Assembly: GCA_037379345.1 (NCBI GenBank)
Contig: CM074515.1
Location: forward strand, 10,788,001 to 10,852,000
DNA: 64,000 bases
Direction of reading: 5' to 3'
Source of the DNA: Perna viridis
Lineage: Eukaryota
Every line of letters begins with the position of its first letter. Positions within the stretch are counted from its first letter, which is position 1. Made by a program: the position numbers and the translations under genes. The notes under the pieces were generated by a model. The model ran no database searches. It was not told the origin of the DNA and saw only the letters and a list, made by a program, of their open reading frames with translations. Shown here one piece after another: positions 1-64,000 of this stretch.

Positions 1-3000
1 ATATTATTTTAGCATTGAGTGTATTTCTTTAGTTAAAATAACCACATCAGTTCTTAATTCCAGCTGATCACAATGGAAAATCCTCACTTTAATTAGAAGC
101 CAAACAATTTTTTCTCAGTCTTTTTATTGCTTTAGAATCCATTATCACTGATTATGTTGTGGTGTTATTACTTCCTTGACTTTTTTATTTTTTTCTCAGA
201 TTGTTTACTTTTAAAAAAAAAAATGAAATAAAATTTTGTCTTTTGATTTAGAATGGAAAATCCTTGTCTTAGATTTGCAAGGGACCTAAATAAATCTGGC
301 ATTCTCCAAAACATAAAATGCTCTGGATGTAAAGCATGCATCTGAGTTTGGTTAGGGTTTCTTGATGTATGTACTGATATTTTTTTTCTTCTTGCACTTA
401 AGAACGCTGAGAAAAGCAATAATTCACCATAAATAACTCAAACAGAGACACCCAACCAGTGATCTATATCATATTATGTCAACTTGTGCATAATTTCTGG
501 GTATAAACAACCCAGTTGTATGCTAGTCAGTTGTATAGTTTGGTATTTCTCCATGGCATGCCTTGTATGAAATAAAGCTGTGAGATGGGTATAATCCCCT
601 TACAGAAGGGTGTGGATCTACCAGTGTTATATACTGTTTTGAGTGACAGTAATACTGTATTGTTGTATAGTAGATTTTTTATTTCCCTGATCTTTGAACA
701 TTAATACCACTTCTGCAGGATTTGATGTAATCAGCTCTAGGACATGTGTGGTCTTAATTCTTCATATTAAGTCCTCAGGTAGTCTATGTAATATCTATAG
801 ACAATCCCTGTCTTAGAAAGGAGATTTTATTGGGTGGCCATACTTCCTGTTTAACCATGAATGAATTCATGAATGACAATTGTTACCACCATATATAGAA
901 AACAGTAAGCTTAAATTCATTTCAAGATAAATGTTATTTTTTTTTAACTAATTCAATACCTAATTTAATTGTCTGTGTTCTAGGACTTTGTATGGTCTTC
1001 GACCTTTGACATATTAGACCCTGTAAGCCTCTTGTCCATTAGATACAGATATGATGCCTAGCACTCTAACACCTGGTTAAGCAATAGTATTAAGGTAAAG
1101 TGCATCAATAGTGATCAGTAAACCATTACAGCAGATAAACTGTGTAAATCTGTTTGGAGTTTCACTGATAATCAATCAATAATAAACCCTTAATAGACCT
1201 TTGATATTGTGGACATGGTTCTTCAAATTGTGTTGATATTTTCTGATTATTTTATCTCAGTCAATGCATTATCTGCCAGATTTACATGTAATCTGTGAAT
1301 ATGTTTGACATGCTAATCCTTTTGAGTGGACATGGTCAGGCTGTCCACCATATACTACTGGTACCTTAAGTGATTACCTAAGCAAAGGCAGGGGTCAAAA
1401 TAAGCAATCTCCTTCTGACCTGTGACAACATATGTTATGACAGACAAGTCAAAGTAGAACTGAGCTTGTCCCTGGGTCACCGAAGTTTGTATGCTTGACC
1501 AATAGGTCCAATTTTTTTCTACCTCTGTAAAAAGCAGGTTGATGTTACAAAATTGATATTTAGTATTACCCACCAAATTGCATTAAACTTAAGATTATAG
1601 CTCATTGTCAATAGTTAATTCCTACCCAATTAATTTCTGGTAACACAGCTGAATTACTGCACTGTCAACTAACACAGCACTATATTGGCCATGTTAGAGC
1701 ATGGGCTAAGGTGCTGACTGTAGATGATATTTTTATCTTGTCTCTGACCACTAACTGGCCATTAGAATAATAAATCCTTGCCTGCCAATCTCACTGTAAT
1801 GAAATTCTATTTGTTTTGATGGACATTTCCAATAAAAAGCAGTTTGTGCCTCTAATTAAATACTCAGGCTTCTGATTAATTACAGTAATTATCTCAGTGG
1901 GGAAGAATTTACTGCAAAGCTGCCTTCAGATACTGACCCATATATCAAAACCTGGCATAGGATTCTTATAATTTTCTAGGCACTGGTCAACAGACATTCT
2001 TTAGTTTTAGACAATTCATCATTGTGTCATGTTATCTCTAATTGATTGGCAATTTTAGTATGGAATGGAAACAGTCATTTAGCATGATTAGGTTGATTCT
2101 ACATGGCTAACATTTAGAAGGGGGGCAATTTTGAGTTCTGTTTTCAGATATTATATGGTGGTATTTGTTACTTGCAGAAGAACAGTCTTTGAAAGGCAGA
2201 CATCATAAAGTTCTGATTAAGCCCTTAGCAAAAGTTGTTGCATGGTTTCCATCCTAGGTTAAGGTCAAAGTAATGGCCTGCAATAAATAGGAAAAGATAA
2301 AATAAATGGACAAATTACATTGTAATGACCACTAACTATAAGACCCTATAGAAGGTATGATAACAGATTGTGTTGTGTCAAATTCCCCAGTGGAGAAATT
2401 CTACTCTTTAATCATATCCATGTTCACTTGTAAAACTCTTTAGGTCAGTATTTGTGTCATGAAATTTTCTGTCTGGTTAAAATGGTCCATTGGAAATTTA
2501 GTCATTAATTTTGATACTTAAGCCATAATTTGTAGACCGGACCACCTGTTACTTGGATGAGTTAATGACACATGAGGAGGAATGTGATGTAACATTCTGA
2601 TAAATTACCTCCCCTTACTGTTATATCTTCATCAATAACAGCTCCCTGTAGAAGCATCAAACAAAATGGAAATTTAATGGTCAATAAAAGGAAATAGTCT
2701 GAAGTGTCCAGTTGGTGTGGACAGTTAGAATTCATGCTGTTTTAAGTGGGTAGTTAAAATCAATCAATATTTGTCAAGTTTAAAAATCAATGAGACAGAT
2801 CCATGTTTAAATGACAATAAGGAGAAATGCAATATGTCCATCAATATGGTCAAAAATGCCACCTATCAAAGTTAGGATAGCCATAGTCTTTTCTATAGAT
2901 CAAAGAGTAAGCAAGGACAACTTTGCAAATCTTCCTTTAGGCTTTTTCTTGTTATTATCACATTCACAAACTTGGAAATAAAATAACAAAATTATTTTTA

Positions 3001-3479
3001 CTGTAAACTTCCATGCAATGAATGTCAGATATACGTAGTTCATTTAGTATTTTGTTGGTTTATTTAGGTATTGTCAATGTAAATAGAAGTGCAGTAACAG
3101 GTGTCCATGTTATCTTCACATCTTTGAAAACTATAAAACTCAGGTGTTTCAAATCATTGATATTTGATCAAATCAGATTTTTATGCTATATTACAAGATG
3201 GAGTTGCACTTTCAAAGGGAAGTTCACATGTATGCATACATATCATGGTAATATCATGATCCAGTGTCATAACATCTGAGAGTATCTGCAACCAGAAAGT
3301 CTGCTATTACAAATGGAAAAAAGCTTTGATGATATATTTGTGAGAAATGATATTCTTTGTGAATGTCTAAATGTACAAGTATAGACAACATGAAACAATG
3401 TTTTAATTGAAAGTTTTTTTTAACGATAGCTGTTTTATGTCATCTACAAAATTAAGTAGCATCATTGTGTCTTTTTCAG

Positions 3480-3794
3480 CTGCCTCAAGCTTGCCTAACC
3501 CACGAATTGTTGAACACCCTCAAGATGGATACGTGGCAAAGGATGAACCTGCTTCTCTGAACTGTCGAGCTGAGGGTGACCCTAAACCTAAAATAACATG
3601 GTATAGAAATGGTATCACTGTGGAAACCAGTCCTCAAAACCCTTATTCGAATCGTATGATCTTCCCTGATGGCAAATTATTCTTTTTAAGTGTTGTTCAC
3701 AATAAAAAGGATACTGACACAGGAGTTTATTACTGCAATGCTACAAACAGGCATGGAACCGCCATCAGTCGGAATGCAACACTTTCTATTGCAG
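3480..3794 (+). CDS. robo: Robo exon, Ig1 (Slit-binding domain)
   Basis: ttttcag acceptor, G|gtgggt donor; LPNPRIVEHPQDGYVAKDEPASLNC...GVYYCNATNRHG. Confidence 0.95.
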
Positions 3795-6700
3795 GTGGGT
3801 AGTTCTGGTTGTTACACCAAAGTTTGAGTACTTCATACAAAAACCTTGTACCGGTAACTAATCATTGCAGTACTGCATGAGTTAAGTAGATATCGCTTAT
3901 ATAGAGCCTCAACCTATAAAAAAACCTTCAAAAGTTGTTTGTTTTGACTGAGGCATGTACTCTGATTATTCTTGGATCAATCCTTGCATATCAATTTGGA
4001 GGAAGCAACCTACCCCATAGCATGTGCCTGTCCTTTAATGTCAGTAATACTTGTCTTTACAGTGTGTCATAATTGTCAAATACGTCACAGTTTCATAGAA
4101 CAAATAATATGGCAAACAACACAAAAAATTTGTAATCTAAATTGATACTAACTGTAACAGCTTCAACTCATTAGGGGAAAAGTACATACTGTATAAATAT
4201 TGATTAAGGCATACTATAGAATCACATCAAAGGAAGCATGGAAAGGACTCGCATATTCACAAATTGTGCAGTACTTGCATATGATATGACACCATATGTG
4301 GATCATTAATCACGTGAGACAAGGAACTCAGATTGTACAAATTACTTCTTCTTTGTTCTGATGGCTTCTCTCAATAACAAACAATAAAATGTCACACAAG
4401 TTGTAGGATAGTGACAGTAGCTGTAATAATAGGTACTTCTGTCTACACTTGACTTAAACAAACATGTGCTCTATAGAATCTCATTGTCTGTAACACAAAG
4501 GAATAGAAGTATTTCAGGGGTCAGGGAAGAAGTTTGAATCTTGGTAAGGAATGGTAATCACATATATAATGTAGGGCTTTGTCACTCTGTCTGTCTGTGT
4601 AGTTGGACAGTGATGTTTATTTAATTAGGTTCATCTTGGTTTTACATATTCATTAAGATGAAACAACAGATTATATGAAGATCTGATGGTTTCTAGATAA
4701 TATTTTTAGATGCACACATTCCTGCAGTTTTTCTATTATTTTTTTTATGAAATATATCCCCCTATAATGAATTGTCCCACAAAGTCTGTTTATATGGTAA
4801 TCAATGACTTACATTGGTACTATCACACCTAAATCACGTTCCTAGTTTATCACACCAAATCACGTTCCTAGTTACAAAATTTAAATTTAAGACAGGAAGT
4901 GTTTTAGATATAGAGCCTTTTCAAACACCAGAGATTTCCCCCTTTTTTTTTAAAGAAGGAGATTTGATGTGAACTTAAGTTTTGATCTGCAAGTAAAATT
5001 CTACTTGAAAAAAAAAGAGAAAATATTGATAAATTTACTTTGTAAAATGGTAGTATTTTATCTATGTAGAAAGCGAGATGAACAGATAGTTGTATTCCCT
5101 CCACAAAATGACTGACCCATCAAATTTCAAATTTTCTCTTTCAAACCAAGTCCCTGTATATTTTTGCATGGGTTTGAAGATGAAGAAGGTAATTGTACGA
5201 GTTCACCCATTTTGTTATTGATTGGGAAGTTCTTGTCCTTGTTAAAAGATTTTCTTCAAAAGATTTTACCTTTTTCTTTCAGTGAATAAAAAGAATTATA
5301 GTATTTAAGAAGAGTTACTTCCCCTTTTAGATTCTAATGCCATTTTGATTAAGAGAAAAACTTAATTAAAACAAAATGAATCAAATACTATTACCATGAG
5401 TTCCCACCCATCTGATGCTAAATCTTTGATGAAATTATCACCAATAACATGTGTATTCCAGGTTTACTGGTTGTTAAAAACATAAATAGTTACAAAAATT
5501 ACAGAATTATTATTGTTTTATGGTTTTTTCCTAATGTTCAAGTGCAGCAATATGGTTGAATGCATCCAAATGACAACTTTTTTGCAATATATCATAAATT
5601 TTATTAGCTCTTGCATTGCCTTGCACTAAACGCAATTTTATTTTATGTCCCAGAAAAATTTTTTTAGGTACAAGAGATTATAGATATAATAGGATTATTA
5701 TCCTAATGTTAGTGACAGATGGTAGGTGGTCTAACTTGAAATACCAAAAGAAATGTTTTTAGTTGCAGTTAAATTGATCAGGTTCAATTTTCTTGAAAAG
5801 TGAGTTATCTCTCTTCTTAGAAAAAGATTATATTTTTAAAGGAGTATCACCCCCTTCCTTTTCAGAAAATTTTCTCAGACACTAAATACTGCAAAATTTC
5901 AGTCTCTTTCTTTGGCATCTATTCATGTTTAAAGGCCACTTGTCAAAATTTTTGGTGGACCATTTGTGATGAAGATATACATAGCAGTACATATGTATGT
6001 TAGCTTAGCAGTGTAGAAGAAAAAGAATGAAATAAAAACGAGTAGAAAGGAAAGAAAGAAAGATGTTTTCAAATCATCACTAAAGATAATAGTATGTTAT
6101 TACATCATTAACAATTTTATCTTTTGGAACATAAAAGTGAGTGGGTCACAAGTTATCAAAAGCCTTTTGTTATGTAACGAAACATCATATCACACATTGC
6201 CCCTTGCTTACACCCCCTTTGTGAAATATCTGGCTCTCAAGATTGAAACTGTAGACTTTCATAGATTGTTATCCTTGCTATAACTAACATGATCAAAAAT
6301 AAGGGTTTTTAATATCTGTTTCTGATCTAACCCCAAGAAAGTGATATCACCAACTTCATTTTCATTTTGATAGAAGGAAGTTGATCATGTTATTTCAGCT
6401 GTATGAGGCTTGATTTGTTTGTTTGTCTAAGTTTGTCTGTGAAATGAGCAGTTGTTTAGATAAAACACGCCAGTTTCTTTGATTACCCATAAAACACATA
6501 GTTCTCTGCGAAAAACACAAGAAATTGATTGGGGAAACAACAAAATATATATACATAGAGAAGTATCAGTGGCTAACTTAATCACAAAAATCTTAGTTTG
6601 ATTGTAGAATACAGTTTAGCTGGGGTTATAGTGCCAGGCTGACTTTGATGATTAAATAGATAGGTGAAATTGCTCTGTTTACGTAATTGTTTTGAATCAA

Positions 6701-9700
6701 AATGATCTTCATTTTACAAACTGGTAAAAACTAAGATTCAGAAGATTTAATTCAATATCTATCTTTGTTTTGTAGATTTGAAAATAACTAAATATAACAA
6801 GCTTTTTTTATTTTTGCTTTCAATAAAATAAACTGTATATAGTACAACATACTTCTGTTCTATGTTTTACATGTCTAAATGTGTTTCAGTTCTGAGGAGT
6901 GAATTTCGACTTCAGCCAAAGAACGTATCTACAGCCATTGGGGACACAGTACGATTCCAGTGTCGTCCTCCAAGAGGTGAACCAGAACCAAGAATTATCT
7001 GGAAGAAAGATAACGAACAAATAATCAGTGGTCCTAGTAACACCAGATTTGTTGTCACTGACAATGGGTCACTGAACATTAGCCAAGTAAGGAAACAGGA
7101 CGCGGGAATCTTCACCTGTATAGCTATCAACCAGGCTGGACAGAAAGAGAGTGCCCCTGCAGTTCTCAGAGTCATAGGTATAGTGTTCAGGAATATGTCT
7201 CACTTATAATACCACCACTTTACAGGAGATATATGGTGATTATGGTGTCTATCTATGTTGATCCGTTTTTCTGTCCATAATTCGTTTGTTTTTGGTTTTT
7301 TTTCTGCAACTACATATTAACACCAAAAGATATTTTGACAGAAGCTTTATATAGGTATGCCACATCCTTGGATTTGATTTCAAAGTGAGGCAACATCAAC
7401 TTCCTGTTAAACAATTCATTTCAAATACTCATAACTCATTTTGGTTAGTAGGAAGAAAACAAAGTGAAGTTGACATCTTCCAATTAACTACTTTCAGGGG
7501 AGTATACATCATTTAAGGTCTAATGTACAAATAAAGGAAAGAGACAAATGTTAGTCTGTTTGATTCTCATACAAAGATAAGTCTTGTCAAAGTATATAGC
7601 TAATATCATTTCCTTTTGTCTTTGACTCCTACATAAATTCTATTATGATGAAAAACTAGATTTCAGAAGGCATTAAAGCATCCTGGAAAGGAGAAAATAT
7701 TAAACCCCCCAAAAAAGATCAAAATAAACTAGAATAATAAAAAATAGACAATAATTTTTATGGTGATATTGTTTAATGTTTGATTTTCAGAGAAGCCAAG
7801 TTTCAGAAGGTTCCCTATAGATATAACAACAAGGCTTGGCAAGACAGTAGATTTCCCGTGCGATGTTGTTGGGGATAAACCTTTACAAGTCACATGGAGG
7901 AAAGAAAAAGGAAAGATTGGTAGAATTACTACATTACGAGATCATACGTTACGTATTGAACAGGTGACCAGAGAGGATCATGGGATATATGTTTGTGTTG
8001 CCAAGAACCAAGTTGGAGAGGCAGAAGCTGTAGCAAGACTCAATGTTGAATGTAAGTTTTTTTAATAAAAAACTTTGACTAAATATTAGTATCTGATACT
8101 TTGAAAGCTGTCAAGACTGTCTGAATAGACACCTTGAACTAGTGCATTTTGTTACAGCAGGTAAAGTAGTTAAATTCAGAAGAAAATTATGGTCTCTCCG
8201 TGATCACATGACCATAACTTTTGTAGAAAAATAGACTTTCCGTGATCATATGACTCTTACTACAGAAGAAAAATATAGTCTTTCTGTGATCATATGACCA
8301 TAAACTTAGGATATCCATCAGGAAATAGTCATTCTATCAATGGAAAATCAGTTCTATTCTCTAAAGTAAATTTGCTAAATTTGTATAAAATGAACAATAA
8401 AACCTTTAACATTGACGTATAGGGGTTTCAGAAGTTTTTAAATAATAGGGGATTTAGTTTTTGTTGATAATTGCTTCTAGATCTGTAAGTTTTCTGTCTG
8501 TGTGGTCACTATCAATTTATTAATTTGAAGAAACTTCTATTGAACTTGCATTGCCAGTTTAGGCATGTTTAATGGAAATAGTACATTTTGAAAAGGGTGA
8601 CATAATTGAACAAATTATTACACAGTGATACTGTAATACAAAATAACATAATAGCCCTTGGAGGAAAAAATGTTTTCACCAGAATATCAAGTGTCAGAAA
8701 AATAATTTTGACAAGTTTATAGCAATGGTGTTTTAATTGGTGTGAATTTGATATTTCCTGTGCAGTATCTGTACATAAATAGAATGAAGAGTTATCTCAC
8801 CTTAGTTTTATCTGTAAGGAAGATAGGTTGGAGCCACATCAATAAAAGTGATGCCCTTTTTCATTACAAGAAGTCATAATTAGATGAAATATACTGCTGA
8901 AATACAGATAAACCCATAGTAATTATTTACAATTAAATTTTGTGCCTTGCTTGGGTTAAACTTCGGAATGTGCTTATTCTGCAATATCTAAGGTTTCTTG
9001 TGTTTGAAGATTGCCTCTGTTTGGTTATAATGATCAAGAACAAGAATTATTTTAGTTAATGACAGTTTTGCATTGTCTTTTGCTGATTGAGAACTCGCTG
9101 GCTCCATATAAGATGAGTTACTAGTGTTTATGTTATAATAAAACTTGTATAAAGTTAACCAACTTAAAAGTTAACAATTTTAATCTGTTTTAATAAGGTG
9201 TATGGAAGTCTTTGTGAAAATTATTTAATAATATTCTATATTGTTTTGGTCAATAACTGCTCTATGCTTCCAAAAGTGAAATGTTTCTACGATAATTTCA
9301 GTTTTTTTTTCTACATTACAATCAGATAAGATGGGGTAATGTTTATCATGTATCATCTTGAACAAATTGATTATTTTCAAAAACTGAATGTCTCCATCAG
9401 ATGTCTCTCAACCAGTCTGTTTGTTAATCACATCAAAATCGTCTCCCTATCTGGGACCAGTCCTGCAGCGCGACATTACATAATCTCTAAGCTGCTTCCT
9501 AGTAGATTAAAAATGCAGGCACACTCCTGTGCAAATTGGTGATTTCAGAGATTGTCAAAGAGGACTCCCGCCATATGACAAAATTATTTCTAACCCCTAC
9601 TAGGTGGAATGGTAGCTAATTGCAATGATCCCAGGAAGATATTTTTATAATGTTATGTATATGATAAAAAGAATCGTCAAACTGTGAGAAATGCTGAGAC

Positions 9701-12700
9701 TATCAGTTAGAGCCCCTGAACATTTTCTCCTTGGAGACAAAAAATTGTCAAGATATTTACTGACTTATGTCTCAGATAAGGAGGAATTCTTTAAAGATAA
9801 AATCTTCAGTACTCTGGTGCCCTGTTCACTTATATCTGTTATATCCTGTCTTCTGTTGGTCTTCTATATTGATTGGCAAGTTTTAAGAACTAAACATGTT
9901 TAGAGTGTGATCAATATACAACCTTTATTTTAAGGCCATTGTATGATTCTTTCAATAGTACATCATAGTTTACTTATTATTTTAAAGAAAATTTTCGTAT
10001 GGATCCTGGTTCTTGAAGGGTCTAATAGCTTTGTAAAATGAATTCTCAAAGACAGCTTATGAAATTGCCCTACCATTTTTACTCAGATATTTTTCTACAT
10101 GATTATTTGCATTCAGTTCTCAGATTTTTCTTACCAACTTGCCCTCTTTAAAAAATCATCTTGGCTCCTCCATCCAAGATAGTTAATTGTTAAGTTAATA
10201 GTTATGGTATATTGTATATTATGATTTGACTAAGCCTTATCTCAGGTAGAAATTCACTTTATTGATATTTTATGTTGCCTTTGACAATGTGATGATTTTT
10301 TATTGATATTTTATGACTTTGTCATTGATTAACCTGATCATGTTGACTTCACCAGAAATTCATAGAGAGTTAAATGTAAATCTTATCTAAGTGTATAGGG
10401 TTTTAAGTTATTCAATGTCTACTCTATGTTCAGTTTGTGGATGATTTATGCAGATTGTATAACCAAAAAAACAACAATATAGAATATATAAATCAAACAA
10501 TATAGATCTAAACAGCAAAAACTTCAGACAGTTTATAAATAACTGGGATCATTCTTTAAACTATTAAAAGGTACTTAAATTGCTTCACAGGCCATCAGGC
10601 TTGCATATAATAATTTTTATTATCAATTTTTCATTTTTTTTTATAAATGGCATCCTATTAGATGTGAGATAGTTGTGGATGTAAACATATGTCATTAGAT
10701 GTACAGATCTATTTCTGCAGTGTAATACTTTCCTTTGTTAAAGGTCTTCTTCTTATTATTCAGCTTCTTATGAAAACGTATTAATTGAAACCACCAGAGA
10801 TGGATGTTTCCTTAGTTTTCCACTTTTCGAGTTTTAGGACCTTGAGAACTTGTGTGGTAGTATATTTTTTTTTGGAAATTTAAAATATGACAGGGATGTG
10901 GCTGATGTTGAATCAAGGTTTAAATATTGCTAAAAGAAACATATAAGCTTATGTTGTATGTTAATTGTAGCTGTGCCTTGGGTAGAAGTACCTGCTTTCC
11001 ATCTTGATTGGTTAAAATAAAGGTTTAGATGAAAAGTAGACATTTAAGTTGAAGATAAACACTGGAACAGTTTTATTATCTCCTGGCATATCTATTTTAT
11101 ACAGATTTATTTGTTGTAAAGTCTTGTTAGATTTATAGTGTAGATAATGCAATGTCACAAGAATAACATAGTCTAGGGATTGACGATCCAGGTTAAGTTT
11201 AACACCGGTCAAGTAGATTACTGGTATTCCGTTAAGCTCCAAGTTTGTTTTAAGGAGTCACTGAAATAAAGTTTATCCTAAATAATTTGTTTTAAAGAAG
11301 GAATAATCCACATATTTTTATAGGACTACATTCTGATGTTCTACCCAAAATCCATTTGAACTTAGGTAGTACCCTAAGTTAATGGTATGCCTTCTTAAAG
11401 TATTGCAAGGAAATTGACCTGGTATTGAAAAATATAACATGTTATTTCCATCAGCTTTTAACCAAATCCCAAAAGTACACTGATGAATATGTAAGGAAAA
11501 ATTTGAACAAGTTGTTATTATGTCCTGACAATGTTCATTTTTCATTAACATGCTTTGTTTAGTGTCTAATGTTGTGATGTTTTTATTGTCCATGAAATAT
11601 ATTTCATTTGTGATGTACATAACACAGTTTGTTTAGCATTTTCTTTATGTATGTTATAGTCATAGGTTTTTGTACTGTAAGTGAGATAATCTGTTGACTT
11701 GGTTTTATTCCCTTGAAAATTATTAAACTGACAGCTTTATTGATTGAAAAAACTCCTTTAAAATAGTTGATATTTTTGTTAATTTTTTATATTAAAAAAA
11801 AATTTAAATGTGTATGAAAAAGGTTTATTCTTTAATATATCAGACCTTCAGTAAAATGGCTAGACAACGTTTTATTTTTACAAAAAGGGTAGATGTAATA
11901 ATGGCAGTAATAAATATAGAACAGCTTGGTTTATGGGTATAGGAGAACAGGTTATACTGTCATAATAATATAATTATTGTGTTAAAACATCACAGTATGA
12001 TAAGGTTAAAAGATAATTGTAAATTATTGAACTTTTTCTCTAACACATGCATAGAAAAAGCGTAATCAGAACTGAGTTGATACAATTATAAATGGTTGCC
12101 TGTCAGTTTGGTATATCAAGTAAAGATGTGATGTAGCTGAACTATCTGCTTTATTTGTAATGTTTGTTTGTACTATTGATTTTTCATTACCAGTCTCAGT
12201 CCTGAAAAGTTAATTTTTTGCTCGGCTCTGTCAGAAGTCGGATATTTTTTTTTATTTCATTATGTTAGGTTATCTATTTCTCACTACCAAACAAAAGTAA
12301 ATTACTTGAGCGAAAGAATCCATGTCAAATTTTTATTGACTTTGATAAAGATGTTGATCTATACAAAGCAAAGGCAGATAGAAAAAAATCACTGACCCCT
12401 GATTAATGTAAGGGACAGAATAAAGGGTTCTATAGCTGACCTAGGACTTACAGAGTAGAGCTGTTACATATACCTCCTCACTGACCCCTGATTAATGTAA
12501 GGGGGCAGAATAAAGGATTTCCTAGCTGTTACAGAGGTACATTGTCTGGGACTTTCAGAGTAGAGCTTTAAAATTTACCTAGAATTGTATAAATACAAGG
12601 TTTTTCCTTGCATCACAGATAGTGAAAGTAGATTTATTGGTCTATCTGTCTGTCTGTCAGTGTGTTTGTCATACTTAGGGAATGCCTATTTTGTGTAATC

Positions 12701-15700
12701 TGTAATTTCTTCAGAAAACATATAACAATCATTAGGTTATTTCTTCATAATAATAGTATTTAAACTTTATTTCAAAGACCTAACTTTTACATTTATTTCA
12801 TTTTAGATCCCCCAATTTTCAAAGTTCAACCCGTGAATAAAACAGTTGGCATAGGACGTTGTGTCAGTTTCCAGTGTGTTATTGAGGGTAATCCTACTCC
12901 CACTATATATTGGAGGAAAAAGAGCTCAAAATCAGAAAAGGTAAGGAGGAAACCAGATTGTATGATATGGTATTATGTGTCTATTTTTTAGAGGAAAAAT
13001 GGGTTTACTTTAGATGAAAATTTGTCCTGGGGAACAAAGGTTTTAAAACGGAAGAAAAAGATGCAAACTTTTAGACAGTTATTCGTGTACAAAATTATAA
13101 CTTGATCTGCATTTAAAGCTATAAAGCTTATTTTCAAAGCATGTTAACGAAAGTTAGATAAAGAAAAATGCCAAGTCTTTGGCTCTAACTTTAAGCCAAC
13201 GCTAACAATATTCCACAGTTATAACACGTTCTCCTTCACTTGAAATGCAACGTTTATAATGTTTGAAACAACTGTACAACTTGTAATTAACTTCCGATTT
13301 GTTTTGCTCAATTAAAAGCAATTTCAGATAGAACTATCTGTACTGGTTAAATTTGTTATATAACAGATCTGACTACATTTTCTTTCAACAATGTTGAACA
13401 GTATAGAGTTCCAATTTGATGCTCTTAAAAGAAGAAAATAAATATTTCATTATATTAATTGTATCAGTAGCCAGAAATATTTTTTTCTGTTAACCCTTGA
13501 GTTCTTGAATTTTTTAATTCAAGCAGTTTTAAATGCATGAATTAAAGTTTTGTGAAAAATGAATTTCTGCTGTTTTCTTTGACTTGAAGACAAGTTTATT
13601 TTATGAAGATGGTACATTGAAGTACAGATGGTTTTCCTTGTGGTATATAAGACTTCTGACATTGCATGTTCACAACTATTAAACCTGACTCATAAAATAC
13701 TGTTTTCTGTCATTAACTTTCATCAGAGCTTTTATATAAATTGGTCTACATTTGATGAACACTTAATAAAAATCCTGGGACTCAGTTATCACAAGCTGAG
13801 TGGTAATTAAGATAAAACCAGACATTTTTGTTTAGAAGAAAGATAAACAGTTTTTTCTTCATTTGATAAAATGCAGTAGTTGTTGGAAAAATCGAACTAT
13901 AATTGAGTGATTATCAAATCTATTGGGTTGATATATTGTGCAATAGTGGTGTACTGTTGGTTACTGAAGAGCAGTCAATAATAACAAATAAGGTCTAAGA
14001 TTGACAATTCAAGGGAGATAATTGGTTGATGGGTCATGACGTACATCAAATGTATCTACTATGGGCATTATTTAATTATAAGTTCTGAAGAAACTAAACT
14101 TTCACTGCCAAATGTTTATAATGTGTTGATATAAATGCCTGCTTAGCTGAAGAACCTCTTCTATCTTGAAATTACTTACTTGTAATTCTGCTTGTTTTTG
14201 CTGAGTGTGTTCAGTTGTTTTGTGACTAAAATGAAATTGTGAAAATGTAGTTCTATATTGACTGTAGTATTTACATTACAAATTCAAACTTTATGAGAAT
14301 TAAACTCTAAGTGTACATACCATAAGCCTAAGTACTATTTTTTTTCGTAACATTTGATTAACTTCTGAGTAAAAAGGTGTAGTAGTATTTCAGTACTCAA
14401 ATCTTTAAGAATCGGGCAAAATTGAAAAATGATGAATCATGCTCAAAAAAAAAAAACGCAATTTGGGCACATAGTTAAAATAGTCTATTGAAGACATTTT
14501 AAAAGTTTGTCTTAGACATGTCAGAGAGTTCAATGTTTCAATAGAATGATAGGACAAAGACAGTTTTTTCCTTTTGGTAATGAAATTGCAATGATTTTCA
14601 TATAATTTTATACCTTGAATTACTGACATTTAAAAAGAAATGAATGCCATATCCACATTGAAGGTAATATTTTGAATAAGATTTCATAGAAAGACTTTTG
14701 TGATTCACTCACTACTTGATTCTTGTGGAAAATAGGGCTTAAATACATCCTTCTGTAAAGATGTGTATTTGAAAAATTGGTATATGATTGATATACATAA
14801 ACATTGTTTCCATGGAAACAATGGTGTAACCATATCCTTTGCCCATGATAAAAGCTTGCCACATATTCAAGTATAATATATTATTTTGAGACATACTTGT
14901 GATGCAGCTTACTGGTAAGAAAGAGGATAAAGGAAAAAAAAAACCAATGATTTCGTTGTATTTAGAATGTTCAGATTGTTAAAGAGATTTCATCTAGAAT
15001 CCTGAAAAACAAATCAGTTACTGAAGTCATTCTACAGAAACCGTAGAAAAAATCCAGAAGAATTGGATCAACAACACAATCAGGCTTAATGCCTATTGAT
15101 TTCCAAGTATCTCATTATGATTCCCAAAGAAATCTTAGTTAACACTGGGCAAACCACACGTGTATCAAGTTTGATATCAGTATTAATTTGTATCGGTAGA
15201 GCTCAACCCATGACTCCATTTTAATCTGTCTTAGAAAATTATAAAAGTCATATTTTATACTTGATGGATATAAATTTAAGGATCATCTTTAGAAATAATG
15301 AAATTGAAGAAAACGACTTATAAGGGGTCATGATTGATTGTTGCGTTATTTATCAAAACAATAATCTTTGTTATAATAACTGACAACTTCCACACCACAC
15401 AAACCATGTGGTTTTTTTTTCTTCTTTCTTCACTGTTGATTAGGTTGTTGCTTTATATTGGGAATTAGAAACAAAAATTGTCATTAAAATTGAAGAGTTT
15501 TGTCTAAAATTAATTGAAGTTGTTTTATGTTATTCTCAATATTGTTCTATAGAATTCTGGATTCCCAACGCATTGAAGTGACGAGAAACAGAGAATGAAA
15601 TAAGTGATGCCTATTGATAAAATATAATTATGGAACTGTTCAAAGAGAATATTTTAAAAAAGGAAGAAATTTAGATATGAACAAAGAAAAAAGGACAGCG

Positions 15701-18700
15701 GTGGGAATTATATGAATAAGGAAAAAAGGTATTATAAAGCACACACAATTAAATAAGACTTGGATGTGACCAATCATTTCAATAAAATTTGTATTTCCTT
15801 TTTTCAGAGTTTGATTTTTCCATACAAGCCAAATGGTCGTTATTCAGTGAAGCCTGATGGAACTTTACAGATTGACAATGTACAATCTAATGATGTTGGA
15901 GAGTATGAGTGTGAGGCTCTCAACACTGTCGGCACAGCATCAGCATCTGTTCAACTTAAAGTCAGGGGTAAATAATGTCAAACAATGTTATAGTACTTGA
16001 CAGGGGTCAAAAATTATAAAAATCAGGTTAGCCTTTTGAGCATTTAATGGAGAAGTTTTATGAATGGAAGGGTTAGTTATTGATTAACTTAGAAAAATAT
16101 CCATCTGTCAAGCATTTAATGTTTTCATTGTAAAGTAAGGAAGTGGAATTATTCAGAGAATTATCGTCAATTGAATGAAATGGTTTTTTTTTTAGTTATA
16201 CCAAGTGTTGTAAGGGGGATAACTCATTTCATTTAACTTATTTCTTATTGATCTATCTACTTTCAAACAATTTTTTTTTTAAATGTTTTGTAGAAAATGA
16301 TTCCAGGCCTCCTCCAATCATTAGAATTGGACCACAGAATCAGACCCTGGCTACAGATGAGACTGCCTTTCTCCACTGTGATGCTATTGGTAACCCTACA
16401 CCGACCATCCGCTGGTATAAAAATGGCAATATTTTGTCCCCTGATGATGTTAGAATACAGCAGAAATCTACTGGAACTTTACAAATATCAGGTACTGATG
16501 AGGGATTATTACTGATTACAGTGTTTCATTTCATTTGTTCTCTTTTTGCAGTAGAACATACGATAAGGATTGTTTAATATTGCTCCTAAAAATGTAATCC
16601 TTATTCACTTTATTTCAGGACTAAGTGTTTCTGATACAGGGATGTATGCATGTAAAGCAAGCAGTGAGACAGGGGAAACAACTTGGTCATCTAGTTTAGT
16701 TGTTAGAGGTACATTCAGGCAAATTTAGATCTAGCATAATCATTAATGATAAAACCTTGAGTAATCACTAAATTCATCAATTAAAATCTAATAAAAATAA
16801 TGTATAATGATTCAAATTCATTTTGTGTAGTGTTTAAAATTGTTGAATATGGAAAAATATGAATTAAAAAAACTGCAAAGAAAAATTTTTGTGAAGTTTT
16901 TGTAAAAAATCATACATTGTGTTTCTTGTTACAGTACCTGATGGCAGTTCAGTATTATTTCACCGAACACAGGATCCAAAATACTTTCCAGGACCTCCAT
17001 CTCAACCTGTAGCCATTGAGGTCAAGGACACATCCATCATGTTGTCTTGGAAACCGAACAGTAACTCCGGAGCCTCTCCAGTTTTTGCTTACATTATTGA
17101 GTATTTCAGTCATGAGACCACAGATGTGAGTTTTCCAATTTAACTTTTACCATTATTTATGTATTGTTAACCCTGTTCTTACACTGAATTGTAGAAAGTT
17201 ATAATTTTCATTAATATAATATACTTCCATTTCCATTCCTTTTCACTTGTTTGTTGTAAAAGATAAATCTATTTAGCAATGTGATCATGACTTGCTATCT
17301 AGTTGTGTCTATTATGCTGTGATCTGTTTTGGGTAACTATTGACTAGGTTCTGCTGAATCAAGGTTACAGTTGTCTCTTTTCTGTTTTCAGGGTTGGGTA
17401 GTAGTAAAGGAGACAGTTCAGAAAGAGACACATACAGTTCATAATCTTCAGCCAGAGACACCGTATGTCTTCCTTGTAAAGGCCCAGAACTCTCATGGCA
17501 TTGGTGTACCTAGTCCTATCAGTCAAATTATCTCCACTAAACGTAAGTAGACGAGGCAAATATTGTTGTATAGGTGTACCTTGTCCTATCAGTCAAATAA
17601 TCTCCACTAAACGTAAGTAGACAATACAATATTGTCATATTGGTGTACCTTGTCCAATTAGGAAAGTAATTTATATGAAGCATAAGTGTCTAGACATATA
17701 TAGTATTACAGTCGAACTTCACTCGCTCGAACTCGGATGGCTCGAACACCCGGGATTTCTCGAACACAATTCAAAGTACCAAAATTTTCTCCTATATAAT
17801 TAATATAAATAACCTTGGATTTCTCGAATTTTGATTTCTCGAAAACTTGAACTTACTAGTCGGTCCGTTCGGTAATAAATGTTAGAGAATAACCCTCACT
17901 AACTCAAACTTGTCAGCCATTTTGTCAGCTTGGGTAATAAAAAGTGTGAAAAACTGAAACCCTATCACTAATCAATGTCATTTTAGTTAATTACAGGTAA
18001 TATTTAAGTCATCACTAATTAGGTAGTTTTGATCTTAACATAAAACTAATTGAAGTTCTAGAATGTTCCGAAGTCGGTATAATGAAACCATGAAAAAAAA
18101 ATCGGATGAAAACAAATTATTGACCAATGAACCTGCACTCTGGACATTTTTAAAAGAAAACTCAGCATTTTTAATGTCCACAAGTCGACATACTCTTTCG
18201 AAAGCGAACGAAAAAGACCCAGGAACTAACACAACTTCGAAGAAAGTAAGCAATTTGTAATGATGAAGTCGAACTCGGACCAGCAACGAAAGAAATCCGG
18301 AAATATACGAACTTCAATTTCTGGAACTCCCGATAACTCTAATTTCAGTGATCCCTTGGAGTTGGAGCTACGGAGGTTCGACTGTATTTGACATAATCCT
18401 TCCAGTTTTATTAGATCAAAATGATTTAAATGGTAATTAATTTCATTTGTAAATCTTCAATTGTCTAAAATAATATACTGAAATGTGTAAAAATGGTTAA
18501 TTAGTTTTAATAAGACACCAATTAGGTATACACTATAATGAAATATAACTATCTAAATAAGACACCAGTTAGACATACACTATAATGAATTATAACTATC
18601 TAAATAAGACACCAGTTAGGTATACACTATAATGAATTATAACTGTCTTAATAAGACACTAGTTAGGTATACACTATAATGAATTATAACTGTCTAAATA

Positions 18701-21700
18701 AGACACCAGTTAGTGTATACACTATAATGAATTATAACTGTCTAAATAAGACACCAGTTAGTGTATACACTATAATGAATTATAACTGTCTAAATAAGAC
18801 ACCAGTTAGGTATACACTATAATGAATTATAACTGTCTAAATAAGACACCAGTTAGTGTATACCTATCTAAATAAGACACCAATTAGGTATACACTATAA
18901 TGAATTATAACTGTCTTAATAAGACACCAGTTAGGTATACACTATAATGAATTATAACTGTCTAAATAAGACACCAGTTAGGTATACACTATAATGAATT
19001 ATAACTGTCTAAATAAGACACCAGTTAGTGTATACCTATCTAAATAAGACACCAATTAGGTATACACTATAATGAATTATGACTGTCTTAATAAGACACC
19101 AGTTAGGTATACACTATAATGAATTATAACTGTCTAAATAAGACACCAGTTAGGTATACTCTATAATGAATTATAACTGTCTTAATGAGACACCAGTTAG
19201 TGTATACACTATAATGAATTATAACTGTCTTAATAAGACACCAGTTAGGTATACACTATAATGAATTATAACTGTCTAAATAAGACACCAGTTAGGTATA
19301 CACTATAATGAATTATAACTGTCTAACTAAGACACCAGTTAGGTATACACTATAATGAATTATAACTGTCTAAATAAGACACCAGTTAGTGTATACCTAT
19401 CTAAATAAGACACCAATTAGGTATACACTATAACGAATGATAACTGTCTTAATAAGACACCAGTTAGGTATACACTATAATGAATTATAACTGTCTAAAT
19501 AAGACACCAGTTAGGTATACACTATAATGAATTATAACTGTCTAAATAAGACACCAGTTAGGTATACACTATAATGAATTATAACTGTCTTAATGAGCCA
19601 CCAGTTAGTGTATACACTATAATGAATTATAACTGTCTTAATAAGACACCAGTTAGGTATACACTATAATGAATTATAACTGTCTAAATAAGACACCAGT
19701 TAGGTATACACTATAATGAATTATAACTGTCTAACTAAGACACCAGTTAGGTATACACTATAATGAATTATAACTGTCTAAATAAGACACCAGTTAGTGT
19801 ATACCTATCTAAATAAGACACCAATTAGGTATACACTATAACGAATGATAACTGTCTTAATAAGACACCAGTTAGGTATACACTATAATGAATTATAACT
19901 GTCTAAATAAGACACCAGTTAGGTATACACTATAATGAATTATAACTGTCTAAATAAGACACCAGTTAGGTATACACTATAATGAATTATAACTGTCTAA
20001 ATAAGACACCAGTTAGGTATACACTATAATGAATTATAACTGTCTAAATAAGACACCAGTTAGGTATACACTATAATGAATTATAACTGTCTAAATAAGA
20101 CACCAGTTAGGTATACACTATAATGAATTATAACTGTCTAAATAAGACACCAGTTAGTGTATACACTATAATGAATTATAACTCTCTAAATAAGACACCA
20201 GTTGGTGTATACCTATCTAAATAAGACACCAATTAGGTATACACTATAATGAATTATAACTGTCTTAATAAGACACCAGTTAGGTATACACTATAATGAA
20301 TTATAACTGTCTAAATAAGACACCAGTTAGGTATACACTATAATGAATTATAACTGTCTAAATAAGACACTAGTTAGGTATACACTATAATGAATTATAA
20401 CTGTCTTAATAAGACACCAGTTAGTGTATACACTATAATGAATTATAACTGTCTAAATAAGACACCAGTTAGGTATACACTATAATGAATTATAACTATC
20501 TAAATAAGACACCAGTTAGTGTATACACTATACTGAATTATAACTGTCTTAATAAGACACCAGTTAGTGTATACACTATAATGAATTATAACTGTCTTAA
20601 TAAGACACCAGTTAGGTATACACTATAATGAATTATAACTGTCTAAATAAGACACCAGTTAGGTATACACTATAATGAATTATAACTGTCTAAATAAGAC
20701 ACCAGTTAGTGTATACCTATCTAAATAAGACACCAGTTAGGTATACACTATAATGAATTATAACTGTCTAAATAAGACACCAGTTAGTGTATACCTATCT
20801 AAATAAGACACCAATTAGGTATACACTATAATGAATTATAACTGTCTTAATAAGACACCAGTTAGTGTATACACTATAATGAATTATAACTGTCTAAATA
20901 AGACACCAGTTAGGTATACACTATAATGAATTATAACTGTCTAAATAAGACACCAGTTAGGTATACACTATAATGAATTATAACTGTCTAAATAAGACAC
21001 CAGTTAGGTATACACTATAATGAATTATAACTGTCTAAATAAGACACCAGTTAGGTATACACTATAATGAATTATAACTGTCTAAATAAGACACCAGTTA
21101 GTGTATACACTATAATGAATTATAACTCTCTAAATAAGACACCAGTTGGTGTATACCTATCTAAATAAGACACCAATTAGGTATACACTATAATGAATTA
21201 TAACTGTCTTAATAAGACACCAGTTAGGTATACACTATAATGAATTATAACTGTCTAAATAAGACACCAGTTAGGTATACACTATAATGAATTATAACTG
21301 TCTAAATAAGACACTAGTTAGGTATACACTATAATGAATTATAACTGTCTTAATAAGACACCAGTTAGTGTATACACTATAATGAATTATAACTGTCTAA
21401 ATAAGACACCAGTTAGGTATACACTATAATGAATTATAACTATCTAAATAAGACACCAGTTAGTGTATACACTATACTGAATTATAACTGTCTTAATAAG
21501 ACACCAGTTAGTGTATACACTATAATGAATTATAACTGTCTTAATAAGACACCAGTTAGGTATACACTATAATGAATTATAACTGTCTAAATAAGACACC
21601 AGTTAGGTATACACTATAATGAATTATAACTGTCTAAATAAGACACCAGTTAGGTATACACTATAATGAATTATAACTGTCTAAATAAGACACCAGTTAG

Positions 21701-24700
21701 GTATACACTATAATGAATTATAACTGTCTAAATAAGACACCAGTTAGTGTATACCTATCTAAATAAGACACCAGTTAGGTATACACTATAATGAATTATA
21801 ACTGTCTAAATAAGACACCAGTTAGTGTATACCTATCTAAATAAGACACCAATTAGGTATACACTATAATGAATTATAACTGTCTTAATAAGACACCAGT
21901 TAGTGTATACACTATAATGAATTATAACTGTCTAAATAAGACACCAGTTAGGTATACACTATAATGAATTATAACTATCTAAATAAGACACCAGTTAGTG
22001 TATACACTATAATGAATTATAACTGTCTTAATAAGACACCAGTTAGTGTATACACTATAATGAATTATAACTGTCTAAATAAGACACCAGTTAGGTATAC
22101 ACTATAATGAATTATAACTGTCTAAATAAGACACCAGTTAGGTATACACTATAATGAATTATAACTGTCTAAATAAGACACCAGTTAGTGTATACCTATC
22201 TAAATAAGACACCAGTTAGGTATACACTATAATGAATTATAACTGTCTAAATAAGACACCAGTTAGTGTATACCTATCTAAATAAGACACCAATTAGGTA
22301 TACACTATAATGAATTATAACTATCTAGATTTTTGTTCTTTGTTATAGGATTCCATGTTTTTGAACCCAGGATAAACAAGGATGAGATTCGTACCAGAAT
22401 GAGTGGAATAGTTGTTCAAATAGAGAATAGTGGATCAGTAAACTCAAGTGCTATCTGGTTTGAATGGAAGGTGTGTACTAGTTGTTATTATAAATAATGC
22501 ATGCTTAACACTTGTTTTGTTTTATGATATTGATGCTTGGATAATAAACAATGGAACAACAGAATGGTTTACATCAAGATCACTCTCCATTATAAAGACT
22601 ACATAGATGAAAATTTGAACACTTCAATAGTTGTTCCAATGGTGATTTATTTGATTTTTCTTCATTCCAGCCTGTCAAAGAACCTGAACTGATCCAACAC
22701 TATGAGATAGTGTACAAACGTTTGTTCAACCTAGAGGACGAGACAGTAGGACAAACAAGGAGCATCCTGGTAACTCGCAAGGCAGCTCACAGTAGGACAG
22801 AATCATACACCATCACAGGTCTTAAGAGCCATGCATGGTACAAGATCTGTGTTCGAGCATTCAATGCTGATATCGGATCACAGTGTAGTAACTCTGTCAT
22901 TGTTCGTACAAATGAGTCTGTGCCCACTGAACCACCTCAAAACATTGTAATAAGTAAAGATGGGAAGACACGGGTGTTTGTACAATGGCTACCTCCTCCA
23001 GACCTCTACAGGAATGGTGATATAAGAGGTTATGAGGTATATTATTGAAAATTTCAATTTTTAATTTCTTTAATTTTGTTTGAAAAAAAAATAATATTAG
23101 GAAATTCCTTGCTTGATTTGAGTTAAGACTTCAAATATAATTTTTAAAATTGTGACATTCTACTCATTTTGATATTGAAGGAAGACTGTGAATTAAGTAC
23201 TAACTTAAATAGAGTAATGTTTTTAACACCCTTTTGAAGAGTTTCTTCATATCATTTTTTTACTGCATGATGATAATGAAATAATTTATTTAGGAACAAA
23301 ATGGTGTTGTTACCCCCATGTAACAGGTCAAAATTGTACATTGTATTTAAGCAATTTTTCTGCATTTTGGGATTTCACTTTGTCCTTTGTTCACTTTCAG
23401 ATAAAGTGTATAAGTGATGACGGGAAACATGACCTGAGTGTCAGTATTAATGGAACCAGGAATAAATACACCATTGTTAATCTGATGGAGGACATGACTT
23501 ACTCTATACAGATGGCAGCTCGTACAAGTAAAGGGGTTGGAGTCTGGAGTAAACCTTATGTTGTAGGTGAGTAAATGCTGGATACAGATGGCAGCTTGTA
23601 CAAGTAAAGGGGTTGGAGTCTGGAGTAAGCCTTATGTTGTAGGTGAGTAAATACTGGATAGAGATGGCAGTTCATCCTAGTAGAGGGGTCAAAGTCTGCA
23701 GTAAACTTTATGTTGTTGGTGAGTTAATGCGCAATACAGATGGCAGTTCATACTAGTAGAAGTGTCAAAGTCTTCAGTAAACTTTATGTTGTAGGTGAGT
23801 TAATGCTTAATACAGATGTCAGCTTGCACTATTGAGTAGGTCTGAGTTGTTAGTGAAAATGCACTTATATGTTTTTAGTGTGAAGAATATAGTCAGTTTT
23901 GATGAAATTTACATAAATGGTGGCTAACATCAGTACAGAGATGAAAAATTCTAAAATCTGATGTTACAAATATTTTTTCTACTGATCAGATTAAAATGGC
24001 TATGGGAGAGTTTTTTCTGTCTGTCAGACTGTCTGTTCTTGTAAATGTGTAAAAGTAGGGATAGCAATGATGGAAATTTTAGCCTTTTAGTGTAAAGTAC
24101 CTTTGTTTGCCATTTGACAGTCTCATTCTGAAATCATGATGACAAAGATTGGGTGAAATAACAATGTCATTGATCCAGAAGTGTTTCTCTCATTTTGATA
24201 TAATTCCTGTCCTAAAATCTTGATTAACAGATGTTCTGAAGGTTCTTATTTCAATTGATTCAAATTAAAAGACCATGGCAGTTGTCAATGATATAATAAA
24301 TACCATATAATTCCACTTAAAAGGTTACAAACTGAAGGACAATGTTAAGTTTATGTTGCAGTCTTAGTTTGATGTTTGGATAACAAAATTGCAGTAACTA
24401 TATCCTGAAGTTAAAAATGGTCTGAAAAAATGTGTTAAGGTTATATAGGTCAACTTGTATTATGTCTGAACCCTTCATTTAATGAGAAAAATATGATTAA
24501 TTTTTCTGATGTGCAATAAAAAGGAAATTAAAAAAAATGATTGTTTGATAAAAGTGGGATAATATTCTGTCGTTATTTTAATGGAGTTTTACAGTTGTAA
24601 AGTGATAATCTTTCTATTGAATAATTTATGACCATATTTTTGCATAAGTAAATTGGATTTGCTAATTGCTTTAGCAATTAAATCTTTGTAACAATGTGTT

Positions 24701-27700
24701 TATTCACCAATAATGACATTATATTAATTTTCATTCTTAGTAGCATCTTTTTTGTCTCTCTATTAAGATGCGAATTAGTTTAATGCCTGCAGCAGAAATG
24801 GCCTATCCATCCATTTGATCCAACAGACATTATTTTCTCATTTTTCGCCAAGATTGGGTTACAGAGACTGTATTAATAGCATAACAAAGAAATCGTGGAC
24901 AGATTTGGTTTTTATTTGATGTCTCTTTTAATGAAATGTGTCTCCTGACAATTCAGTAATAATTGAGGAAATTTGCAAAATGATTGTTTTCAGATTCAAG
25001 TTCTAACAGCCTTGTCATTTGAGTCTTAGTTGTTTCTTTATTGCCATTTCGAAGAAATGTAGGATATATTTAACTTAATACAAAAACCATGCCTTTTATG
25101 GATTTGTGAATTAGAGGTTTATGCTCAAGATCTGAATTGAAATTCTGTTCAAAACTTAAAGTAAAAGGAGAAATGAAGATGTATTCTGTAACATTTCCTA
25201 ACAGATCTTTTTTAGAACAGTGTTTTCTCTATTTACTCATCCGACTAAGCAAATCTTGACTAAAATTCCACCTTATTTATCTTATAGTAAATATTTTGGC
25301 TGAATCTGATTAAATAATTCTGAAATTCGAGGACCAGAAATGATTAATCTGAAAAATATTCCCTTAGTTCATAATGAGTTGTTGTTATTCAAGAACCATT
25401 GTTCAAAACAGGCCCCCATCAATTTTCAAAAGTAATCAGAATGTATTCAATTTAATGGATCAGTACAAATGCCCGGACAATTAAAAGATTTAGACAAAGA
25501 AAATATTTCACCTCATGACACACTGCAGCGACACCGTTTCTAAACGATTCCATTATTCAACTTAAACGTGATAAATTGTTCAGAAATAAAAACATTACGA
25601 CTCTATTCATGTCCAGGATTGTGATTTCATTGTAAACTTCAATTGCCTCCGCAATTTAATTGATGGTGGCGTTAACTAATTATGGAACCACAAATTTTCA
25701 CAATCCTGGAAATTGTAAAGTCTATTAATGTTTTCTTTAGATTTTAATCAGGGAATTGCTGCCGTGAAAAATGACATTAGAATATGTGGATGTTCCCCAA
25801 AAGAGAAACAACCTCTTTAAGAACTCTTAAACCAGAGCAGTCGTTAGCATGATAATTGTATTACACATCTGTTCAGTAGTTGACATTTTAGGGCATTAAA
25901 TTTAATATCTCTCCTTCTAGCTGAACTTAAAATGGCGTGCAGAAAAAATGTCCAATCGTGCTGCTAGCTCATTGTTATTAGGTTCATTACGACACTACAA
26001 TCAATTAGGTTTTTATAAAGCTTGGAGGTATTTTAGTCATTAAACGTCTGATACTTCCTTTACACAATGATAGAGGTATATTACCCTGCCTGGTTTAGTT
26101 TGGAGATTGTAGTCTTAACATTATTAATGCCATCTTCTCCTGCCTCTGGGTCATCGTTATGGTAACATCCATTCTTTGTTTCCTTCACACTTGATCTTTT
26201 AAACAAGTGATGTGCACTTGCATCTCTATGACCATGTTTCTTAAGGCTTTTTTTGCCATTCGTGATTTTAATCAAATGGAATTTGGTTATTTAATCTTTC
26301 AAAAGAATAGGATACAAAAATTTATAATAAAGATACAAATTGAAATGACTCATAATGCTAACTGTTTTCTTGAATGATCAAATGTCTTTGAAATCATTTC
26401 CAAGCTCTGGGGTATACATGTTCACAAAATTAAAAGTATTTAGATCATTCTTGTAAAAGAACCAAAGAGAAGATGACTTTGTTCAAAATTGTGCAAATTA
26501 TGTTTAATGAAAAGATATAAATGCTACAAAATTTGTATGAGGCTTAATTTTCAAGACATTATTATATTTATTGTAAAAATTTGAAGGCCTGCAATTTCTG
26601 ATAACATAAAAACAACTTGTGCACTTTTCATTATAGGACCAGAGCAGCCAAGTTTGATGGAGGAACCATGGTTTATTGGAGTACTGATTGGTGTAGTCGG
26701 TGGTACTCTGTGGTTGGCCTTATGTATCTTCAGCATCTGGTTGTGTAAGAAAAGAAAGAGTAAGAAGAAAATGATGCAGAATGGACTCTACACAGGTAAC
26801 TCAACAATTGGTTGCTATGGTAATAGTGAGTAGGGGATTGGTACTCTAGCTGTAGATTTCTTGGTATGCGATGCAAATTCACAAATAAAAAAGTTTGGTC
26901 AAGAGATTTGTTAAGTAGTGATTTTGTTACTGTACTTTTTTCTTAATTCTTTTGACTTGCAGACCTTGATAAGAAGGAAAGTTTGAAAAGTAGAATTATA
27001 TTTTCTTCCATTTAACTTGTTTGTTCCTATATAATAAACATAGCTTTGGACGTTATGTTTTTTTTTTATGTTTTTGCCTTTTTTTCTTTCACTAAAAAGT
27101 ATTTGTTAATATGGATTTTTACTTACATTTTCAGTTCCTATGCATAAAGGTGAAGATCGTCCTTGTACTACATTCTATAGAAATGGATATAATGAAAAAG
27201 ATTCACGTAAGTATACAATCATTTAGCTGATAAGTAATCAGGTTATATGACAAAACATTGATAATGCAGATAATAGTATCACAATGTTAATTAACTATAC
27301 TGAGTGGCTGAGATTAAGTCAGAAACAGAGGCGGTCGTACTGCAATTTTCAAAATAATCCACAAAAGAAGAAAAAAATTCTGAAAATGGAAGAATAAATC
27401 AGTCATCATAGTACTGATCTACAGGCTGGAGTTATAACTATGAGGAAGTTACTGTTGCCTTATTGCAAGATAACATTTTAAGAAATGACAGGTTGTCATG
27501 CTATGACATAAAGCTGACAATACAGATTAACATACATTAACTATGGATAAAATTGTAGTGAAATAAACTGCTGGTTTTTTGTCTGATCTTCTGAATCAAT
27601 TCACAGTAAGATGTTAGTGAAATCTGTTGAAGAAAAAGTTACAAGAAGTTAAAATAAGTGATATTTTCTGGTAACATGCCCCATTAATGTTTGTTAAATC

Positions 27701-30700
27701 TTAACATACTTATATTTTAATCAATTGACTTGAGTGCTTGGGTATTATATATATCCGAGCTTACACACTATGAACTGCACAGTTGTTTATATTAATGGTA
27801 AATGATACTAATTATAGTACAAACTTCACCACAAGCTGTTAGCCTTTTTTGTGATATTACAGTAACTTTTTATTTTCCATTGAACAGGTAATTTTTGTTA
27901 ATTTGTCAGTGTGTAGTTTAAGATCAACCAAATCCTCCACAGTACTCTGGACCATACATTAAACAGGTCCAGTTTAATTATAAGTCGATAATACATGTAC
28001 TGTTTGGAATTTATGGACTTTTTTTCATCTGGACATTTTAATGTGAGAGTATCTATGATAACTAGACTAACTTTCTCTTGTTTTATATGTTAAGAAATTC
28101 TATGGCAGAGTTATTCTACTCCTCAACCTAAATACACAAAATTTAAAACAAGTAAAAACTTGTAAACTTGAATTTCCCCCAAAAAGACATTTTGTCCGGT
28201 AAATTTAAAATAAAATATATCATTACGTTAAACTGTGTTATTGGCCTTTTATTAGTTATACTTAACAATATGTTCCTTGACAAGCTGTGAAAGACCATTC
28301 ATATGGTAACATGTGTCTCTGTTAACGCTTGTTTACTACAAGTGGAGTTGAAGGATATATTCACTAGAAAAAAAATGTTACCATGTTAATAAACACTAAT
28401 TAATTTCCTTTACTAAATTACTATGATATGGTTCACTCCCACATGTTGCAGGTTTTTTATATTCAGTTTTTTTTTGTATAGTCTGTCCAATTATTGAGAT
28501 ACAATTGTAAAAAAAAAACTATATAAATTGATAAAGGATGAAAATTCTGCAAAATTACCCTTGACATTATTTAGATATGATCAATAGAATAATAATATTG
28601 AGAGATTGTTAGATACAGCTGGTGTTAGAACACTTGATAGATGTATAATCTTCAATTAACAGTTAGCATGGCTGATTAATCAGGTAGAAAGTGAACCAGA
28701 GAAAAAATACTTTCTATATTATTGTTTTTGTACTAGATATTGGACATTTTCTGAGTATGAGGAAAATACACATTGAAAAATCTTAACTTTGAAAAAGTGC
28801 TAACAAAACTAAAACTAAAATCATATAACTGTAAGAAGGACATAAAATAATGAGTAATTATAAACTATATTTATTTTACAAAAACTGTTAAAAGGAAAAA
28901 ATATTATGTAGTAATTAAAATGGTAATGTATATCCAAAAAATATTAGCTCTGCACCTGTAGAAGATTGATAAATTGATTGTATTTTACTTTATGACATAT
29001 ATTTATTTTGAAATGAGAACTATTTTTACATAATAAATAAAGATCATAATCTTTATTTGCAGAACACATGTCTCCAGAAATCACCAATTTATTAGATGGG
29101 CACAAAGAAGTGGAAATGCAGGATCATCCCAATATATATAATGTACCACAGATGAAGACATTTTATCATAAACAAGACCCTGTGGCACCATATGCCACCA
29201 CAACCCTGATTAACGCAGGAGCAGCTCAACACATGGATCATCACATGTTCAGGCCTATACACCAGAACAGTGGATCAGGTGATAGCTGTTGTAAACACGA
29301 GTGTAGCGGAGGATCTAATACTGACAACAGCCATTCAGGTGGTCACCATCATGATCACAGTGATCATATGCAAAGTCCAACCAGTGATAGCGGCAGTCAC
29401 ACGACTGATGAAAATGGAATGTTGATCAAGAAAGGACGTAAAGGCCCTGGACAGATGCTTGTTCCAAAACAAGCTATGGTTAACTGGGCTGAGTTTTTAC
29501 CCCCTCCACCTGAACATCCTCCTCCAAGTGAGGTTGGGTCAGATTCTCCTGCAAATTCTCTCCAGTATGCAGAGGTTAGTCAGAATCGTGCAATGGCAAA
29601 CAGAAGTCCCATGTCTCCAATGTCTAAGATTTCGTCATGTTCCTGTCCTGTACCCCACAGTCAGCACCCTTCGTGTGCTCAGCAGTGGAATGTCCCACCA
29701 CCAGCATATTCTGATTCAGGATGTGCGAGATGTTGTTCTCCTAAATACTGTGACAATGGACAATATAGTGCTATAAACAGAGTTCAGTCCCCTTGTTCTG
29801 ATACGTGGGGACAAAGAACGATAGCGTGTACAAATCCCTCACAGAGGGTCCCTGTAGATTTATACTGTCATAATAGAGTGTGTCATAGTGATCATGAACA
29901 GACTAATATCCATCCCTTACATCATTACAAAATAAATAATAATGAACAAGAAGCGGAGCATAATTGTATGAGTGATAGTGGACATTATTCTCGTTGTCCA
30001 ATGGATGGACATTGTATGGACAGGGCATGTCAATCATCCCTTCCAAGTGTAGCTAGTGAATGCCAGTCTAGGTTAGTATTTCTGTCAGAATACTTGGTCT
30101 AATTAAAGGGGCAGATCAAAATTAATAAGGTGTTTTGAAAATACAAAAATTGCAAAAAATATCAAAGCCAGGCATATTCTGTCATCTCACTTATCTAATA
30201 GGCTTGACTTGAGAAAGGCAACAAAATTTGTGAATTTTAATGTGTGCTGAGAGGTATAGAGCAGTTTCATATCTAACCTTGCATATGGAATGCTAAAAAA
30301 ACAATTTTAACAGTCAATTTTAACAAAAATATTAATTAAACGGGAATGTTATTCATTTTTGAATTTGAAGTATATTGTCCATTTATTGAACAGGTGAAGA
30401 GATTTAATTGTACATTTATAGTCGACTATGAGTATATCAGTGGTAGATAATATCTTTTGAAATTTTAATTGGTTACATCATGAAAAGATACAGACATCAA
30501 ATTCCTCCACATTTCTAACTTTACAGCAGATAAAGTCATTGAAAAATTTCTAAATGGCAGTTCACTGTAAATATTTGATTACTTCTATAAAGACTTTTAA
30601 TTGAAAACAAAAGTTTGACTTTAGTTCTGTGTTAGATCTCAAAAGAATTGATGGGTATTATAATTACTTCTTCTTAACAGAAACATTCTACAGTAAAAGT

Positions 30701-33700
30701 GTATTTAATGTGTACTTGAGGTGCATGGAAATTAACGGAAGATGTAAAATAACATAAACTTCAAAATGCTATTGGTTTGAGTTATGTAAAATTTCAAAAG
30801 TAATGAAGAGTAAAAACAGAGGTGGAGCATTAGCATTTAGTTTCATGTAATAATTTAGGAATTTAGAAAACACCTCGAATTTGTATTCATCATTAAAATA
30901 TGTTTTAGATAAGAATTACAATGTGTGTATTGTTCGTTAGGATATTTGTGGTGGTATCGTTTAAGATATGAACAATATGTTATGTAATTTTTAATGTTAG
31001 ATGTTTAAGATCCTAAAGAAAAAATCTGCCAAAAATTTAGTGCTTTTTACACAATTTTCAAGAATATTAACCAACTAAGAGAAAAGACATGAAAATAACA
31101 AAAATATGGATGATGGTTTTCTTCAGTTTAAAGTGATACATGTGGTAAAATTAATTAGCTTCTGGCTATGTACGAAAAAAAGGACCTTAATAAGATAGTA
31201 AAATTTTATAGAAATAGCATGCTAGACAAAGAAGTCAATTTATGTCTGTGTACTTGTTGTTATCATCAGAATTTAAAAAAAACAATAATTCATCACATCA
31301 TTTATTAGGGGATATTGGTTTCTGTTTTCCAGAATCCCTTGTAGACTGAGTGATGGTGGACATCACCACATGAACCTAGCTGTAGATGGTTACAATAGAA
31401 ATGGTGACTCACCAATGTCGGGTCAGGATTATGTTGGTGAGTCTGATTTGGATTCTAACCCTCCACAAGGTGGGGAGGGCTGTGGTGAAGAAAATCAAGA
31501 AGATGGTGGCAGTAACATGTCAGGTGATCGATCACATGTCAAACTGCTTACAGCTTCTATAATGCACTGCTTTACATACATAGGCTAGCATTTGGCGTGG
31601 TTTTATATTCTGGAGTTTATTGCTTCATGTATGATAGATTTCCTGAGCTAAATTTGATCATGGATTGTTTAGGTCATAGGTCATGTTAAAAATGAGATGA
31701 AATACATGTATTTTCTATTGCTTTATAAGCTTAGAACCAATGTAGATTAGATACCCCTTTATATAGACCTTGTAGTTGTTCAAACAACATGATGTTTTAA
31801 GTCAAAACCCTGCTTGCTTCATGCATTGTACAGGAGAGAAACATTATATGGGGGTTCTTTGCTTTATGGGGCAGAACTGATAGGCTAGCTGTGTTTGGCT
31901 GTTAATGAGTGGAATTTTTAATACTAACATGCTGCTGAGATGGGGTTGTATGCATTTAACAAGTATGGTATGGTACCAAGCATATGGTATATATTTCAAT
32001 AGTGAAACAAATAGAAAATATATGTATAGTAGTATAGGCATATACCAGTAGTAATAAAAATATTTAAAAAATTAAATAAAGAGAAAAGGTACTAGCAATT
32101 ATTATTTCATGTATTATTTTTACTTACTCTATTTCTATTTATGAATACTGATTTAATCATTGTCCCTTAACCATACAATGACAAAGGCAGTTCAATCAAA
32201 TCTTGCTTTTTAGCTTATGATGACTATACCATTAAATATTTTTTCATTGAAAAGTAGCTTAACTTAAACCGGTTTCTGCCAAAGTGACTATTATTAAATA
32301 TCAGTTTTATCCAGATTACACATACTTGTAGAAATACTCTCATTAAGCACACATAGTAAAATCTGTATTGATAACAATAGGCTCCATGATGGCATCCTGG
32401 GCAAGTGTTACTGACCAGAGTAATACAGACTGTTCCAGTCATCGATCAAGTGCTGCTAGTGACAGTGATGCTTCATTCCTGACCGAGGCTGATTTTGCCA
32501 GTGCAGTTGCCAAGGCTGCTGAGTTGTCAGGTCTGACGGTAGTTGGGACGACAGTCTGTGATCCTAAAACTGGTAAACCAGGTTTGTATTTAACCACAGT
32601 TACCTCCCTTGTTATATTTGTACAGCTGCAAACAATTTGTGATCATATAATACTATGGTGCAGTCGTAGGCATCAACGTTTCAGTCTTTATACAAGTATG
32701 AAATATGACAATTTTCTGTACCATATCTTAGATACTTATCAGTTATTAGACATAATCAGTTTTATAGTGGCATGAGAGATCACTAAGATACTAACAAAAT
32801 TTTGAAGCTAAAATAACATGATGTACAACTAGAAAGAATGTAGTAATTTTGCGTGTGTGTATGCTTTTATTTTTTTATTTTTAAAAAAATTTTTTTAAAC
32901 ATTCTTAATTTTGTATGTTGTAGTAAAAAGACATAGACGTCCTCGTCCTGCTAGACCTGTTAGCCCCTATAGTACCGATAGTAATTTTAGTGCAGTAATT
33001 CATAAGCCATATCCTAAGTCACAACGAAAGAAACAGTTGATAGAGCAAGGTATATACACATTGGTTGCATCATTCTACTTTTTTACCATACTTCTTGGCA
33101 CAATTTGATGACGATATAGAGAATGAGTGATCAGTACCCTTCCATAAATAGATGCATGAAAACAAGAGGCATGTACAATCTTTATTTCATTGCTTTCAAC
33201 TAAAAAGGGAACAAATTTACATATCAAAATTTTTGTAAAGAAGTATTTTCAGCTCTTTTCAGAAGGGAGTGCAAGTTTGAAATGGTTCGTTATCTTATTT
33301 GTCGTTAGTCTTATTTGGTAACTTTATTATTATTATGTTATAGGGAAATGGCAGAGAAAGGATCAACAGCCTGTTCCACAATCACTCCCGGGTGTCAATG
33401 GTAAGCTTTCCCGCCATTTTTTCCATGTTTTTTATCATCTTCTTTTTATACTTGTTTTATACTTATTATAGCTATTATGTATAGAACACACTTATTTCAT
33501 ATAAGATCAACACCAATAATGTTTAATTTAGAAATTTAGATTTATAGGTTACGTATGAACAAATGTTTAATGGCCAATGGTTTAAGTCCATCTTGTATTT
33601 GTTCAGTAAAAATCATTATCATTGAAAGAAAGCCATTTTAAGCAGAATGATATTTTGTTTGGTGCAAAACTAAGAAGAATTGAAAAAAAAATATAAAAAT

Positions 33701-33955
33701 AAATGCAAGCCAAAAAAGAGCTAATTTCACACATTTATTTATATCTCAGTTTTAATGATGGTTGAGTGTTACATTCAACACCTTACCTACAAAATTTATC
33801 TTTAAGTTGTAAATTCTTTGTGTGCATATCTTGGCCGAGCATAACCCAGCGACCCTGTTATCTAAGTAACAATTATATTTGTAGTTGAAGATCTTCCTTC
33901 TTACAATAAGCCCTCCTTCCCCTCACCCACATCATCAACACAGGATAAAATCTGA
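3480..33955 (+). CDS. robo: Roundabout (Robo) Slit receptor, 5' partial; join(3480-3794,6890-7177,7791-8051,12807-12940,15808-15967,16294-16491,16619-16708,16935-17125,17392-17542,22349-22470,22671-23036,23401-23566,26637-26795,27135-27206,29063-30071,31333-31523,32381-32581,32924-33049,33344-33400,33885-33955)
   Basis: All introns are GT-AG and phase-compatible (4328 nt plus 1 nt from the upstream exon = 1443 codons including stop). Ig1 PRIVEHPQD...LNCRAEGDPKPKITWYRNG is Robo-like; architecture is 5 Ig + 3 FN3 + TM + CC1 (APYATTTLI) + CC2 (NWAEFLPPPPEHPPP). Confidence 0.95.
6890..7177 (+). CDS. robo: Robo exon, Ig2
   Basis: tttcag / gtatag; LRSEFRLQPKN...CRPPRGEPEPRIIWKKD...DAGIFTCIAIN. Confidence 0.95.
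7791..8051 (+). CDS. robo: Robo exon, Ig3 (not in ORF track)
   Basis: ttttcag / gtaagt; EKPSFRRFPIDITTRLGKTVDFPCDVVGDKPLQVTWRK...DHGIYVCVAKNQVGEAEAVARLNVE. Confidence 0.93.
8177..8305. repeat. Degenerate intronic tandem repeat, ~43 bp x3
   Basis: Three copies of core (c/t)GTGATCA(c/t)ATGAC. Confidence 0.7.
12390..12568. repeat. Local direct duplication, ~89-bp period
   Basis: cactgacccctgattaatgtaaggg..cagaataaagg occurs twice, each followed by cagagtagagct. Confidence 0.75.
12807..12940 (+). CDS. robo: Robo exon, Ig4 N-half (not in ORF track)
   Basis: ttttag / gtaagg; PPIFKVQPVNKTVGIGRCVSFQCVIEGNPTPTIYWRK. Confidence 0.92.
15808..15967 (+). CDS. robo: Robo exon, Ig4 C-half
   Basis: ttttcag / gtaaat; SLIFPYKPNGRYSVKPDGTLQIDNVQSNDVGEYECEALN. 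Confidence 0.93.
16294..16491 (+). CDS. robo: Robo exon, Ig5 N-part
   Basis: ttgtag / gtactg; RPPPIIRIGPQNQTL...LHCDAIGNPTPTIRWYKNG. Confidence 0.93.
16619..16708 (+). CDS. robo: Robo exon, Ig5 C-part (not in ORF track)
   Basis: tttcag / gtacat; GLSVSDTGMYACKASSETGETTWSSSLVVR. Confidence 0.92.
16935..17125 (+). CDS. robo: Robo exon, linker + FN3-1 N-half
   Basis: ttacag / gtgagt; FPGPPSQPVAIEVKDTSIMLSWKP...AYIIEYFS. Confidence 0.93.
17392..17542 (+). CDS. robo: Robo exon, FN3-1 C-half (not in ORF track)
   Basis: ttttcag / gtaagt; GWVVVKETVQKETHTVHNLQPETPYVFLVKAQNSHGIGVPSPISQIISTK. Confidence 0.93.
17501..17690 (+). repeat. Tandem echo of exon end + 5' splice site, ~70 bp x ~2.7
   Basis: ggtgtacc starts at 17503, 17573 and 17642; gtaagt donor at 17543 and 17613. 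Confidence 0.9.
17709..18384. mobile_element. Tc1/mariner-type (pogo/Tigger-like) MITE, 676 bp
   Basis: TA|CAGTCGAACTTC ... GAGGTTCGACTG|TA; subterminal CTCGAA repeats; no transposase. Confidence 0.88.
18507..22327. repeat. Intronic satellite, 47-bp unit (48- and 31-bp variants), roughly 80-85 copies
   Basis: Unit TAAATAAGACACCAGTTAGGTATACACTATAATGAATTATAACTGTC repeated head-to-tail. Confidence 0.97.
22349..22470 (+). CDS. robo: Robo exon, FN3-2 N-part (not in ORF track)
   Basis: ttatag / gtgtgt; FHVFEPRINKDEIRTRMSGIVVQIENSGSVNSSAIWFEWK; phase 1 to 0 fits both neighbours. Confidence 0.88.
22671..23036 (+). CDS. robo: Robo exon, FN3-2 C-part and FN3-3 N-part
   Basis: ttccag / gtatat; YTITGLKSHAWYKICVRAFN...VPTEPPQN...WLPPPDLYRNGDIRGYE. 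Confidence 0.93.
23401..23566 (+). CDS. robo: Robo exon, FN3-3 C-part
   Basis: tttcag / gtgagt; YTIVNLMEDMTYSIQMAARTSKGVGVWSKP. Confidence 0.93.
23506..23830 (+). repeat. Tandem echo of exon end + 5' splice site, 76 bp x ~4.3
   Basis: ata(c/g)agatg starts at 23506, 23582, 23658, 23734 and 23810; gtgagt at 23567, 23643, 23719 and 23795. Confidence 0.93.
26637..26795 (+). CDS. robo: Robo exon, transmembrane segment (not in ORF track)
   Basis: ttatag / gtaact; EEPWFIGVLIGVVGGTLWLALCIFSIWLC followed by basic stop-transfer KKRKSKKK. Confidence 0.93.
27135..27206 (+). CDS. robo: Robo exon, juxtamembrane cytoplasmic
   Basis: ttttcag / gtaagt; open 72-nt phase 1-1 exon VPMHKGEDRPCTTFYRNGYNEKDS. 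Confidence 0.8.
29063..30071 (+). CDS. robo: Robo large cytoplasmic exon (WIRS-like MKTF, CC1, CC2, Cys/His-rich region)
   Basis: ttgcag / gttagt; PVAPYATTTLI and NWAEFLPPPPEHPPP. Confidence 0.93.
31333..31523 (+). CDS. robo: Robo cytoplasmic exon (acidic)
   Basis: ttccag / gtgatc; phase 2 to 1 fits neighbours; GDSPMSGQDYVGESD. Confidence 0.8.
32381..32581 (+). CDS. robo: Robo cytoplasmic exon with conserved block
   Basis: GSMMASWAS...SDASFLTEADFASAVAKAAELSGL resembles the vertebrate Robo1/2 GSM..W...SFFTDADFAQAVAAAA block. Confidence 0.88.
32924..33049 (+). CDS. robo: Robo cytoplasmic exon
   Basis: ttgtag / gtatat; RPVSPYSTDSNFSA resembles Robo SPxSTDSN motif. Confidence 0.85.
33344..33400 (+). 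CDS. robo: Robo small cytoplasmic exon
   Basis: ttatag / gtaagc; open phase 1-1; GKWQRKDQQPVPQSLPGVN. Confidence 0.7.
33885..33955 (+). CDS. robo: Robo stop-containing exon (VEDLPSYNKPSFPSPTSSTQDKI*)
   Basis: ttgtag acceptor, in-frame TGA at 33953-33955, then T|gtaagt donor. Confidence 0.65.
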
Positions 33956-34741
33956 TGTAAGTCTTCATGTCAAAGTCTTGGTTGCTTCTCTACACGGCTT
34001 CTGCACATACTCCACAAAGGCTCCAAACATTGACTGCTAATGCAATGTACCATAAGGTGCTAAATAAGTCATAATTTTTTTTACCCTCTTTAATACATTT
34101 TTTCTTCAAGTTCAGTAAGCCCTATGCATTAACATTTACATATGGAAAATAGATTGTCAAGTGGAACTGAATTTTAAATTCATGAAATTTTCCAACAGCA
34201 TGGAAGTACATGTATTTGTTCAGTACTTAGTAGATGTATTTTGAGCTGTCTATAAAATTGTCATCCTATGTGAGAATCTATGCTTTGTCAAGCACACATA
34301 TAGATGTAAACATTCTAGGGATAAGCTGCATAAGGACTTTCATTTTTTTATTTGTTCATGCTTATTAATTATTTAGAAGATTATTTTATATCCCTATATG
34401 CTTTCATTGCCATCAAATAAGTCACAGATTTCACAGTAGCACAATATATATCTAGATTTCTTATTGTTGTATCTGTCTTTTAACTGCTTTTGTCTGTGTC
34501 AAATCTATTAGTGTTTTGTGTTGGTTTTCAATGTTGTGCTTCTGTTTCTCAAGTATTTATTTCTCTGAATTTGACAATTCTAATTTGATGTACTGTTATT
34601 TTTTCGGATAGAAACCTTATATATAACTATTGATGAATTTATTATATTAAGTCGGATTGGACACTGAAAATAATTTTGAAGTTTAAATGTAAACAAATGT
34701 GTGTTACAGTACCTATACTCAATTTATTATCTCTATTTTAG

Positions 34742-36540
34742 GTCCAGTTGCACTGATGAAGGTTTAATATATGGAGCAAATTCTAGTCAGAGAAAAGCTT
34801 CAATTTGGAGGCCTGTGGTCAGAGATGGTTTCCATGGTTTCTCGGCTAAGGATCATGGGAAACCTCAATCAAACAGAAATCCATAACTCAGACAAACATT
34901 GTAGTATATGTGTAACCAAAACTTTGTTGATCAAAGTTTTATTTATTTTGATGACTGTGATACTTGGTTGCCATGGCTACAGTCTACTGAATAGAGATGT
35001 GATGTTTAGGAAGAAGAAACGAGAAGATTTGGTGAAAATGAAGAATTCCATGAAAGTTACTAGCTTAATGATTAATATGAATTTTGCATAATTAATTAAC
35101 TGTTTATAGAGCAATAAAACACATGGTCTTCCCAGCAGCCTTTTGTCTGTCCCATGTGATTCCACTATCCAATGGAAATTGAAGCAATCATTAACTGCAT
35201 ACTGATATTGTTACATGTTTGTTGTTTATTGTTATTTATTGAGAACTTAATGAGATATCTGTTCATTGATAAAGTGGTGTTTAATTTGTATACATTTTTT
35301 GTAAACACACAAGGCGCATACATGTCATGTTTAGAATTGTAGAATGGATTTTAATCAATGAATGCAGAGTATATCCAATTTAACTAAACTGGTACATTTT
35401 TTAAGTCAACAAATAATGGTTTAGATGTTGTTCAGATATATGGAAATAGAATGTAGCTAAGTGATAAAATGTAAACATTTATATCTTTACATCATACCAA
35501 CTTCGCCTAAAGAAAAAAAAATGGTTACATTTTTTTTTTTTAAAAAGCAACTCAACTGTTTCAGTCAACATAACAGAAAGGTTTTCTTGTTAATTTCAAA
35601 ATGTACAATCAAATCTTGGTGTGTATTTCTTACATTCTATATGAAAAAGAATTATGTATGCCTTGTCAATTCCAAGCCATGTTGCTATGGTGATGAATAT
35701 GACATGTTTTAACACATGATCAAAGTGCTTTATCCCAGTAGTTGTTTAGATGGTGCTTAATGACACATAATGTGTCCTTGACACAGGGTCAAATTAAGGT
35801 TATATGAAGGTCACCTTCATATACATGAGTTTTTTATCATATGTTCATTATTATTTTGTTCAAATTTTACATGATGAAATGCGTGTGTGATAATGTTTTG
35901 TTGTTGAGACATTTCTTGAAGAACAGCTTTTTCACAGTGTTTGGCCCTCTTTGTAATAATTAAGATATTTTGGAATTTTAATTTTTAGAATGATTTTTTA
36001 TGAATATGAAATATTCAATTTGAACATTTTTAGGTCGTATTAATTTCATGTGTTTGTTGTTTTTATAGTTTTTTGATCAAGTTCATAGCATAATTTCTTC
36101 CTACAGAGTTGAGGAAAGTAATAATTATGTGCAATAATTTCAGATATTTTTTTCGTGATATTTTGCATTAAAATCTCTCATTCAAAATCATAACTCTGAC
36201 TAGTTACATTTACATCACTTCAAAGTAAGCAACACAGGATTCTTACTGTTTAGAGATTTTGAAAGTAGACTAAACTCTTGTGGTTAAGTCACAGGTACAT
36301 TTTGAAGATTTTATTGCCATTTTATGATTGAGTGTTATACAATCTTTTGTACATATACCTAGTGTAAGAGGCAGTATATGTTGTCCCGTTGATGTCTCAA
36401 TTCATGATTGTAAGAATGTTTGTAAATAGTGTCATGGTTAATAAGAAGCTTGTTGTATATGATCATTTGATGGTTATTCCATTTATCATGTCATGAAGAG
36501 AAATGAAACAATCTTCCATGAAATAAAAATTCAAAGCTTA
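34742..36540 (+). other. robo: Probable terminal exon / 3' UTR of robo
   Basis: Acceptor tctctattttag at 34740-34741; U-rich sequence; AATAAA at 36522-36527. Confidence 0.5.
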
Positions 36541-37479
36541 TTTAGAAAGCGTCTTTATTCTAAATCAGCCAGTGCATGCAATATTAACAAGTATTATCTT
36601 GAAAAAAGATAACCAACCCATATGCTAGCTTTATTAATACCAAAATATTAGATCACTGTACTGTTTTGTATTTCAATTATTTATTCATTGGTTCAGCAAA
36701 TAGACTATTTCCAATTATTCATTATATAAAAAGATTGTTCAATATATAAAAGTAATGGAAAATATTCTGGACACCAATGCCTCCAGCCTTAAATGTCCCT
36801 GTTGGTATCACATTTGTCCAATGAAATGCGAGGTTGCAAGGTACATAGGTTAGGTTGCCATGGTTAAGCATCATGGATGTCATGTGATATCAAAAGAAAC
36901 TCAATACCGACTGCGTGGGAAAATGCACCTATATTATATACATGAGGGGAGTTTTGGTACAGAGTCAAAAAGGCTGTATTTTACCATTAAAAGATTTATC
37001 ACTCCATGTATTTTTTGATGTTTTGTGATACAAGCATTGATATACATTCAAACAGAAACGATAATTTTGTTTGTAAACAGTAGGCATTCTACATATTTTA
37101 AAGTTACTTAATTAAATCCTATACATGTATGGGTGCAGTAAATACTTCAAATTAAAAGAAAACACAATAACAGATGATCCCCCTAAACACTGCAATGACC
37201 CGAAACATTTGCTTCATTTGACTCCACATAGGAAATAACAAATTTGGTATAAAGTTCGCCAGAATAAGTAGAACACAGAAGGACACTGTACATTTAAAAG
37301 ATTGCTGGAAGGATACACAAGCTTATCCGTCGGTCACACTTGATATTGCAGATAGAACTCCTCAAAAATGGCTCAACAGATTTTATTCAGATTTTGTAAG
37401 GTTGTCGGTCACCATATATAGTTGATTATATTGCACAATTTCAATTCTTTAAATTTTGCAAGGGTCATATTATGCCACG

Positions 37480-38140
37480 TTTTTATACAACCACAATTTT
37501 GCGGTCGTATGATGAGGTGATGCTGTCGTCTTCCGTAGAGGCTTGGTTTACCTGTGATAACTGGAATTTTAGTAGGTTGATCTTTATTGCAGTTTATAAC
37601 AATGTTCAAAACTACAAATAGAAGGTTAGTATTGGTTATGGCTTAACCGTTTTAAAATTAAGGGCCAAAAACTAGAATTTTATAGAAATTAACTATGTAA
37701 CTCTGTAATATTATTCCACAATAGTGAGACGGGGATAGATTTTGTGTTCTTGATGTAGACAATAACTTGACATGAATGAGGTGATATCTTATAAATTCAA
37801 TTACATACCCCAAGGGAAGGTTGGGTTTTAACTGGAACCAATTAGGAATAAAGGCCAAAAAGTAACCACTTCGATTCTGGTCTAAATTTTTATTTTGTGC
37901 CAAATATCTAATCGTAAACAAATTCAAAGATGTATCAAGTTTGAATGGTGTGTCCATATTTGCCCCAACTGATTAGGGTTCGACCTATGCGGTCGTATCA
38001 AAGCATTTTATTAAATTTTATACGACCCAAAAAATGGCAGTCATATAATGGTATGATGCTAACGTCGGTATCTTTGTCGGTAGACACTTGGTTTTAAGTA
38101 AAAGCATATGGATGTCTATGATATTGTTCCACAATATTAT
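37480..38140 (+). mobile_element. Degenerate HINE/Helentron-associated fragments
   Basis: Two starts of ttttatac(a/g)acc.caa..tt...gtc.tat.atg...tgatg.....cgtc, typical of bivalve non-autonomous rolling-circle elements. Confidence 0.45.
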
Positions 38141-38782
38141 ATAGTACCAAAGAAAGACTTTCTTTAATTCAGTTTTTCTTTATTCAAGTATGAATGGTTG
38201 ATCAGCAGGATATTTTTTCCAAATGTTTAATAATACTGAATTAACTTGACATCTTGGCGGGAATCAAGGTATAGCCTTTTCGTGACCTCGATTCCATCTC
38301 TTCAGATTTCTTTGCCTGGAGCTGTTCGCAAACTTTCAAATACTTGTGGGCAGGGTTACCTATTTTGCAAGGGGGGTGAAAAACTCCAAAAGTGCAAAAT
38401 AAAAATAATCCTGTGAAATTAACGTTGTCAAGGTTCTTCGACATGTTCTGAGTAATTTTCAAAAATGGAAAATTTATTCAGCCAAAAATTACTTTTTTGG
38501 TGAAATCGTGTATATTCACATAGTTGGTGTTTATATTGGTGTAATATTAGAAATTTCTCCAGTTTCAACAATAACAAATGGATGAAAATTTATCCAAATT
38601 ACAGGAGATTGTTTGCTGCTTTTGTATTAATTATAATTTATTCTAATTAATTGATTTTGATAATTTGTACAAACTGAATATACAAATTAAAAATTGTACT
38701 AAATTTTCATCTATATTATAATGTGTACAAAATTACATTTAGTACACAACATATATATCTGTAAAAATGTTGAACGGAAAAA

Positions 38783-39470
38783 TAGTGCCATCGGTAGGAA
38801 AAAAGTCACAAGGAAAAAAGTTCACAATATTTGCTACGAAAAAAGTCAGAAGCTACAATGCTTTCAATCATACATTATCCAAAAAAAAAAAAAAAAAAAT
38901 ACATCCTACATCTTAGTATGAATGATTTCCAATTTAAGTCAATTGTAGTCATGTCTTCTCATAATTATTTTCGTGGCATTCCATTCATTATAGTTGTAAA
39001 ATAAATTGCGCTATGCAGATCAGACCCCGGGTGTTGTGGCCTTCCCCTTTTAAATCATGTAATGAGTATGTATAAAGTAAATGGCTTCCTACCAAAGTAA
39101 AAAATGCTGTTTCGCTTTCAATGTTTTTATTTAAATATTTTTTAATCAAAATCTAATTTTTAGACATCAAATATGCCATTTTCAATATTAAATGATATAA
39201 AATGAATGATAATAAATACAAGTAAAAGAAAAATATACGAAAATCAATTACAGTTGATATTTTCCGCAAAAACTTCGCAATTTTATAAACTCTGACTTTT
39301 TTCCTGCGACATTTTTTCTGTGACTTTTCATATCTTGATTTTTTCGTGTGACTTTTTATATCTTGACTTGTTTCCGTGAAATTTTCCTGTAAATTTTTAT
39401 ATCGATTTTTTTCCGTGACTTTTTTCCTGTAAATTTTTGTATCTTGACTTTTTTCCGTGAAATTTTTCAT
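38783..39470. mobile_element. Remnant element with inverted subterminal GAAAAAAGTCAC arrays
   Basis: gaaaaaagtcac copies near 38800-38850 face gtgactttttt copies in a tandem array at 39290-39470. Confidence 0.5.
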
Positions 39471-41399
39471 TCATTCGTCAAAATAGTCTTGTCAATTTTT
39501 AAATTTTCAAATTTTTGTGGTCATAAAAATGGCATTCCCCTGTCGTCTTTATGACATTGTATTACTTGGTTCCATGTCAAAATGTTTCGATGGATTATCT
39601 TTTTACGACTTTTTATAAATAACTTAGCTTTTCTTTTGTGTAGTTGCAAATTTAAAATGGTATTACCACATACATTCTGGTCAGAATCTTGTCAAACAAT
39701 TGATCACAATCCAAATTAAGAACTTTTGAATTTTGAATTTGGTGTGCATATTGATACCAACTGATTAAGGTTCAACCTCTGTGGATGTATCCAGCTGATC
39801 ACTGTGAAGCATTTTGTTTTATTCCTACTAACATTATCAAATTGGTTTCGAAAATATTTTATTCACTTGCTCGTTGCCAATATACATTAATATCATGTAA
39901 GGAAAAAACTGTATACAAATTGAAACTGATTTTGGCTTTTAAAACGTGTGTTACATCCGTTAGTTCCATCAGCTATAGAAAAGGGAATGAAAAATCTATT
40001 TAGCTATTATAAAATAAATGAGCTGAAAAAAGTAATAAAAACACCTGTTAATTCGTGAAAAAAAGTGCTATAGCATGGCTACATGTACTATTCCAAACTG
40101 TGCTATCTACCAAGTTTCATCAGTTTTGGTTGAGTAGTTTCAGAGAAGTTGTGATGACAAGCTGCCTCAGTTGTATATTCTGGGAAATTAAAAAAAATAC
40201 AATCTTTTCACATCCAAGCTTTTCTCAACCCGTTAAAGAATTCTTGTCTGTTGATGCTGTATTGCACTATTTTTTTTTATATTGAAATTATAAATAGATG
40301 AATGGTTATGGTATCTAAAATCACTTTCGTATTGAGTATGAAACCTTAGTTGAGATACACATTTTACCACGATCCAAATTCTCCACCTTTGAAAAAAAAT
40401 CCATATATGGACCCATTGTTCAGTATTGTACACTTGTGGCTGTATCACGCTACACAACTCGGAACATTTTATTTACATACACGTACTATTGCGACCTAGG
40501 GACCTAATGCATCATGTGGTCTTTCAGCCGACAGTCTGGCCAGGTCGATTTTCGCTGCATACTTTGCTTTCATCTCGATAGATTTTGACGACAGAAGCAC
40601 CGACAGAACCCAGAATATTGCAACAGTCAATGGATTTAATGCATCATGTATAGGTTGCTAGTGGGTCTTTCAGATCGACAGTCTGTCAAGGTTGGCTTTC
40701 ATTGCATATCTTGCGTTTTTGCGAAAGCATCACCGATAGAACCCAGAGCTAAGAAAAGACTACTTTTTTATTTTCAGGTCAGAAGGTCATGGATCAAGGT
40801 CGCTGTCGGGGCAAAAGGTTCTTGTGGGTGAAGAAAAAACGACTTAAAATAAGTTCCTTTCGATTTACCTTTTATGAAATTTACAAGGTGATGAAGGAAT
40901 TTTGAAGACAAAAGTATAAGTTACTATTGCTACATATGGACAACTGGAGCACTGATCTTAAGTACTCCTATACAATTTTTAGTTATTTTGGGGGTTAGTT
41001 TTTGTTATTGTTTCGTAATCAGTTTTTCTTCGTGTGCGTATGTGTGTGTTTTGTTATATTTATACATTATTTTTTTTTTATATATCTTAATACAAGTGAC
41101 AGATAAAGTAAAGATTCGTTTTCAATTTATCAATTTTGTTACCTTTTTGTTCGTAATTGTGACCTACAAATACTCAAGAGTTATCCCCCTTTTATCTAAA
41201 TTTACTGCAATGGATTGAAATGACCGCTGTATACAATAAGAAACCTATTGCGTACTGTGGTTATGTATAACAAAGATATTTTTTGTCATAAAGTCTCCCA
41301 TTATTGTATGGAAGCAGATTCATATTATGAATAAACTTGAATTTTTTTTTTTACATCTTTTAAATCAAGTAAAAACTATATAAAAACTGCGAGCAAAAC

Positions 41400-41790
41400 T
41401 CACTTACTGAAACCCACGCTTCCCTCCACAGAAACCATATAAGAAACCCAATAGGCCATTCAGATGGAAAAACAAAATAAGACTGAGGTGCATAATAGCA
41501 CCATTTATTAAAGTATCTGTGAAAGTTTTCATCAAAGTCCATTCAGCGGTTGCAGAGGAATTGCGGATTAGAAGACAGCCTCCTTAGTCGATCAATGGGG
41601 AAGTCCATGTTTTGCATCAGGAACCCCTGTAAGTCATTCAGATGGAAAAAACAAAAAAGAAGGTACAAAAAGACATTCTGTAATAAAGACTGTGATTTTT
41701 TTTCAAATTCCATTCAGCGGTTTCGGAGGAGTTGCTGATTAGAAAAGTGAGGACGGACTAACGGATGGACGGCAAGCAAGGGGTATAATA
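41400..41790 (-). mobile_element. HINE-like fragment with duplicated internal unit and (GGAC)n tract
   Basis: cattcagatggaaaa...tccattcagcggtt twice; ggacggactaacggatggacgg. Confidence 0.5.
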
Positions 41791-42328
41791 AAATGTCTAC
41801 AATGAAATTTTACTACACGGTCTTTTTCAAGTAAATTCTTTGAGTTCATGATAGACGGTGTCGTATCCGTCTGCTTATATTCATCTTTGGGCAGCTATTT
41901 TCAGTTCCCGCACAAGAAATAAAAAAAAATTGGTATCAAATTTATTATGGTGTTTGCTTTATCTTCCTGGTCCCTATTTCAACTCGTTTAAAACCACTAT
42001 CGTTGTGCAAACGAGGCAACGAACATGGTGGACTAATTTTTGAATCTGGAGAGAATTTGTTTTGAAAACTCAATAAGATGAAGATAATCAGTGCTCAGAA
42101 GCAATTAAATGACGTGGTGTTAATTAGATCCGCTGCAATGAACATTATATCTTAACAGCAAAAATGTTGTTTTTGGAAACGTGAATTTGATCATATAAAC
42201 ATTGGACCCGAGTGAGTACTAGCCTGTATTAACCTGTCTATAACTGATCTATTTACAATTTGACTTTGCCATTAAAAAAAGATATAAAACATCTATCCTA
42301 TAAACATTAAATATACCAATATATCAAC

Positions 42329-42970
42329 ATGGGGGGTACAGGCAAAGCACATCGAAATAAACAAGCTAGACAAAGTAAACAACAGAAAACAGATAACAGA
42401 CAAGCTGCAACCGGTAGCGTATTCGCCAACCTTTCGGCTATAGATCGAAACCGACTACTATCTAGTGAAACATCTGAACATGCTGAAGACGCTGAGGTTC
42501 TCATTGACGCAGTTTTAGGTGCCCTCACGAACAACGATATCATTGATCGTTTTGTTTCCGCCCTCGTAGAAATTCCAGACATTAAAAGTAGGTTGTTGGA
42601 ACACCTAGCCCCTACATTAAAATCAGAAATAGACAATCTAGTTCAACCGCTCCATGAAAACATAAAACAATTAAACGAAGAAATAAGTTTCTTAACGAGT
42701 TTCTTCAAGCCGAGCTCGATATTGAAATAGACCCAACCGATATAGACCGATCACATCGTCTTGGTATTAAAAAACCTAATGTTGACAGACCTATCGCAGT
42801 AAAATTTGTGAATTACCGACTAAAAGAGTTCATATATTCCAATAAGCGATATTTAAGACCGGGGTTGTATATCAATGAGTCACTATCAAAAGGCAGTTCA
42901 AATCTTTTCTACAAAGCTAGACAACTTAAAAAGGGCAAATTCATATCAGAAACTTGGATCCGAGACGGCC
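42329..42970 (+). pseudogene. Disrupted LINE ORF1-like gene (coiled coil + L1-type RRM/CTD)
   Basis: After a frameshift near 42700: DIDRSHRLGIKKPNVDRPIAVKFVNY...GLYINESLS...WIRDG; cut at the 3' end by a MITE. Confidence 0.75.
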
Positions 42971-42972
42971 TT

Positions 42973-43119
42973 CATGCCAAGACAAACCGCTCCAAAATCT
43001 TTAGACCCTGCTGAGATAATAGATACATTAATGACCACATCTGTACTATCACGTTACCAAAGATAATTAGTGCCTGTAGGGGGCAGACCAGAAATTTTTG
43101 GGGGTATTTCTTGGCATGG
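42973..43119. mobile_element. ~150-bp MITE, copy 1
   Basis: CATGCCAAGA...TCTTGGCATGG; near-identical to 43997-44148. Confidence 0.8.
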
Positions 43120-43621
43120 ATATATGTTTGAGAGACTGAATGCTTGTAATAATAAGAAGAAGACGAAACCGACAAAATAGAATATGCTTTCCCATTTCGT
43201 TTTGGGAACATAATAATGACATAAAAACTACCAACAACATTTGCAATTTGATTGCGGTGATAAATAAATAAATAGATAAATAAAACCTCGACTTGACTCG
43301 TGTACGTCGGAATAGTATGAATATCTGTAAAGTACGATGGTTCAGTATGTCAATAAATAAGGATGGTGGTCACTTGAGACAATTTTGCTTTGTAAACCTA
43401 GGGTCTAGGAGGTCTGCCCAGTGCTTGTTCTATTACCTATGTGTAGGTTTTCTCTAAGAAATAAAGTCAAGTCTTTACGATCTTTTTCCTATTTTTTACG
43501 ATTTTTAGGCTATTTTTATGAATAATTTTCATTGTCCGACGGCGGCCATGTTAAACCGTGGCTTTTGGGTAAATTTAAATAAGGTCGTCGGAAAGGCCTT
43601 GTAATTGGCTATTTTTATATA

Positions 43622-43796
43622 CAATGAAACCTGTCTAAACCGAACCCTGAATAATCCGAAAACCTGTCTTAACAAGATACTTCTTGATGATCCTTTGTGT
43701 CAAATTTAGTGTATTTTAACCTGAATGCATTGAACTCCTTTCTAAACCGAACAACCTTAAAGTCCGAAAGAGATCCAGTTTAGACAGGTTTCATTG
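43622..43796. mobile_element. Tc1/mariner-type MITE, 175 bp
   Basis: Perfect 19-bp TIR CAATGAAACCTGTCTAAAC, TA on both sides. Confidence 0.92.
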
Positions 43797-43996
43797 TAAA
43801 TGTATATTTGCATATTCACAACTGTAATATAGCCAGAGAACATTTCTTACTTATTTCAATATTTCATTTAATCTAAGCGGTTGTAAGTATATAACAATCT
43901 TAGACCGTCGTTTAAAATTACCCCCCCCCCCCCGAAAAAAAAAGTAAATACAAAATGAAGAAAACCTTTCCTATGTGCGAATTTCTAACGTCTATA

Positions 43997-44148
43997 CCAT
44001 GCCAAGACAAACCGCTCCAAAATCCAACTTTAGACCCTGCTGAGATAATAGATACATTACTGACCACATCTGTACTATCACGTTACCAAAGATAATTAGT
44101 GCCTGTAGGGGGCAGACCAGAAATTTTTGGGGGTATTTCTTGGCATGG
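43997..44148. mobile_element. 152-bp MITE, copy 2
   Basis: TA|CCATGCCAAGACAAACC ... GGTATTTCTTGGCATGG|TA (15/17 TIR match). Confidence 0.85.
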
Positions 44149-44504
44149 TATTTATCAAACAGAACAATGGTACTGTGACTGCATGTACAAGGGAAAGTGA
44201 ACTATCTGTTACCTTTGTGCCGAAGCAGTCAGGTAAAAGTGAAAACACAAAACCGAGCAATGGAAAACAGCATAACAGCCGCCAAACACAAGACGCGAAA
44301 CCAACAAAAACAAGATAACAAAGCCAATGAGAAGAAAACAGATAATGCGAATACCATGCAAGTCCAGGCCGAAGTCAATGCACCACCTAATGATGTGATC
44401 GAACTGTTATCTTCTCAGAGAAACGGTTAATCATTTCTATTGAAATAAACTACCGTTGTATTGTATTGTTTATATAGCCACATGTTCACGTGTTGTTTAT
44501 TTTT

Positions 44505-46380
44505 GTATAATTCTGGATGGGGAGATATTGATGCAGGGGTCCCCCAAGGTCCTGTTTTAGGACCTTTCCTCTTTTTTATCTATATAAACGATATTATAGA
44601 TGGTGTAGACTGTCATATAAAACTTTTTTGCAGACGATACATCACTATTTGTTATTGTTGATGATAAAAATTACATAGATGTTGCAGACAGGTTATCGAC
44701 AGATTTATCACATACTCGAAATTGGGCTATTAAATTTAATCGTCCAAGACTGAGTCTTTGATGTTCTCTCGAAGAAATGTAGAGAACCATCCTGTATATT
44801 TTGGGGGTCCGGAAAACCAGGTAAATGATGTCAATGTACATACACACCTGGGTCTTGACTTCCAGAATAATGCAAAATGGAATAGCATGTAAATATGTAA
44901 ATATATGTAGATCTACAAAAAGGTATATAACAGACTAAAATTGCTTAGAATGTTGAAGTACCAGGTCTCCAGGAAATATAGGGATATTGTTTGGGATAAC
45001 TGTACACTATATGAATCGAATTTACTCGAGAATATAGGCCGGTAGAATTATTACTGGTTTGCGGATCAATTCCTCAAAAACAAAGATGTATGATGAATTA
45101 GGGTGGGAACCATTATATAAGCGCCGTGAGAAGCATAGGCTAATCTTGATGTACAAGATAGTTAACGACCTTGCCCCAGAGTATTTATCAAACATTGTAC
45201 AACCTTATATCTTAAATATACATGATTATAATCTCAGGCAACAAGTCAACAGTAACAACATATGTTTGCCTGTTTGTAATACTATGGCATATTCTAAGAG
45301 CTTTATACCCTCGACTATTCGACTCTGGAATCAACTTCCTACATCAACAAAAAATAGTCCATCTGTTGATGTTTTCAGAAAGAGGCTGAATTCAGCCAAC
45401 CCTGGAGCTCCTGAATACTTCAAAACAGACAACAGGAAATAGAATATATATTGCATTGTCAGTTGAGGTGTGAGGCTAGCAATCTGAAGCATCATTTGCA
45501 GATTCATCACCTGACTGACAATCCACACTCTCCACACTATGGAGACAAGATCGAAGATCATATTCACTATTTTATGTTTTGTCCACATTATCAAATTTAG
45601 AGGCGGTCACTGCAGAGCGTTTGTGCTAAGCTACAGATCGATTTTAACTTACATAACATACTTCATGGTAATGAACACCTGACATTTAACTATAATGTCA
45701 AGGTGATGTTAGCTACTCAAAATTTTATTAAGAATACTAAAAGATTTCAGTAGTACACAATTGTAATGTATAATGCTTATAGTGCTGTGCAGGTGGTATT
45801 TTGTTGACGGACTAATGTATATATTGTATTTTCTATTATGTTTAATTAAAATTATTTTTTGTTTCATAATAACAAGAAGAAATTTTGATATACTTTTTCC
45901 AAATTATTTCCTTCCTTCTTTTTACATGTATTTAGATGACAAAGTATAAAATTTAAAGTTTCAAAGATAAATAAATTTGGCATACATATTTTCACTAAAT
46001 TCTAATTCTTTTAATTTATGCGATAAACAATTTTAAATTATAACTTAAAGTACTTTAATTAATTATTTATTTTAGAAGAATACTAATAGTACTTACCATA
46101 ACAGATGATAAAATTATTAGCCAACTTCCAAGAGAAACAGAGTTATCTTTCTTTCTATGTATTCTTTTCTAAATGTCCAATATGTTATATATTATGCCAT
46201 CATGTAAATGCCTTGTATGGAGAGGATATATATAGGCCTAGCCTGCTATTCAATCCAATGGAGAGGATATATATAGGCCTAGCCTGCTATCCAATCCAAT
46301 GGAGAGGATATATATATAGGCCTAGCCTGCTATCCAATCCTATTCATTATTTATGAATAAAATATGATTAAAACGAAAAC
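44505..46380 (+). mobile_element. 5'-truncated, decayed CR1/L2-clade LINE (RT, C-terminus, probable 3' UTR)
   Basis: GVPQGPVLGPFLFFIYINDI, frameshifted LF-ADDT, ELGWEPLYKRR, SFIPSTIRLWNQLP; ORF ends ...KNTKRFQ* near 45753; tail-like aataaaatatgattaaaacgaaaac. Confidence 0.85.
46217..46340. repeat. Tandem repeat ~41-43 bp x3
   Basis: atggagaggatatatataggcctagcctgctat(t/c)caatcc. Confidence 0.9.
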
Positions 46381-46977
46381 TACTACCCCAAAATCAATTC
46401 CAAAGTAATCTTCCTTTTGTTGTTAGGAACCTCGTGCTAAATTGCGACGGCATTGCCATAGCAAAGAACAATGTTTCGCCCTATATATTCTAGAAAGTTA
46501 GTATATACATATCTCATATATTCAATGATATAGATCAACACATCGTAAACAGCAAATCTTTAATCAGGTTAAAAAAAAATGAATAAAAATGATGCGTCTA
46601 TCAAATAGGGCAAAATGTTGTCTTGTGCATTTCTGAAAAAAAAAATAGTTTATTGAAATAAAAGACCCTTTGAAAATAGTAATAATTCTAGCAGATATTC
46701 GCGATTTGTCTGCAAAAGTAGCAGATATTTTTAAAAATAGTGGAAAAAGTCAACAATTTTTTTTCGCAATCAAGCTACAACATTTGACATATATAATCAA
46801 TCTGTTGACGACCATTACATTTACAGTGTGACGAGGAGTCATTCCCCTATTTAAAAGAAGTTGACCTCTCTAACCAGGTATCAGATTAGCACGTGTTAGG
46901 ATGTCATTGATACAAGTGTGTTTGTTTTCTTCCTTTTACCCAACATAAACCAAGAAGTTGTAATTATATCTTTTTGC

Positions 46978-49900
46978 TTTATTAGCTCATCTGGCACAAA
47001 ATGCCATGTGCAATATTGTCATCATTTGGTGTCCGTCATCGTCATCTTTAATTTTTTTCAAATATCTTCTCATCTTAAACTACTGAAATCAATGAAACTT
47101 GGCATTATTGTTCCTTAGAATGTCCTGTCCAGCACAAAAAATAGCTTTTGGATTTTTGATCCGTAGCAAAACAACCGCTATGACTAATATATAAAATAGG
47201 TGTCAGACAGAAGTTTTTCGCATGTATCTCCATAACCGTTAGGTTTAGCCAAATTCTGACATGGGTTAAAGGTTACATTAGCGCAATTATATCTTCTCGG
47301 TATTCAGCCAGATCTTTACCCAACATGAAGCCCAGGAAAAAATACAGAAACTTTTACGATTGGTAGATAATAAAAAGATATATTCATAAAAAAAAAAAAC
47401 TTGTACTAAAAATATCGAGTTTGAAAGCTAGCAGCCCATATATGTGTATTTTATGGGACACTTAAGGCTTAGGGTGGCTACTGAAAAATTGATGTTTGAA
47501 AAAGTATCCCCCTTTTCAGCCACAAAATATGGACAGAAACGTACACCGCATGACATAGTTTTTATTTCAAAATTTAAAAGCTATATGGGTGTATTTTAGC
47601 AACATTGCGTTAGATTAGAGAAATTTCAAAGAATTTGGGGATTTATGATCCTTTAGTTAGAAAATCTTGGCCGCCGTTACTAAAAGTAGCACATTTAGAT
47701 CAGACAGAAGTTTTTTACATATATTTCCAAATCCGTTAGCTTTAGCCAAATTCTCCTCTGAAACTATAGCATGGATTTGGATGAAACTTAAGGTGATTGT
47801 TTCTTAGAGTATCCTGCACAAAATGACCGTTTGGATTTTTGATCGGAGAGAAACATGGCCGCCGGTACTAAAATAGAACATAGGGGTCAGACAGCAGTTC
47901 TTGCATATATCTCCAGAACCGTTAGGTTGAACCAAATTTTGACATAGATAAAAGTGATCACCATGCGGAGATCAATCTGTGATATAATTTTGGTGAAGAT
48001 CTGTTGAGACATGTCGGAGTTATCGCCCTTTTTGGACTTTTTTTTTGGTTGCTATTTTTGATGTTTACTTTCAAAAATCTTCTCCTCAGAAACTTCTTTA
48101 CAGAATTCAATGAAAGTTGGTATTACTGTTTTTTAGGATATTCTGCACAAAATGACCGTTTAGATTTTTGATCGATGAAAAACATGGCCGTTGTTACTAA
48201 AATTAGAAAAAAGAGGTCGAAATACAGTTTTTTTGCAAATAACTCAAAAACCGTTGAATTTAGCCAAATTCTGATGGCGTGTAATTTGTTCATCAGTAGA
48301 CGGACTTTAGCTAGAATTTTCAAAATGATTTGTTGCCTGTTGTATGATTTATGGCCCCTGAAACAGATTTTTTGTCGTTTTAATGTGTTCAACTCTGAAA
48401 CCCATTGCAACAAAATTTAATAAAAGTTGGCATATTTTTGTGATAATATTTTCACCACAAACTGATCATTTAAAATTTGGCATCAGTCAATAAGCATGGC
48501 AGTCGTTACTAAAAGAACATAGGGGTCAAAATGCCTTTTTGCCTTTTCCCCTTCAACTATAGAAGAATAAAGAAAATGAAAGCTACCCATAAGTTGAATT
48601 CTGGGCAGTATTGAATTTATTAAATAGGTGCCCATTTTTCAAAATGGCTACCATTTGTACGACCATTTTCACAAGTTGCTCAGATTCCATCTGTAGGAAT
48701 TTAGGTGTTTTAAGTTGAATATTGTTCTTGGCGGCCATTTTTTGCAGCAAATATATACTGGACTAATACCCCCTCAGACCTGGAGGAATAACAGGGCATA
48801 GGGGGACTCCTGCCTAAATTTTTTCCAGAGGTTCTAAAACACTTTCAAGGTATTTCCAACATTCTACAGTTCCTCAGGTACTCTTTTGAACTTAATCATT
48901 CTTCAATATATGCTCTTTTTCGACAAGTGTTTGTCAAACATGGTAACAAAGCATGATACCTTTACTTACTTAGTTAATAGTATAGTATTAATGTATGGCC
49001 TTTTCCATATTGGCCCTGTAACATGCCCGAGATATTAATAATGGCCAAGGATGACTGTAATGGTCGGAGGCAACACCGAGGGCGATTACAGACATCCGAG
49101 ACCATTATTAATACCAAGAGCATGTTACAGGGCCAATATGGAAAAGACCGTGCATTGATACTTTTATTAACCAACTTTATTTCAGGACATAGTCAGAATC
49201 TATTACCAATACATATGATTTCATATTGATTAAAAATAAGTTCATATCTCGATGAATCAAAATAAATCATGAAGGTTTTGTTGTCTATTCCAATAATCCC
49301 CCTAAAAAATCGTAAATTTATAGATAAGTACAAGATTAAACATACCTAATAATTTATATGGAGAAATTGCGATCACAAAAACGAATATTCATGAGCTAAT
49401 CAATCACGTGACCAGTCAACCGATACCCGACAAAAACCATGAATTTTCAGATATCCATAATTTACGGAATATTTGGGTTGTTTCCGTCATTGTTCTTAGG
49501 TTAATTGATACTGTCCTAGTATGTGATCACAAAAAAAATAAAATAAAATTAACAAAATAAACAAAAAATAATTTGGCAATTTTTTACGTAAAAACCGTGT
49601 TTTTAAGTGCATTTTGATCTGGAATCAAGCTATTTCCAAATGTCGTTTGACAGAGGAGCGCACAAGGTAGGTGAGTAAAAAGAGAAAAGAAATTTACTTT
49701 GAAGATTAATTTCAACCCCTGGATTCGTTCAAAACAATGAGATTTGACTGCATATTTCGTCTTTTAAAATCACTGAAAACATGAAAGTCGCTTTTTTTCT
49801 TAAACATTTTTGTATAGAAAAATATGTGCTCCCGCTTCGAGATTTCATTTTTGTTGCCTTTTCCTATACAACCCTCCAAATCGTAAATTTAAAGCTCAAG

Positions 49901-50248
49901 ATTAAACATACTACTTAGGCCCGGTACCATCTTTCAGCAACTTTAAATATCCTAATCTAATTAATTGAATTATTAGGTCACTCTTAATTAAAGTTGTCAC
50001 TTATTTTAAGAAATGTACGCCATTTTGATTTAGTTCATAATGGCCCCGTATTGAGGCCCTGTTTTGAAATTCGTAATGCATGGCTGTGATTTCGTAATGA
50101 CTAGCAGTAGGAATTTACGGTTCGTAATGACCAGTTGTCGAAATTTTCGGTTCATAAAGGATGGACATTTCTATACATATTGTACTAAGTTGGTTAATAA
50201 TGTATGGTTTGTCAGGTAAGCGATTCAGGCTCGTGGAGAGCCTCTTGT
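46978..50248 (+). mobile_element. Non-autonomous Helentron-associated element (HINE) with internal degenerate repeats and nested insertions
   Basis: 5' ttagctcatctg...tccgtcatcgtc; 3' caggtaagc (subTIR) followed by aggctc-gtgga-gagcct hairpin and cttgt; repeated aacatggc.g.cgttactaaaa units. Confidence 0.75.
48972..50200. mobile_element. Nested non-autonomous element with long terminal hairpin (possibly Crypton-like)
   Basis: ~95-bp-arm hairpin at 48974-49170; 14-bp inverted pair ttattaaccaactt (49164) / aagttggttaataa (50187); gttaata at both ends. Confidence 0.55.
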
Positions 50249-50712
50249 GTTTTATCGTTTTGTTTATTGCAACACATTCTAATATTTAAACACTACTCAT
50301 TTGTGTTGTGTGGTATGACAATATAAATATGTGAATAGACTACACTAATCTGTACATTTAAGGCGATATCATAAATCTAATCACGCCATTATATTGTGTT
50401 GAATTAGATAAAAAAATGCAAACTGATCATTAAATGAACAAACACGAAACAATTTCAAAATAACCTTTTATTTAAAAAACTGTTTATCATTAAAATGAAC
50501 ATTCAACAATCTAGGACTAATCCAGCCAGCCTTGTGTAGCGATAATCATGGAATACCATCCCTAAAGGAACAACCAACATACAACATTGAAATATATATA
50601 AGTAGTAAAAAGTTTGGTTAGAAATGAAATCAGAGGAATAAATCTCTTTATGATATATTATTAACAAAAAGGTCATGTAGGGTTAAACAACAGATACACC
50701 GATACTAAACGT

Positions 50713-52767
50713 CTATGGAATAGGTGTCTTCTCAGGAAGAGGTCCAGCCTCCTCATACATCGGTGGCACGATCAGTTGTTCATACCCTTTTGGGGCAATG
50801 ATCGGGATCTTATTCTTCTCGGTGTGTAAATAGTATTCCGACCTCTGACTGGTCCTGTCTCTGGAAATCATTAACATATGGAACAAAGCAACCAGTCCCA
50901 TCAAACTAGCCCCAACGGCAGCCACCCAGAGACACCATGGGCATAAGAAGTCGATATCCATGTAGCCATTTCCCATGTAAGCTATACCGCCCTTTAGCTG
51001 GACCATGTATGAAGCCACCCTGATGATAGCCATGAAGTAGAAGAAAGCTGAAAAAGAAAAGTTGATAATCAGAATAGCCCAAACATTTATAAATTCACCT
51101 TTAAGTGAGCCTTTGCATAAAAAGTTATCTGGGTATATATAGTGTCATAGTTCTGCATCTGGGAAAGTAAGGATCTGGACATAATTTAATTTTACCTTCA
51201 ATAAATATATATTTCTACATAGAGAGTGCAAAATGTTTCATTAACGCATAAAATGTATCCATTATAATACTACTAAGTTACTAAATATCATATTGTAAAC
51301 CCTTTACTCCTATCCTGAACTATCCAAGTCCAAATGAGTGACTTACCCGAGAGACTTTGTGTTGAGCAGGCCAATCTTCCTGAGTGTTTTCCCAAACCGC
51401 CATATCGAGTGTATAGTATGGCTCCAACCAAACCAATTACTCCCAGACCCAGACCGACAGATGCATACCATGCTAGCTCATGACGGGCGTGTCGGGCAAC
51501 CTCTGTAAAACATTCATTACGCATTATATATTAAGTAATGAGTATGGATAATGTGAGACTTTTTGAAACAGTAAAATTCTAGTAACCAAGTAACCACTGA
51601 ATGATCATTACATACTAAATTTACTTTTTCTACATTTATTTCTCTGTCGACAGTCTCGAGTCTCCGGGAACATATAAAACTTTTATCGTGTTTTTCATAT
51701 AAAATTTAAAAGACGGGTTTTTTCAAGTACCTGGTAAAGTCTTCCGTATGAAGTAAACTAACAAGTTAACAAAGAATGTAATGAAACCGTGCGTAACAAA
51801 CCATTGAAAAGTAAACATAATAATCTTCATTATGTTAAACTCCATATTTGGCAATCGCTCAAAACAAAAAATTGAATAAGTTGTCTATACTTGGATCACA
51901 TTTCAAATGATACTATGAACATGAGACAACTACATGTAGATAAATGTATTTTGCTATCAGGTTTCAAACAAATACTCTGTTTAATTCTACTCTTCCTGTG
52001 GCTTATTGATTTATAGGAATGTATATATTTGGAGTAATTAATATAGGTTTTCTGTAACCAATCAATAATTTTTGCTTGATGTATTAAATATGTCTTTAAT
52101 AATACTTTGTTGGACTCAATAGATATAAGCAACTGCTCAATATTAAAGCATTAGTATTTGACTATTTATTCTGAAGATTCAAATATAAATAAATCCATAC
52201 TTTGAATTAAATAAATACAATAATTAATTAATACATGTCCTTACCCACTGAACTGTGAATGAAGTCCGCGGCTTGTCGAAATTCTTTTGGGATGTCGTCC
52301 ATTTTGTCGTCAGATTTACTGTCCTCATTCTCTCCAACCCAGTCTATCCTTTGCCTTTCTTGTTTTCTGTAACATTTATGGTAGCATTTATGGTGATGTC
52401 TTCTGTGGTGTCTTTTGTGATGTCTTTTGTGGTGTCTGTCGTCATTCTCTACCTCAGGTCTGTCAACTTCTTCGCTACTGTCTTCTTTGCTTCCACTATC
52501 ATCGTCGTCGTCGTCGTCACCAACATGTTTACAGACTCGGTAGTACCACAAACCGAAAGATATATATACTTGCTCCTTATGGGGTTTCATGAGCTGTGTA
52601 TCATCAACCCGCATTCCGTCATCCTGTGGCATTATGTCATCCATTGGATTGACATAAATGTCAGTTTTTACCACGGTCCATCCTGGACTTGCAATTGCTA
52701 CAATCTTCAAAATCAGGGCAATCACAGAAATGAACACACACGCCTTCAGTTTCGTTCCAATCTCCAT
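50713..52767 (-). CDS. Claudin/PMP22/EMP-superfamily tetraspan protein A, 337 aa; complement(join(50713-51047,51347-51502,52245-52767))
   Basis: N-terminal TM then SPGW...SFGLWYYRVC signature, 4 hydrophobic segments, two phase-1 GT-AG introns, open frame of 1014 nt. Confidence 0.85.
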
Positions 52768-54049
52768 GTTTGTTTGTATTTGAGTCTTATGACGGTTATT
52801 GGGGAGCTTTTTTACCTGAGCAGCCAGGTAGATCTATACTTAGCTATGAGATCAATAGACCATAGGGTTTTGTTTGCTACTTTATATAACTTATACAGTC
52901 ACGATTTAACTGAATACCCTTTGTTTGGTACCTTGATTTATTGTAAATATATTTTATGATATAAAAAAACTGAAACCTTATGATTCATCAGGACATGCGC
53001 AGTATTCATCCATAATAATGAATTCATTTTTTGAGAGAACGTGTACACTTATTTACGCATTTATTTTATGTATAGAATTATGGACACAGGCTGGTGTTGT
53101 ACAAGGGGTACGTGTGGACACAGACTGGTATCGCCAGAGGAGGAAGTTCGACTAAGAATAGTTTAGTCTCCAAACCATCCTTTATATTTCAAATCAATCC
53201 CACCAGTGGTTTATCCAGAGGGGGAGGTTGAGCAGGTTTGCGCCCCCCTCTTGTATGAAATTTTTTTCATTTTCATGTGTTGAATTGGTAAAAATGATAA
53301 ATACATAATATACATTGCATAACATTGTTTATGCTAATCTTTAAATCAAGAAGTTGGTGCCTTTTCCCGACATTTCAAATCAGGTGTAAGATCAGGTACT
53401 TGTATTTTTATAGCAGCAATATTCCTTTAATGTTATAATCGGATCTTCAGACTTGAAAAACATCATTGTAGGGCGACATTGTACTGAGTATTAAACAACC
53501 CTTCAAATTGGCGGGTTACACATTCTTTATGCATTTGGTCTATAATTAACGGTTTACGGCATGAGATGCAATAATTGCAAAGTCCCAGTACAATATATAC
53601 AACTTTATTTACATCTGGTGAAAATACATGTGTACAGTTCGGAAGTCAGGGACAGACTCCCCGATTCAACTAGACAAAAAACATATTCTATTTTTGTACA
53701 GAGAATCATAAAAAACTTACACAACATTCAGAATTCTTTAGGTATTACATCATTTAGCGATAATTGCTATATTGACAAATTTGCTTGAGGCGGTTTCTTA
53801 GCTCATTGACAAACATAAAGATTAACAAGGAATTAAAGAACTATTAGGCGACCAAAGTCAATTACAAATAAATAAATGTCAATCAATTAATATAGATATT
53901 ATAGATACGAAGAAAATCTTAACACGATAAAATAAACAATGTCCAGCACTTAAAGTTCAATGAAATTCTGTTTCTCCTAAAAACGTCCAAGGGGTCCGGC
54001 TGTCCGTTTTCTCTTGGTTATAATTACATGCCAAAACAAAAGCTGTATC

Positions 54050-55170
54050 ACATGCGCATCAACACGAGACTTTATAATTCTACTCCCCATACTCCGTTAA
54101 AATCCCGACTCGAAAACATTATACATCGTTGTTACATCGACGGTACATCTAGATACATATTTGTAGTTTTCAGTAGCGATTCTTCATACTTTGTAAAAAA
54201 AAAAAATATTCCAGATTATCTTCCAAATATACCGAAGAAGATGTTTAAGAATGCTGGAATTTTTAATCGACAACATTATTTTTATATGGCTAGTGTGGTG
54301 GATGCAATTTTCAACAAACGGTCGGCATTCAAATAGGAACAAATAGTGCGCTTCTACTTGCTGACCTATTCATTCACTCTTATGAGGTTGACTTTATAGG
54401 AGATTTGATCCAAAAGAAAGAACATCGTTTAGCTAAATCCTTTAATCTCCGTTTCCGATATATAGATGACGTATTATCGTTAAACAATCCTAGTTTTGGT
54501 GATTTTATACATCACATCTACCCCAAAGAACAGGAAATAAAGGATACGTCAGACACTGATAAGTCAGCCTCATATCTTGACCTACACTTAGATGGTAAAC
54601 GAAAACTATTGACCAGACTATGAGACAAACGCGATGACTTTTCATTCCGTATTGTCAACTTTCCTTTCATCTTTGGCAACATTCCTTCACCACCTGCGTA
54701 TGGAGTTTTCATATTACAACTTACATGTTATGCCAGGGCTTGCCGTAACTATGCAGACTTTTTGTATCGCTCTAGACTTCTTTCAATTAGGCTTCTGGGA
54801 CAGGGTTGTTTTGCTACACGATTGAAGTCATCACTACAGAAGTCTTATGGTCGTCATCAGTAACTCGTGGATCGTTACGGTGTATCCATCTGCGCCATGA
54901 AAACTGATTTGTTCAACGTGTAATAGTTTTCCTTTCTTCTTTCAACTACCTCGGACTTGACTATTTATGAGCAACTCGGCGGGTGTTTCTATAGAGGACG
55001 CTAACCCTACCGGTGACCTGGTCCATGCTCCCAGTTTTTAGTGGAGTCCGAGTACCTCATTTGCTTTTGTTACTTTGTATGTATTATTTTAGTTACTGTA
55101 TGTCTGGTATTTGCCCCGGATTACATTCTTTTGATTACCACCAGAACCTTGGTTCTCTTGGTTACTCTTT
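54050..55170 (+). mobile_element. Decayed Penelope-like retroelement RT (probably Naiad-type) with 3' flank
   Basis: GIQIGTNSALLLADLFIHSYE, RFRYIDDVLSLNN, SASYLDLHL, DKRDDFSFRIVNFPF..NIP..PAYGV; frame ends near 54923 with no C-terminal GIY-YIG. Confidence 0.85.
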
Positions 55171-55296
55171 CAATGTAATCTTACAGAAAAACCTGGAAAA
55201 TTTATCCACTGGAAATAAACGGATAAATTAACAACTTACAGAATGGGGTGTCTGACAGTCAATTCAACGACCCGAACATATGCTTCAGATAATTTG

Positions 55297-55341
55297 ATCA
55301 TGGAAGTATAATATCTAGTCTAGATATTATACTTCCATGAT
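55297..55341. repeat. Perfect inverted repeat, 22-bp arms, 1-nt spacer
   Basis: ATCATGGAAGTATAATATCTAG-T-CTAGATATTATACTTCCATGAT. Confidence 0.95.
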
Positions 55342-57161
55342 TAGATCAAGCTTTGATCAACTAAATACAAAAACTCCTTTCTCCTGTCGATTTGCATGAC
55401 TTAAGACCAACTCGTACTCGTACGGAAAGAAAAACACAGTAACAGCGATGCCAAACTTATCGAGAGAACACAACGTGATAACGGAGAATCATTAGGGAAA
55501 CATAAGCCGATGCCATATGCACCATTTACTTATGTGCTGGAAATAATACTAAACTGAAGCAGTCTATATCAAAGGGAACAAAAACTATAACAGAGGAAGA
55601 TGATAATTCTCGTACGGATATCTTCATCAAACTGTCATAGAACATATAGGAAACAGTGACAATGTCAATGGAATATAGAATCTCACAGTAGAAACAACGA
55701 AAACCCGAAGATGACAACAAACGGAAACTAACAGAAAACTTCACCAACGAAATAGTATCATTAAAGAATAAGGGCTCTGTTATATCAACGCTTCAAGACG
55801 AATTAAAAACACACACAAATGTAAGTTGTAAGGCTACAAGCCGATATTAAAATCCAGAAACAAATGATGAAGGAAAAAAGGGTCGAAATGCAAAATGTGA
55901 ATGAGAAACAAATGAGAAACAAACCAATATTGAAAAAATCAGTAATATACTTGATGCTATTGGCAATAGATTGAAGAAACAGACCACTATCATTTCGCCG
56001 AAAAAGCCGTATATTGGTAAAACCAGGGGGTACTCCGTCCGACATGTTCCAGACACTTGATACAACAGAACAATCAGAAGAGCAAACTGATCGAAAACGA
56101 ATTGATACGGACAAAGAACGAACAGAACGAAAACAAATATTAATATTCAGTGAACGAACTGCAAGTGAAAGAATAGATGTGAACAATGAACGACATCATC
56201 AACAATATGGACACCAGGATCGACCAGAAACTCAGGAAGAACAATAGGAGGATAACAAAGATTCAAATACAAATTTCCGTGGTGTTATTAGAACTAGACG
56301 TATTGTACTATATTATGTTGTAGCATATACTTCATATGAATTTGTGAGGGTACAATAAGAGAGTCCACAGAGAGAAGGGTTGAGCACGTGACTTTCACTA
56401 AATTGTTGAAAAAGAACGAAAGTAGAGGAAGAATGACTTATATCATGCGTGTAAATGTGAATGAGGACTTCATACGTAAGAGAGATTCGCTTACATTTTT
56501 TTTCAAAACAATTTCGACCATGCTATGTTGAAACACACACAAAAAAAAAACTACATTGAACTTGTATTCATTACCTTATGACCCGCTTTGAAAAAAATTA
56601 TGAACCTGTGTAGTACGAACTGCGTAAATAAATCGGTCAGTTTTATTCTGAAATACCTTAAATGTGTACGGTTATTGCGTCAAGTCTCAATTTGATTGGC
56701 TGTTTTACGAGCTACATAAATATATTTGTGGGTTTCTTTAAAACGTTCTTTGAAGCCATACTGTGTGCATGCGCCTAAGATGTTTGCTGTCATACAACAC
56801 AACATTTTTCAAAAACGTCTGCATTGAAACAGACAAAAGGAGTCACTAAGTAACGGATACACGGAAAGTGTTATCTTTTCCACTTCATTGTAACAGTGTT
56901 ATATACTGTGTTAATGATCAGGGGTAATAACTGATGTGAGCATATAGTCATGATCAGGAACCGATTTACAATGGAGTCAATCATATTCATACAATGTACG
57001 AGCAGATATTCAATCAAACAAATTATGGGATATGTTGTCATTTTGTGTTGTTACCCTTTGAATCTTTTCTATTGACCGAAAAAAAAAGGCATGAACTCAA
57101 ACAATATGCGTAAACTTGTAATACACGAATGTATATTGTTACGGAAAACCTAGTGTATATA

Positions 57162-57275
57162 TATAGATTGATTATACAGTGAACCAATGCAGCATAGCTT
57201 CAGGTACCACACTTAAATACATAGATTGATTATACAGTAAACCAATGCAGTATAGGTTCAGGTATCAGATTTAAA
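57162..57275. repeat. Tandem duplication, ~58 bp x2
   Basis: atagattgattatacagt.aaccaatgcag.atag.ttcaggta twice. Confidence 0.85.
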
Positions 57276-59080
57276 TTAATATGAAAGTAGTATATGCTAC
57301 ACTACGCTTTGACTATTAACATGAAAACATTACCCATCAGTCAATATTTTGTAGAATGATTTATACACATGTACCAACAATAATCTAGTCAAAGGATAAT
57401 AACCATCAAAAGAGACTTCCAATACTAGTAATTAATGTTCAGGTACAACAAAGGTTAAAATAATCTATATTCCTTTATTCAAAAACAAGTCAATAGGCCA
57501 TAGCTCAGAGGCAGACAAGTGACAAATACAAATAAACACAATTCCATGAACAAAATAATCTAAACCATAGATTTTAATAGTAATATACGATATACATTTG
57601 TGATCATTGCATTGGTTTCAATTCATAGTTCAACATGCATGAGTTTGAGGAACTTTCTCAGGAAAAGACATCTATCTATGATATCAATATTATTACATGG
57701 ATCATTGCCCATGAACTAACTTTATTCCCAGAAAATTTACCTATGAAGAAGAAGCCATACTGGAGGTACAAGAGAGGAGAAAATCCGTGTACAAAATAAT
57801 ATCGAGAACATCAAAAGGAACAGAAAACAAATGGATCAACACAAAAAAAAAAAAAAAACGAAAAACTGAACGGTTTCATAATTTCAGATTGAAAACCTAA
57901 ACTTATGGGCAGCAAATTCTTGTAAAAAGTAACTTTTGCATAAGCTATCAAATTGGTGTAATAAGCGAAATTGAGCGAAGCGTAGGAGTTGATGTACAAA
58001 ACTTCCATACGCTGGGGATGCTTAATTGTTGTAACATAGAAACAAAAAGAGAAGGCAAATGGGAACTCCTTCTTTTGTAACGATACTAGTAGTCAAGACA
58101 ATAGACTTCAGTATGTTTACAGCGCCTTCATTTCACGGTATTTTGTGTTGATGAGATGAAAACCGTAACTACATGTCAGATTCATCAGTAAAATGATCTA
58201 TATTGCGGGAGCTAAATTTGAACGGATGTGCCAATCCGCTTTCATTTTGTTTGAGTAAGTTTGGCAGACGTCTGCCTCATAAGTGAGCACAAAAAGTCGA
58301 GATGCACAATTGGTAATAATTGGGATGTCCACTGTCTTTTAAAACACTCATTTACCAAAACTGTACAAAAATGCTATCAATAAAAAAATGTACCGAGCCA
58401 TTACTATTCCGAAAACCATTGCATATAAGTTATTATTAATCCTGGTACCCCTATGCATGGACCAACATTATTCAGGAGACTCTTATGAAACATATGAAAT
58501 CTGTTTTTGTGTGGAAACCAACAGTATTCTATGGGCCATCCAAAGTCATGCACTACGAATGGTATGGGAGAACTTGTCCTATAGTTTATATCGCATCTTA
58601 TTTTGAAAGCAACTAAAGATCAAATGTAAATGATAACCGGTCAACAGTATCAGCTAGTTATATAAGATAAAGGAATGTACTACAACTTAGGGACCAGAGA
58701 AATTAAGTACAATCTAATATGGACGTAGGTTATTTCAGTGCAAAATAATCAATTTTGGAATTTTTTATTTGGGAAGTTGATTATTTTTTTTTCATTCTAT
58801 ATTGTGAAATCATTGTAAAAATAGAACGCTGTTTCTGTCCACTGAACAAAGAGCATATAATTACATACAGTCAAAGCTTCAACAAACATTAAAATATAAG
58901 TAGTATTACAATAACTTTCTTTTTAAGTCGCTAATATTGTTATCGACTTCTTGCACTCTTAATTTCCGTACTTTATGTTCGCATATGATTTGCATAATTA
59001 TATATTTATACTCCACGTAGTGCTGCAGATTTGTGTCGTGTTTACGGCCATATAGCGGCAGTTCTAGCTTCATACGAGAT

Positions 59081-59479
59081 AAAAATATCATACACGTGCT
59101 TTCTACGTGTGTTTCTTGCTTGTATGAGATCCGGAAATTTACATGAAATGATCGGTTAGCATTGAACACTACACAGTTTCCGATTCACACAGGGGCTCGT
59201 TACCGGACTATATAGGTCATATACATTAGGAAGGCCCCGATATCTATAAATATGCATTGCTCGTTGCTTAATCTGGTAACTAATCTGGTTCATTGGTCAA
59301 TATAATAAGCGACAACGTACCGCTTTTAAAAAATATCATACACATGTCTAGGCTATGTGTTTTTTTTGTTGCTTGTATGAGAACCGTAAGTTTACATTAA
59401 AAGATGAAATGATCGGTTAACATTGAATTTATGTAAAATTACCCAGTCTCCGATTCAAACACAGGGGCTCGTTACAATT

Positions 59480-59490
<11 letters not shown>
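59081..59490. repeat. Diverged direct duplication of ~130-160 bp
   Basis: aaaaatatcatacac...atgaaatgatcggtta.cattgaa...ccgattca..acaggggctcgttac at 59081 and 59329. Confidence 0.75.

Positions 59491-59518
<28 letters not shown>
59483..59518. repeat. (TA)n microsatellite
   Basis: Uninterrupted TA run. Confidence 0.95.
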
Positions 59519-59520
<2 letters not shown>

Positions 59521-59997
59521 GTCGGTTCTGACACATTAGTTATAATTGTTTGTAGTTGATATTATTTCAAGCTTTGCCTATGATGGACAGGGCGATTTGT
59601 ACTCAAATAACACACGACTTTGATATATTGTTATATCGCTGATGTTTCGACCAACGGGAATAAGCGAGACTTCCTATAACATATTACTGTGCGAGTGCGT
59701 TAAAAAGTTTAAAAAAATTCTTCCAAACTGTAGACGTTATTTCCAGAACACGTCACTTCCGACAGAACGATTTCGAGCCATTCATGTTTATAAAAAAGCG
59801 TTTACATACATTTACTCCACTCACGCTCCGTCCCTATGAGTGAATTTGATATAAATGGCAATTACCATTCACATTCCATAACTTAATACACTGTTTTAGT
59901 GTTCACAGCGATAACTGTATTTGTTAGTTTAAAAGATCATTTACTACAACACTCACACAAACAGCATACTGGCTAAAGCTGTGGAATGGTGTGTGTC

Positions 59998-61647
59998 TCA
60001 TGAAACAAGTTTTGTCTCTGGATGTAGTCCACAATCATCTTGAATATATGGTACGACCAATTCCTCGTATCCTTTTGGAACAATAATCGATAATCTGTCG
60101 CCGTTGCCCGTTATTGATTTCGTTTTTAAATCGTAACCTTTCTTTTTTCTAGAAATTATTACGAGAAGAAGAAAGGCTGAAATATCCATCAAAACAGCAG
60201 AGAAACCTCCTAAAACAAGGCACCATGGTGAAATGAACCGAATGTCCTTCCCGAAATGGTCATCGAGTATCTCGTTTTTCTGCAGTGATCGGAGTTGAAC
60301 GACATAAGCTGTCACTCGCACCACCGCCAACCAGTACAATAAAGCTTTAAAATACAATATTGAAATATACAAATAGAAATCTAGACGAATACAGAAATTT
60401 TAATGCATTATTTTGAATTATTTGAGTAATTGAAGGAAAATGACAGGTAAAACTAGACCAACAATCTACATTTAGTCCGTCGAAGTATCTTAATTTGTTT
60501 TGTCCGTCGAAGTATCGTGGCTTATCCATGATGCATGATATCTCAACTGATAAAAAAGTAACGATCGGTTCATGAAAGTTAATTAACAACCCTTGATTTT
60601 GTTCATACGTGATCTGCAAGTAGAAATAATTTAAAAAATGAACAGGAAAAAACTGGGTTGGTTTTGAGTTGGCATGACAGTTTAGACTGTATTACAAGTT
60701 ATCGAGCTTACATGACAGAAACAGTGAACAGCAGGCAAGTTGCCCAAGGTGAACACAACAGCCACCATTTCGAGCATATGAAACAGCAAATATAATACCA
60801 CACATTCCCAATCCGAGTCCTATTGTCACATAAATAGCAATTTCCTGACGGCCTTGGCGTCCGAAATCTGAAATAGTAGCATAATACTGTGCATCTTCAT
60901 CTGTGTAAAACACATACTAATTTATACAAGAATGACAGAAAAAGAATTAAGTCAACATTAAAAGGAAGAAGAAAACACACACACACACACACATGAAGTT
61001 GAGTACTTATTGGATAGATTGACTGGTATACCAGGGTAGTAGACCTGTTCTTTTTTTCTGGACTTGTATGCAAAGTGCAAAATATCACTAACAAGATTTT
61101 ACGATTTAAGTGGGCATCTTTTGCAACAACAACAAAAAAAAAAGAAATAGTGAAAATCGAATCTTGTTATACCAAAAGAAATCTGACATTTCTTACCAAC
61201 AGCTATACAAATGAAGCTTCTTTCCTTCATTAACTGTTCAGGAACACTGATCCAATCAACAGGTTTATCGGATTTTACACGAGTATTCTTGAACTCATCC
61301 TTAGAACCCAAGTTACACTCTGTCCGATAGCTATGATGATAACATTGGTGGTTTTTGCACAAACGCCATTGATAGCCGGCTTTATAAGCACCAAGCGGTC
61401 GTTCCTCCGAGTTATTTTCCTGTACTTCGGGTGTCTTATAATAACTCATACAAACTTTATAGAACCAGACACCAAACTTAATGCTTATATTTGGTCGTTT
61501 GTCAATAGAAGAATCTGCAACCATGTCAAATTCTGGTACTTTATACTCTAGAACTACCCAACCTGGCCCGGCATAAACTATCATTTCGGCTATGAAGGCT
61601 ACAATAGAGAGCAATACGCATGATTTCAGTCCAATTTTTACCTCCAT
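59998..61647 (-). CDS. Claudin/PMP22/EMP-superfamily tetraspan protein B, 328 aa; complement(join(59998-60344,60712-60900,61197-61647))
   Basis: GPGW...KFGVWFYKVC; same 3-exon phase-1 structure and shared motifs (H.G.LAC, PWCL, PKGYE.L.VP) as paralogue A; open frame of 987 nt. Confidence 0.85.
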
Positions 61648-64000
61648 TTGTCTTTTCTCATCAATTTAACTTCTAGCAAAGAATATATGTTGTAGAAACG
61701 TGATGCAATCCCACAAATTAGAGACCTGTTCAACACATATGTAAGATTTATTTAATATATATAACTACACATCAAATATTCATTCAGTTTTAGCTTCATT
61801 ACCGTACTGTAAATTGTAGTTATTGATCTAATTCTGGTTCTGACTTATGCTTTTCTAAAAATTCGATACCTATCCAATATTCAGGAAATTTTCAAAGAAA
61901 GATTCTAATTAATTTTGATCACCTTACAACCTTTCCTTTGGTGTCTAAGTCTTGCAGCATCGCTGATTCGGAATAGAGAACCTAACTTTTTCATCTCAAA
62001 CTATAATCGATATCTGCAAACCAATCACGAAACCATTTGGTTTCAACGATTTTGTAAGTATGTATGTTAAAGTTTCTATGGACCTGTCAGTTAACTAAGG
62101 TGCCTTGTATGAACAAAACTGCTATGCGCTCTGAAGAATTGATCGAACTTAATTGTTCCATCACAATTTGTAAAAATATATTCATTTAACAGGTAACACT
62201 TTACCGTCATGCATGAAGTTTGTATACCGACTTTCTAGTAGAGCGATAATATTTCCAAATAAGCTTCAAAAACATTTAATAATATTGTTGCTTGAATCTT
62301 TATTGCAACTAAAATGACAATTTAACGATTTATTGTCTTTCATATTATTTTCCGTATGTAAATGGGATGGAAAAGTTAAACGACAGTAGTAGCTCCTGTA
62401 AGATGTAAAACGAAAGGAGAAGCTAAAATAAAGATAGGACGAAAAAAAAAAAGATTTTATCTTAGGTTGGGATATTGAGCCAAACATCATATAAGTTACC
62501 CAAAAAGTGAAGAGAAACAACCCGATGAAACATAACAGCTGTAAAGAACAGGGTCAAAAGGAAGAGTTCGGTGGAATATTACACTGGTAAAAGTAACAAA
62601 GAGGACAACAAAATAACCTCTGTAACGTAAAGGTAAATGCGAAACGAAGGAATTGAACATGACACAAAAACGATTGGATTTGACATAACAAAAACCAAAG
62701 AGATCAGAAATCATTTAGAATCCGAATTTCACTTGTACTTGAAGAAACTGTTATTCATGGAAAATAATGCATAAAACAGAAAAGATCATTGAAACTTCCG
62801 GGTTGAGTATTACATCATAAAAAGATAGAAAGATATGGGATCACAACACTTGTAATAAAAAGATATATCAGTACACTCATAAAGAAAATTATAAAAAAAA
62901 ATATGATAAGCCTTAGCACTACAAAATGATACTACGATAACAACTGATATGTTCTATTCACCTAAAAGTAAAATTCAATATTCTAAAGGCAAGCAGTGTT
63001 TAATAACATAACCCAGTAAATGAAAGGATACATTGGCTGAATGGGTGATATTAAGTAAAAGGAGAAAAGTCTGTAGGAATTTCACTATCAATATTTATAT
63101 GAAACGGTTAAATGGAACCAAACCAAAAGCCATTTACAATATACGATAAGCAGCACATCAATTATCAAGTAGATTTTTGCGTACTATTGTAATTTATCCC
63201 ACCTACTCTACCTAACCAGAAAGGAACATTACAAGCCAGCTCTGCATTTTTTTTGGTACATTTTTATTTTGCCAAGTGCTTCGAAAGTTCAATCAAGCAC
63301 AGAGACCATATTTTGAAATTAGCATCTGTGTACAATCTAGTCAATTATGGTATACCCAGATAATAAACTATGCTTTGTAAATGTCGACAAGAATATTAAC
63401 TTTAGAACTCGATTCGATATACAATGGTAGATATCCCGTTAAATTGGAAGATTTGTTTTAAGTAACCTGAATCCTGATATAAAATTAAGAAGAACCCTAC
63501 AAGGAAATCGAGAACTAATTCTCTCAATATGAAGAATATTTGAGATTACTGACTGACTCATTCCTTCAGAAAACACATACTCCAACTGACGATATATCAA
63601 GAAATGTCTTGCTATAACCAAAGGGATTGTGTAGGTGTAACCATACGGTATCTTCGTACAAGCTACAAGGAAATACAATAGTGTCAATATCTCTTATCTA
63701 TTTTTGGTAGACACCTCGATACTCAACCTATATAAAGAGTCTGTATGATGAGGAAAGGTCAGGTCCCATTTTCCTATGGTTAAAGCCAACTCACAAGGTT
63801 CAAAACGACTTGAATCATTCGAACATCGATAGTTAAACTGGACAAAAGCTGAAGTCAAATTTGTCTCATGGATTGGTCCATTTTTGGAAACGCCTGACTG
63901 TAAGTATAGCTCACGAGAAATATCGGCAAAGTATTGAAATGGAAGGACAATTCAGAGTCATAAAAACGAAGGTGCATGGCAAATCCTGAAAACGGAAAAT

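Follow-up and report, generated by a model that had tools for sequence, protein, structure and literature searches.

Four tandem 5′ splice sites in a predicted Robo gene of Perna viridis: a probable mirage-type minisatellite spliced from its first donor

When the end of an exon is repeated in tandem together with its 5′ splice site, so that four strong donors stand in series, which of them is used, and what, if anything, are the others for? This question is raised by a 64,000-nt stretch of Perna viridis DNA (contig CM074515.1, positions 10,788,001 to 10,852,000, forward strand; free of N), hereafter called the window, whose own coordinates are used throughout unless another contig is named. 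An earlier note on this DNA had described the four donors behind the last ectodomain exon of a Robo gene and had considered two readings equally possible: a functional one, in which the additional sites compete with the true donor or act on U1 snRNP, and a neutral product of slippage.

The gene appears to encode a Roundabout (Robo) receptor with an ectodomain of five Ig and three FN3 domains, one transmembrane (TM) helix and a long cytoplasmic tail, a prediction that rests on exons matched singly. Pfam searches, run exon by exon, place the five Ig domains and FN3 domains on the + strand between 3.4 and 23.6 kb, and among PDB structures the Ig1 exon matches ROBO2, ROBO1 and Drosophila Robo best.

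Several other features of the window deserve mention. A 3.8-kb satellite at 18509-22327, with a 47-bp unit and higher-order periods of 78 and 94 bp, occupies most of its intron and stops about 21 nt 5′ of the apparent acceptor ttgttatag/GATTCC of the exon ending at 22470; the 3′ end of this exon is confirmed by RNA contigs, and its acceptor is predicted from the sequence, the RNA placement having begun at 22400. Downstream of Robo, broken ORFs with reverse-transcriptase-like motifs on the + strand (42300-45450) probably represent a decayed non-LTR retrotransposon. The minus strand carries two similar tandem multi-exon genes for small membrane proteins (50716-52833 and 60001-61665), with like ORFs of 143/201 aa and 133/188 aa, one of which contains a His/Asp-rich stretch.

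The repeated exon end

Tandem Repeats Finder (TRF) returns positions 23506-23824 as a single array of period 76, with 4.2 copies, 86% matches and 0 indels. With the units aligned, 3, 16 and 15 of 76 positions separate copies 2, 3 and 4, respectively, from copy 1, which corresponds to a divergence of 4-21% across the echo units; between copies 3 and 4 the count is 8/76 (Table 1). The tandem array and the copy divergences reported before are thus borne out, as are two further statements: the hexamer GTGAGT is unbroken in 4/4 copies (23567, 23643, 23719 and 23795), and translation continued beyond the true donor reads GGT GAG TAA, which, given the frame of the exon, places a stop at 23572-23574, before the TM exon. 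Beyond a 15-nt stub (14/15 matches) there is no full fifth copy, and the alignment score stops rising past this point. The 76-bp unit has no second occurrence elsewhere in the 723-Mb genome and is therefore not a dispersed repeat.

Table 1. Positions of the Robo donor array, its sister array and the neighboring exons in the window
Feature	Position	Strand	Details and evidence
Sister array, same Robo gene, period 70, 2.9 copies	17503..17701	+	Last 40 nt of FN3-1 exon plus 30 intron nt; TRF, Pfam fn3
Last ectodomain exon, C-terminal half of FN3-3, 166 nt, ends in phase 1	23401..23566	+	In-frame translation; Pfam fn3; RNA contig pieces 23399-23563 with GT..AG on both sides
Repeat copy 1	23506..23581	+	Last 61 nt of exon plus true 5′ splice site, 15 intron nt in all
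True donor GTGAGT	23567..23572	+	Sole donor seen joined to 26637 (RNA contigs of X11, X12, X17)
Intron holding the echo copies, 3070 nt, 31% G+C	23567..26636	+	RNA contigs; first AATAAA/ATTAAA hexamer at 23990
In-frame TAA	23572..23574	+	Met by any read-through of the true donor
Copy 2	23582..23657	+	3 differences from copy 1; pseudo-donor 23643-23648; Arg-codon CpG decayed to TG
Copy 3	23658..23733	+	16 differences from copy 1; pseudo-donor 23719-23724; T instead of A at position -2
Copy 4	23734..23809	+	15 differences from copy 1, 8 from copy 3; pseudo-donor 23795-23800
Fifth-copy stub, 15 nt	23810..23824	+	TRF and alignment
Next exon: juxtamembrane segment, transmembrane helix, basic stop-transfer stretch	26637..26795	+	Translation; RNA contig pieces

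Tandem repeats commonly cause assembly errors, and the array might in principle stem from misassembly or collapse in the reference. We give this next to no probability, as separately assembled contigs show the same copies gap-free and with SNPs of their own. That is, a DNA contig from another sample (X3) crosses the array without a gap and spans 22400-26985 with ten single-base differences, and a Logan contig from another run (L024) matches 22298-23795 at 99.7%, again gap-free. All four copies are thus found in two independent DNA assemblies other than the reference, and hence the array is real; the comparison of copy number, which the earlier note had considered informative, finds X3, L024 and the reference alike in the few haplotypes covered, all of them seen as contigs.

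The same contigs reveal differences between individuals. At 26985-26991, X3 has 233 other letters in place of 5 nt, an indel difference in the intron at that place. Position 23526 is G in all three RNA data sets described below and in both non-reference DNA contigs (a synonymous change, ACA to ACG), and position 23000 is T in the RNA runs and in X3, so the reference holds the rarer alleles among the samples seen.

The array is not the only one of its kind in this gene. At the end of the FN3-1 exon, a sister array (Table 1) carries the true donor GTAAGT at 17543, which is echoed as GTAAGT at 17613 in copy 2, and has decayed to ATAAGT near 17682 in copy 3.

Donor use in transcripts and divergence of the copies

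Which of the four donors is spliced can be read from transcripts. Assembled contigs of three transcript-like RNA runs from three studies (X11, X12 and X17) were placed on positions 22400-27400; the contigs of X11 and X12 are near-identical, and these two runs may be non-independent. Each run yielded one long contig in which exons with GT..AG borders follow one another as ...22470, 22671-23036, 23401-23566, 26637-26795 and 27135-27206. The last of these, a short exon that follows the TM exon and precedes a large cytoplasmic exon near 29060, is seen in the RNA contigs and is inconspicuous from ORFs alone.

The sole junction leading out of the array, in the contigs of X11, X12 and X17 alike, joins 23566 to 26637; the acceptor proposed earlier is confirmed by this, and the proposal that the tandem donors are used as competing sites is not supported by it, at the resolution of contigs, from which rare variants drop out. 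Neither a junction from a downstream donor nor any sequence of copies 2 to 4 is present in the RNA contigs of the three data sets, and positions 23569-24400 have no RNA contig coverage at all. Intron fragments from elsewhere are retained in X17 at low depth (2.5-3.4 vs 43 for the mRNA contig). Given that contigs lose rare variants, the data show dominance of the first donor rather than total non-use of the others, and rare use of the later donors, followed by removal of the products through nonsense-mediated decay (NMD), is compatible with the contig data.

A profile search with the FN3 exon was dominated by giant multi-FN3 proteins, the useful match being an exon fragment of a relative (P0031), and a word search for closer relatives with the two exons yielded nothing beyond fragments of the window itself and P0031. 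The sole relative found is a distant one, represented by a Logan contig (L002) with FN3 exons at 65-67% protein identity and about 80% DNA identity. Its orthologous exon ends in a single GTAAGT donor, and there is no echo within the 280 nt of intron on that contig. With one donor and no echo in L002, the array is lineage-specific.

Divergence within the array tells a similar story. Identity to the L002 exon, counted per 76 positions, falls from 65 in copy 1 to 63 in copy 2, 53 in copy 3 and 50 in copy 4, and the CpG of an Arg codon is retained in the exonic copy alone. Of 76 columns, 22 are variable; if these are placed at random, all six columns of the donor escape variation with P=0.12, and the longest stretch free of it, 9 columns, is ordinary (P=0.68, same permutation). 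The idea that the donor hexamers are specially preserved, as raised in the earlier note, does not hold up, since their survival within the array matches chance and L002 lacks the array. Judged by these comparisons, the echo copies seem to behave like unconstrained DNA.

We read the array, with a probability of roughly 80%, as a tolerated and decaying minisatellite of the mirage type (see below), of which only the first donor is used. A 76-bp segment across the 5′ splice site of the last ectodomain exon would have been duplicated in tandem several times, perhaps by replication slippage or unequal exchange, and the grouping of the copies (2 near 1, 3 near 4) suggests that an old duplication was followed by one yielding copies 3 and 4 and by a recent one yielding copy 2. 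The most upstream copy would have remained the true exon end and donor, with copies 2 to 4 becoming intronic 5′ pseudo-sites that are not detectably used and decay, probably neutrally. Such an array would be tolerated because the splicing machinery picks the first donor after the exon, and also because a leak to a later donor would include the in-frame TAA and make the transcript a target of NMD. Supporting this reading, minisatellites are frequent in this DNA, with 56 arrays of period at least 20 covering 8.5% of a 264-kb sample around the window.

Known systems and rival explanations

One precedent comes from a human gene. In the human F7 gene, the first unit of a 37-bp minisatellite (VNTR) lies across the exon 7 - IVS7 boundary (Borensztajn et al. 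2006, PMC1557585), and the 5-9 identical pseudo-sites that result are functional yet silent, the most upstream site being chosen (PMC1557585). Robo shares with F7 a first unit that spans the exon-intron boundary and an authentic donor followed by near-identical 5′ pseudo-sites, of which the most upstream is used. In contrast to the 5-9 identical, length-polymorphic 37-bp units of F7, the Robo array has four 76-bp units that are 4-21% diverged, with no difference in copy number in the few samples; moreover, pseudo-site silence has been established experimentally in F7, whereas in Robo it is deduced from transcript contigs.

Lancelets offer the other precedent. Their "mirages" are minisatellite-like tandem duplications of exon-intron boundaries, known from Adh3, globin, troponin C and PGBD5 (PMC3087553, PMC3902484), which leave regular splicing undisturbed and whose mechanism of origin is unknown (PMC3087553, PMC3902484); both papers cite Canestro et al. 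2002 for them. As in mirages, an exon end plus splice site is arranged in tandem here, splice signals are kept in many of the repeats, splicing is unharmed and several genes per genome are concerned. The points of difference are that mirages come from cephalochordates, affect both 5′ and 3′ boundaries and show length and even somatic instability, whereas donor-side arrays are those examined in detail here and the few samples showed no instability. The exon-intron junction of the Robo array lies inside unit 1, later units carry copies of the donor and the upstream site is the one used; recurrence at many exon boundaries of one genome is likewise found, in the form of the sister array and of at least 20 distinct strict-consensus arrays on contig C1 (see below). 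The Robo array thus has mirage anatomy and, as far as contigs tell, mirage behavior, and belongs to a kind already described.

Two other comparisons fit less well. Intron-breeding tandem arrays in human genes, reportedly described by Zhuo et al. 2007 (PNAS), are said to give rise to new, often alternatively spliced introns between their units. These arrays and ours have in common tandem repeats with splice-site motifs inside genes; unlike them, the Robo array shows neither unit-to-unit splicing nor splicing from a later unit in the contigs. Regulated unproductive splicing (AS-NMD) and soluble decoy receptors are recognized by detectable alternative junctions and conserved regulatory sequence. 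Use of a later Robo donor would similarly yield a premature stop or a secreted ectodomain, but neither alternative junctions nor conserved regulatory sequence were found in Robo, as judged by the contigs and L002.

This bears directly on the functional half of the earlier note. Were the echo donors to compete with the true one, a regulated share of transcripts would carry the TAA and either tune receptor dose via NMD or encode a secreted ectodomain of 5 Ig and 3 FN3 domains. There is something to be said for this, and it is at the same time the counterpoint to our main reading: four strong donors stand in series, with copy 2 in an almost identical 76-nt context that includes its exonic part; the in-frame stop comes straight after the true donor, ahead of the TM exon; and rare or unstable isoforms could escape contigs. 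Nonetheless, we regard such competition as very unlikely. The RNA contigs of three data sets contain no later-donor junction and nothing of copies 2 to 4, L002 manages without the array, donor conservation is not in excess, and the identical pseudo-sites of F7 stay unused as long as the upstream site is intact (PMC1557585). Plain intron retention, in addition, would give the same truncated protein, and the array would be unneeded for it.

It is also conceivable, albeit unlikely, that the array is kept by weak selection as a group of U1 snRNP sites. Its later donors would then not be spliced, and it would either aid definition of the 166-nt exon or keep the AT-rich intron from being cleaved and polyadenylated prematurely. 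The echo donors follow the true donor and precede the first poly(A)-like hexamer (23990), a position that would suit such a role, as would the presence of two such arrays in one gene and the finding that AGGTRAGT minisatellites are, among the matches listed, about 7-10 times commoner than those of control 8-mers of equal or higher single-copy frequency. Against it, preservation of the donors within the array is not in excess (P=0.12), the sister array has lost a donor, L002 copes with a single donor, and the true donor already recruits U1 at the same spot. Nothing that we found backs competing donors or a U1 cluster specifically, although the genome-wide excess leaves some room for a U1-related effect. 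The verdict that function and neutral slippage are equally possible can therefore be revised: its anatomical basis stands, and the functional side is weakened by the junctions, L002, the chance-level donor survival (P=0.12), the drift of the copies and the donor loss in the sister array, which favors the neutral side.

What the Robo array does provide is a natural experiment on the choice of 5′ splice sites, with four strong donors in series of which the first is taken. It echoes the lesson of human F7 in an invertebrate axon-guidance receptor and gives no sign of a new route to soluble Robo.

Donor-bearing minisatellites across the genome

Whether arrays of this kind exceed chance in this genome (723 Mb, 33% G+C) can be asked by counting. 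About 0.8% of pre-duplication sequence in the 264-kb sample is captured in a repeat unit, so that a gene with about 20 donors would be expected to have about 0.2 echoed donors; Robo has two.

For a genome-wide count, we recorded three copies of an 8-mer spaced 40-70 nt apart. The donor consensus AGGTRAGT gave 494 matches, with at least 20 distinct arrays on contig C1 alone, and has 34,642 single copies genome-wide. The same motif reversed is more frequent as a single copy (54,791) and gave 289 matches, with 2 arrays on C1 and about 8 on C1-C3 among the matches listed. The donor-dead variant AGCTRAGT, whose single-copy frequency is similar (9 vs 8 for the donor motif in 264 kb), gave 98 matches and about 18 arrays genome-wide among the matches listed. 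A shuffled control, GTGARTAG, which is flawed in that it contains GTGAGT, gave 216 matches and about 3 arrays on C1, again among those listed. Donor arrays therefore exceed those of control 8-mers by about 7-10-fold, a figure obtained with one strict motif and with arrays counted by eye among the matches listed. Extrapolation from C1 suggests about 200 arrays with at least three AGGTRAGT copies in the genome, vs about 20-40 for control 8-mers.

About half of the donor arrays sampled seem to start at the ends of coding exons. Among 15 distinct arrays, we found 7 whose first donor opens the array and is preceded by an open frame of at least 150 nt, more than the null expectation of 12.7% (P=0.0013). 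Two of these frames pass Pfam thresholds: an ankyrin-repeat exon followed by 14 copies of a 39-bp unit made of its own end plus 5′ splice site (L027, G000:C1:42569642-42572799), and a RabGAP-TBC exon followed by a compound array with a 72-bp unit, again comprising its own end plus 5′ splice site (L031, G000:C1:64990312-64993464).

Base composition was considered as a cause of the donor excess and rejected, as the G+C content of the arrays (0.338) is close to that of the genome (0.327). A fixed breakpoint near the U1 footprint was likewise rejected, the donor being located anywhere in the unit and the exon share of the unit ranging from 0 to 0.85. For the acceptor-like motif TTTYCAGG, the raw matches exceed those of the reversed control at a ratio of just 1.7 to 1, and some of these arrays belong to a dispersed satellite family.

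A 7-10-fold excess is not predicted by a purely random, neutral birth of arrays. Tentatively, and accepting that the opposite is the better bet, we suggest that minisatellites spanning 5′ splice sites form a class that is over-produced or preferentially kept, such that the process behind lancelet mirages would operate genome-wide in another invertebrate lineage and both Robo arrays would be among its products. If true, this would imply either a hotspot of mutation tied to the 5′ splice site or selection in favor of clustered U1 sites. The excess itself should be taken as provisional until checked against gene annotation; if it holds, the anecdotal mirages of lancelets would become a measurable phenomenon in a second lineage.

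One further array on C1 (G000:C1:68673098-68676179) is of a different make: it consists of more than 50 copies of a 58-bp unit, each with a pyrimidine tract plus CAG, 14 nt and AG/GTAAGT. Containing both acceptor-like and donor-like signals, these units resemble a repeated mini-exon.
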